From: Squalus acanthias
Lineage: Eukaryota
Reading direction: 5' to 3'
NCBI GenBank assembly: GCA_030390025.1
Contig: CM059432.1
Location: forward strand, 72,914,001 to 72,978,000
DNA: 64,000 bases
Below the pieces are notes generated by a model, which worked only from the letters and a program-made list of their open reading frames with translations, was not told the origin of the DNA and did no database searches. The translations under genes were made by a program, and so were the position numbers. Shown piece by piece: positions 1 through 64,000 of this stretch. How positions within the stretch are numbered: position 1 is the first letter of the stretch; each line of letters begins with the position of its first letter.

Positions 1-1474
1 CTCGTCTGTGAAGCTGAGGCAGGAGGTCAGTGGCCATTGAATCAGCTGATGAGTTGACAGCTTCAAATGTCAAGTCAAAGCTCCCAGCTGATTGAGAAAT
101 GTTCCCTTAACTACTTGCTTCTCTAAACTGCATTTCCACTACAGATTCAGAATGCTGCAAGTCTTTACACAAGTCTCCATCCAGTCTGACCTCATTACCT
201 CTCTCACCATTGACACATCGCTTCTGTCATCTATACTTCACCTGCCATCTATTCCATCAGCATAGGTGCCCTTGAAACTCTCTCACCTTGGTCCTCAGAA
301 TCCCACCACGATCAGCCCAACACCAGCATCACCAGGCACACTAGCAGCACCAACAACAACACCAACCTTCTCTGCAATCAAGTGATGCTGCACAGGACAC
401 AAGGCATCAGCACCCAAGCACATTGCTTCACGGGAGGCCAGGGCCAGATTTACTTCAATTGACGCTGTACACCCTGGCTGCCACACGGTTGGCACTACCC
501 CACACCAACACCATAAAGCATCCCTACAATGTCCAAGCCATTCCTTTCACACTCATCACCATTGCAGGGGGTACCGTTATGTCTCACCATTCACTGCAAC
601 TCACTAAGCCACGCCCAAAGGTGCACACAAATCTGTCCAAGATCGCAAAGTGTTGAAAATAAAGGTTTCAATGTTTGACACCACATTAACAGAAACTTTA
701 CATGAACATTGCATAAAACACCCAAATGCCTACCCTTGTGTGTTGTTTGTTGGCATGATTGCACTAGGATGAAGGTGAGTGTGAGGGGAGGCTAGTGAGA
801 TGGGGATGTGATAATGTAGATAGAGAGGGATGGGTGGAGGTGCAAGGTAAGTTGGTGTGAGTAAGGATGTGCAGGAGTAGGGTAGGGAAGGCAGAGTGAT
901 GGGGATGTGATGAGAGGCACAGCAAGATGAGGTTGAATATGGCTTTGTACTAACGTTTCGTGATCTACTGAGATCATTGAAACATTCGCGGCACTGCACC
1001 CAGGTCCTCCTGACCACATCCCTGCTTGTGCCCTCCTCTGCAATGTGCAACTAGGCTGTGTTGATCTCCTAGGGAGGTCTCTTCTGCCCATTGGAAGGGA
1101 AGAGGACCTCCCTGTGTGCTGTGACTCCCTCCATTAGCACATGGAAGGAGTCATGGGAGAGCCTGGGTGCAGCCCTGCACCTCTGTGCAGTGATTGTCAG
1201 TGTTTGCAGTACCTCAATGCTGTAGAACACTGACAGCACAAATGTCAAAAGAAAGTTGGCCATGATCCCTTTAAGGAAACCAGCTGATGACGCGTCATCA
1301 ATTGACGTCACCAGACCCGCTTCCTCTAATTGGCCGGGAAACGCGCTGGGTCGGCTTAACAAGCCCAATCACGGTAAATTTATTTCAGAGGCCGGGATGG
1401 AGACAGCAGCGGGGTCGCGACCCGCCACCGACATCGCTCACCACAAACCCGCCGAGGTTCGTAAAATCCAGCCC
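1..1474 (-). mobile_element. PIF/Harbinger transposon remnant with a Myb/SANT-like gene fragment; one TIR at 1461-1474, other boundary unresolved
   Basis: Minus strand ~950-1185 reads RAAPRLSHDSFHVLMEGVTAHREVLFPSNGQKRPP*...HIAEEGTSRDVVRRTWVQCRECFNDL (Myb/SANT-like trihelix). The terminus gtaaaatccagccc is identical to the TIR of the MITE at 54988-55844. Confidence 0.8.
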
Positions 1475-1677
1475 CATGTTTCACCAGCAAACAGCAGAAC
1501 CTTAAGGCCAACCAATTAACATATCTGCAGCTTAAGTTATGATAAGCCCCATGCCCACTACATTTTTGGTGTAACCACAAGTCATATGAATATATTTACG
1601 TTTATGCGACTGTTGAAGCTTTTTTGATGATGTTGTCAGCTTTTACTGGTTTTCTGGGTTGGCATGCCTGACAAGGT

Positions 1678-1836
1678 ACGGTAGCATAGTGTTACTAGAC
1701 TAGTAATCCAGGAGGCCTGAACTAATTATCCAGAGACATGAGTTCAAATCCACTACGGCAGCTGAGGAGTTTAAATTTAATTAATTAAATAAATCTGGAA
1801 TAAAAAGCTAGTATCGGTTATGGTGACCATGAAACT
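1678..1836 (+). mobile_element. tRNA-derived SINE, 5' part
   Basis: A-box-like ggtagcatagtg and B-box-like gagttcaaatcc, followed by an AT-rich body. Confidence 0.55.
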
Positions 1837-2149
1837 ACCTCCCAAACCCGCGAACTCTTCCACCTAGAAGGACAAGGGCAGCAGGCGCATGGGAACACCA
1901 CCACCTCCAAGTTCCCCTCCAAGTCACACACCATCCTGACTTAGAAGTATATCGCCAATCCTTCATCGTCACTGGGTCAAAATCCTGGAACTCCCTCCCT
2001 AACAGCACTGTGGGAGTACCATCACCACATGGACTGCAGCGGTTCAAGAAGGCGGCTCACCACCACCTTCTCAAGGGCAACTAGGGATGGGCAATAAATG
2101 CTGGCATTGCCAGCGACGCCCTGATCCCATAAACGAATTTTTAAAAAAA
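1837..2149 (+). mobile_element. 3' end of CR1-group (Zenon-like) LINE
   Basis: Near-identical to 37370-37678 and to the reverse complement of 38341-38650; ends in an A-rich tail. Confidence 0.8.
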
Positions 2150-2349
2150 ATCAACAACACTAAAACAGATTATCTGGTCATTATCACATTGTTGTTTGTG
2201 GGTGCTTGTTGTGTGCAAATTGGCTGCCGCGTTTTCTATATTACAACAGTGACACTTCAAAAAGTACTTAATTGGCTGTAAAGCGCTTTGGGAGGTCCGG
2301 TGGTCGTGAAAGATGCTATATAAATGCAAGTCTTGCTTTTTTCTTTTTT
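2150..2349 (+). mobile_element. DeuSINE-like SINE, 3' half
   Basis: Homologous to the reverse complement of 30323-30500; tail gctatataaatgcaagtct(t)n. Confidence 0.75.
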
Positions 2350-2351
2350 GT

Positions 2352-3642
2352 GCCAAAATTGGGAGAACTGCCTCACAGACTAGTCAAGCAACAGCTTGAC
2401 ACAGTCATACTCACAGAATCAGCCAAACGTTCCAGACTCCTCCATCACCATCCTTGGTTATGTCCTTTCCCACCGGCAGGACAGACCCACCAGAGGTGGC
2501 GGCGCAGTGGCATACAGTCGGGAGGGAGTGACCTTGGGAGTCCTCAACATTGAATCCGGACCGCATGAAGTCTCATGGCATCAGGTCAAACATGGGCAAG
2601 GAAACCTCCTGCTGATTACCACCTACCGCCCTCCCTCAGCTGATAAATCAGTACTCCTCCATGTTGAACACCACTTGGAAGAAGCACTGAGGGTAGCAAG
2701 GGCACAGAATGTACTCTGGGTGGGGGACTTCAATGTCCATCATCAAGAGTGGCTCGGTTGCACCACTACTGAACGAGCTAGCTGAGTCTTGAAGGACATA
2801 GCTGACAGACTGGGCCAGCAGAAGGTGCTGAGAGAATTAACACGAGGAAAAAGCTACTTGACTTCATTCTCACCAATCTACCTGTAGGAGTGGCCACCAC
2901 ACAGTCCTTGTGGAGACGAAGGCCCGTCTTCACACTGAGGACACCTTCCACCGTGCTAAATGGGATAGATTCAGAACAGATCTAGCAGCTCAAAACTGGG
3001 CATCCAAAATGAGGTGCAAACCTGGTGAAACTATAACACAGGACTACATGCATGCTAAACAGCGGAAGCAGCATGCTATAGACAGAGCTAAGCAATCCCA
3101 TAAACAACGGATCAGATCAAAGCTCTGCAGTCCTGCCACATCCAGTCGTGAATGTTGGTGGACCATTAAACAACTAACGGGAGGAGGAGGCTCCATAAAT
3201 ATCTCCATCCTCAATGATGGCGAAGCCCAGCACATGCGTGCAAAAGACAAGGCTGAAGGGTTTGCAACCATCTTCAGCCAGAAATGCCGAGTGGATGATC
3301 CATCTTGGCCTCCTCCTGAGGTCCCCACCAGCAATGAAGCCAGTCTTCAGCCAATTTGATTCACTCCACTTGATATCAAGAATGCCTGAGTGCACTGGAT
3401 ACAGCAAAAGCTATGGGCCCCAACATTATCCCGGCTGTAGTGCTGAAGACTTGTGCTCCAGAACTAGCCGTGCCTCTAGCCAAGCTTTTCCAGTACAGCT
3501 ACAACACTGGCATCTATCCGACAGAGTGAAAAATTGCCCAGGTACGTCCTGTCCTCAAAAAGCAGGACAAATCTAATCCGGCCAATTACCGCTCCGTCAG
3601 TCTACTCTCACTGATCAGCAAAGTGATGGAAGGTGTCGTTGA
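2352..3642 (+). mobile_element. CR1-group (Zenon-like) LINE ORF2 fragment (APE endonuclease to start of RT), internally deleted
   Basis: Motifs VILTES, GGGAVAY, TTYRPPS, VGDFNVHH, PANYRSVSLLS; overlaps in homology with 36085-36360. Confidence 0.85.
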
Positions 3643-4170
3643 TAGAACATAACGTAAGAATTAGGAGCAGGAGTCGGCCATACGGCCCCTCGAGCCTGCT
3701 CCGCCATTCAATAAGATCATGGCTGATCTTCGATGTCAACCCCACTTTCCTGCCCGATCCCCATATCCCTTGATTCCCCTGGAGTCCAAAAATCTATCTA
3801 TCTCAGCCTTGAATATACTCAACGACTCAGCATCCAACGCCCTTTGGGATAGAGAATTCTAAACATTCACAAACCTCTGAGCGAAGAAATTCCTCCTCAT
3901 CTCAGTCTTAAATGGCCTACCCCTTATCCTGAGACTATGCCCCCTAGTTCTAGACTCTCCAGCCAGGGGAAACAACCTCTCAGCATCTACCCTGTCAATC
4001 CCCCTCAGAATCTTATTTGTTTTAATGAGATCACCTCTCATTCTTCTAAACGTCAGAGAGTATAGGCCCAATCTACTCAATCTCTCCTCATAGGACAACC
4101 CTCTCATCCCAGGAATTAATCTAGTGAACCTTCGTTGCATCGCCTCTAAGGCATGTATGTCCTTTCTCAG
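3643..4170 (-). mobile_element. CR1 LINE 3' end
   Basis: QRRFTRLIPGMRGLSYEERL...TRGHSLRI and the CR1 3'UTR with a (ttatgttc)-type tail. Confidence 0.9.
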
Positions 4171-5899
4171 ATTGCTTTGGCTGTATTGAAGAGTGGCGAT
4201 GGAAGGTCAGCAAAGGAATATGGGCTGAACGGATCCCTTTGATTATGACAGATGGGATATTCTGCTGGAACAGGTGCAGCTGAGGAGAGTTGACATATTT
4301 GAAGCATAGGGGAGCCCTCCTCTGTGCCACAATGTGCAGGAAACATAACAGGAGGTAGTGGATAGACTGAATATAGAGTGAATACTGTCTCCCATATCCA
4401 TAGCTCGTGAAGGACGAAATTCTCAGATCTAGGATGAATGCAAATGCCCCCAGATTGATAGCTCAGATTAATCTATGTCTATCGAGTTTCACAGGGACTG
4501 TGTACCAAACATGGTGCAGTGTCAGCAAGGGAGCATGGAAAGCAATGGCACCACCTCTTGTGTCTTTCACTCCTGTACTTCTAAGTCCATAATACTTCAG
4601 GTTAAACTTTGTGGTTGGGACATAAAAATACTTCTAATTTTACACAAACTGTTGCATGTTGTGCCATCAAGTAAAATGGCACCTGAAAGTACTTGCATGC
4701 TGTTTAGTCATTAATTTACACAAGGTGGAGTGAAGACTAGGTACTGGGATGCCCTCTATATTTTTACAAATGCTAAAAGTGTATTATGTGTCTATATTAA
4801 AAGGAAAAGGCTGTGTAAAACCAGAGACGTAAGTTAGATTGGTGGAGGCCTTGCCAACTTTCAATTTCTTAATCAGCGTGAGGAAGTAAACCTTCAAATC
4901 ATGGCAACAGAGGATGTAGGCCAGGAAAAGTTTGGTGGCTTGGTGGCAGCCCAACAAGGCAGGTGTTCTGTTTAACTTTTTCTTGCTCTCCCTTCAGACT
5001 CATTAACACACAGACACGTCTGCCCAGCAGCAGCAAGACACTCAATATATTAGCATTGATATTGTGTGCTTAACTATTTGATGCAGACACCATGGCAACA
5101 CATGATCCTTTTCTCTTTGTTTAAGAAGTTCCAGGCAAACACTATACTATCCACCACATCTTTCAGAATCAAACCTCAAAAGGCCGGAGTAGGAAATCCC
5201 AGAATTACCTATTTTAAACAAGTGAGCAGTGCTGAAAGAATGAATGGGTGAAAAAGATTGCTGATTGAGGTGTGGGACAACTTTACACAGGATTGCTTAA
5301 AATTAAGAGAAGTAATAAGCTCGCATATGCGCTGTGCAAGGCTTCCAAAAATTTGCAGCTTGCTAAATTTGGCGCCCTGAATCAGGCATTTCATCGAGGT
5401 GTACTCTTGGAATGTGACTGTGGCCCCGAATTTGTACAGATTGACACAAACACCAGTTATTTCTGCGGCAGTTCTCCGATATCCCGCCGGAACTGCTCTT
5501 TCATATTCCCAAGTTTCTCATACCTCTGACCTGGCTCAAACCAACTCGTGACTACATACGCATCTCAGAACGTAACTTTCACTATAACATCACTACAACC
5601 ATACTTGCTTTATGATTTTATTGCTTTTCAATGGACGAATTTATTTGTCCAGGTTTCAGTTTCCATTATTTCATATCCCCATAATCTGTGCATATCATGT
5701 TCTGCTGCGTGGGGATCCTCCCCAGGATATACACAGTGCAGAGCTTTTGGAAGCAATTTCATTGTTTTCATTCCCAAGTCACTTTGCATCATTTCATTTT
5801 TATTTTCATTTGCAGACAAAAGAAAGTACAGCATTCATGGTTGTAAACGGTCTCCTCCATTGTCCAGCTCAGTATGACTGGCTTTGCTTGGTTCCGCTT

Positions 5900-6451
5900 T
5901 TACCAATTTGATCGTACCCAGAATATCTCCAGCAATGGCTTCTCTTTGCACCTCCACACTGTCACCTCGGAAGTCGCCCAAGGATCTATTCTTGGCCCCT
6001 CCCCTTCCTCATCTACATGCTGCCCCTTGGTGACATGATCTGCAGACACAGGATCAACTTTCAGGTACACTGATGATACCCAGCTGTACCTCTCCATCAC
6101 CTCTCTCAACCGCTCCCCTGCCTCAGTGTTGATGGACAGCTTGACGAACATCCAGTGTTGGATGAGCCACAATTTCCTCCAGCGGAAAATTTGAAAGACT
6201 GAAGCCATTGTCTTTGGCCACCACCACAAACTCTGTACCCTTGCCACCGATTCCATCCCCCTCACTGGCCACTGTCTCAAGATAAAATACACCGTTTGTA
6301 ACCTCATAATTCAACTTGACCCTGAGCTTAGCTTCCAACCCCATCTCCTCTCCATCACAAACACTACCTACATCCATCAACATAACATTGCCTGTCTCAA
6401 CCCCTACCTCAAAATTTGTCACTGAAACCCTCATCCAGACTTAACTATTCC
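5900..6451 (+). mobile_element. L2 LINE RT fragment, degenerate
   Basis: VAQGSILGP, IYMLPLG and YTDDTQLYLS on the + strand; homologous to the reverse complement of 46430-46950. Confidence 0.8.
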
Positions 6452-6819
6452 TGGCTGCCGGGGACAGCAACGGGGGCAGGTGCTGGCAGGCAGCCAGCAA
6501 CAAAAATGGCCGCACGCCACCTCCCCTTTAAATAGTGCCGCCCTGGCCGCAGGTAGGCCCCCCCCTGACCCCGGCGGACATAGCGTCCGGCGGTAAGTCG
6601 GGGGGCGCCACCCAATATTGCAGTCGGGGCGCGAGCGGGGCGCTGTGCACGCGATGACGCCATCGCCGGTGGCGCTAACGGTTAGCGCCGCCGCTAACCT
6701 CCCGCTGAATTTTGTGGGAGGCGTTAGTGGTGCCGCGCCCAGCCGCTAGTTGATTTGCGCCCTGTTAGCGCCCTCTTAGGGCGCTAATGGGAGTCGCAAA
6801 TCAACTGAATTTAGCCCCC
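6452..6819 (-). mobile_element. GC-rich Harbinger-type MITE, half copy
   Basis: Reverse-complement homolog of 7198-7560; TIR ctgaatttagccccc ending at 6819. Confidence 0.8.
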
Positions 6820-6932
6820 AGAGAGTTTAACGGTATCAGTGCAGCAGAGAATAAGGTCAAGGCAGGGAATAATGGTAAAAAATTTAAATTAGAGGCTCTT
6901 TATCTGAATGCACGAAGCATTCATAACAAGAT

Positions 6933-7106
6933 CAATCACAGAATCACAGAATCCCCACAATGCAGATAGAGGCCATTTCGGCCCATCGAGCCTGCACCGA
7001 CACATATCCCACCCTGTCCCCGTAACCCCACGTATTGAATCCCCCCTAACACTAACGGTCAATTTATCATAGCCAAATCAACCTAACCCGCACATCTTTG
7101 GACTGT
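6933..7106 (-). mobile_element. SINE 3' fragment with CR1-like tail (HE1-like)
   Basis: (cacagaat)n tail and caacctaacccgcacatctttggactgt; interrupts the CR1 EN between NKI and DELVAQ. Confidence 0.7.
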
Positions 7107-7197
7107 GATGAACTAGTGGCACAAATAGAGATAAATGTGTTTGATCTAATAGCCATTACAGAGACGTGGTTGCAAGGTGGCCAAGGTTGGGAACTAT

Positions 7198-7958
7198 GGG
7201 GGAAAAATTCAGCTGCTTGCGCCTCCCGTTAGCGCCTTAAGAGGGCGCTAATGGGGCGTAAAGCAGCTAACGCCCGGGCGCAGCGCCGCCCACGCCTCCC
7301 GAAAAATTTAGTGGGAGGTTAGCGGCGGCGGCAGCCGGTAGCGCCCTGTGGCGCTGCGCCGCCGGCGATGACGTCATCGCCGTGCGCAGCACCCCGCTCG
7401 CGCCCCGGCCGTGATCTTCAGTCGCGCCCCCTGATTTACCGCCAGACGCTATGTCCGACGGGTTCAGGGAGGCGTACGTGCGGCCGGGGCGGCGATATTT
7501 AAAGCGGAGGTGGCAGACGGCCATTTTTGTTGCTGGCCGCCTGCCAGCACCTGCCCCCGGCCCCCGTGAAGCCCCCCCACCGTGAAGTGCCGGCTGCGTT
7601 CCAAGAGCCCGGCACTTCTCTTGAGTGCCGGGCTCTTTTGCCGGCACTCCCGATCCCTGGGGGCCCAGCTGGGCCCCGGTTCGCGCTGCGCAGGGTCCCT
7701 CCCCTTTAAGAAGGGGAGGAAGGCCTGCAATACCGCGGCGCGACGTGCCGCAGCGCGTGGCGCTGCGGCACGTAGCGCCAGGATATTCACTCGCAGCGCC
7801 CCAAGAGGGATGCGGGCTGCTTCCAGTTGCGCCCCGCTTCCCTCTTGGGGCGCAACCACTGAAGTTCCGGCGTGGGGCCGCTAATTTTTTCGGGGCGCTA
7901 AAAGTCGCGCCCCGGCGAGGTTAGCGCCCCAAATGGGGCGCGACTCAATTTTTACCCC
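7198..7958 (+). mobile_element. GC-rich Harbinger-type MITE, complete
   Basis: TIRs gggggaaaaattcag / ctcaatttttacccc (13/15 match); 3-bp TSD tat/cat; inserted in the CR1 EN coding region; repeated ttagcgcc/ggcgctaa motifs. Confidence 0.85.
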
Positions 7959-9813
7959 CATATGTTCCAGGGTATTTGACGTTTTGAAAAGACAGGCAGA
8001 ATGGAAAAGGAGGGGGAGTAGCCCTGATAATAAAGGATGACACAAGGACAGTAGCGAGAAAGGATCGGAAGATCAGAAAGTAGAATCAGTATGGGTGGAG
8101 ATAAGGAATAAAAAGGGGTAGAAAACATTGGTAGGAGCAGTAGAAAGGCCCCCTAACAGTATCTATACCGTTGGACAGAATATTAATCAAGAAATAGTAG
8201 GAGCTTGCAACAAAGGTAATGCAATAATCTTGGGGGACTTTAATTTTCATATAGACTGGACAAGTCAAATTGGCAAAGGTAGTCTGGAGGACGAGTTCAT
8301 GGAATACATTCAGGACAGTTTCCTAGAGCAATATGTCATGGAACCAACCAGGGAACAGGCTATTTTAGATCTTGTATCGTGTAATGAGACAGGGTTAATT
8401 AGCAATCTCATAGTAAAGGATCCTCTGGGCAAAGTGATCATAATATGATGGAATTTCACCTTAATTTTGAGAGTGACTTGCCTAAGTCTGAAACTAGAGT
8501 CTTAAACTTAAATAAAGCAAATTACATAGGTATGAGGGGCGAGTTGGCTAAGGTAGATTGGAAAAATAGATTAAAAGGTATGGCGGTAGATAAGCAGTGG
8601 CTAGCATTTAAAGAAATATTTCATGATTTTCAACAAAAATACATTCCATTGAGAAACAAAAATTCCACGGGAAAAGTGATCCAACCGTGGCTAACTAAAG
8701 AAGTTAAGGATAGCATTAGATTGAAAGAAGAAGCTTATAATGTTGCAAAGAATAATAGTAAGCCTGAGGATTGGGAGAGTTTCAGAAACCAGCAAAGGTT
8801 GACCAAAAAATTGATAAAAAGGGAAAAAATAGAATATGAGAGAAAACTAGCAAGAAATATCAAAGCAGCTTGTAAGAGTTTCTACAAGTATATAACAAGG
8901 AAAAGAGTAGCAAAAGTAAACGTTGGTCCCTTAGAGGCTGAGACAGGAGAAATTATTATGGGGAATAAGGAAATGGCAGAAACGTTAAACACATATTTTG
9001 TATCTGTCTTCACAGTAGAAGATACAAAAAGCATACCATAAATGGTGGGAAACCAAGGGTCTAATGAGGGTGAGGAACTTAACATAATTAATATAAGTAG
9101 AGAAAAAGTACTGGAGAAACTAATGGGACTAAAAGCTGACAAATCCCCTGGACCTGACGGCCTACATCCTAGGGTTCTAAAAGAGGTGGCTGAAGAGATA
9201 GTGGATGCATTGGTTTTGATCTTCCAAAATTCCCTAGATTCTAGAATGGTCCCAGTGGATTGGAAGATCACAAATGTAACACCACTATTCAAGAATGGAG
9301 GGAGAGAAAAAACAGGTGACTACAGGCCAGTTAGCCTAACAGCAGTCATCAGGAAAATGCTGGAATCCATTGTTAAGGAAGTGGTATCAGGGCACTTAGA
9401 AAATCATAACATGATTAGGCAGAGTCAACATGGTTTTATGAAAGGGAAATCATGTTTGACAAATTTTTTAGAGTTTTTTGAAGATGTAACTAGCAGGGTA
9501 GATAAAGGGGAACCAGTGGATATAATATATTTAGATTTCCAAAAGGCATTCGATAAGGTGCCACATAAAAGGTTATTACACAAGATAAGGGCTCATGGGG
9601 TTGGGGGTAATATAATAGCATGGATAGAGGATTGGTTAACGGACAGAAACAGAGAATAGAGGTAAACGGATCTTTTCAGGTTGGCAAGGATCAATGTTGG
9701 GGCCTGAGCTATTTACAATTTATATTAATGACCTAGATGAAGGGACCGAGTGTTATGTATCCAAGTTTGCTGATGATACAAAGCTAGGTGGGACAGTAGG
9801 ATGTGAGGAGAAC

Positions 9814-10149
9814 TGTAGGGGGTGGTGTGGTAGAGTCAGCTTCAACTCTGACTCAGTGAGCGGTTCAAATCGCTCCCACGCCCCTGGTTCTAGACCTTGG
9901 ACTTATTTGGGGGTTGTGAACAAAGATGCAGTAGACAACAGGTTTTGATGAAAGAGTTTTGACTTTTATTAAAGAAAAGGTAACAAACTTAAAACACGCT
10001 TAATGCTTAAACACAGGTTGGGGAACACACGGTACAGGCGAGGGAGAATTACAATATACAAAAACCCTTATCCCTCCCAATCCCACTGCCTAGCTAGGTT
10101 TAATTCCGGTTTCGTGTTGAAGTGATTTAGGTTTCAGTTGATGCCTGTT

Positions 10150-10192
<43 letters not shown>

Positions 10193-10440
10193 TCCAGGTC
10201 CTCTCACAGCAAAGGCCAGGCAGTCGCCGAAGACCTTCAATGCAGCAGCATCAGAGGCGACTTTCAGACCTAATACTACTACTACCTTCATCACATCTCC
10301 ATTGTAATAGTGGACCTGTAGCTGATAGTCAGCTATCCAAATGTGCTCCCGCCAGGTTTCACAATCGTGGTTCAGAACAGGCGTGCTTCACGTAGAACAA
10401 GGGTTAAAATCACAAAGGCCTTTCAAAATGGCATTATACA
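9814..10440 (-). mobile_element. Solo-LTR-like element
   Basis: TGTA...TACA termini; AATAAA on the minus strand near 9965; internal (GA)n; interrupts the CR1 RT. No TSD seen. Confidence 0.5.
10151..10187. repeat. (AG)n microsatellite
   Basis: Perfect AG dinucleotide run. Confidence 0.95.
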
Positions 10441-10642
10441 GCCAATTTAGTGCTTGTTAAGGGCCTTAACAGCCTATCCCGCCTCTTAAAGGCGGGACGG
10501 AGTCGGGACCAGCAGACACGATTTAATGAAAATCGCGTGGAGGCGGGATGGAGGCGGACTTGTGCCCGCCCGCCAGTTTTCGCAATTTTAACCCACCACA
10601 CGCCTCCAAACCCGCCTCCACGGGTCAATGAAAATCCAGCCC
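10441..10642 (+). mobile_element. Harbinger MITE right end
   Basis: Ends gaaaatccagccc; similar to 29940-30052 and 55730-55844. Confidence 0.8.
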
Positions 10643-10683
10643 AAAGAATCTGCAAAGGGATAGAGATAGACTAAGTGAATAGG

Positions 10684-13600
10684 CATAGAATCATAGAAAG
10701 TTTCAGCACGGAAGGAGGCCATTTCGGCCCATCATGTCTGCGCCGGCCAACAAAGAGCTATCCAGTCTAATCCCACTTCCCAACTCTTGGTCCGTAGCCC
10801 TGCAGGTTAGAGCATCCCAAGTGCACATCCAAGTACTTTTTAAATGTGGTTAGGGTTCCTGCCTCTACCACCCTTTCAGGCAGTGAGTTCCAGACCCCCA
10901 CAACCCTCTGGGTGCATAGAAGCATAGAAGATGGGAGCAGGAGTAGGCCATTTGGCCCCTCGAGCCTGCTCCGCCATTTAATGAGATCATGGCTGATCAT
11001 CCAAATTCAGTACCCTGTCCCTGCTTTCTCCCCATATCCCTTGATCCCTTTAGCCTTAAGAAATATATCTATCTCCTTCTTGAATATATTTAATGAATTG
11101 GCCTCAACTGCCTTCTGTGGTAGAGAATTCCACAGGTTCACCACTCTCTGGGTGAAGAAATTCCTCCTCATCTCAGTCCTAAATGGCTTACCCCTTATCC
11201 TTAGACTGTGACCTCTGGTTCTGGACTCCCGCGCCATCGGGAACATCCTTCCTGCATCTAGTCTGTCTAGTCCTGTTAGAATTTTATAAGTTTCAATGAG
11301 ATCCCCTCTCATTCTTCGAAACTCTAGCGAATATAAGCCTAATCGACCCAATCTCTCTTCATACGTCATTCCTGCCACCCCAGATATCAGTCTGGTAAAT
11401 CTTCGCTGCACTCCCTCCATGGCAAGAACATCCTTCCTCAGATAAGGCGACCAAAACTGCACACAATACTCAAGGTGTGGTCTCACTAAGGCCTTGTACA
11501 ACTGCAGCAAGACATCCTTGCTCCTGTACTTGAATCCTCTCGCTATGAAGGCCAACATACCATTTTCCTTCTTAACCGCCTGCTGCACCTGCATGCTTAC
11601 CTTCAGCGACTGGTGCACAAGGACTCCCAGATCTCGTTGCATTTCCCCTTTTCCCAATCTATTGCCATTCAGATAATAATCTGTCTTCCTGTTTTTGCCA
11701 CCAAAGTGGATAACCTCGCATTTATCCACATTATACTGCATCTGCCATGCATCTGCCCAATCACCCAACCTATCCATATCATACTGGAGTTTCTCTGCAT
11801 CCTCCTCACAGCACACACGCCCACCCAGCTTTGTGTCATCTGCAAACTTAGAGATATTACATCTAGTTCCCTCGTCTAGATCATTAATATATATTGTGAA
11901 TAGCTGGGGTCCTAGCACCGATCCCTGTGGTACCCCACTAGTCACTGCCTGCCACTCGGAAAAAGACCCGTTTATTCCAACTCTTTGCTTCCTGTCTGCC
12001 AACCAGTTCTCTATCCAAATCAGTACCTTACCCCCAATCCCATGTGCTTTAACTTTGCACGCTAATCTCTTATGCAGGACCTTATCGAAAACCTTCTGAA
12101 AGTCCAAATACACCACATCCACTGTTTCTCCCTTATCTATTCTACCAGTTACATCCTCAAAAAATTCCAGTAGATTAGTCAGGCATGATTTACCTTTTGT
12201 AAATCCATGTTGACTTTGTCCGATCCTGTCACTGTTTTCCAAGAGCTCTGCTATTACATCTTTTATAATGGACTCTAGCATTTTCCCCACTACCGATGTC
12301 AGGCTATAATTCCCCGTTTTTTCTCTACCACCTTTTTTAAATAGTGGGGTTACATTAGCTACCCTCCAATCCATGGGAACTGTCCCAGAGTCTATAGAAT
12401 TTTGAAAGATGACCAGCAATGCATCTACTATTTCTAGGGCCACTTCCTTAAGTACCCTAGGATTTGATTATCAGGCCCTGGGGATTTATCGGCCTTCAAT
12501 CCCATCAATTTCCCTAACACCATTTCCCTACAAATACTGATTTCATTCAATTCCTCCCTCTCATTAGACCCTATGTTCCCCAACATCTCTTTATTTGTGT
12601 CCTCCTTTGTGAAGACAGAACCAAAGTATGTATTTAATTGGTCAGCCATTTCTTTGTTCCCCATTATAAATTCCCCTGATTCTGACTGCAAGGGACCTAC
12701 GCTTGACTTCACCAATCTTTTTCTCTTCACATATCTATAGAAGCTTTTGCAGTCAGTTTTTATGTTCCCTGCAAGCTTACTCTCATACTCTATTTTCCCC
12801 CTCTTAATTAATCCCTTTGTCCTCCTTTGCTGAATCCTAAACTGCTCCCAATCCTCAGGTTTGCTGCATTTTCTGGCCAGTTTATATGTCCTCTCCTTGG
12901 ATCTTGTGCTATCCCTAATTTCCCTTGTTAGCCACGGTTGGGTCACCTTTTTTGTTTTATTTTTATGCCAAACAGGGATGAACAAATTCTGTAGTTCATC
13001 TATGCGATCTTTAAATGTTTGCCATTGCCTATCCACCGTCAGCCCTTTAAGTAATGCTCCCCAATCCATCCTAGCCAACTCGCGCCTCATACCATCGTAG
13101 TTTCCTTTATTTAAATTCAGGACCCTAGTCTCTGAGTCAACTACTTCACTCTCCATCTTAATGAAGAATTCTATCATATTATGATCGCTCCTCCCCAAAG
13201 GGCCTTGCACAACAAGATTGCTAATTAATCCTTTCTCATTACATAATACCCAGTCTAAGATGGCCTGATCTCTAGTTGGTTCCTCGACATATTGGTCCAG
13301 GAAACCATCCCGTATACACTCTAGGAATTCCTCCTCCACAGTATTGTTACTAATTTGGTTAGCCCAATCTATATGTAGATTAAAGTCACCCATGATAACT
13401 GCTGTGCCCTTATTGCACACATCTCTAATTTCCCGTTTAATGCCATCCCCGACCTCAGCATTACTGTTTGGGGGTCTGTATACAACTCCCACTAACGTTT
13501 TCTGCCCCTTGGTATTTCTCAGCTCTACCCATACAGATTCCACATCATCAGAGCTAATATCCTTCCTTACTATTGTGTTAATCTCTTTAACCAGCAATGC

Positions 13601-16600
13601 TACCCCACCTCCTTTTCCTTTTTGTCTGTGCTTCCTGAATATTGAATACCCCTGGATGTTGAATTCCCAGCCTTGGTCACCTTGGAGCCATGTCTCCGTA
13701 ATCCCAATTATATCATATCCGAAGAAATTTCCCCTCAAATCCCTTCTAAACCTTCCACCAATTACTTTAAATCTGTGCCCCCTGGTTTTTGACCCCTCTG
13801 CTAAGGGAAATAGGTCCTTGCTATTCACTTTATCTATGCCCCTCATAATTTTATACACCTCAATAAGCTCTCCCCTCAGCCTCCTCTGTTCCAAGGAAAA
13901 CAGACCCAGCCTATCCAGTCTTTCCTCATAGCTAAGATTCTCTACTCCCGGCAACATCCTTGTAAATCTCCTCTGTACCTTCTCTAGTGCAATCACATCT
14001 TTCCTGTAATGCGGTGACCAGAACTGCATGCAGTAGTCTAGCTGAGGCCTAACTAGTGTTTTATACAGTTGAAGCATAACCCTCGTGCTCTTGTATTCTA
14101 TGCCACGGCTAATAAAGGCAAGCATTCCGTATGCCTTCTTAACCACCTTATGTACCTGGCCTGCTACCTTCAGGGATCTGTGGACATGCACTCCAAGGTC
14201 CCTTTGTTCCTCTACACTACTCAGTGTCCTACCATTTAATGTATATTCCCTTTCCTTGTTAGCCCTCCCCAAATGCATTACCTCACACTTCTCTAGATTG
14301 AATTCCATTTGCCACTGTTCTGCCCACCTGAGCAATTTATTGATATCTTCCTGCAATCTACAGCTTCCTTCTTCAGTATCAACCACACAGCCAATTTTAG
14401 TATCATCTGAAAACTTCTTAATCATACCCCCTATATTCAAGTCAAGATCATTGATATATACCACAAAAAGCAAGGGACCTAGTACTGAGCCCTGTGGAAC
14501 CCCACTGGAAACAGCCTTCCAGTCACAAAAACACCCATCAACCATTACCCTCTGCTTCCTGTCTCCGAGCCAGTTTTGAATCCAACTTGACACTTTGCCC
14601 TGGATCCCATGGGCTTTTAACTTCATGACCAGTCTGCCATGTGGAACCTTATCAAAACTCTTGCTAAAGTCCATATACACTACATCAAATACACTCCCCT
14701 CATCTACCCTCCTTGTTACCTCCTCAAAAAATTCAAATCAAGTTTGTCAGACACGACCTTCCCTTAACAAATCCGTGCTGACTATCCTTGATTAATCCGT
14801 GTCTTTCTAAATGTAGATTTATCCTGTCCTTCAGAATTCTTTCCAATAATTTTCCCACCACCGAGGTTAGGCTGACTGGCCTGTAATTACTCGGTCTATC
14901 CTTTTCTCCCTTTTTAAACAAGGTTACCACATTAGCAGTCCTCCAGTCCTCCGGCACCACACCTGAAGCCAGAGAGGATTTAAAAATGATGGTCAGGACC
15001 TCTGCTATTTCCTCTTTTGCTTCGGTTAACAGCCTGGGATACATTTCATCCGGGCCTGGGGATTTATCCACTTTTAAAGCTGCTAAACCCCTTACTACTT
15101 CCTCTCTCACTATGTTTATTTCATCTAATATTTCACACTCCTCCCTCCTGAAAGCAATGTCTGCTTCGCCCCTCTCCTTTGTGAAAACAGACGCAAAGTA
15201 TTCATTAAGAACCCTACCGATGTCTCCCGCCTCCACACACAGATTACCCTCATGATCTTTAATAGGCCCTACCCTTTCTTTAGTTATCCTGTTACTCTTA
15301 ATATATTTATAAAACATCTTTGGGTTTTCCTTGATTTTACTTGCCAAGAATTTTTCATGCTCTCTCTTTGCTTTCCTAATATGCTTTTTAATTGCACCCC
15401 TGCACTTTCTGTACTCCTCTAAAAATTCTGGAGTATTTAGCCCTCGGTATCTGTCATACGCCTCCCTTTTTTTCTTTATCCTACCCTGCATATCTCTAGA
15501 CATCCAGGGGGCTCTAGATTTGTTAGTCCCACCTTTTTTCTTTAAGGGCACATATTTGGTCTGAACCCTCCGGATCTCCTCCTTGAATACCTCCCACTGC
15601 TCTGACACTGATTTACCTTCAAGTAGCTGTTTCCAGTCCACTATAGCTAAATCCCCTCTGAGCTTAGCAAAATTTGCTTTTCCCCAATTTAGAATTTTTA
15701 TTCCTGGTCTATCCTTGTCCTTTTCCATAACTACCTTAAATCTATCAGAATTATGGTCACTAGCACCAAAATGCTCCCCCACTGATACGCCTTCTACCTG
15801 CCCAGCTTCATTCCCTAAAACTAAGTCCAGAACCGCCCCCTCCCTTGTTGGGCTTGCTACATACTGGCTAAAAAAGTTCTCCTGGATGCATTTTAGGAAT
15901 TCCGCACCTTCTATACCGTTCAGACTAATTTTATCCCAGTTAATATTGGGGTAGTTGAAATCCCCTACTATTACTGGCCTATAGTTTTTGCACTTCTCAG
16001 AAATGTGTCTACATATTTGTTCTTCTATCTCCCTTTCACTGTTTGGGGGTCTGTAGTACACTCCCAGCAGTGTGATCGCCCCTTTTTTGTTTTTCAATTC
16101 GACCCATATGGCCTCGTTTGATGATTCCTCCAACATATCATCCCTCCTCACAGCTGTAATAGTTTCTTTAATCAATACCGCGACCCCCCCCCCCTCCCTT
16201 TTTACCTCCCTCTCTATCCCATCTGAAAATCCTGTAACCAGGAATGTTGAGCTGCCATACCTGCCCCTCTTTCAGCCACGTCTCTGTAATAGCTATAATA
16301 TCATAGTCCCAAGTATCTACCTGTGCCCTCAGCTCATCTGTCTTGTTTGCTATACTCCTTACATTGAAGTATATACCATTTAGTACAGGCAAATCTCTTT
16401 GTTGACTACTATCTAGCCCTTGTTTCCTCTGTCCTTCCAATTTACTTTCTACGTTTTTGTTTTCCAATTCCAGTTTTTCTTCCCTCCCTATTGACTCTAT
16501 ACTTAGGTTCTCATCCCCCTACCAAGCTAGTTTAAATCCTTCCCAACAGCACTAGCAAACCCTCCCATGAGAATATTGGTCCCATTCCCGTTGAGGTGCA

Positions 16601-16975
16601 AACCGTCTGGCTTGTAGAGGCCCCACCTCCCCCAGAAACGGTTCTAATTCCTCAGGAATCTAAAGCCCTCCCTCCTACACCATCTCTCCAGCCACGCATT
16701 CATCTGCTCTATCTTCCTATTTCTGAACTCACTAGCACGTGGCACTGGTAGTAATCCGGAGATTACTACCTTTGAGGTCCTGCTTTTTAACCTCTTTCCT
16801 AGCTCCCTAAACTCTGCCTGCAAGACCTCTTCCTCTTCCTACCTATGTCGTTGGTACCGATATAGACCATGACCTCTGGCTGTTCACCCTCCCCCCTCAG
16901 AATGCCCTGCAGTCGTTCAGTGACATCCTTGATCATGGAACCAGGGAGGCAACATACCATCTTGGAGTCACGTCC
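10684..16975 (-). mobile_element. CR1 LINE copy B (3' part of ORF1 esterase, ORF2 with frameshifts, 3'UTR), interrupted by copy C
   Basis: ORF1 SGNH-like CCLPGS..VYIGTNDIG..DGLHLN (16530-16975); ORF2 pieces 16168-16467, 14733-16175 and 13721-14680; tail at 10684-10914; ggca duplicated at 10682-85 and 16977-80. Confidence 0.9.
10915..13720 (-). mobile_element. CR1 LINE copy C, 5'-truncated, nearly intact ORF2 (frameshift near 12440)
   Basis: GYDIIGITETW...EN and linker, then the 478-aa RT ORF 11007-12443 ([14 protein letters not shown]). Inserted in copy B at ctctgggtg|aagaaattt. Confidence 0.92.
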
Positions 16976-17780
16976 GGGCAGTAAGGTGACAGATGGAGTA
17001 TAATGTAAGGAAATGTGAGGTTATTCACTTTGGTAGGAAGAATAGAAAAACAGAATATTTTTTAAGTGGTGAGAAACTTTCACATGTTGGTGTTCAGAGA
17101 GATTTGGGTGTCCCCGTGCAAGAAACACAGAAAGCTAACATGCAGGTACAGCGAGCAATAAGGAAGGCAAATGGCATGTTGGCCTTTATTGCAAGGGGGT
17201 TGGAGTATAAGAGTAAGGAAGTCTTGCTACAATTGTACAGGGCCTTGGTGAGACCACACCTGGAGTACTGTGCACAGTTTTGGTCTCCTTATCTAAGGAA
17301 GGATATACTTGCCTTGGAGGCGGTGTAACGAAGGTTCACTAGATTGATTCCTGGGATGAGATTGTGCAGAATGGGCCTATACTCTCTGGAGTTTAGAAGA
17401 ATGAAAGGTGATCTCATTGAAACATACAAGATTCTGAAGGGGATTGACAGGGTAGAAGCTGAGAGGTTGTTTCCCCTGGCTGGACTGTCTAGAACTAGGG
17501 GGCATAGTCTCAGAATAAGGGGTAGGGCACTTAAGACCGAGATGAGGAGGAATTTCTTCACTCAGAGGGTTGTGAATTTTTGGAATTCTCTACCCCAGAG
17601 GGCTGTGAATGCTGAGTCTTTGAGTATATTCAAGGCTGAGATAGATAGATTTTTGGACTCTAGGGGAATCAAGGGATATGGAGATCGGGCAGGAAAGTGG
17701 AGTTTAGGTGATCTTATTGAATGGCGGAGCAGGCTCAAGGTTCCGTCTGGCCTACTCCTGCTCTTATTTCTTATGTTCTT

Positions 17781-18108
17781 AAGATATCTGCGCTCCTCTA
17801 ATTCTGCCCTCTTGAGCTTCCCTAATTATAATCGCTCAACCATTGGTGGCCGTGCCTTCTGTTGCCTAGGCCCTAAACTCTGGAATTCCCTGCCTAAACC
17901 TCTCTGCCTCACTACCTCTCCTTCCTCCTTTAAGACGCTCCTTCAAACCTACCTCTTTGACCAAGCTTTTGGTCACCTGCCCTAATTTCTCCTTATGTGG
18001 CTCGGTGTCAAATTTTTTGTCTTATAATGCTCCTGTGAAGCACCTTGTGATGTTTTACTACGTTAAAGGCGCTATATAAATACAAGTTGTTGTTGTTGTT
18101 GTTGTTGT
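17781..18108 (+). mobile_element. L2 LINE 3' end with (GTT)n tail
   Basis: GGRAF...LWNSLP...FKTLLQTYLFDQAF, then gcgctatataaatacaa(gtt)n. Confidence 0.85.
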
Positions 18109-18629
18109 AAAGGTGCTCTATAAATGCACATTGTTTTTGTTCTTAACTGTAAGCCCAATAAAGATCATTGGAAGTAGGGAAACTGCTTCCCACAAAGTCA
18201 GTGAATATATCCAAATATCTGCAGATTCCTACAGAAAAACAGATTTGTATTTAAAAATTCCTATATTAAGTAAACATAATACACAGTGGGGAATAGCCGA
18301 AGATCAGTTTGTCCTACTCCTGTGGAAGATCCCGGTAGCTCAGTTGTGACTTTGTTGTGCTGAGCCATCATTTTCAAGTCTTGAGGAAGATCCTCAAATC
18401 TTTTTCACTTGTGAATATTTTATTGTCTTTCACTTTACCATTTGTATTGCTCTACTTCCCAAACATGATTAACAAAAGTGATTTTTAAAAATTATTTTCA
18501 TTTATTAATTTTAACAGCATTATCCTCTCGCATCTGAGACCTTAGTTATGTTATACTGTGATGCTTTCTTTCTCTCCATCCTCATATAAATTTGAACCTC
18601 TCTATATTTCTCATTTGCTGGTTATATTA

Positions 18630-18643
18630 CCAGCAGGGGGCAG
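18630..18643 (+). promoter_or_regulatory. Candidate CTCF-binding motif
   Basis: ccagcagggggcag matches the CTCF core and lies in non-repetitive sequence. Confidence 0.35.
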
Positions 18644-20100
18644 TCAAACCTCATTCATTAAATAAAGATAATCGAAACCAATAAAGCACAATCAGGCTAA
18701 TATTAGATAATCAGCACCTTATCTTGTAAAATCTATTAGCAATACTCAAGGGAAAACACATGCCATTCTTTTTAATTAACAATTTGCCCACTGCGTGGTT
18801 TTGAGCTAATGGATTTGCCAAGCTTTATAACTTCATATACTAAACCTTCTGAGAACTCTTTTTTTCTAAAACACATACTAGCCAGAACTGAAGAATTAGG
18901 AAAATGTAGAATGGTATAAATACTCCTTCAATTACAGGATGCTCTGAATGAAGTTATTAAGGATAATTCAATGCATTTTAGCCTGTCTGCTCAGGGATAT
19001 GGCAATTCACTGCGGTGAAATGAGCATAGATAACAGATGGTTAGAAATGAATTGTAGATGTGTTTGTGGTCTCAACTTGGTTTGAGTCAAGTATGTACAA
19101 GTACAGGAAAACCACAAATAGGCACCAAATCAACAAGGTCCTTGCCCATATACATCTGTAATACATCCCAACCATCTGTTATTTTGATACAAGCACTTTT
19201 CCCTCCTTGTAATTGCACCAAAAAATTAAGAGGATGATATGTCAGGATTCATCTGAGCTCACAAGTAAGGAGGTTGTCAATAGCGAGCAGCAATGAAAAC
19301 CCAGACACACTAATAATAGACATCTGATGTTAAAGGTTCAAAATTAACAGGCAAAATATTTGCATTTGCTAATGTATAAACATGCAGTTTATAGGGTCAG
19401 AATTGTAAGAAAAAGATAAAGTATATTGCGTATATTCTAAAATTATAATTCATATGGCACTAGCAGTTATAACATTAAACTTCCATTAGAAAGAGATAAA
19501 ATCACATCGCAGTCCATTGACATTTGTTGTCAAGATATGTATGTTTTGGTTGGGTTGTTGGGAAACAGAGGGAACGCTGGCAAGATTTCCCTCTCGAAAT
19601 AGCTCATCCTCCAATGTGTCCAGCAAGTGGATTCAATTTCTGTAGAGATATCCATGAGCTCCACTGCTCTTCCTTCTTAAAAAGGAGCATAGCATGAATG
19701 TTGGAGGCTAACTAGTCTGGGGTGAAGAAGGGCAGGGAAAATGGAATCAAAATAAAATCTTTTAATAGAGTGAATTTCCACTTTATAACATGGTCTATGT
19801 GGTGAATTCCCAAATATAATTGCAGATTAAAATTACTCCTCCTTGGACAAAGTAGACTGTCACTCCAACCATAGCTTGCATCACTTAGGAGAGATGAATC
19901 CCCTCACACTATGATCAACTATACAGTCCTAGCACATATGTAATAAGACCATTTAAAAAAAATTCAGGAGTCAAATTACAACCATAAACTTCAATGGTTG
20001 CAGTTTTCTGATAAGTTTACAGTGAGGTGTCATTATAATTATTTCCATTACTGCAAGTATTAAATCCTACTATTGATATAATTTGATTGGTTGTGTATTT

Positions 20101-20225
20101 ATCATAGAATCATACAGCACAGAAGGAGGCCAGTTGGCCCATCGTGCCTGTGCCAGCTCTTTGAAAGAGCCATCCAATTAGTCCCACTCCCCCACTCTTT
20201 CCCCATAGTCCTGAAAATGTTTCCT
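20101..20225 (-). mobile_element. CR1 3' tail fragment
   Basis: (atcataga)n tail; similar to 10684-10800. Confidence 0.7.
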
Positions 20226-21927
20226 TAGACTTTTCTCACATTTCTGCCTTTGGGGGCCCCCACCATTGCCACCTACATTCACACTCATTGATTCAACTGG
20301 AAAGGGTGGGGCGGTTCAGATTTGAGACATGTTCATATTTACTTGCAATGCCACTCGGAAGAGCCAACAAGATGTATGCTTCTGTTGTGTAGGACGATCT
20401 TCTCTACCCCATGACCCTTCCAAGATAGTGCACTGAACAGCCCAGCTGAGAACTGAAAAAACTTGCTCCATCAAGCCAAGCAATTTAATTGTCATTTAAG
20501 GCTGGGATTCAAACACCACACCCTTAGAATCAGGAGTCCTCCACTAACCAATGCCCTCCACGAGAGCTGCTGGACCACCTGGCATTTGTATTAAATTGAA
20601 CCTAATGGAGCATTATCCTCTGTCAGCAATAATGATAACAGTTGCTCCACAGTGTTCGCTCAGCATCAAAACAGCTGTTGTTTTCTAAATAGAAGCCAGC
20701 AGGTGTCAGTAATACAAACATTTTGTTGTATAGATTCTTTTTAAATGAAAAGTAAGATATACCAGGATTAAAATGTTACCTAAATTTAGACTTCTTTTCT
20801 ATTTTGGGATGGGTTTTTTTAGGTCAGTATTGGGCATCCCCTTTATAAATTCCAATCATTGAACTGAAAAATATCTTTTGGGAAGAAAAAGCTCTCGTTC
20901 TTAATATAGCAACTATCAAATTTAATAAGAAAGGTCATTACAATTGGTGTAAATCGGTGTGAATAAGGCCAGCATTTTCCTGAATTAAGTTGTTATTCAG
21001 TAAAGACTGTTGAGTAAAACATTTTTATTGCTGGCAATGTTGAGGAACTCAGTGATCATTATAGACTTTGACCTCACTGAATATATATGCCAGAGCAGAC
21101 TAACACATGTCTTATGAAGCTTCCTTTTCTGGCTTAACTAGCTTCTTTTGCAACTAACGTAATTGTATTTATCCACATTTGATAGGTATAGAATCTTTTG
21201 AATCTAACTTAGCCTTTAGACCATAGTTTTTTAAACTGAGAGTCCCATATTCTAAAGTGTCCAAGAGGGGTTCTATGGAATTGCCTAGATGATCAGATTT
21301 CTATCTATAGACAACAGATTTTTTTGTGTTTTCCTCTGTTTGATGACTTATCAGCATGTTATTTCTGTTGCTGTATATATACTAATAAGAATTGTTTCCT
21401 GTAACGATAACACTGGCTTCCTTTGGGTTGCTGTCACTGTCTTTCAGAAGTTAGAACAGGGGGACCCAGGAATGTGTCCATGTTTGCAGGAGTTGCCCCA
21501 CACAGACTGCTGGTAGATTCAGGGAAGCTTCTATCTCCCTGGGGTGACCATTTATTTATTTTGAACTCAAGCATTGTGATGCTGAAATAAACATTAATAT
21601 TTCACGAATGAAGACATCAGGATTACCTTTATTATTATAATGTTTACCCTAAACTACTAAAAAAATTGTATGAGAATGAAACACTTTAAATATGCTTGCT
21701 CTGTCATTCTATCCCCCTTCTTCCCTATGGCCTCTCCTATTTTTAATTTTAACTTTAGTTTTGCTCTTTTATTCTAATTCTAATTCTTTATTAACCAGTG
21801 TAACTGTCGCCCCTCCCCGCAATTAATTATGTTTATGATGTTTAACTTACCTCTGCTTCCACTGTACATTGTGGGAGTGAGGTCAGCCTCTTTTTTAAAA
21901 AAGGGGTTTCCTTGGCTGAAAGTCAAT

Positions 21928-22623
21928 GGGCTGGGTTTTGCAAGAAAAATAAAGACATGTTAACGACGCACGTCATTATTAATGCCCTAATTGGCTAGCA
22001 AGTTTAAGATAAAGAGATACGCCTTGAGTTGTGAATCTCCAGAACTTGCTGGTTCTTTTGCACCACTCCACCGTTTGCTTCACACAAATGGCATCTCGCA
22101 CATAGCCTCTGTGTTATTTTTAAGAACTTACCGTATTTGCACATTAATTGCTGATTAAAGTTGCTGTAGGGCTAGAACTTAACAGCATAAGTACCTATTT
22201 AATGACATGATATTTGTTAATGCAATGCCAATCAACCTCTAAGGCCCAGAAAGGGCAAAATTTAAATTGTTCAATCTCATTCCTGCATGTAGTAAATTGT
22301 TGTTAGAGATTTTAAAAATGTTAAATTTAAATTTTTTTGTCACTTTTCCTTTCTCTCTTTTTCTCTCTCTAGTTCTCTTTCTGTACCTGAGTTGACTCAA
22401 ATTCACCCACCTTTTCCATCGTTCCTCTGTTTTTTTTTCTCAATCCTTAAATCGCATTGGTTAAGGAGATACACTGTTGGTCCCGCCATTCGCTAGTGTC
22501 CCAGATACCCCATTGCCCCCGTTATAAGCTCACACTTCCAGCAGGTTACAGCACAAAAACATTTTGAGCTGAAGGAAGATGTTTAACTAATGGCGAGATG
22601 CCCCGCTCCAGCAAGATCCGCCC
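21928..22623. mobile_element. Harbinger-type MITE
   Basis: Imperfect TIRs gggctgggttttgc / gcaagatccgccc; perfect 3-bp TSD aat (21925-27 and 22624-26). Confidence 0.75.
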
Positions 22624-23797
22624 AATGTGTTTATTTAATTTCTTGACTCATTTTATTTCTCCTTCTTCTCTTCTAAAGGTGTTGATTCCTTATTGCTATA
22701 GTTCCACAAGTGCCCTGCGTTTGAGGCTTGAAAATGAGCTTTATTGATGTTCTGGTCCACTGGCCAAAACCGTGTAATGGTGCATTAAACTCATTAGCGA
22801 TATATAGGCCCACTGTTATACTTTCCAATTTGCAATTAGTTGACATAAAAGTTATTGACACTCTGGAAATAGTGCCATTTGTCTCAGGCAATCAAGCTGA
22901 GGTTAGTTAGTTTGCTAGGCAGGCAATAAACAAAATTTATTTAACCAAGTGATATATCAAGTCCTTTATAATACTGTATACAGAACAAAGCCATGGCTCC
23001 AGCTGAGAGCTTTCAATTATATAAAATGATTCTACAATTATAAACTGCTTGTGTGCACCAAATAATTAGAAAAATGAAAGATTGCTTGTCAGTCGATCTA
23101 TTGGTGTTTCCTGTGTAAGAGTTGATAACATGATAGAAGAGCTAGCATTATGTAGATGGTTAAGTTATTGCAGTAGTAAGGGTTAAATGGGATTAACTCT
23201 GTCTCCGTACATAGAAAGATACAGTACACAGCAGTTAGGAGTAGGATGGAGTGAAAATGGAATGTTAATTGTTGGACTAGCACCAGCCCGTCTTGAAATC
23301 AGGAGGGGAGTGTGAAAGGAAAGTAAGTCTCTCTGTAATAAATATGTAAGAGAGATAAGGAAGTGAAGGCCATCAAGGACAGACGCAGTCACTCATATGT
23401 GGGGAATGTCTGGAAAACAATAAACAGATAGTAATATTAATGAGCTTGTACGGGAAGGAGAAATGATCCATGCGTATGTGGGCGTAATGACGTTGTAGCC
23501 ATGAGTACTCATGTACTAATCGCACGCAGTAGAAACTCACTGACATATTAATCCCAAGCACTCACTTACGTGATTAACCATATAAACTGCAACCCGGTGC
23601 ACTTTAGGAACTCTACCTAGTTTTGCATAGGGCTACTGTGAGCAGTATTGAGGATGCAGCTTACGAACCCCCGATGAATTCTCTGCTCGTGAGTTTTATT
23701 GGTACCAATCTCATAAGCACTGCATGTAGTGGGTTGTATTAGGGTGTTTATAATAATGATTATTAATCAAATGTCTCTCTGTCTCTTGAGTCCACAT

Positions 23798-24290
23798 GTC
23801 TGGGAACACTTCAGCAGCCAGGGGCATTCAGCCTCGGATCTGCGGGTAAGCGTTCTCCAAGGCGGCCTTCGAGATACACGACAGCGCAAAATCATAGAGC
23901 AGAAACTGATAGCCAAGTTCCGCACTCATGAGGATGGCCTCAATCGCGATATCGGGTTCATGTCACGATACAGAACGTGACTTGACATCATGGCCGGTCT
24001 TCCCAGGTGTTTTTTTTTTTAAAAAGGCTAACACAAGAACACAAATTGACAGGATATGCAGCCAGCAGGTGGTTTGACACGTTGGACCCCCTGGGACACA
24101 TCTCATTGTCTTGGCTGTGCTCTTTGTTGCAGGGAATAATGTGAATAGATTTTGTCTGGGTTTAAATTGTGAATTCTGGGAGATTCTCTCATTGCTAACT
24201 TACCTGACGAAGGAGCGAACTGCTTCGAAAGCTTGTAAAATTAAATAAATCAGTTGGACTATAACCTGGTGTTGTGCGACTTCTCATTTC
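23798..24290 (+). mobile_element. Penelope-like element, 5'-truncated (GIY-YIG C-terminus, 3'UTR, pLTR)
   Basis: EHFSSQGHSASDLRVSVLQGGL...HEDGLNRD matches 26010-26187; terminal repeat with a hammerhead. Confidence 0.9.
24200..24238 (+). ncRNA. Minimal type I hammerhead ribozyme (PLE family 1 variant)
   Basis: ttac-CTGACGA-a-ggagc(gaact)gcttc-GAAA-gctt-gtaa. Confidence 0.85.
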
Positions 24291-24371
24291 TGTATAATAA
24301 GGCAAGGATAGTGAATATCCTAAACCCAACACTCTGGTCTTAAAAAGAATTGTCAAGGCTACTTCAATTGT

Positions 24372-24715
24372 TCAGCTTGTTCAGTGAGTAGCTGAGCCAA
24401 AGAGACCAGGTTCGATCCCTGGTCTGTGCTGAATTAACTGATCTCAGCCCAGGTGGTGGTAGAGAAGAAATGCCTGGAGTTTCCACTCCTGATTGCTATG
24501 CAGTGATTCTTCCTGGAAGTGGAAGTGTTTGGACATCAATTGGGACAAGATCTGGCTCGGCTGTAATGGCCTACGCTGTCAAATAGCCTACTATTCAGGC
24601 TCACACATGAACAATGACCACTTAGACAAGGTACTGGAGGGTTAATGGTACCTATGGCACCAAACCCTTGCAAGGAGTTAAAGCCGTCAGGACAGGAGGG
24701 GAGGGGGGGGGGGGA
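24372..24715 (+). mobile_element. LF-SINE-like SINE
   Basis: B-box ggttcgatccc; 3' region gaccacttagacaaggtactggaggg...caggacaggagggg resembles LF-SINE. Confidence 0.55.
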
Positions 24716-25638
24716 GAAAGCTCGTCATAAATAGATATTCTTACAGTCTCAATATTCTAATTTAATTGCCATTACATTGTTTTAACCTTAATGATGTGTG
24801 GTACTTATGTGTTAATGGTGCTACATGATTTGTGCACTGCGCCCTTAAGGAAGGGATAGGGATAAGAAAATACAAATCACGCAGCATGTGTGACAGCACA
24901 GTACTAAAACATTTTTACTGTTTCCATATTCAACTTTTTAAAATTAACACTACAACATCAAGAGGCCTCTCTCACCTTGATAGCATCACAAACAGCATTC
25001 ATGCTGTTACAGGTTTTTATGATAATATTGTGCAATCAAAAGGGATATTGAGGTCATTATAATCTGTCCCTGGCACAAGTTCATAGCAGTGCTAAAGTCT
25101 ACTGGAAGTAGTATTAAAATGAAATTTTAAATATTGATCTGGTGGTGCATAATTCCATACTGTAATGTAAGATATGTTTCTGCTATCCAGGTATTAAGAA
25201 TTACTTTGTATCAGTGCTAAATGGGATACTGAGAATAAGATCCTGCCCTATGTGTTAGGACAGATGTAAACAAATGAAACTGTGGACTTAATGGTCTTGA
25301 TTTATCTTAAAATTTCTGCCTGTTTTAAGGCAGATTTGGGAATCCCAATTTTCCTATGTTTTGAAGAAGATGAGGAGGAGGAGGATATGGAAGAAGCTAG
25401 ATTGGAGGCTCTTAAAGTGAGCCATCACAGAAAACGTTTGTTTCTTCTATTTAGATACCCATTCAACAGGGTTTACAGACCAAGAAGGTCTGACTTAGTT
25501 TTCTCAGAAGACTGAGCTTGCCCTTGGAGGTTTCTGGGAAGATTTGTCAGCAGCTGGCTGAAGACTAGCAGCGCACTTCCACCAGGAGAACAGTATTATC
25601 TGTACCAGTCAAAATCACCACTGCCTTGAATTTCTTTG

Positions 25639-26631
25639 ATGTGGAGATGCCGGTGTTGGACTGGGGTGGACAAAAGTGAGAAGTCGCACAACACCAGGTT
25701 ATAGTCCAACAGCTTTAAGGAGTTACCCAGCTTTCAGGAGAACAGCGACCACGACACCACACAACCCTGCCACGGCAACCTCTGCAAGACATGCCAGATC
25801 ATCAACACAGATACCATCATCACACGTGAGGACACTACCCACCAGGTACATGGTACATACTCATGTGACTCGGCCAACGTTGTCTACCTCATACGTTGCA
25901 GGAAAGGATGGCCCGGAGCATGGTACATCGGCGAGACCATGCAGACACTGCGACAACGTATGAACGGACACCGCGCAACAATCGCCAGGCAGGAGTGTTA
26001 CCTCCCAGTCGGGGAACACTTCAGCAGTCAAGGACATTCAGCCTCCGATCTTCGGGTAAGCATTCTCCAAGGCGGCCTTCGAGACACACGACAACGCAAA
26101 ATCATCGAGCAGAAACTGATAGCCAAGTTCCGCACCCATGAGGATGGCCTCAACCGGGATCTTGGGTTCATGTCACGCTACATGTAACCCCACATGACGT
26201 AGAGTCATCCAGACTCGAGTCGTCGCTGGCTTGTTCTCTCTACACAGATGCGGCCTGCTGTAATTTCCAGCAAAAAAAGTAAAAAATCTTTTTGTTTTCC
26301 ATACAGACTCCAGCAGCTGCCACATTTGACCCATTGTGACCCCACCTCATTGTCTTGTTGTATTTTGCTATCGTCTTTGATGTAATGTCTTCCTGACTGA
26401 CCTGGTCGGACACCATCCACACCTTTGATTGCCATGATTGTCTCTCTGCCAAGGTGTGATAAAGGGCAGTTAGAAAGATTAACTGTAGTCGTCTGGCAGT
26501 GTTCTCTGACTATTTATGCTGTGCCCATATGTATTTCTTCACTTCACCTGACGAAGGAGCAGCGCTCCGAAAGCTTGTGATTTCAAATAAAGCTGTTGGA
26601 CTATAACCTGGTGTTGTGCGACTTCTCACTT
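25639..26631 (+). mobile_element. Penelope-like element with inverted partial pLTR at the 5' end and a 13-bp TSD
   Basis: Inverted pLTR 25639-25717; ORF PCHGNLCKTC...NVVYLIRC..AWYIGETMQTLRQRMNGHR (GIY-YIG) ending at 26187; TSD ttgaatttctttg at 25626-38 and 26632-44. Confidence 0.93.
26544..26580 (+). ncRNA. Minimal type I hammerhead ribozyme (PLE family 1)
   Basis: tcac-CTGACGA-a-ggagc(agc)gctcc-GAAA-gctt-gtga. Confidence 0.9.
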
Positions 26632-27199
26632 TTGAATTTCTTTGCAACTGGATCCTTCCACGTGGCATCTGGTGGTCTTTGACACATGAGGTAGGCAGTA
26701 ACTCACCATTGTATAAAGAAGATCACTTATGCCCTCTTCAGGTGGGATGCACAGTTCATTTCTTTCTTAATGAACAAGATAAAGAGAGAGCTATCCAGTT
26801 CTACACACTGACAAGGCTGAAGGAGCAATTGAAAGAAAACATACGGCGCTGAAAGCCCTATATGACAACCTCTTAAGTTTTATGAATAGGAAACGTTTTC
26901 ATTCAATGAATGTGCAGCTTGTGTGCGATGCCAATCACCTTATCTGCACGTTAATGTTGCTACCTAGAAAGCTATCATCATGCTTTCATCATGCATTTTA
27001 TACTGTCACCCAAAGTCAACACTAACCCCATTGAGTTACAATAGTAGCATGTTAGCATCATTGAGTACTAAATTGTATTATTAGTAAAGAAACATCACAG
27101 ATGGATTGTGGCATAGCTCTGTCTGGTGCTCTTCTGGCGTACAATGGAATCAGTTTTAGTTTAAGGAGCTGTGCTCTTCTGCAAATCTTTAGCAACATT

Positions 27200-28148
27200 A
27201 ATAGGAATGTACAAACAGGAGTAGGCCATTCAGCCCGTCGAGCTGTCCACCATTCAGTGAAATCATGGCTGCTCTGTACCTCAACTCCATTTACCTGCCT
27301 TTGTTCCATATTCCTTGATATTCTTACCTAACAAAAATCTATTGATCTCAGTCTTGGAAATTTCAATTGACTGAGCATCTACAGCCTTTAGGGAGAACAA
27401 TGTCCAGATTTCCACTGCCCTTTGTGTAAAAAAAGTGCCTCCTGATTGCACTCCTAAAATGGCATAGCTCTAATCTTGCTTGGGATTCCCCTATCAGAGG
27501 ACATAATTTCTCTATATCTAACCTATCGAATCCCTTTATCATTTTAAACATCTCGATCAGATTATTCCTTAAACTTCTAAACTCAAGGGATATACAAGCC
27601 AAGTTTATGCAGCCTGTCCTGGTAATTTAACCTTTTAAGCCCTAGTTTCATTCTGGTGAATCTGCGCTGTACCCCTTCCAAGGTCAATATATCTTTCCTG
27701 AGGTTTGGTGCCCAAAACTGAACGCAGTACTCCAGATGGGTTCTGAGCAAGGCTTTGTACAACTGAAGCATCACTTTCTCACTTTTGAATTCCAGCCCCT
27801 TTGAGATAAAGGCTAACATTCCATTAGACTTTTTGATTACATTTTGTACCTGTGCATTAGCTTTTAGTGATTTGTGTACATGGATACCTAAATTCCTTTG
27901 GTCCTCCACAGCTCCTAATCTCTCACCATTTAAAAAAAAAATTACGATTTGTCTTTCTCAGATCCAAAGTGGATGACCTCACACTTCCCCACATCTGCCA
28001 TAGTTTTGCCCACGCACTTAGTCTGTCCATGTCCCTTTGTAACTTCCTGCTCCCATCCATGCAACTTATTGTGTCTTCTAACGTAGTGTCGTTTGCAAAC
28101 TTGAATATACAACTCTCTATTCCTTCATCCAAGTCATTAATATATAGG
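27200..28148 (-). mobile_element. Older CR1 3' fragment
   Basis: FANDTTL, HLEYCVQFWAP and QRRFTRM with frameshifts. Confidence 0.85.
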
Positions 28149-28149
28149 G

Positions 28150-28336
28150 TGCTAGATCAATTGTTAATTTTAAATCAGAGATTGATAGCTTTTTGTTAAC
28201 CAAAGGTATTAAGGCATATGGGTCAAAGGCGGGTATATGGAGATAGATCATAGATCAGCCATGATCTCATTGAATGGCGGAACAGGCTCGAGGGGCTGAC
28301 TGGCCTACTCCTGTTACTATGTTCATATATTCCTAT
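28150..28336 (+). mobile_element. CR1 3' tail fragment
   Basis: gatcagccatgatctcattgaatggcgg...ctatgttc tail. Confidence 0.75.
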
Positions 28337-29277
28337 GAAAATGTGAGGCCCCAGTGCAGATCTCTGGTGAACACCTCTTGTCTCATCTCACCAATCAGAG
28401 AACATAAGAAATAGGAGCAGGAGTAGGCTTGACGGCCCCTCGAACCTGCTCCGCCATTCAATAAGATCATGGCTGATCATCGACCTCAACTCCACTTTCC
28501 TGCCCCATCTCCGTACCCCTTGATTCCCCTAGAGTCCAAAAATCTATCTATCTCAGCCTTGAATATACTCAAAGACTCAGCATTCACAGCCCTCTGGGGC
28601 AGAGAATTCCAAAGATTCACAATCCTCTGAGTGAAGAAATTCCTCCTCATCTCAGTCTTAAATGGCCTACCCCTTATCCTGAGACTATGCTCCCTAGTTC
28701 TAGACACTCCAGCCAGGGGAAACAACCTCTCAGTATCTACCCTGTCAATCTCCTTCAGAATCTTGTATGTTTCAATGAGATCACCTTTCATTCTTCTAAA
28801 CTCTAGAGAGTATAGGCCCATTCTACACAATCTCTCATCATAGGACAGCATTTTCATCCCAGGAATCAATCTAGTGAACCTTTGTTGCACCGCCTCCAAG
28901 GCAAGTATATCCTTCCTTAGATAAGGAGACCAAAACTGTGCACAGTACTCCAGGTGTGGTCTCACCAAGGCCCTGTACAATTGTAGCAAGACTTCCCTAC
29001 TCTTATATTCCAACCCCCTTGCAATAAAGGCCCCAACATGCCATTTGCCTTCCTTATTGCTCGCTGTACCTGCATGCTAGCTTTCTGTGTTTCTTGCACA
29101 AGGACACCCAAATCTCTCTGAACACCAACATTTGAAAGTTTCTCACCATTTAAAAAATATTCTGTTTTTCTATTCTTCCTACCAAAGTGAATAACCTCAC
29201 ATTTCCTTACATTATACTCCATCTGCCACCTTACTGCCCACTCACTTAGTCTATCTATATCCCTTTGCAGACTCTTT

Positions 29278-30052
29278 GGCCGCGATCTTACCTGGAGGCG
29301 AGTTGGGAGTGAGTCAGCTGACTTGCGGGTTCCGATCCCACCCCCAATGACACCCGATGCACAGATGCTATTTTGCGTCAATTGGCCTTTTTAAGCCCGC
29401 CCTGCAGGCTTGCCGGCCAATTAAGAGAAAGCGGTGTCAGATGACGTCAGTTGATGACGTGTCATCTGCCGGTTTTCTTAAAGGGGACACGTTCATTTTT
29501 GTTTGACAGATGATTTTTCAGTGTTTGACAGCATTGAGGTGCTGCAAACACTGCCAATCACTGTACAAAGGTGAGCCCTTGCACCCAGGCTCTCCAGAGA
29601 CTATCTTCTTAGAATAAAACAGATGGCAGCTGCAGGTGAGGCTACAGAAGCGATCTGTCACTGGTGAGAGCGGTTCTCCCAATGAGCTGGGACTACACAA
29701 ACACTTCAAACCTTATTACCTACAGAAAAGTCTAAATACATTAAAAATTATTTTCCCAGCATTTCCTTACCTCTGAAACGCACCAGTGTGCCATTGGATC
29801 CTTCACACCACTTCTACAGCTGTCATCAATGAAGAAACATTACAGTAGACTCACAACACGCCACACTTACCTGGCGTAGTGTCCGAATGTCGGGAAGCCC
29901 GCAGTCGACCTGGGCAAATCGGGGACCTGACTCCCGGGAAGATTGATTGGAGGCGGGTTGGAAGCGGGTTTGGGACCCACTGCCAATCTTTTTGATTTTG
30001 TCAGCAGTCCCGCCTCCAAACCCGATCCCTGAGCGCCGGCAAAATCGCCCCT
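29278..30052 (+). mobile_element. Harbinger MITE (deletion derivative)
   Basis: Degenerate TIRs ggccgcgatcttacc / ggcaaaatcgcccct; perfect TSD ttt; body homologous to 54988-55844 and to the reverse complement of 1160-1370. Confidence 0.85.
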
Positions 30053-30322
30053 TTTGTGTTCTCCTCACGGCTTACTGTCCCACCTAGCTTTGTATCATCA
30101 GCAAACTTGGATACATTACATTCGGTCCCTTCATCTAGGTCATTAATATAGATTGTAAATAACTGAGGCCCCAATACTGACCCTTGCGGCACCCCACTAG
30201 TTACAGCCTGCCAACCTGAAAAAAATCCATTTATCCCTACTCTCTGTTTTCTGTCCGTTAACCAATCCTCTATCCATGCTACTATATTATCCCCCAATCC
30301 CATGAGCCCTAATCTGGCGTAA

Positions 30323-30764
30323 AAAAGAAAGACTTGCATTTATATAGCGCCTTTCACGACGTCGCAAAGCGCTTTACAGCCAATTAAGTACTTTTGGAGG
30401 GCAGTCACTGTTGTAATGTGGGAAACGCGGCAGACAATTTGTGCACAGCAAACTCCCACAAACAGCAATGTGATAATGACCAGATAATCTGTTTTTGTTA
30501 TGTTGGTTGAGGGACAAATATTGGCCAGGACACCGAGGATAACTCCCCTGCTCTTCTTCGAAATAGTGCCGTGGGATCTTTTACATCCACCTGAGAGAGC
30601 AGACGGGGCCTCGGTTTAACATCTCATCCGACAGTGCAGCACTCCCTCAGCACTGTACTAGAGTGTCAGCCTAGCTTTATGTGCTCAAGTCCCTTGAGTG
30701 GGACTTGAACCTACAGCCTTCTGACTCAGAGGCGAGTGTGCTACCAACTGAGCCACAGCTGACA
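30323..30764 (-). mobile_element. Full-length DeuSINE-like SINE (SacSINE1-like)
   Basis: tRNA head with A box tggctcagttgg and B box ggttcaagtcc; Deu-like core gagggagtgctgcactgtcgga..gttaaaccgaggccccgtc; tail ggcgctatataaatgcaagtc. Confidence 0.8.
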
Positions 30765-31641
30765 ATAATAATCTTTTATGTGGCACCTTATCGAATGCCT
30801 TTTGGAAATCCAAATGTACTACATCCATTGGTTCCCCTTTATCTACCCTGTTAGTTACATCCTCAAAAAACTCTAATAAATTTGTCAAACACAATTTCCC
30901 TTTCATAAAACCATGTTGACTCTGCCTAATCATGTTATGATTTTCTAAGTGCCCTGATACCACTTCCTTAACAATGGATTCCAGCATTTTCCCGACAACT
31001 GATGTCAGGCTAACTGGCCTGTAGTTCCCTGTTTTTTCTCTCCCTTCCTTCTCGAATAGCGGTGTTACATTTGCGCCCTTCCAAAGTGTTGGGACCATTC
31101 TAGAATCTAGGGAATTTTGGAAGATCAAAACCAATGTATCCACTATCTCTTCAGCCACCTCTTTTAGAACCCTGGGATGTAGACCGTCAGTTCCAGGGGA
31201 TTTGTCGACTTTTAGAACAAAGCCACTGGCCTAAAAATTCGTTAAGGCCGGTTTTGTAGAAAAAATGGCGGCTGCCTGCTTCCGGCATGGGACACAGTGG
31301 CCTCCATTTTGGTAAGGGTCATAGCGCTTACGTTGACAGTGCTGGCCCTTAAATTTAAATAAACAGATCGTGATGTCAATCGGCATGCAACTGCTAATTT
31401 TGACATTTTCGCTCTCCATTAGGCTGTGTCCTAACCACACACAGGAAAGCATGTGTGAAGCAGCCCTGCAGAGATGCTGTCAGTGCTTCTTAAAGAGACA
31501 GTTTGGATTTCAGCTTTTGGACTTTTAAATATTTTATTGAAGTAGTGGCTTGGTGCAATAGATTTTAAAAGTTCTTAAAGTGTGCAGGGAGTGCTGCTGG
31601 ACACTTGCAAGGCTTCAGATGGTAAAAGAAGGCCTGTGAGA

Positions 31642-31786
31642 AGACAGAAAATGCTGGAAATACTCAGCAGGTCAGGCAGCTTCCGTGGAGAGAGAAACAG
31701 AGTTCATGTTTCAGGTCGAGATGCTGCCTGACCTCCTGAGTACTCCCAGCATTTTCTGCTTTTATTTCAGATTTCCAGCATCCACT
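31642..31786. mobile_element. PLE family 2 pLTR fragments in inverted arrangement
   Basis: cagaaaatgctggaaatactcagcaggtcaggcagc... followed by its inverted copy gctgcctgacctcctgagtactcccagcattttctg; only the 3' half of the hammerhead remains. Confidence 0.75.
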
Positions 31787-31794
31787 TGCAGAGG

Positions 31795-31875
31795 GAGGAG
31801 GAAGATGAAGAGGAGGAAGATGAAGAGGAGGAAGATGAAGAAGAGGAAGATGAAGAAGCAGAAGAGGAGGAAGCA
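31795..31875 (+). repeat. (GAGGAGGAAGAT/GAA)n purine-rich repeat
   Basis: Imperfect tandem repeat encoding poly-E/D. Confidence 0.85.
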
Positions 31876-33589
31876 GAAGGAAGGATGCAACCCAGACAGC
31901 TCCTCTCTGGCCGGGATATCCAGGATGGAATCATTCGCCTGCGGTACCAGTGACCACAACTCCAATTCTAATTGCAACATTGGTCCCACACCTTACCTTC
32001 CCTCTGTTACTGACCATCACAGCATCCTCTTGGCCACGATGCAAAAGCCAACTTTCCAAACCAACTTTATCCATGTATGCATCCAATATGACATCAAGAA
32101 ATCAATTAATCACCTTTGTGCATTGCCTTAGTGACTGTCTTGTGTGTGCCTTTGCCTATCCTAGTGACGTAACACAGTGCTACCCCAGTGGCTGTAGCAT
32201 GGCTGGTGGAAGGCTGCTGACTTTATCAGTGGGGGACATTGCAGATGGCCTTGCAGGACGACCTCGAGGAGCTGGTGGCTGGGAGTGTCAAATTGAGTGA
32301 TGGTGTTTCTTCTTCTTCTTCGCTCTCCTCTCCCTATTCTTGGTCAACCACTGGCTGGGCAGGCTGCATTTCTTGGGTATGTGAAATGAGGAAGGCACAA
32401 GGGTAGAGTTGTGGTGAGGGGAGAGCGGGAAAGCAAGAGGTGCCTACTTATACCTTGCGCACCTTATAAATCAGAAGAGATTGTATGATGAGCGGGAAGT
32501 GGGATGTGAGAAGGAGGATAACATATGAGGATACCAGCATCTTGTATCCTTTCAGCCCTGCCGCTGACCAAGGGCTCAGCCATGCCCCTGCCAAGAATGG
32601 CCAGCGCAGTCTCCTCCAAGGGGGTGAGGTGAAGCTAGGAATGGGAGGTGTGCCTCGTGTTTGGTGCAGATTGCTGGTAGGTGAGTGATGGGGGGATAGA
32701 GGGGGGTGGGGAGATGGCGAACATGCAGAATTGGTAAGAGATGGCTTTTGAAGATGCATTCACTGACCTTGACCACTGGTCTGAGGTCATGAAGCTTCTT
32801 TGGGCACTGGAGCCAGGTCATGGGGTCGACACTGCTGGCAGTGACGACCTCGGTGATCTGATCCAACATCGTTCTTTCTGGAGGGCCTCCTGGCCCCTGT
32901 GGGTAGAGGACCTCTCTTGCAGTGTTGACCCCCTGCACAAAGCTGGAGTGCTGCATCCAAGACCCTGGGTGGCCCTTCCCTGGCTTGTTGAGCCATTTGT
33001 GTTAGTGCTGAAGCACTTTCACCATTTTTTTACGTGCAGAAGGCAGTTCAGTTTTAAGAGCTGAAGACTGCCATTTTGGAATTATTTTTAATTTTTTTTT
33101 CAGAAAGCTCTGGGGGCTAAAGATTGTCTATTTTTAAATGATTTTTATTTTTTTCATTTTAGAAGGCAGTTTCCCTTTAAGGGATCGACATTCTTTTCTA
33201 AAATGACAGGATAGCTTGAAGAGAACGCTGCCTCGTTCCAGGGACTCTACGGCCATGCTACATTGGGCCTTCTGCTGAGACTACTGCCCAAAACAGCACG
33301 TTACACCGTAGGTTTTGCACTCCGATGATGTACATCAGCAGGCAGCACCATAATATCGCTGCTACCTGCGCTCTTTTTGTGGGCAGCGGACGTTTTCTGG
33401 CCTAATCGAATTTCTAGGCCTTTATCCCTAATCTCTGACTCCTACCTCCCAACCAATCACGTGTCACAAGGTTGCCTTCAATTCCATGCGCTCTCAATTT
33501 TGCTAATTGTGCTCTCATTTTTGCTAGTAGAAGTATTAGTCACAATTATATTGTATAACTATGTAACTCAAAGCTTAATTGCTCAGAAT

Positions 33590-33674
33590 GGGGGAAAATT
33601 TCCTCTGTGCACTAAATGTATGAAGAACAGGTTTACAATTTCTGTATACCAAGCACACAGGGAAATTTCTCCCC
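33590..33674. mobile_element. Tiny Harbinger-type MITE
   Basis: TIRs gggggaaaatttcc / ggaaatttctcccc; flanks aat/att. Confidence 0.55.
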
Positions 33675-34829
33675 ATTGTATTTGTACATTTTAGACATGG
33701 ATTATTATCCATTAATAAATAGTAATTTTGATGCTAGACTTGTAAGCTTTGCAACAATTTCAAAGTTATTAAACTCATGGTGATGAAACTATGGTGAATT
33801 TGAAGTTAAGCTCATGATTTGATTCAGTTTTCAGTCTGCCTTGCATCCATTCTACAAATAAAATGCTACTGTTGTCTTTTGTGGTTATGTCCATTGCACA
33901 CAGGAAGCTAAAACACATAAACTGTTTAAATATCAAGTCAATATACCAGCTGCCCCTGTTGAGAAAATGTCAGATCACATAGCACAATATGTCAAGACAA
34001 TTTCAAACAGGTCCTTACAAAAATAATGAAGTTTCTCAGTTTTGTAGTACTTAACTTTGGTGCTGATAGATGTATCCAATGATTATAAATGGCTCATATT
34101 TGGCTCTGGCTGATTTTTTTCCACCAACGCAAATTGGTTTGAACAAAGTACGCTTGCTATAGTCGAAGCAAGGAGCACCTTGTGACTAGGAGACTATTAC
34201 AGTTTTAAGAACTGAGCATGATGTACCCCTTGTCCATCAGTACTGTATTGGTTACTAGACTTTGATAATGTGCTCCTTCAAATTGTTTTTCTTTTGAATG
34301 TTCAGTTTGTAGGGATATAAGTGGTACAAACCTACTCTGGAAAGAAAGAAGTTGATTTCAAAATGTAAATGATGCATTGCCTAAAGCAATAAAGAAATTT
34401 ACACAATCAAGATTTGTCATCTAGCCCTTGAATGCATTAGATGTTTAAAATTCATTTTCGAATTTCTCATTGCTGTTGTACAGTAAATTTCTTACATGAC
34501 TTGAAAGTATTCTAGGCAACCACGTCATTTACCACAAAAAATGATAACCTTCCCTATGATAGTCAATTATTTCTCACAGGTCTAGATTGCTGTGGTTCAG
34601 CAGAAGTCTCTATCTCATTCAATTGGCCACTCCATTTTTACATTCTGCATCAGTACTGCATGATGAGTATTCCAGTTCCTGGTCCACTTAGCATTGCCAC
34701 CGAGTGGCATTAATACATCAGTTTTATATATGTGTGTGTATATATATATATATACTTCCTAAAATCAGGGTGGGCCATAAAAAAACGAACACATAAATAA
34801 AAACTACAATGATTCTGCGCTGTGTATTG

Positions 34830-35400
34830 AACCCAATTTAACTTTTTAAGGAAGTAACTGAAGTAATAGACAGGGGAATGTCTACCAATGTAATTTATAT
34901 GGACTTCTAGAAGGCATTCGATAAGGTTCCATGTAAGAGATTGTTAGCTAAAATTAAAGCTGATGAAATTGAAGGAAAATTATTGACCTGGTTAGGAGAT
35001 TGATCAGGCAGCAGTAGACAGAGAGTAGGGATAATGGGTATGTACTCGAATTGGAAGGAAGTGACGAGTGGTGTCCCACAAGGATTTGTGCTGGGGTCTC
35101 AACTATTCGCTATATTTATTAATACCTTAGATAACACAATAGAGAGCCATATATCCAAGTTAGACAATGACTCAAAGATTGATGGTATAGTAAGTAGTGT
35201 AGATGGGAACATAAAATTACAGAGACATTGATGGATTAAGTGAGTGGGCGAAACAGTGGTAGATGGTTTTCAAAGCAGGTAAGTGTGAGGGCATCCATTT
35301 TGGACAAAAAAATGATAGATCCAAGTATTATTTAACTAGTGAAATGGTGGGGGTCCAAAGAGATTTAGGAGTCCATGTACACAGATAACTAAAATGTAGT
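34830..35400 (+). mobile_element. Old CR1 RT fragment
   Basis: YMDF*KAFDKVP and GVPQGFVLGSQLF motifs. Confidence 0.85.
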
Positions 35401-36082
35401 TTCAACAACTCTTGGAAACCAACGCCCCTCCGGAACCTTTTCCCCTTCACTTTCCTCTGACCCTATCCCTCTTCCAATCTCACCCCCTGCCGTGTTTTCA
35501 CTATCCCCTCTGACCTTCCCCTCTCTGACCCCGAACGATCAGTCCTCAGCAAAGGCCTGAGCTTCATCCCCTTACGTCCCAACCGCAATGAATTTCGAGC
35601 TCGGCACGATGCTGAGCTCTTTTTCCGTCGCCTTCGTCTCCGTGTCCACTTCTTTGGCCAGGAGTCTTCCCCCCGCACAACTGACACATTCTCCCGTTTT
35701 CAGAATTCTCGTTCTACCTGGACCCCTCCCTCTGGCCTCTCACCCTCTCTAGATCTTTTCATTGCGTACTGCCGACGTGACATCGGCCGTCTCAATTTCT
35801 CTGCTCCTCTCACTCACTCCAACCTACCTCCCTCTGAACTTGCAGCACTCCGTTCTCTCAGATCCAACCCCAACCTTGTCATTAAACCTGCTGACAAGGG
35901 TGGCGCTGTTGTTGTTTGGTGAACCAACCTCTACCTTGCGAAGGCTAAATGCCAACTCTCTGACATCTCCTCCTACCTCCCCCTGGACCGTCCATGACCC
36001 CACTACCAAACATCAAGCCATCGTTTCCAAGACTGTCACTGACCTCATCTCCTCGGGAGATCTTCTCTCCACAGCCGCCAAT
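35401..36082 (+). mobile_element. PLE ORF fragment (N-terminal region up to the DKG motif)
   Basis: Plus strand reads VFTIPSDLPLSDPERSVLSKGLSFIP...FFRRLRL...SNL..SELAALRSLRSNPNLVIKPADKGGAVVVW. Confidence 0.85.
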
Positions 36083-37679
36083 CTTTAGCCAGTTCGATTC
36101 ACTCCACGTGATATCAAGAACGGCTGAGCACACTGGATACAGCAAAGTCTATGGGCCCCAACACTATTCCAGCTCTAGTGCTGAAGACTTGTGCTCCAGA
36201 ACTAGCCAAGCTTTTCCAGTACAGCTACAACACTAGCATCTACCTGACAAAGTGAAAAATTGTCCAGATATGTCCTGTCCACAAAAAGCAGGACAAATCT
36301 AATCCAGCCAATTACTGCCCCATCAGTCTACCTTCAATCATCAGCAAAGTGATGGAAGGTGTCATCAACAGTGCTATTAAGCGGCACTTACTCACCAATA
36401 ACCTGCTCACCAATGCTCAGTTTGGGTTCCACCAGGACCACTCGGCTCCAGATATCATTACAGCCTTGGTTCAAACATGGACGAAAGAGCTGAATTCTAG
36501 AAGAGAGGTGAGAGTGACTGCCTTTGACATCAAGGCAGCATTTGACCGAGTGTGGCATCAAGGAGCCCCAGTAAAATTGAAGTCAATGGGAATCAGGGGA
36601 AAAACTCTCCACTGGCTGGAGTCATACCTAGCACAAAGGAAGATGGTTGTGGTTGTTGGAGGCCAATTATCTCAGCCCCAGGACATCACTGCAGGAGTTC
36701 CTAAGGGCAGTGTCCTGGGCCCAACCATCTTCAGCTGCTTCATCAATTACCTTCCCTCCATCATAAGGTCAGAATTGGGGATGTTCGCTGACGATTGCAC
36801 AGTGTTCAGTTCCATTCGCAACTCCTCAGATAATGAAGCAGTCCATGCCCACATGCAGCAAGACCTGGACGACATTCAGGCTTGGGCTGATAAGTGGCAA
36901 GTAACATTTGCGGCACACAGTGCCAGGCCATGAGTATCTCCAACAAGAGAGAGTCTAACCACTGCCCCTTGACATTCAACAGCATGACCATTGCCAAATC
37001 CCCCACCATCAACATCCTGGGGGTCACCATTGACCAGAAACTTAACTGGACCAGCTACATAAATACTGTGGCTACAAGAACAGGTCAGAGGCTGGGTATT
37101 CTGTGGCGAGTGACTCACATCCTGACTCCCCAAAGCCTTTCCACCATCCACAAGACTCAAGTTACGAGTGTGATAGAATACTCTCCACTTGCCTGGATGA
37201 GTGCAGCTCCAACAACACTCAAGAAGCTCGACATCATCCAGGCAAAGCATCCTGGTACCCCATCCACCACCTTAAACATTCACTCCCTCCACCACCGGCG
37301 CACTGTGGCTGCAGTGTGTACCATCTACAAGATGCACTGCAGCAACTCACCAAGGCTTCTTCGACAACACCTCCCAAACCCGTGACCTCTACCACCTAGA
37401 AGGACAAGGGCAACAGACGCATGGGAACACCACCACCTGCAATTCCTCACCATGTCACACACCATCCTGACTTGGAAGTATATCGCTGTTCCTTCATTGT
37501 TGCTGGGTCAAAATCCTGCAACTCCCTTCCTAACAGCACTGTGGGAGTATCTTCACCACATGGACTGCAGCGGTTCAAGAAGGCGGCTCACCACCACCTT
37601 CTCAAGGGAAAATAAGGACGGACAATAAATGCTGGCCTTGCCAGCGATGCCCACATCCCATGAATGAATAAAAAAAAAT
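36083..37679 (+). mobile_element. CR1-group (Zenon-like) LINE, RT to tail
   Basis: QFGFHQDHS, DIKAAFDRVWHQG, GVPKGSVLGP and MFADD motifs; (atga)n-A tail. Confidence 0.88.
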
Positions 37680-37689
37680 ATTTCAGTAC

Positions 37690-38046
37690 AGTAGAGGCCA
37701 TACTGCACTATCGGAGGTACCATCTTTCAGATGAGATGTTAAACCGAGGCCCTGGCTTCCCTCTCATGTGGATTTAAAAGACCTTGTGACAGTATTCGAA
37801 GAAAAGTAGGAGAGTTCTTCTGATTTCCTGGTCAACATTTATAGCTTAACCAACATTGCTAAAAAAAATAGATTATCTGATCATTTATCTCATTGCTGTT
37901 TCTCGGATCTTGCTGTATGCAAACTGGCTACTGCATTTGCCTACATTACAATAGTGACTACGCTTCACAAGTAATTTATTGGCTGTGAAGTGCTTTGGAA
38001 CATCCTGAAGGTGTGAAATGTGTTATATATGCAACTTCTTCTTTTA
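37690..38046 (+). mobile_element. DeuSINE-like SINE, diverged
   Basis: ctgcactatcggagg..gatgagatgttaaaccgaggccc core; homologous to 30323-30660. Confidence 0.7.
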
Positions 38047-38124
38047 CTATCTAGCTATCTCTGCTGGAAATGTTTTTAAGCATCAATTGGTATTCTTTAC
38101 TGATGTGTTAAAAAGTATAGCCAA

Positions 38125-38340
38125 GGCTCCTCTGTTGGCTCACCTAGTTAAGTTAAAGTAACCAAGCCATATAGACCAAGATGGTTCCAATCTCCAATCT
38201 ATGTCAAGTTAGTTGACCTCAGCTCCAATGGCAGTAGGGTTGTTCTAATTGGGCCAGGAAGGGGAAAAAATCAGCTAGGGTATCTATTTTTGATTGCTAC
38301 CTAGCCACCCCTGTTGGAAATGCATATGTGTAGATATTGA
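38125..38340 (+). mobile_element. LF-SINE-like fragment, probably continuing near 39737-39765
   Basis: Diverged similarity to 24372-24570. Confidence 0.45.
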
Positions 38341-39735
38341 ATTTTTTTTAAATTCGCTTATGGGATCTGGGCGTCGCTGGCAAGGCCAGCATTTATTGCC
38401 CATCCCTAGTTGCCCTTGAGAAGGTGGTGGTGAGTCGCCTTCTTGAACTGCTGCAGTCTGTGTGGTGAAGGTACTCCCACAGTGCTGTTAGGTAGGGAGT
38501 TCCAGGATTTTGACCCAGTGACGATGAAGGATTGGCGATATACTTCTAAGTCAGGATGGTGTGTGACTTGGAGGGGAACTTGGAGGTGGTGGTGTTCTCA
38601 TGCGCCTGCTGCCCTTGTCCTTCTAGGTGGAAGAGGTCGCGGGTTTGGGAGGTGCTGCCGAAGAAGCCTTGGCGATTTGCTGCAGTGCATCTTGTAGATG
38701 GTACACACTGCAACCACGGTACGCCCGTGGTGGAGGGAGTGAATGTTTAAGGTGGTGGATGGGGTGCCAATCAAACGGGCTGCTTTGTCCTGGATGGTGT
38801 CGAGCTTCTTGAGTGTGTTGCAGCTGCACTCATCCAGGCAAGTGGAGAGTATTCCATCACACTCCATACTTGTGCCTTGTAGATGGTGGAAAGGCTTTGG
38901 GGAGTCAGGAGGTGAGACACTCGCCACAGAATACCTAGCCTCTGACCTGCTCTTGTTGCCACAGTATTTAAGTGGCTGGTCCAGTTAAGTTTCTGGTCAA
39001 TGGTGACCCCCAGGATGTTGATGGTGGGGGATTCGATGATGGTAATGCCGTTGAATGTCAAGGGGAGGTGGTTAGACTCTCGCTTGTTGCAGATAGTCAT
39101 TGCCTGGCACTTCTGTGGCGCGAATGTTATTTGCCATTTATCAGCCCAAGCCTGAACGTCGTCCAGGTCTTGTTGCATGTGGGCATGGGCTGCTTCATTA
39201 TCTGAGGAGTTGTGAATGGCGCTGAACACTGTGCAGTCATCAGCGAACATCCTCATTTCTGACCTTATGTTGGAGGGAAGGTCATTGATGAAGCAGCTGA
39301 AGATGATTGGGCCTAGGACACTGCCCTGAGGAACTCCTGCAGCGATGTCCTGAGGCTGTGATGATTGACCTTCAATCACCACAACCATCTTCCTTTGTGC
39401 TAGGTATGACTCCAGCCAGTGGAGCGTTTTCCCCCTGATTCCCATTGACTTCAGTTTTAGTAGGGCTCCTTGATGCCAGACTCGGTCAAATGCTGCCTTG
39501 ATGTCAAGGGCAGTCACTCTCACCTCACCTCTGGAATTCAGCTCCTTTGTCCATGTTTGGACCAAGGCTGTAATGAGGTCGGGAGCCGAGTGGTCTTGGC
39601 GGAACCCAAACTAGGCATCAGTGAGCAGGTTATTGGTGAGAAAGTGTCACTTGATAGCACTGTCGATGACACCTTCCATCACTTTGCTGATGATTGAGAG
39701 TAGATTGATTGGGTCGGTAATTGGCCGGGTTGGAT
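38341..39735 (-). mobile_element. CR1-group (Zenon-like) LINE, RT to tail
   Basis: ORF 38771-39565 with [23 protein letters not shown] and MFADD; reverse-complement homolog of 36295-37679. Confidence 0.9.
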
Positions 39736-40559
39736 AGACAGGATTGGGCTCAACTTTGATGAATAATAAGGCCAAACAGTCTACTAACATTCAGCGCAAT
39801 TCTAACCCTAACTGCCTGGCAGAAACTGGGCAGGTAGGCAGTAACATTGCCCAGAAAACTTACCCACCGTCCAGCTGCCAGGACCCTGCCATCCACGATT
39901 TTGACTCAGGCTCCTAGATGGGTCCTAAGCTGCCCACCCAAAGATTGCACGGGCCTCATTGACATATGCAGATTGGAATCCGATGACCTAATTGGGGCGT
40001 AACTGCTATTTTAATGCCAGCATGAGTGGACAAGTCGCTATGGCTTTCCCACCAGGCAAAATCCAGCAAGAAGAGGATCTTGGACCAGAATAGAAGAGGC
40101 CATTTAAGCGAAGTTTTTTTTAACTTTCCTTGTGGGGCCAGAAGGAGCAGGAAAGTTTAGGCCTCCTCTGGCCTGGACACCTCCCTACTGCCCTCCCACA
40201 AGATCCTCCTGGAACTCCCTTCCCCAGACCTACCTGCATGCCAGTGGGTGACCAAGGGCCATCTGGATTTTTCACAAGCTGCCTCCTGCTTCCCATCCAC
40301 TCCCACCACAAAGGTGCCATCCTCTGGTAACCAATGCACTTTTTAAAATGAACATTTACTCCTTTTTATTTCTCTTTACTCCTCTTCAACAGTCATTCAC
40401 TTTTGATATCCAACTGAGGAAATACTTGAATCATCCACAGGTTTCTCTAAGTCAATGCTGCACTACATAGCAATTAGTAGGAAGCTCCCAAAAGCAATAT
40501 TATCAGCATTTTTTAAAAAGGCGCCTAGCAACTTGGATCAAGATCCAAGAAGATGTTCC

Positions 40560-41085
40560 ACACACGGCTAAGGGACTGAAACTTTTTGCCAGTTGAACAC
40601 AGGGTTCATCGACAATGATTGTCATAGAAATATCTCTATAAAGTAGTTAATTCTCCTTTTGAAGCACAATTGATGACAAAATCACTGCAAGCAGATATAG
40701 ACAGAATCCAACCATAGGCAGACAAATGATATCTTATGTTCAACACTGAGAAGGCTTGGTAAATAACAATGTTGAGAAAGATTGACTGATACTATCTATC
40801 CATCTCTACTCAGTAGAAGTTGAAAGCTCTTCAGTTACAAACCTTGGGCTCTTTGGTTTGGTAATTACATCTGATCCATCCTGGAGCAAACAACTTGCAA
40901 AGATGGCTGCAAATGCTATATCCTTCAAGAAATCTCAATCATATTTTTCATTGTTAACACCCTTTAGTGTCATACAAAACCTATAAACACCCAGCGACGG
41001 AATATTGTTTGACAGGTTGAAGAGAAAAGCAACTACTTACTGATGAATTCAGTATAGTTCAAAAAAATGCAGACCAATAGACTTG
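40560..41085 (+). mobile_element. Highly decayed non-LTR RT C-terminal fragment
   Basis: SLQADIDRIQP*ADK*YLMFNTEK and GLVITSDPSWSKQ motifs. Confidence 0.5.
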
Positions 41086-41088
41086 ATG

Positions 41089-41425
41089 AAAAAGAAAGAC
41101 TTGCACCTATATAGCGCCTTTCACAACATTTGAGACTTTACAGCCAATGAAGTACAGTACTGTTGTAATGTAGGAAATGCGGCATCCAATTTGCGCAGAG
41201 CAAGCTCCCACAAACAGCACTGTGATAATGGCCAGATAATCTGCTTTAGTGAAGTTGGTTGAAGGATAAATATTGGCCAGGACACTGGGGAGAACACCCC
41301 TGCTCTTCTTCAAAATAATGCCATGGGATCTATTATGTCCCCCTGAGAGGGCAGATGGGCCTTGTTTTGACGTCTCATCCGAAAGACAGCAGCTCTGACA
41401 GTGCAGCACTCCCTCAGTACTGCAC
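41089..41425 (-). mobile_element. DeuSINE-like SINE, 5'-truncated
   Basis: Colinear with 30323-30660. Confidence 0.85.
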
Positions 41426-41779
41426 ATATTTACATATATTATAATGAGGGCCAGTGATTCCATAGCTCCAAGTTTCCTGCTTTACACTCTGGGTAAGTTA
41501 GAAAGAGAATTATAAGGAGTTGGCAGGATTTGCTGAGACAACTGTACTGGGGTTAAGTTAGAATGAGGATTTGCTGAGACAGGAAGAAGTGAGGAGTTTG
41601 TGAGCCTGAAGTTTGTGGAGTGATAACCAGCCAGAAGATGTTCCAGAGCCACTTGGGAAGCTCACATAGATGAGACCTTCAGCTAAGTGCCATATCCACC
41701 CAATGCATTAATATGTGCACAATGCAGTGGCCCAAAACACCTACAAAAATATTGACCCCTGCAACAACTTAACTACCAT

Positions 41780-42960
41780 GATCTGTTAACACCTTATTCT
41801 ACATTCACAGAGCAAAACTCTCTGGACATGGTTGATATAAACTGCATCCAAGTTTAAGTGCATAGGGCTAGTGATGTTTTGCCCCAGTGTTTCCCATTGG
41901 TGATAGTGGGACATCCTAATCTTGTGCTGCTTCTCAATGCTGATTTGGTGGCAGGAGTAAATGAGGTGGCTGACTTCTGGCTTGGGGTTGTGGTGGCCCT
42001 GCACCTCCTTGGACTGGATCATGAAATGGTCCTGCAACAGCTGCTGCTATGACCATTGCTGCAGTGACTGGCTGGACCTGTCCACTTTCTGACACAGCTT
42101 TTGCCATTTGGAGAGGGGCAAGATGGGCTAGATGTGGCATCATCATGAAAGGCAGCAGCTTCTTCCGTGCTTATTTCAGTCAGACGCCTGCTGCAGGGCA
42201 CTTCATTGTCATGTCCACTCATCTGTGTGGGACAGACTGACGTGTATCAGTGAGGCCACTGAAGCCATGCTTAATAGCTCTTTCCACCCTATCTCCCAGC
42301 AAGTTGAAGCAGCATATGTGGGCCTGTTGTAGATTGGAGCCCAGAGCTTCTATAAAAACAATCTGAGCATTTATCAGAGATGCCCCAACTGGGCTTAGGA
42401 TCAAGCCTATCACAACCACATCGTATTTCACTCGGTCAGTGACCATATGATTAGTGACTAGCAACACAATATGCATGTGAGCTGGCTCCACTGCAGATGG
42501 CCCTGGAGTTATCATGCATGCCAAAATGGACTGCATTTTTTAAGCAGTCAGAGAAAATGGTACAAATGCAAGTAGTGGCCTCCTTCACAATTGCCACCAG
42601 ATGTTGCAGAGTGCTTGCCACATTCTTTAATGACAGTAACAAATATCGGTGCTCAGATAGGATCTTTGTAATGCAAGTCACACGAGGTCAGAATGCCAAT
42701 CGTCTGCAGCTGAGGAAGGATGTGAGCTGACGCACTGTCCATCAGGCACCTGGTTCTCCTCTGCCACCTCACTATTCCTGCTCACTCGTGCCTCATGTAT
42801 CAGCCAGTATGCCCTCCTCAGACTGCGTAACTAAATCCTCCAGTGTAGATATACTTGTACTGCTCCCTGCTACAAATGGAGTGAGTGATGTAGGGTGCTT
42901 TGAGATACTGGCTGGGACCAGTTTCATGAAACAGGCAAGGAACATATGTCATATGCTGAC
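41780..42960 (-). pseudogene. Possible decayed 3' exon of a Harbinger Myb/SANT accessory gene
   Basis: Composition and weak similarity to 51570-52420 and 58620-59646; no diagnostic motif. Confidence 0.35.
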
Positions 42961-45338
42961 TACAAGACATTTCTTCAAACAGAACCTACAAAGCCAGTAA
43001 TATGTGTCATGGTGGTGTGCTGGAATGTCGGCATATGATTGAGTGAGTGAATGAGTGAGTAGAGTAGAGGAAAAGTAATAGAAAAAGGATAATACTAGTC
43101 TAGAACTTCGGGGAGACCTCCAGTACTATCCACTCCTTCTATGCTGAGAAATCTCTGATCAAATTTACGCAATGGTCTAAAATTAGGGGGCCATGATTTG
43201 CAAGCAGTGAAGTAATGTTGAGATGTTGGAGGTTTGTAGAGCACATTGAACGAGACACATGTGTCCATCTATATCCCAGCTTGTGAATGAGTAAATCAAC
43301 AGGCATCATGCAGGTAGATTGTGTTGCAAGGTTGGCTTATGGATTCACCTTTTCAATTAGTAATGTGCCCACAGTTCCTATTTGAAGTAGCAGTATTCAG
43401 AATATACTCTGCTGCAGTAGGGACATGAATATGGACCTTCAAAAGACCTATTTCTGAGGGCTTAGCATGCAGCCTCAGTCATAACAGGGTGCGAGGAAAA
43501 TCTTTGTGGCATGCATAATTTGCCCATCCACAAGGCAGTGCATGATGAGAGCAAACTTGAATGGAGGAGAAACCCCCCTAACTTTAGGCCATTGTGTAAA
43601 TTACCTCATGGGCTGCCTCTGCATACTTCCTGATCATCCTTAACCATGTGCATCAAATTAATTGCTCACGTGTCTGAGTGATATGTTCTAAGTGAAGCAG
43701 TCTGCAGTTGCTGCCGTAACACAGCTTAGAAACCAGTAAATAGTAGTTAAGTCAACAATATCAAGCTAAACAATACTACCACATGGATTCAATACTATAA
43801 TACCGACGATAACACTTCATGATGGGAGTAATTTTGTAATGCACGCTAAAACTAGGTAAAATTTGCAGTCCATAGCACTCGTGAAATTACTCACTCATAC
43901 GCACAAATACTGTGTGCGTTAATATAACACCAATGATAATTTCCTGACTAAGGATGATGAGTTTGGGAAATGGAAATGTCTCACTGGTACTGTTCAGAGA
44001 TTGGTGTGAAGGCACTTTTGGGTTGAATTTGCACTGTGCGATATTAGTAACTAATTCCTTTGACTGCCATTTTAACAAAGACACTCATCTGGTTAATTAC
44101 TTCATTAGAATGTATTCACCACTAATATCGTACAGCACGATTCCTACCCTAATGTTGGGGCAGAATAGAGGGAGCAATAGACTATACCATATCTGACCTG
44201 GGAGTGTTTGATGCTGACACTGGTGGATAGCTGAAATGGGAAAGTGTTCTATTCTCCAGCACTAACCTCCCTCACTTTAATGAGCACAAAAAGAAGAAAA
44301 GAATTCTCATTGTGATGGGAACGTTATGGTTTGCTTTTGTTTCTGATCATCCAATCGTATTTTTTTTAAGAGTTTTCTAATGAGTTGCAGTAAGCAGGTC
44401 AATAATATATACTGGCCCACTTACCCACACATTTCCAGAAATTGCTAATGTGAATGATTTTATATAATTTACTGTAAGTTGGTTTGGACTATGTTTTTTA
44501 TATCAGCACGATAATACAAAATTGATCATCCAGCAGAAAGAAAACATTGATTATTAATGCTTTCACATCATTGGCTAAGGTTTAAGGTTTTTAGTACTAA
44601 CTTTTGTAGTAATTATTTTAACTATAGTCTACTTGTTTATCTATATGCTACTGGCTTAAATGGCAAAAAGGCTATTTTCAGAAACCTTTGATAACCATTT
44701 GTAGCAGTTTTTTGTAGTTTGCATAGAACTGCTGCAAACTGCGGTTTTCTCTTACATGAGGTGACTAACAGCAATACCATACTGTGTGTAAAACATGTTA
44801 TTCTTATACCTTTAAACCACCTACGTACTTCCTGTGTTTCTTATCAGCAGAGGAATCAGTCATGAACTGACATTTCAGTTTTTTAAACTTTGTAAAACTG
44901 ACAGCAAAAAACAGAGAAAAGAGGCAAGTGGAGTTGACAGCATCTTTGCTGCCGTCGGACTTGATAAAAGGAGAGTCCCCAGGCTGCCCCTAGAACTGAC
45001 AATCCAAAAGTGGTGCCCAATTGTTTTGTAACAGCTGGCAAGCAACAGGGTGTTAACCTGATTCATGGAAATGGCAGGTAGTTCCAGGAATGTTGCCAGT
45101 TACAGCTGTTAAAGAATAAACAGCAAGTCAAAGCTAATCCTCACAATATTAATCATTTTTTTCCTTGACAGCCAGTCAATACTTTACTTCTGCTAACTGC
45201 AAGACAAATATAGGTTGTCAAGTTATAACTTGGCTTTACTGTTTTACATGCAGACTACTTACCTGTACTTGGTACAGAGCTAGAAAACAGACACTTCCCC
45301 ACCCCCTATCCAGTAATGCAACATCCCAGAACTGGGAA

Positions 45339-45420
45339 GAAGGAGCAGCGCTCCGAAAGCTTGTGATTTCAAATAAAGCTGTTGGACTATAACCTGGTGT
45401 GGTGCGACTTCTCACAATTG
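45339..45420 (+). mobile_element. PLE family 1 pLTR fragment (hammerhead 5'-truncated)
   Basis: gaaggagcagcgctccgaaagcttgtga...cttctcaca; direct repeat tgggaagaa at 45333-41 and 45419-27. Confidence 0.9.
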
Positions 45421-45776
45421 GGAAGAAAAGGGGAGCTTTTTTTTTAATTAACTTTTTTTCCACAAAGTCTGAACCCATCCTAATTTGTTCAAATATATTA
45501 TTTTGTGTCTAGTATAATTTCCTAGGATCACACTGTATTTATCCTTTGCATTCTTTTAAAGGTTCTTCATTAGCTCAGTACTAAATCAATTTATTATGTT
45601 TATGTTTTGTCAATGTCATCAAAACCAAAGGTCCTAAATTGTCACACAGTTTGCCCAAACCAAAGGATTTCAAACATTTTTAGTCACGATGTTAATACTA
45701 CGATAGGACCCCTCTTTAGAATTTTTTCACCGTTATGTTATCATCTAATTTTCTCCTTTTTTTCTGCTATCACCAG

Positions 45777-45912
45777 GCCATGCACCTCTTGTAGCTGAAA
45801 GATGGAAAGGCAGTTTGCTTCCAGGTCTCTGCCAATGCTGCATTCCCCTTGGCCTTTCGAGGTGTACGTGAGGGGGCCGGTGATGACTTTCCTTCCAATT
45901 TTCCTGAATACG
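45777..45912 (+). other. Candidate host exon, possibly the first coding exon (MERQFASRSLPMLHSPWPFEVYVRGPVMTFLPIFLNT)
   Basis: Branch-like ctaat, long pyrimidine tract and cag acceptor; donor ACG|gtaagc; ATG at 45802 in strong Kozak context (aagATGg) after an in-frame TGA; 37 open codons. Confidence 0.4.
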
Positions 45913-45949
45913 GTAAGCTTTTGACTGACACTTTCCCACTCTATTGCAA

Positions 45950-48900
45950 AAATAACAACGTACATTTATATAGCACCTCTAACGTAGTAAAAAGTCCCAA
46001 GGCGCTTCACAGGAGCGTTATCAAACAAAATTTGACACCAAGCCACATAAGGAGTTATTAGAACAGATGGCCAAGGAGAGAGAAAGAGAGATAGAGAGGC
46101 GGAGAGGTTTAGGGAGGAAATTCCAGAACTTAGGGCCTCGGCAGCTGAAGGCACAGCCACCAATGGTAGAGTGATTAAAATCGGAAATACGCAAGAGGCC
46201 AGAATTGGAGGAGCGCAGAGATCTCAGAGGGTTGTAGGGCTGGAGGACGTTACAGAGGTTGGGAGGGACGAGACCATGGAGGAACTTGCCAGACCAGGAG
46301 CCAATGTAGGTCAGCAAGCAGAGGGGTGATGGGTGAATGGGACTTGGTGCGAGATGAGCTCAAGTTTATGGAGGGTGGAAGATGGGAGGCCAGCCAGGAG
46401 AGCATTGGAATAGTCAAGTCTCGAGGTAAAAAAGGCATGGATGAGGGTTTCAGCAGCAGATGAGCTGAGGCAGAGGCGGATGTGATGGAGATGGAAGTAG
46501 GTGGTCTTGGTGAAGGTGCAGATATGTGGTCAGAAGTTCATCTCAGGGTCAGATATGACACCAAGATTGTGAATGATCTGGTTCAGCCTCAGACAGTTAC
46601 CAGGGAGAGGGACGGAGTCAGTGGCTAGGAAATGGTAGGGACCGAATACAATGGTTGCGGTTTTCCCAATATTTAGTTGGAGGAAATTTCTGTTCATCTA
46701 GTACTGGATATCGGACAAGCAGTGTGACAAATCAGAGAGAGTGGAGGGGTCGAGAGAGGTGGTGGTGAGGTAGAGCTGGGTGTTGTCAGCGTACATGTGG
46801 AACCTGACATCGTGTTTTCGGATGATGTCACCGAGGGGCAGTTTGTGGATGAGAAATAGGAGGGGGCCAAGGACTGATCCTTGGGGGACTCCAAAGGTAA
46901 TGGTGTGGGAGCGGGATGAGAAGACATTGCAGGTAATTCTCTGGCTACGACTGGATAGTCCCACCCAGCTGGACAATGGCAGAGAGGTGTTGGAGGAGGA
47001 TGGTGTGGTCAACCTTATCAAATGTTGCAGACAGGTCGAAATATTTTGTATCTGTCTTCACGGTAGAAGACACTAACAACATCCCAATAATGGATAATCA
47101 AGGGGCCACAGGGAGGGGGGAACTAAAGACAATCACTATCACTAAGGAAATAGTACTTGGTAAAATAATGGGACTAAAAGATGACAAGTCCCCTGGACCA
47201 GATGGCCTGCATTCCAGGGTCTTAAAAGAAGTGTCTGCAGAGATAGTGGATGCATTGGTTGCAATATACCAAAATTCCCTGGATTCTGGAGAGGTCCCAG
47301 CGGATTGGAAAACCGCAAATGTAACACCCCTATTTAAGAAAGGACGGAGACAGAAAGCAGGAAACTATAGTTGGGAAAATGCTGGAGTCCTTCATTAAGG
47401 AAGCAGTAGCAGGGCATTTGGAAAATCATAATGCAGTCAAGCAGAGTCAGCATGGTTTTATGAAAGGGATATCATGTTTAACAAACTTGCTGGAGTTCTT
47501 TGAGGAGGTAACGAGCAGGGTGGACAAAGGTGAACCAGTGGATGTGGTGTATTTGGATTTCCAGAAGGCATTCGATAAGGTGCCACATAAAAGGTTACTG
47601 CATAAGATAAGAGCTCACGGAGTTGGGGGTAATATATCAGCATGGATAGAGAATTGGCTAACTAACAGAAAGCAGAGAGTCGGGATAAATGGGTCATTTT
47701 CCAGTTGGCAAACGGTAACTAGTGGGGTGCCACAGGGATCGGTGCTGGGGCCTCAACTATTTACAATCTACATTAATGACTTGGACGAAGAGACCGAGTG
47801 TAATGTAGCCAAGTTTGCGAATGATACAAAGATGGGTGGGAAAGCAAGTTGTGCAGAGGACTCAAAGAACCTGCAAAGGGATATAGACAGGCTAAGTGAG
47901 TGGGCAAACATTTGGCAAATGGAGTATAATGTGGGAAAGTGCGAGGTTATACACTTTGGCAGGAAAAACAAAAAAGCAAATTATTATTTAAATGGAGAGA
48001 GATTACAAAATGCTACAGTTCAGAGGGACCTGGGGGTCCTTGTGCATGAAAGACAAAAAGTTAGCATGCAGGTACAGCAAGTAATCAAAAAGGCAAATGG
48101 AATGTTGGCCTTTATTTCAAGGGGGTTGGAATATAAAAGCAGGGAAGTCCTGCTGCAACTGTACAGGGTATTGGTGAGACCACACCTTGAGTACTGTGTA
48201 CAGTTTTGGTCTCCTTATTTAAGGAAGGATATACTTGCATTGGAGGCAGTTCAGAGACGATTCACTAGGTTAATCCCAGAGATGAGGGGGTTGACTTATG
48301 AGGAAAGGTTGAGCAGGCTGGGCCTATACTCATTGGAATTTAGAAGAATGAGAGGTGATCTTATTGAAACATATAAGATACTGAAGGGGCTCGACAAGGT
48401 AGATGCAGAGAGGATGTCGTGGGGAAACCTAGAATGCAGGGGCACAGTTTTAGAATAAAGGGTCGCCCTTTTAGAACTGAGATGAGGAGGAATTTCTTCT
48501 CTCAGAGGGTCGTAAATCTGTGGAATTCTCTGCCCCAGAGAGCTGTGGAGGCCGGTTCATTAAATACATTTAAGGTGGAGATAGAAAAATTCTTGCAAGA
48601 TAAGGGAGTGAAGGGTTATGGGGAGTGGGCGGGAAGTGGCTTTGAGCCCAAGATCAGCCATGATCTTATTGAATGGCGGAGCAGGCTCGAGGGGCCAAGT
48701 GGCCTATTCCTGCTCCTATTTCTTATGTTTCTTATGTTTCTTAGAAGGATGAGGAGGGATAGTTTCAGCAGTGGTCAGCAGTTTTGTGGGAATAGGATCG
48801 AGGGAGCAGAAGGTGGGTCTCGTGGACAAGATGAGCTCAGAGAGGGCCTGAGGGGAGATAGGAGACCAACTGGAGAAAGATGCGACTTCAGGGCTATGGC

Positions 48901-49190
48901 ATTAGGGGAAGTTTGGTCCGGTGGGCTTGGGAAAGGGAGGGAAGCGGTAGAGGTAGCTGAATGGATGGTCTCAATCTTAGTAACAAAGAAGTCCATGAGC
49001 TCCTCGCACTTTTTGTTGGAGGTGAGGGTGGAGGAGGCAGGGGAGAGGGGTTTAAGTAGATGGTTTGTAGTGGAGAAGAGAATCTGGGAGATATATTTGC
49101 ATTCCAGGATGACCCTAGAATAGTGAGCAGTTTTGGGAGAGGAGAGCAGGGCCCGATAGTGCTTTATGTGGTCCAGCCAGATGTGGCGAT
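45950..49190 (-). mobile_element. L2 LINE fragment interrupted by a CR1
   Basis: [30 protein letters not shown] (46698-47021); tail at ~45950; resumes at 48742 (MDFFVTKIETI). Confidence 0.85.
47040..48741 (+). mobile_element. CR1 LINE, 5'-truncated, RT to tail
   Basis: ORFs 46976-47398 and 47379-48458; (ttcttatgt)n tail. Confidence 0.92.
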
Positions 49191-49725
49191 GAAGTTTCAG
49201 GAAGCCCGGGAAACCCGTGGATGCGCCGTTAAATGTGAATGTAGGTTAAAATATCGCTGAAATTGATCGATCAGCATATACGAACATACGAACAATGACT
49301 GACAGGTAAAGACCCTGTGATCCATCCAGCCTGTCCCACACAATTGTGATACCTTACACATCGCAATATACACTCTCCACCCCACCTGAAATCATGTGAT
49401 CTCCTGGGAGAGGTGAAAAACCAGATAAAAACCCAGGCCAATTTGGGGAAAAAGAATCTGGGAAATTCATTTCCAACCCATCTAAATTATCAAAACTATT
49501 CGAGGAGACGATTCTGGCTCTGAATTCCCTGCAGTATCTACCTTTTGTAAGAGGTGATCTTCGCCCCAACCAGAAACAGGCCCAGTTCTCGCTTGAAGGA
49601 ATTCTGCAAATCGGCATCCACCGCACGAGTCGTCAGCCTGTTCCAGAGCTCCACTGTTCACTGGGAAAAGAACCACCTCCTGACAGCTAACCTAGATCTG
49701 GGTTTATACAACTTCAAATTGTGAC

Positions 49726-49822
49726 AACAACAGAAAACGCTGGAAAAACTCAGCAGGCCAGGCAGCATCCGTGGAGAGAGAAAGAGAGTTAACGTTTCAG
49801 GTCGATGACCTTTCGTCAGAAC
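49726..49822 (-). mobile_element. PLE family 2 pLTR insertion with a 5-bp TSD
   Basis: TSD gtgac at 49721-25 and 49823-27; homologous to 31645-31719. Confidence 0.85.
49788..49822 (-). ncRNA. Minimal type I hammerhead ribozyme (PLE family 2)
   Basis: Minus strand: gtt-CTGACGA-a-aggtc(atc)gacct-GAAA-cgtt-aac. Confidence 0.85.
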
Positions 49823-52800
49823 GTGACCCCTGGTCCTCCCTAACCCATTTAATTGGAACAAACTGTCAACTGGAAAACAATCTATTCCCTTTAGCATCTT
49901 ATAAACCTCAATCAGATCACCTCTAAGTCTACGCTTCTCTAAAGTGTAGAGTCCCAACTCTTTTAGCCTATCTTGATAACTAAGATGCTTTATACTGGGG
50001 ATTAGACTAATGGCCCTCCTCTGCACCCTTTCCAAAGCCTCAATATGTTAATAGCTAACCTGCCTCTCCAGAGGGGGGTTTACACGCAACCAGCCAAACC
50101 CGCCTGAGTTAAACCTGGAAGACGGTGCTTTGGAGCCACCTTCCGGACGCAAATGTATTTTCGGCCACTTTAACCCCCCCACCTGCACCTAAAGCCATGA
50201 GCTGCTCTGTGGTAAAATTTCCCCCCCCGCCCCCTCACAGCAGCTGAGTCTTACAGTGTAGTCCTGTGGAGTAGCGTAGTCTTGACGTCCAGAGAAGTCC
50301 AGGAATTTGGAAGCCAAATTTGAGCAAAGATTCAGTGCTCACTGATGAAAACAAAGAGCAGGCATAGTCGATGGATGGGCAGTGGGCCCAGGTAACTTTA
50401 AACTTGTAGTTAACTTGTAGTTAGGGCTAAAATTCACCCACTATTAGAGCAAGGGGAACTTAAACAGTGGAAGACAGGAGATTGGGGGAGAAAGGGCAAA
50501 GGATGGCAATGGATGGCTAAGGATAGAGTTGCACACCAACTCTGGGGAGCTGCCAGCCTTGGAGTTATGTCCCATGGCAGATACAGCAGGGAAGTAACGG
50601 CATCAAACCTATGTCCTGCCACTCTGTAGCACTGTACATTTGTGATCTTTTGATAATAATTGACTGCAATAAGATGTTACAGTCCTAAGCAAAGTACCTT
50701 GGCACCTTACTCACTCATGGTAATGTATCCAGAGACCTGGCCCATTTTCAGTTAAAACATTTCTGCTCCAGCCTCAACTTCCAGAAATTAGACATGAGTC
50801 ACAACGTTCTAACAATCAAGCATTACTTTTGAATTCAATGAAAGGGGGTTTATAGAACAGAAAATTGTGGGTGTACCAAGAATTGCATTTCAATATATCA
50901 GAAATGACTGGGGTTAGAATAATTAGACTGACAACCTAAGGAATCAGTGACCTTCTTAGATCTCAGCTCCAACACATACTTCAACCAAAATATCATTATT
51001 ACTAGACAACCGAGGAGACCATTTTATTTAATGGATGTAATGCATGAAAGAACATTAAAGTAGCAGCAACTTCAAATTTGCTACAACTCCTTCTTATTGC
51101 ACAGTGAGATGCCTCAGCTAACATTGGAGCATGTCCTGATAGTTATCAGGAATGAAAGACCCATATGTCTCTGCAGGGGAAGGTGGCACTAAACAGAAAA
51201 CAGGTCACCACTACCAGAGAGGACCTGTTATAATCCACAAAGTGATCCTGTTTGAAGAAAGGGCTGTAATGTTGCAACAACGTGACATCAGAGAGGTGGC
51301 AGGAGGTGCTCAAGTGGGCAAGTCCCTACTGAGGATTCTCTTACCTTCTCTCCCTGCCAATCCTAGTAATTGTCAAAGATTATGTCAACTTTGATGACTG
51401 TCCCTGGCAGATTATGATACAGATAGATACTTACCTTAACTTCATTCTGCATTTGCTTTTATAATTGTCCTTCTTTAAGTCTTCACAGGAACAGCACAGT
51501 AAGTAGATCTGGCACCCTGTCATGATTCCAAGATTGACATGCAGCAACCCAGTTACATCTACCCCAGGGAGATATAGATAAGAGTATTTGGGAAACACTG
51601 AAGTGGAGTCACTGAGCACAGGGGAGCAGGAGCAAAAGTTGCAGGAGAAGGATGAAGAGGAAGCCCCTTGGGTGAGGCAGAGGGCACCTCCTCCAGCAGC
51701 TGCAGGGGCAATAGACTGAGAACTCCAAGGCCATACTTACAAAAGAATAATGATAACAGAGCATGATGGATTGTTGCTGTCACTGGGTGATGTGCCCAGC
51801 AGCTTTCAATGGAAAAGAAAATCAGGCGTGGTGTAAAACGGGCTGCCGATTCGCTATGAACCCATTGTGTGATTTCACCCCTGAAGAGTCCACATTCTGT
51901 TTGTGTGATGTTATGATGCACAGCACATTTAGAATGAGTCACAGCTCTAGGGCCATTTGCGGTGTAGCTCATTATAGCTTTGGCCTTGTTGCCAGTCTTA
52001 GGATCTCTTATGAATGCTTGGACTGCTGCAATACAGGTCTTTGGCTGCATTGTGGACAGACTCACAGAAGAGGTTGCTTAAACCAGGAGGGACATAATGG
52101 TTACCTGTTCAAAGCCACTCCCATCATGGCATCTGTCAACTCAGATCGACAGACAGTGGCAGAGAGGATCAGACAGTGGATGTTGATGCTGTCTCCAGAA
52201 GGCTCTACTTCAACAGCTATCAACCTAACCCCTTCACTACACAGGGACCTGAAAGCAGGCAGGGCCAGGTTGTTCCTGCAGCAGCAGTTGAACTGCAGCT
52301 TGAAGCTGGCCCATCTGATGTGTAGAGCTCACAGAGATCGAGAGCCACCACAGTCCAGGACCTTGCTCCCATCTTCCTGGTTTTCTCCTGCCTCAGGGGA
52401 ACCATTTAGATAAAGCACCAGACTAGTTAACCATGCACAAAAGACACCCACTGTTAGAAACGTGAAGCACTGTGGTGGAAAGAATTAAGAATTAGATGCT
52501 TGTGCAATAAATTTGTTGGCTGCAAATTATGCTTTGTGCAAAGCCCCATTATTGTTACTGGGAGTTGAGGTTATTGTAGTAGGTCGAATGATAGTAAGAG
52601 GGACTGGATGGATTCAGAATTGGTTTTCCAAAGATGTCTTTATTGTAGAAGAAGATAAAGGATGGAATGTAGGGGTTCTACTGGATGATGCAGTAACTGG
52701 AAGGTTTCCAGGATGAGATTTCTCTGCATGCTTCGGCCATTAGAAGCCTTTCTTCTCTCTGGCCTGTTTGGAGCCTTGTCTTCCTCAACTACCATATTAT

Positions 52801-53291
52801 CCTGTTCATCTCCTGTCCACTCCACTTCTTGCTCATCAAGGTGGATTTCCTTGTAAAGTGCTATATTGTGAAGCATACAGTGTGCCTCTATGATCCTGGT
52901 TACTTTCCCCAGATTATCTTGCAGCACGCCCATGGAATTAAGCATTGAATCCTCTGCTTCAGAATGTTCTCAGTGATCATTCTAGTAGAAGTAAGAGCTT
53001 CGTTATATAGCTTCCCTGCATCAAAAGATGGAGCCTGCAGGGTATTATTAACCACAGCAACAGTGGTCCTCTAGCAACCAACCCTTTAACCTTTGCCCTT
53101 CTGTAATGATGGATTGTCTAAGCCTGAGGATGAAGGCATCATGTGAGCTGTCAAGGATCCTAGCACTCACCTGCATAATTCTGTGTCGGTGATCACATAC
53201 ACTACCTGGACATTAATGGAGTAGTACCGCTTTAGATTCATGTAGGCCACCATGCTCTTATCAATCAACTCTGTGAAAGCTAGTGAGTTAG

Positions 53292-56200
53292 CATAAGAAC
53301 ATAAGAACATGAGAAATAGGAGCAGGAGTAGGCCGTTTGGCCCTTCGAGCCAGCTCCGCCATTCAATAAGATCATGGCTGATCTTTTACCTCATCTCCAC
53401 TTTCCTGCACTATCCCCATATCCCTTGATTCCCTTAATATTCAAAAATCTATCGCTCTCTGTCTGGAATATACTCAACGACTGAGCCTCCATTGCCCTCT
53501 GGGGTAGAGAATTCCAAAGATTCACCACCCTCTGAGTGAAGAAATTTCTCCTCATCTCAGTCCTAAATGGCCGACCCCTTATTCTGAGAGTGTGACCCCT
53601 GGTTCTAAACTCACCAGCCAGGGGAAACATCCTCCCTGCATCTACCCTGTCAAGCCCTGTAAGAATTTTGTATGTTTCAATGAGATCACCTCTCATTCTT
53701 CTAAACTCTAGAGAATATAGGCCTAGTCTACTCAATCTCTCCTCATAGGACACTCCCCCCATCCCAGGAACCAGTCTAGTGAGCCTTCATTTCACTCCCT
53801 CTATGGCAAGTATATCCTTCCTTAGGTAAGGAGACCAAAACTGTACACAATACTACAGGTGTGGTCTTACCAGGGCCCTATATAATTGCAGTAAGACATC
53901 TTTACTCTTATACTCAAATCCTCTTGTAATAAAGGCCAACATACCATTTGCTTTCCTAATTGCTTGCTGTACCTGCATGTTAACTTTCAGTGATTCGTGT
54001 ACAAGGACACCCAGGTCCCTCTGAACACCAACATTTCCCAATCTCTCACCATTTAAAAAATACACTGCTTTTCTATTTTTCCCACCAAAATGGATAACTC
54101 CATTTGCCATGTTCTTGCCTGTCTATATCCCCTTGAAGCCTCCTTGCACCCTCCTCACAACTTACATTCCCACCCAGCTTTGTATCATCAGCAAACTTGG
54201 ATATATTACATTTGGTCCCCTCATCCAAATTGATGTAGATTGTGAATAGCTGAGGTCCAAGCATTGATCCTTGTGGTAACCCACTAGTTACAGCCTGCCA
54301 ACCCGAAAATGACCCGTTTTTTCCTACTCTCTGTTATCTGTCCGTTAACCAATCCTGAGTCCACGCTAGCATATTACCCCCAATCCCATGAGCCCTAATT
54401 TTGTTTAATAACCTCTTGTGTGGCAACTTATCGAATGCCTTCTGAAAATCCAAATACACCACATTCACTGGTTCCCCCTTATCTATTCTGCTAGTTACAA
54501 CCTCAAAAAACTCCAACAGATTTGTCAAACACGATTTCCCTTTCATAAATCCGTGTTGACTCTGGCCAATCCTATTATTATTTTCTAAGTGCCCTGTTAC
54601 CACGTCCTTAATAATAGATTCTAGCATTTTCCCTACTACTGATGTCAGGTTAACAGGTCTGCAGTTCCCCGTTTTCTCTCTCCCTCCTTTCTTAAATAGT
54701 GGGGTTACATTTGCTACCTTCCAATCCGCGGGAACCGTTCTAGAATCTATGGAATTTTGGAAAATGACAACCAATGCATCCACTATCTCTATAGCCACCT
54801 CTTTCAAAATCATAGGATGTAGGCCATCAGGTCCAGGGGATTTATCAGCTTTCAGTCCCATTAATTTCTCCAGTAATATTTTTTGACTAATATTATATTC
54901 TTTCAGTTCCTCATTCTCGCTAGAGCCTTGGTTCTCCACTATTTCCGGGAAGTTTTTTGCGTCTTCTTCCGGGAAGACAGACACAAAGGGCTGGATTTTA
55001 CTTACTGAGACGAGTTGGGGGCGGGACTGCTGCCTTCCGGGTTCTAGTCCTGCCCCCAGCGACGTCTGACGAACTGACGCTATTTTTTCCTGATTGGCCT
55101 TATTAAGCCCGCCCTGCGGGTTTGCTGGCCAATGAAGGGATAGCCGATGTCAGTTGATGATGCTTCATCTGCCGGTTTTCTTAAAGGCATATGCACCACA
55201 CTTGTTTGACAGATGAATTGACAGTATTTGACAGCATGGAGGTGCTGTCAAACACTGACAATCACTGTCCAAAGGTGAGACCTTGTACCCAGGCTCTCCA
55301 ATTACTCTCTCCTTAGGATAAAACAGATGGCAGCTGCAGCTGAGATTGCAGAAGCCATCTGTCACTTCTCCCGATGAGATGAGGCTACATAAACACTTCA
55401 CCCCTTGTCACCTGCAGAAACATCTAAACACATTAAACATTACTTTCATAACATTTCCTTACCTCTGATACAAACCATTGTCACTTTGCATCCTTCACAT
55501 CAATTCTGCAGCTGTCATCCAAACAGCAACATAACAACAGACCCATAGCACGCCTCACTTACCCTGGCGGGGTTCAACGACGTCGGGAAGCCCGCAGCAG
55601 AAGGCTCAAAATGGGAAAAAACCTCTTAACTGCCTGTTAACTACCTGTTAACAGGCAGTTAAGTGGCTATAATCCTCTTCCTGCCACTAGGAGTCGGGTC
55701 CCTGCGCAAATCGGGTACCCGACTCCTGGGAAGATTGGTTGGAGGCGGGTTGGAAGTGGGTTCAGGACCCGCTCCCATTTAAAAAAAAATTCCCAGCAGT
55801 CCTGCCTCCAAACCCACCTCCTCAGGGCTGGTAAAATCCAGCCCAATGTATTTGTTTAATTTCTCCGCCATTTCCTTATTCCCCATTATAATTTCTCCTG
55901 TCTCAGCCTGTAAGGAACCCACATTTACTTTTGCTAATCATTTCCTTTTTACATGCCTATAGAAGCTTTTACAGTCTGTTTTATGTCTCTCGCTAGTTTA
56001 CTCTCATATTCTATTTTCCCTTTCTTTATCAATTTCTTGGTCCTCCTTTGCTTAATTCTAAAATCCTCCCAATCCTCAGGCTTACTACTCCTTTTGGCAA
56101 CATCATAAGCCTCTTCCTTTGATTTAATACTATCTTTAACTTCTCTTGTTATCCACGGTTGGACCACGTTTCCTGTGGGGTTTTTGTGCCTTAAAGGAAT

Positions 56201-56505
56201 GTATATTTGTTGTAAATTATGTATTAATTCTTTAAATGCTAGCAATTGCTTCTCTACCGTCATACCTTTTAATGTAGTTTCCAATCTACCTTTGCCAACT
56301 CGCCCCTCATACCTACGTAGTTTGCTTTGTTTAGATTTAAGACCCTAGTTTCGGACTTAACTAAATCACTTTCAAACTGAATATAAAATTCTATCATATT
56401 ATGGTTACCCTTCCCTAAAGGCCCCTTTACTACAAAGTTATTAATTAACCCTTTCTCATTGCACAATACTAGATCTAAAATAGCCTGTTCCCTAGTTGGT
56501 TCCTC
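53292..56505 (-). mobile_element. CR1 LINE (EN C-terminus, RT, tail) carrying a MITE
   Basis: ORF pieces 56269-56556, 55949-56284, 54334-54984 and 53391-53762; (ttatgttc)n tail. Confidence 0.92.
54988..55844 (+). mobile_element. Harbinger MITE
   Basis: Perfect 14-bp TIR gggctggattttac / gtaaaatccagccc; flanks aaa/aat. Confidence 0.92.
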
Positions 56506-57817
56506 AGCAGAAGCCAAGTGTACATGTTTGCTGCTTCCTGGCATCAATGGAAGCACCTATACACGGCTTGTACAAGTTAATGTCTCCGGTGCCCCCCTGA
56601 AACCCTCCAGTGGTGTAGGAATTGACTGCTATGGTGATCTTTACTGACACTGACAGTTCAACAGAAACTCAGGACCATGGTTTCAGGTCCTCTTTCAGTA
56701 GGTGACTCAACCTTCTAACACCGAGCCTCTGGGGGCAATGCTCTTACTAAGGTTCATGTCCATTGGGGTTTATAAACTCACTCGGTTGGGTGCTTTCCTC
56801 CTCTGGTGCTGCCTTACTGCTGTTGCATCCAAAAGAGCATCCCGGTCATCCTCCTCTGCCTCCATATAGCACAAGTATAGAGAGATTCCAAAGGGGCAAA
56901 TCTTGCAGCTTTGACAGTCCTCGCTGCAATGAAAATCTTTGAGAGAAACCCTTTAAGATCTGGAATAGCAACAAAACGGTGACGTTTTCTCAGAATTCTC
57001 GCTGACTCGGACCTCACAGCACGCAAAAAGCTCCTTGTTTTTTGCTAGTTCATGACCTCCAATTGTTGCTAGGAAAGGGATTTAGGTTGCAGTTCTTTCT
57101 GACGTCATTATCGTGACAAGACTTAATTGATTTGGACACCTGTGCCTCCTTCAAGTGCAGCACTGTGGAACCTTGCCAGATGAGGACAGGAAGCTCATGC
57201 ACAGTTCAATGGGAGCGGAGATCCAGTGTTACAGCGCTCTACCGATATGTCCAGTTGGCTGCACCACCCATTCAGGTACCCCTGGGATGCTATACCCAGG
57301 AAAGTTGGTCCTCTGGTTTTTAGTTATAAAAAGTCTACTATTTATTAAATATCAATTGCAGAATTGTAAAAAAAAGTTTCTTCATTCAGATTATATTTCA
57401 TATTAACCATAAAGTGTATAGAAATAGAATTATGTTGGTACAAACATAATTTAATTCTGCCCAATACTAAGAAACCATAGCATAGAAGTTTTATTGGTGT
57501 TATTAGCACATAGAGGGGGAGAAATTGGCAAACGATCGAAAACAGGCATGGGGATCAATGTGCGCGAATTAAACCGCGCCCGTTTATTGTGTTGCAGGCA
57601 GCACATTGGTGTTGCCTGCTCTTTGACACGATTTCTGCGTGAAGCCAACGATACCCACACTGTTCATTGGCTGCACACATCAGCAGGAGGCCCGATATCG
57701 CGAATGCCTAGCGTTACTTAAAGGCAGCCTGCACCTCTTAAAGGGGAGGTGCATTGTGGCTGCAAGATGTGATGGGAGATTTTTCAAAAGGCAATCTGGG
57801 CTGTGATACTTTGAGCA

Positions 57818-59646
57818 ATGGCTGAACATGTGAGAGAGCGAGCATCAAGGTTTTCAGACACTGTACTGGAGGTCTTGGTGGAGGAGATGGAAAGAAGGAG
57901 AGACATCCTGTATCTGCAGGAGCCCCTCCAGATAGATGCTCAGGAGGCAGTGGGAAGAAATAGCAGAGGAGGTCAATGCCAGGAGTGTTGCTGCAAGAAC
58001 ATGGATGCAGTGCAGGAAGAAATATAATGACCTGACATGAGTTGTCATGGTGAATGAGTTCATTTTTAAATGGCATATCCTACCAACTGCCCCACTCGCC
58101 TCATCCACTGCTTAATTCACTACACCTCCATCACCCACCTACCAACAATCTCTATCAATCAATACTCAGCCCTTCAATTCATATGCTTTACCTCACACAC
58201 TTAGCACTGTTGTAAGTCTTGCACCCATAACTCACAGCTCGCACACACTGGCAGCTATTTAACCATGACAGCCACATCACCCAAACATATTGCAGGACAC
58301 TCACTGACATACTTCCCTCTTTCTTACAGGAGAAGGTGGCACATAACAGCAGGCAGCAGCAAAGAACTGCAGGACAAGCAGCCTGCATGTTTTAACCCCC
58401 ATGGAGAAGGCAGTACTGGCTATCATGGGAAGGGGCATTGCTGAGGCCGTGGCCACTGGTGGGGCTGAAGCGGTCGATGCATACTTAATCCCTCTTCTCT
58501 CATCCCACTTCTCCCTCATCCAACAATCTCTTCTGACTTAGAAGCTGCAGATGGTGTAAGCATGCATTTCTTACTTTCTCCTCTCCCCTCACCCAACACT
58601 TGTCCCTTTTTCATTTCAGATACCCAAGAACTGGAGCCGTCTTAGTCAATGGAGGAAGAGGAAGATAAAGAGCCACCATCACTCGATCTTACACTCGCAG
58701 TCACCAGCTCAGACATTGACACTGCATGTATTTTAGAGGCTAGGATAGAGGAGGGATCGGCACGTGATGAGACACCGGGCAAAATGTGCGCAGGAGCCAG
58801 GGCGGAGGGAAAGGATAGAGCAGGTGTCAGCTTGCCAGAGGGCGAGGTCGCACACTAGTTCTGCTATAGAGGAGTCAGATGAGGACTTTGATGGGCCAAA
58901 CTACTGAAGAAGGTTGATTGGTATACACACCCAAATGCTTGGTGCACTGGAAACCTTGCCAGAAAGCCTGAACTCAATGTCAAGGAGCATGGAGGAGTCC
59001 AGCACCAAATTGGCACCGGGCTTTGCACAGACTTGGAGGCTTGGAGCCCATCCTTTCCAACATGGTCACCTCCATCAGCACACCTGTGGAATCCACCATG
59101 ATCCAGCGTCCAATGGCCAATGTCACAGCTTCCATTGCAGCACAAACAGCTTCCATTAAAGGTCTGAGTGCTGAAGTAGGAGCTCAGACTGCTGCCTTCA
59201 TGGTTCTGGATACCACTGTTCAAAGGGGCCTCCAGGGTGTCACAGCAGTCCATCAATCTGTTCTCCAACAGATCAGTAGGATTACTGAGGCGCCGCCCCG
59301 GGAGAGTGGCAGTGGCTCCGTGGAGCATGAACCTGCTGTCCTCTCTCAGGATGACAGCATTAGTGATCCCACCCCTGCCACTCCGCCAGTGCCCTTGCTG
59401 CTGCCTGTCAGCCAGCCAGCCCAGACTGCTGCAGCCCAGGCCGAGATGGTGCAGTCTGAAGCCGGGTCTTCTAAGCCCAGAGCTCCTCGAGGTTGTCCTC
59501 CAAGGCCATCCGCAGTCTCCTCAATTGGAGGTCAGCAGCATTCCACTACACATGCTGCAGCCACTGCGGAAGCACCTCTTAGGAACACTAGGAGAGGCAG
59601 AGGCACATGGAAGACAGGCTCTAAGAGAATGCACAAGGGTGATTAG
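57818..59646 (+). pseudogene. Harbinger Myb/SANT-like gene, 3 exons, disrupted
   Basis: MAEHVRERASRFSDTVLEVLVEEMERRRDILY..WEEIAEEVNA..RTWMQCRKKYNDL; donor at 58050; acceptors before 58330 (EKVAHN) and 58620. Confidence 0.8.
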
Positions 59647-59789
59647 TTTATTTTTGGATGCATTATGTAATAATTGATTTTCTAAATTTGGATTGCAAAG
59701 TGCATTTCTGCTGGGTTTTATTTTTGTGTTGTTGGAAAGAGGACGATGTGATGGTCAGTGACAGAAGAGCGTGGCACTGTTCGTGTACG

Positions 59790-61046
59790 GGGAGATGTGA
59801 TTGAGGTTATTGGTATCGCTCATGAATTATTTGGTCATGTAGAGCCCAGGCAGAAAGGGGCTGTCTACGTTTTAACCTCCCTTCCTCTTCCCCCCCTCCT
59901 CCTCCTCCTCCTCTTCCTCGTCCTCCTGCTCCTCAGCTTCTTGCCTAATAGATGGTGGCAAGGGCTGTACCCTCATAATGGCAAAGTTGTGTAGCATGCA
60001 GCATACTACCCCAAACGTTGATACCCGCTCAGCTGAGTACTACAGGGCTCCTCCAGAGCAGTCCAGGCAGCGGAAGCATCGCTTGAAGACACCGGTGGTG
60101 TGCTCTATAATGTTGCTTGTGGCAGCATAGCTCCCATTATAGGCCTGTGCATGTGTGCGTGGGTTCTGGACTGGAGTCATGAGCCATGTAATGAGCGGAT
60201 AAACCTTGTCGCCCAGTCTTTGACTTGTCATGGTGGGTCAAATACAGCTGGCACAGAATGAAGGAATCATGACTACTGCCTGGATAACTGGCGTTCACCT
60301 GCATGATGCACTGCTTGTGGTCGCACACAATGTTCCCCATTCACAGTTTGGCGCATGTGCAAAAGTTAACTTGGGAAGAGCCGGTCCCGGGCTGTGCAGG
60401 ACCGGCAGAAAGCTGTGTGGCCACGGAGCTTAGAGGGAATGTTGGTCGCACACCAGCTGCACATTGAGGGAGTGGAATCCCTGTCGGTTCAGGAAAATGG
60501 CCGAGCTCAAATGAGGTGCAAATGACACCCTGCACCATGGGGAAGCCTGAATCTGAGCAAACCCTGGTGCTCGCTCTGCCTGCATGTCTCTGGCAAGAGG
60601 GAATGAGATGAAGCTGTCTCTCTCTCTGTACAGAGAGCCTCAGTGAACTTCCTTATGCAGCAGTGCACTGCAAACTGCAAGAAGTTGCTTATATCTCCAA
60701 CAGCAGCCTGGAAGGAGCCCAATGCATGAAAGTTAAGAGCCACGGTCACCTTGACAGCCACAGGCAATGTTGTCCTTGCCCTGCTTTGAGGTTGCAGTTG
60801 CGGCTGCAGCAGTTGTCAGATTTCAGTCACAACCTCTTTAGGGAAGTGAACACGTCTCAAGCATTGGTCCTCGCTGAAGTTCAGGTAAGAAAATTGCTCC
60901 CTAAAGACTCTCTGCGGATATGACCTTCTGCTGAGAGCCCTTCTCCCCCTCCTCCCTCTTCTAGCAGCTTGTCCTGCTCTGCGTGGCCTCTCTTCATTCT
61001 CCCAGTCATGCTCAATTCCAAGAGGAAGGCCTACCAGGCCAGCTAT
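59790..61046 (-). pseudogene. Harbinger DDE transposase (HARBI1-like), disrupted
   Basis: PVAVKVTVALNFHALGSFQ, GFHSLNVQLVCD, ASYPGSSHDSFIL, LGDKVYPL, IEHTTGVFKRCFRCLD and CCMLHNFA motifs. Confidence 0.9.
60328..60444. mobile_element. hAT-type MITE (117 bp)
   Basis: Perfect 8-bp TSD gtcgcaca (60320-27 and 60445-52); TIRs caatgttccc / gggaatgttg. Confidence 0.8.
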
Positions 61047-62115
61047 GTCTGGAAGTAATGAACAAAAAATACTTCAGCACCAGCCAGACTACTCCCTGTA
61101 GACTATTCAAACTTTAGGCAATTATGGGAAATTTCCAAAAACACATGCAATTGCACCAGCAGTCGGAAGAAATAATCCAGCAACTAACTAGTAAGTAGCT
61201 TGTGATTCCTTTAAATAGCGTTGGTGGGGGGTCCATCATGCCGTTTAATGTTGTGTTCAGTTGTGTGAGGTTAAGACAGGGCGTAGGCTGTAGCATGGCA
61301 TTTGAAAATGGCAGTGTTGGCGTCAAATCAGTGTTGCACAATGACTGACATTATAATCTGCCTGCTCTGCATGCTGCCGGCAGTCATTTGGTGCACGCAC
61401 AAACCCCTTTACCAAGATGGTGTCCGGCGTACAATGTTGTGAAGAATAGTGGAAGGCCAGAGGATTGGGAAATTTTTAAAAACCAGCAAAGGACGACTAA
61501 AAAAAATGATAAAGAGAGAGAAGCTTATGAGAGTAAGCTAGCAAGAAATATTAAAAGACAGTAAGAGCTTCTACAGTTATATAAAAAGGAAGAGAGTAGC
61601 TAAAGTAAACGTTGGTCCCCTAGAGGATGAGTCTGGGGAATGAATAATGGGAAACAGGGAAATAGCGGAGACTTTGAACAAATATTTTGTATCGGTCTTC
61701 ACGGTAGAAGACACTAAAAGCATCCCAATAATGGATAATCAAGGGGCTATTGGGGTGGGGGTGGGGGTGGGGAACTTAAAACAATCACTATCACTAGATA
61801 AAAAGTACTAGGCAAACTAATGGGACTAAAGGTGGACAAGTCTCCTGGACCCGATGGCCTGCATCCTAGGATCTTAAAAGGGGTGGCTGCAGAGATAGTG
61901 GATGCATTGGTTGTAATCTACCAAAATTCCCTGGATTCTGGAGAGGTCCCAGCGGATTGGAAAACCGCAAATGTAATGCCCCTATTTAAGAAAGGAGGGA
62001 GACAGAAAGCAGGCAACTATAGACCAGTTAGCCTAACATCTGTCATTGGGAAAATGCTGGAGTCCATTATTAAGGAAGTGGTAGCAGGACATTTAGAAAA
62101 TCATAATATAGTCAA

Positions 62116-62320
62116 ATGTGAGAAGTCGCACAACACCAGGTTATAGTCTAACCGCTATATTTGAAATCACAAGCTTTCGGAGCGCTGCTCCTTCGTCAGG
62201 TGAAGGAGCAGCGCTCCGAAAGCTTGTGATTTCAAATAAAGCTGTTGGACTATAACCTGGTGTTGTGCGACTTCTCACATTTGTCCACCCCAGTCCAACA
62301 CCGGCATCTCCACATCATGG
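62116..62320 (-). mobile_element. Mini PLE insertion: pLTR plus inverted pLTR with tail; 13-bp TSD
   Basis: TSD ataatatagtcaa at 62103-15 and 62321-33; roughly 85-bp inverted repeat. Confidence 0.92.
62167..62203 (-). ncRNA. Minimal type I hammerhead ribozyme (PLE family 1)
   Basis: Reverse complement is identical to 26544-26580. Confidence 0.9.
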
Positions 62321-64000
62321 ATAATATAGTCAAGCAGAGTCAGCATGGTTTTATGGAAGGGAAATCATGTTTGACAAATCTGCTGGAGTTCTTTGAGGAT
62401 GTAACGAGCAGGGTGGATAAAGGGGAACCAGTAGCTGTCGTGTATTTGGATTTCCAGAAGGCATTCGATAAGGTACCACATAAAAGGTTACTGCACAAGA
62501 TAAGAGCTCACGGTGTTGGGGGTAATATATTAGCATGGATAGAGGATTGGCTAACTAACAGAAAACAGAGAGTCAGAATAAATGGGTCATTTTCAGGTTG
62601 GCAAACTGTAACTAGCGGGGTGCCGTAGGGATCAGTGCTGGGGCCTCAACTATTTACAATCTATATTAATGACTTGGATGAAGGGACCGAGTATAATGTA
62701 GCCAAATTTGCTGATGATACAAAGATAGGTGGGAAAGCAAATTGTATGGAGAACGCAAAGAATCTCAAAAGGGATATAGATAGGCTAAGTGAGTGGGCAA
62801 AAATCTGGCAGATGGTGTAAAATGTGGGAAAATGCGAGGTTATCCACTTTGGTAGGAAAAATAAAAAAAGCAAATTATTATTTAAATGGGGAGAGATTAC
62901 AAAATGCTGAGGTACAGAGGGATCTGGGGGCCCTTGTACATGAATCACAAAAAGTTAGCATGCAGGTACTGCAAGTAATTAGGAAGGCAAATGGAATGTT
63001 GGCCTTTATTGCAAAGGGAATGTAGTATAAAAGTAGGGAAGTCCTGTTACAACTATAGTGAGACCACACCTGGAGTACTGCATACAGTTTTAGTCTCCTT
63101 ATTTAAGGAAGGATATACTTGCATTGGAGGCAGTTCAGAGAAGGTTCACGAGGTTGATTCCGGAGATGAAGGGGTTGTCTTATGAAGAAAGGTTGAGCAG
63201 GTTGGGTCTATACTCATTGGAGTTTAGAAGAATGAGAGGGGATCTTATTGAAACATATAAGATTCTGAAGGGGCTTGACAGGGTAGATGCAGAGAGGATG
63301 TTTCCCCTCGTGGGGGAATTTAGAACTAGGGGACATAATTTCAGAATAAGGGGGCACCCATTTAAAATGGAAATGAGGAGGAATTTCTTCTCTCAGAGGG
63401 TCTTAAATCTTTGGAATTCTCTTCCCCAGAGAGCTGTGGAGGCTGGGTCATTGAATATATTTAAGGTGGAGATAGACAGATTTTTGCATTGTAAGGGAGT
63501 CAAGGGTTATGGGGAGCGGGCAGCGAAGTGGAGTGAAGGCCAAGATCAGATCAGCCATGATCTTATTGAATGGCAGAGCAGGCTCGAGGGGCCAAATGAC
63601 CTACTCCTGCTCCTATGTCTTATGTTCATATGTCTTATGTTGTAAGTGTGCCCACACAGCTTGGACGCCATTTTTGAGCCTTAGGAGGCTGTGTAGCGCC
63701 TAAAAAACTGGCGTTAAAGAGCCCAATTTCCCCCCCAGGTTGCCTAATGTGTTTATATGACATTCTTCTATCCACTATTTTAATGCAGGAGTTAACCTTT
63801 TTAATTTAAATGGTTTAATACCTTGGTTAAAATAGCAAACAAAAAATTGTCATAAGAAAGCATTAAGCATTTGTCTGCTAATATCGCCAACAATAATGTT
63901 TAGGCTGACAGCTGAATCCTTTGGCCCTGAAATTCCTTGTTCATGATGCCAGTAGTTATATTGCGATCATGCCTGTTAGTGTCCTCCAGCATTGATTCCA

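What the first reader, a model, noticed from the sequence alone, without database searches (positions are those of the whole stretch)
24200..26580. Hammerhead ribozyme family 1 in Penelope terminal repeats, with covariation between copies
Seen: intact cores at 24200-24238 (+), 26544-26580 (+) and 62167-62203 (-), and 5'-truncated copies at 45339 and 62202. All follow stem I-CUGACGA-stem II-GAAA-GCUU-stem I. The 24200 copy differs from the others by a compensatory stem I change (ttac/gtaa vs tcac/gtga), a G-U wobble in stem II and a different loop, while the catalytic core is unchanged. Stem III is only the palindrome AAGCUU. Known: PLEs carry minimal type I hammerheads whose palindromic stem III is thought to form in dimers. 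Inference: these are selected self-cleaving RNAs that process PLE transcripts in this genome, and any copy sense to a host intron could cleave pre-mRNA.
Basis: partly seen in the sequence, partly recalled or inferred. Interest (0 to 1): 0.72.

Follow-up and report, generated by a model that had tools for sequence, protein, structure and literature searches.

The report
Penelope hammerheads selected in source elements
These are five of more than 70,000 copies of a known minimal self-cutting RNA motif at the ends of a very abundant jumping gene; the variation between its subfamilies shows the motif was kept intact in the elements that multiplied, but the copies in this window are likely inert and none is shown to sit in a host intron.

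Summary
Observation confirmed at all five coordinates. The motif is the minimal type I hammerhead of a Neptune-type Penelope-like element, a kind published in 2014. The 24200 and 26544 copies belong to two multi-copy subfamilies, so their 'covariation' is a difference between lineages (1-2 events), not between copies. Genome-wide there are 70,661 intact cores. Across 20 recurrent haplotypes 98.9% of stem cells pair, with two compensatory pairs. The U-G wobble outnumbers the C-A mismatch 2,110 to 427 in a symmetric mutation context. The one amplified core change I found is U4C (3,871, against 395 for G5), which is known to be tolerated. Single copies decay neutrally (core 5/583, non-core 14/1,219). 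Only AGCU, not AAGCUU, is conserved. Copy 5' ends pile up 4-9 nt before the ribozyme, not at the cut site (2 of 115), so templates were mostly uncut. No host exon was found in the window, and the fold is not predicted in context; 62167 is locked in a hairpin. Cleavage is untested. This scan noted the same family many times on other DNA of this genome (U4C, start site at the ribozyme, fold-back). Ordinary kind, good population evidence.

The parts
24200..24238 (+). Minimal hammerhead, subfamily B (stem I UUAC/GUAA, G-U in stem II, 5-nt loop); predicted cut between 24234 and 24235
23798..24292 (+). 5'-truncated subfamily B insertion: end of the GIY-YIG ORF, 3' pLTR, hammerhead, short tail; 98% identical to the matching part of the full-length element in L190
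26544..26580 (+). Minimal hammerhead, subfamily A (stem I UCAC/GUGA, 3-nt loop); predicted cut between 26576 and 26577
25639..26631 (+). 5'-truncated subfamily A insertion: inverted long tail (about 25639-25717), GIY-YIG domain to 26187, 3' pLTR, hammerhead, short tail; 13-bp target duplication 25626-25638 / 26632-26644; 97.5% identical to the full-length element in L065
26511..26541 (+). TATA-like motif 37 nt before C3 and Inr-like A 7 nt before C3: predicted transcription start (in subfamily B, 43 and 13 nt before C3)
   Evidence: motifs; 5' ends; function inferred
62167..62203 (-). Intact subfamily A hammerhead sequence, predicted to be zipped into a long hairpin with the opposite arm
   Evidence: -83.3 kcal/mol, z -13; stem I and II probability 0.0
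62116..62320 (.). 205-bp fold-back insertion: minus arm with whole ribozyme and short tail, plus arm from 62202 lacking CUGA with long tail to the ATG; 13-bp target duplication; inserted in a LINE-type RT
45339..45415 (+). Short subfamily A insertion starting inside the ribozyme (no CUGA); candidate 12-bp target duplication with one mismatch

Best explanation
The motif is the minimal hammerhead in the terminal repeat of a very abundant Penelope-like retrotransposon, kept intact in the source elements that multiplied, where it likely cuts slowly, as a protein-assisted dimer, in a minority of transcripts; the copies in this window are truncated insertions that are likely inert. Steps. (1) Shown: full-length elements carry the motif twice, about 3.0-3.2 kb apart, around an RT plus GIY-YIG ORF that starts about 85 nt after the predicted cut. 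(2) Inferred: a TATA/Inr promoter in the pLTR starts the RNA 7-13 nt before C3, so the ribozyme is the first 35-45 nt of the transcript. (3) Inferred from the literature and the conserved AGCU: the 5' and 3' copies of one transcript pair AGCU with AGCU as a 4-bp helix III, swap stem I strands and, helped by the element's protein, cut after position 17. (4) Inferred: the unit-length product would be ligated to a circle, which reverse transcription from the tail can copy for more than one unit and so restore the upstream promoter; this is how selection on catalysis could act on source elements only. (5) Shown: most copies span the cut site and many start at the 5' edge of stem I, so most templates were uncut or religated. 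(6) Shown: after insertion the motif mutates like its neighbours.
For: Full-length elements with two ribozymes: L065 (3,163 nt apart), L190 (3,023), L182 (3,136); RVT_1 above cut-off. 70,661 intact cores; 99,980 exact tail 23-mers. 20 haplotypes seen in 3 or more loci (227 of 336 copies): 178 of 180 stem cells pair, with compensatory changes in stem I (C-G/U-A, U-G intermediate) and stem II (C-G/U-A, U-G intermediate). U-G 2,110 against C-A 427 although TCAC/GTGA and TTAC/GTAA are reverse complements and so share mutation context. U4C 3,871 against any change at G5 395 and at G15.2 513; CCGA is reported not to impair cleavage in PLMVd (PMC9608096, passage). N7 takes all four bases and position 17 only U or C in the first 100 cores. 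5' ends: 32 in the 6 positions 4-9 nt before C3, 31 in the next 50; 2 of 115 at the cut. 3 of 3 full-length elements examined extend beyond the predicted start (17, 144, 275 nt before C3). Protein-assisted cleavage of a PLE hammerhead in vitro (PMC11167929).
Against: No cleavage, circle or start site was observed; the RNA runs offered were contigs only and could not show ends. The active dimer is not the predicted minimum (-19.1 against -28.9 kcal/mol for A; -11.1 against -22.3 for B). Counts are copies, not events: the U-A label needs 2 changes on a 59-row tree and one origin is not excluded, and the U-G excess is mostly one lineage. 45 of the first 100 C-A matches carry C17 against 11 of 100 overall, so the mismatch class is not pure background (by eye). 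The C7U/G8A asymmetry (2,084/530, ratio 3.9) lies within the mutational context effect measured here (2.4, 95% 1.4-4.2). The tail is as invariant as the core, so invariance alone does not show catalysis. Only G5, G8, U4 and G15.2 were counted genome-wide. In the anole element hammerhead mutants did not affect insertion in vitro and no RNA-seq reads ended at the cut; Naiad PLEs multiply without hammerheads (PMC8557442). A comprehensive mutagenesis found low activity for all single mutants of the CUGA region in another hammerhead (PMC9901934), which tempers the U4C argument.
Confidence: 0.7

Rival explanations
1. The motif is kept as a structure or protein-binding site at the 5' end of the RNA (promoter-proximal element, translation or RNP signal), and cleavage is negligible or dispensable.
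For: Templates mostly uncut; motif sits at the predicted start; U4C spread in thousands of copies; mutants did not affect insertion in vitro; tail equally invariant.
Against: What varies (N7, position 17 as U or C, loop II, wobble and compensatory pairs, U4C) matches hammerhead tolerance rather than a DNA motif; C3G/G8C rescue of cleavage in the anole element.
Confidence: 0.2
2. One reading: dispersed copies are active ribozymes that cut host pre-mRNA when sense to an intron.
For: More than 70,000 intact cores, many of which must lie in introns; depletion of tandem retrozymes from introns reported in Xenopus (bioRxiv 2026.07.22.740005, passages).
Against: Monomers inactive and dimers slow in vitro (PMC4209133); stem I probability 0.03 or less in context and 0.0 in the fold-back; no host exon in the window; G5 mutants at background 0.5% with no sign of enrichment. 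The one + strand pair here lies 2.3 kb apart in separate insertions.
Confidence: 0.07
3. The conservation is only shared ancestry in a young family; the covariation is chance.
For: Subfamilies are 83-95% alike; few independent events; the two event-counting measures do not exceed shuffles (229/500).
Against: All 8 further pair types in two stems are standard pairs while loop II and the upstream pLTR diverge in sequence and length (223-372 nt); same architecture across metazoan PLEs.
Confidence: 0.03

Closest known systems
Minimal hammerheads (min-HHR) of metazoan Penelope-like elements, Cervera and De la Pena 2014 (PMC4209133; parts 1-2 of 4 of the text and part 2 of supplement 2 read; supplement 1 not searchable)
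   Same: CUGANGA, one unpaired base, G10.1-C11.1, GAAA, palindromic 15.1-16.1, short helix I, U-rich 5' and AU-rich 3' flanks, both pLTRs, many families with compensatory changes; the lamprey entry has the same UCAC/GUGA helix I and the turtle entry the same GC-U-U junction.
   Different: Copy number (70,661 against about 4,000 in coelacanth and 9,000 in Xenopus); no shark entry found in the searched supplement; amplified U4C lineages.
Poseidon element PAc of Anolis, Frangieh et al. 2024 (PMC11167929; passages and part 2 of the main text read)
   Same: Hammerhead upstream of two RT start sites that define short and long 3' ends (69 short, 46 long of 115 here); unprocessed RNA as main template.
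   Different: In PAc the ORF starts in stem II; here the ATG lies about 85 nt after the cut. This element has the CX4CxxC linker that Poseidon lacks.
Neptune-clade EN+ PLEs (Craig et al. 2021, PMC8557442; passages read)
   Same: RT, CX2-5CxxC linker, C-terminal GIY-YIG with CCHH, direct and inverted pLTRs, tail, hammerhead in pLTR.
   Different: Placement by tree not tested.
Small dimeric PLE hammerheads, Lunse, Weinberg and Breaker (PMC5785218; not held; known only through the review PMC6765202, passages)
   Same: Palindromic very short stem III, dimer cleavage at low rates.
   Different: Could not compare variants; that paper and its supplements may already list this family or the U4C form.
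Metazoan non-LTR retrozymes (PMC7229834 passages; bioRxiv 10.64898/2026.07.22.740005 part 1 of 5 and passages)
   Same: Type I hammerheads in repeats related to PLE pLTRs; a 286-nt two-ribozyme mini-tandem occurs at L066.
   Different: Window copies are not tandem monomers and lack the canonical helix I and loop-loop contact.

Membership tests
PLE minimal hammerhead (min-HHR) | CUGANGA and GAAA boxes, unpaired base after A9, G10.1-C11.1 pair | tested here: met
PLE minimal hammerhead (min-HHR) | Helices I and II supported by compensatory or wobble changes | tested here: met
   (178 of 180 cells; 2 pairs with two-sided change); few independent events
PLE minimal hammerhead (min-HHR) | Self-complementary 15.1-16.1 with no loop, followed by H17 | tested here: met
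   AGCU invariant in 20 of 20 haplotypes; 513 copies with another base at 15.2, 99 of the first 100 keeping C16.2, so no covarying lineage
PLE minimal hammerhead (min-HHR) | Located in both pLTRs of an RT-EN element | tested here: met
   L065, L190, L182
PLE minimal hammerhead (min-HHR) | Self-cleavage, as a dimer | not testable with these tools
   dimer fold is predicted metastable; RNA runs were contigs only
Canonical hammerhead (Rfam models) | Match to an Rfam hammerhead covariance model; stable helix III; loop-loop contact | tested here: not met
   no hammerhead family at E<=1 in the window
EN+ Penelope-like element | Single ORF with RT | tested here: met
   RVT_1 33.5 bits, cut-off 29.6; DKG motif and YIDD seen in translations
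EN+ Penelope-like element | C-terminal GIY-YIG endonuclease with CCHH | tested here: inconclusive
   VVYLI...WYIGET and C,C,H,H seen by eye; no Pfam or PDB hit
EN+ Penelope-like element | 5' truncation, partial tandem and inverted pLTRs, optional tail | tested here: met
   (65 arm pairs)
Neptune clade | CX2-5CxxC linker before the endonuclease | tested here: met
   C-x4-C-x2-C in all translations; feature
Neptune clade | RT phylogeny with reference PLEs | not tested
   no reference PLE proteins fetched
Non-LTR retrozyme | Two or more consecutive non-coding tandem units each with a ribozyme | tested here: not met
   window copies are separate truncated insertions

The most novel reading that the evidence does not exclude
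The hammerhead is the first 35-45 nt of the capped transcript and is a required step of the life cycle: rare, protein-triggered cutting at both copies turns the mRNA into a circle, the only template from which a daughter with an upstream promoter can be made. The 70,000-copy record of this one genome then works as a natural mutational scan of a ribozyme in the germline, with post-insertion decay as its built-in neutral control, and answers the open question whether PLE hammerheads are functional or parasitic.
Probability: 0.25. Interest if true: 0.65.

Novelty: new member of a known kind. Interest (0 to 1): 0.27.

Why it matters
The kind is published, so the finding as written is not new. What it adds is a population test of an open question: the 2021 survey says PLE hammerhead function is unclear and that they may merely parasitise PLEs, and the 2024 biochemistry found cleavage unnecessary for insertion in vitro. 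Here only hammerhead-compatible changes were found amplified, which argues for a constraint on the RNA of source elements, while copy ends argue that most templates are uncut. Two subfamilies, a wobble intermediate and a U4C lineage are ready-made natural variants for a cleavage and retrotransposition assay.

Tried and rejected
Core pattern count and fold z-scores in the window: not beyond chance. Rfam: no hammerhead. C7U against G8A at one CpG as a selection test: 2,084 against 530, rejected as inconclusive because arm-versus-arm differences in 65 inverted pairs give ACG 37/351 and TCG 19/439 (one pair may be counted twice), and only 6 inverted pairs among the first 100 C7U matches share the change (by eye). 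Excess core conservation among single copies: none. Covariation in helix III within this family: none, one AUAU single in 100. A spike of 5' ends at the cut site: not seen. 25333-25419 as a host exon: rejected; the frame runs on past the GT to a stop, no PDB or Pfam hit, and a weak DDE_Tnp_4 match lies on the other side of the insertion (E 0.0055, below cut-off), so transposase debris is likelier. Pfam scan of 150 of 209 ORFs of 62 aa or more in unmasked sequence (all 69 of the window): no host protein in the window; short exons would be missed. RNA evidence: 24 runs, all contigs, RNA status mostly guessed; four laid on the pLTR show the family in four organisms but no ends; splice joints around 24-27 kb remain unexamined. 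cyPhyRNA-seq paper: nothing on PLEs in the passages found. Paper searches 'shark + Penelope + hammerhead ribozyme' (1 review) and 'shark genome + Penelope + Neptune' (0) found no description of this family; subscription papers and Repbase/Dfam are not covered.

Full report
Observation. The reading with standard numbering is stem I (4 bp), C3-A9, one unpaired A, stem II (5 bp, G10.1-C11.1), G12-A14, A15.1 G15.2 C16.2 U16.1, H17, stem I. The predicted cuts are 24234/24235 and 26576/26577. On their own the motifs are not statistically striking and Rfam does not see them; their reality rests on the repeat family.

What carries them. 25639-26631 is a 5'-truncated insertion with an inverted tail, a GIY-YIG-type ORF end, a pLTR and the ribozyme, inside a 13-bp target duplication; 23798-24292 is a shorter insertion of a related element; 62116-62320 is a fold-back; 45339-45415 starts inside the ribozyme. 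Searches of the own genome (3.7 Gb; cartilaginous fish is my inference and the label of earlier notes, not a call result) gave 41 copies identical over 131 nt for 26544 and 40 scored copies at 96-100% for 24200. Full-length elements have the ribozyme twice around one ORF of about 890 codons that starts about 85 nt after the cut. RT passes the Pfam cut-off. The endonuclease motifs, CCHH and the CX4CxxC linker are seen by eye; that linker is absent from Penelope/Poseidon, so the element is Neptune-type by architecture, not tested by tree.

Scale and variation. Exact counts: 99,980 tail 23-mers and 70,661 intact cores, with 0 for reversed controls. In 101 tail matches chosen without regard to the ribozyme, dozens of haplotypes appear. 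Among 336 held copies, 20 haplotypes occur in 3 or more loci (227 copies; the other 90 haplotypes were left out). On these, 178 of 180 stem cells pair; one stem I pair is C-G 12, U-A 6, U-G 2 and the closing pair of stem II is C-G 16, U-A 3, U-G 1. Cell-based measures exceed all 500 shuffles, but the two event-like measures do not (229/500), and on a 59-row tree of the ORF end the U-A state needs two changes with one not excluded. The covariation is real but rests on few events.

Selection tests. Stem I intermediates have the same mutation context on opposite strands, yet U-G has 2,110 copies and C-A 427; most of the excess is one amplified C17 lineage, and the C-A class is itself enriched for C17. 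U4C has 3,871 copies in several lineages, often in both arms of an insertion, against 395 for any change at G5 and 513 at G15.2, both scattered over all backgrounds. U4C is also seen at 5-12% in contigs of three of four other runs. CCGA is reported not to impair a viroid hammerhead, though another study found all single CUGA-region mutants weak. The CpG test (C7U 2,084, G8A 530) failed as evidence because context alone gives 2.4 (1.4-4.2). Among 53 subfamily A copies anchored outside the motif (1 of 54 dropped for an indel), core positions changed 5/583 and others 14/1,219. So the constraint acts on source elements; inserted copies decay neutrally.

Helix III. Position 17 is U or C, so the 6-nt palindrome is not conserved; AGCU is. 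The strand-swapped double hammerhead evaluates to -19.1 (A) and -11.1 (B) kcal/mol, above the co-fold minima. This fits the reported low dimer activity and need for protein.

Is the RNA cut? Reverse transcription starts in the tail, 3' of the cut (69 short and 46 long ends here). A cut template would give copies starting at position 1.1. Only 2 of 115 start within -2..+4. Among 168 copies not chosen for upstream length, 97 extend 60 nt or more, 32 end 4-9 nt before C3, 31 in the next 50 positions and 8 within 3 nt (some loci came from patterns fixing 1-4 upstream bases, and a missing subfamily reference can shorten an extent). A TATA-like motif lies 30 nt before an Inr-like A in both subfamilies. 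I infer that the RNA starts there and is mostly uncut when copied. Three of three full-length elements extend upstream of that start, which needs a multimer or circular template; the circle model is Cervera and De la Pena's proposal and is not shown here.

Host intron. No host exon was identified in the window. An HMG-box gene on the minus strand (TOX family, name recalled) has its last coding exon about 15 kb beyond the window's right end, so the window likely lies downstream of it. In context, stem I pairing is 0.03 or less for 24200 and 26544 and 0.0 for 62167. Pre-mRNA cleavage by these copies is unsupported; a long intron of an undetected gene is not excluded.

Verdict. A new member of a known kind, with unusually strong copy-number evidence that source elements keep a hammerhead-compatible RNA. 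Papers seen: PMC4209133 (half the text, part of one supplement), PMC11167929 (passages, part of main text), PMC8557442, PMC6765202, PMC9608096, PMC9901934, PMC7229834, PMC2377424, PMC8782182, bioRxiv 2026.09.16.752053 (passages), bioRxiv 2026.07.22.740005 (first fifth, passages; supplements closed). PMC5785218 was not available and may list this family. Interest 0.27.

Noticed in passing
window 49782-49824 (-), related piece at 31635-31758: A second hammerhead-like family (CUGACGA, different stem II, GAAA-CGU-U, palindrome ACGU) in a short repeat; the palindrome is kept with swapped bases relative to family 1.
   Followed up: partly
L191-L196, L229-L236; 3,871 genome matches: Amplified lineages with CCGA in place of CUGA, most also with U at 10.5 and often the compensatory A at 11.5.
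   Followed up: yes
window 35461-35922 (+): Fragment of another Penelope-like ORF (IKPADKGG motif), a different family; no Pfam hit.
   Followed up: no
window 25315-25626 and 26783-27022: The subfamily A element sits inside probable PIF/Harbinger transposase debris (weak DDE_Tnp_4 match).
   Followed up: partly
L066:4191-4727 (-): Mini-tandem of 286-nt units, each with an intact ribozyme and the first 110 nt of the ORF; a setting where the dimer could form in cis.
   Followed up: no
L095 and L089, junction of the inverted arms: The first 6 nt before C3 are reiterated two or three times at the 5' junction, as if the RT re-copied the 5' end of its template.
   Followed up: partly
window 25626-26644, 62103-62333, 45330-45427: Target duplications of 13, 13 and about 12 bp.
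   Followed up: partly
L077:3754-4035, L075:5464-6830, L073:about 4757 (all -): Exons of an HMG-box gene (TOX family, recalled) ending about 15 kb right of the window.
   Followed up: partly
arm pairs in 65 insertions: CpG decay after insertion is about 2.4 times faster in ACG than in the other three contexts, which can mimic selection in repeat-based tests.
   Followed up: yes
window 7200-7950: CpG-rich 750-bp stretch, masked as repetitive; not examined.
   Followed up: no
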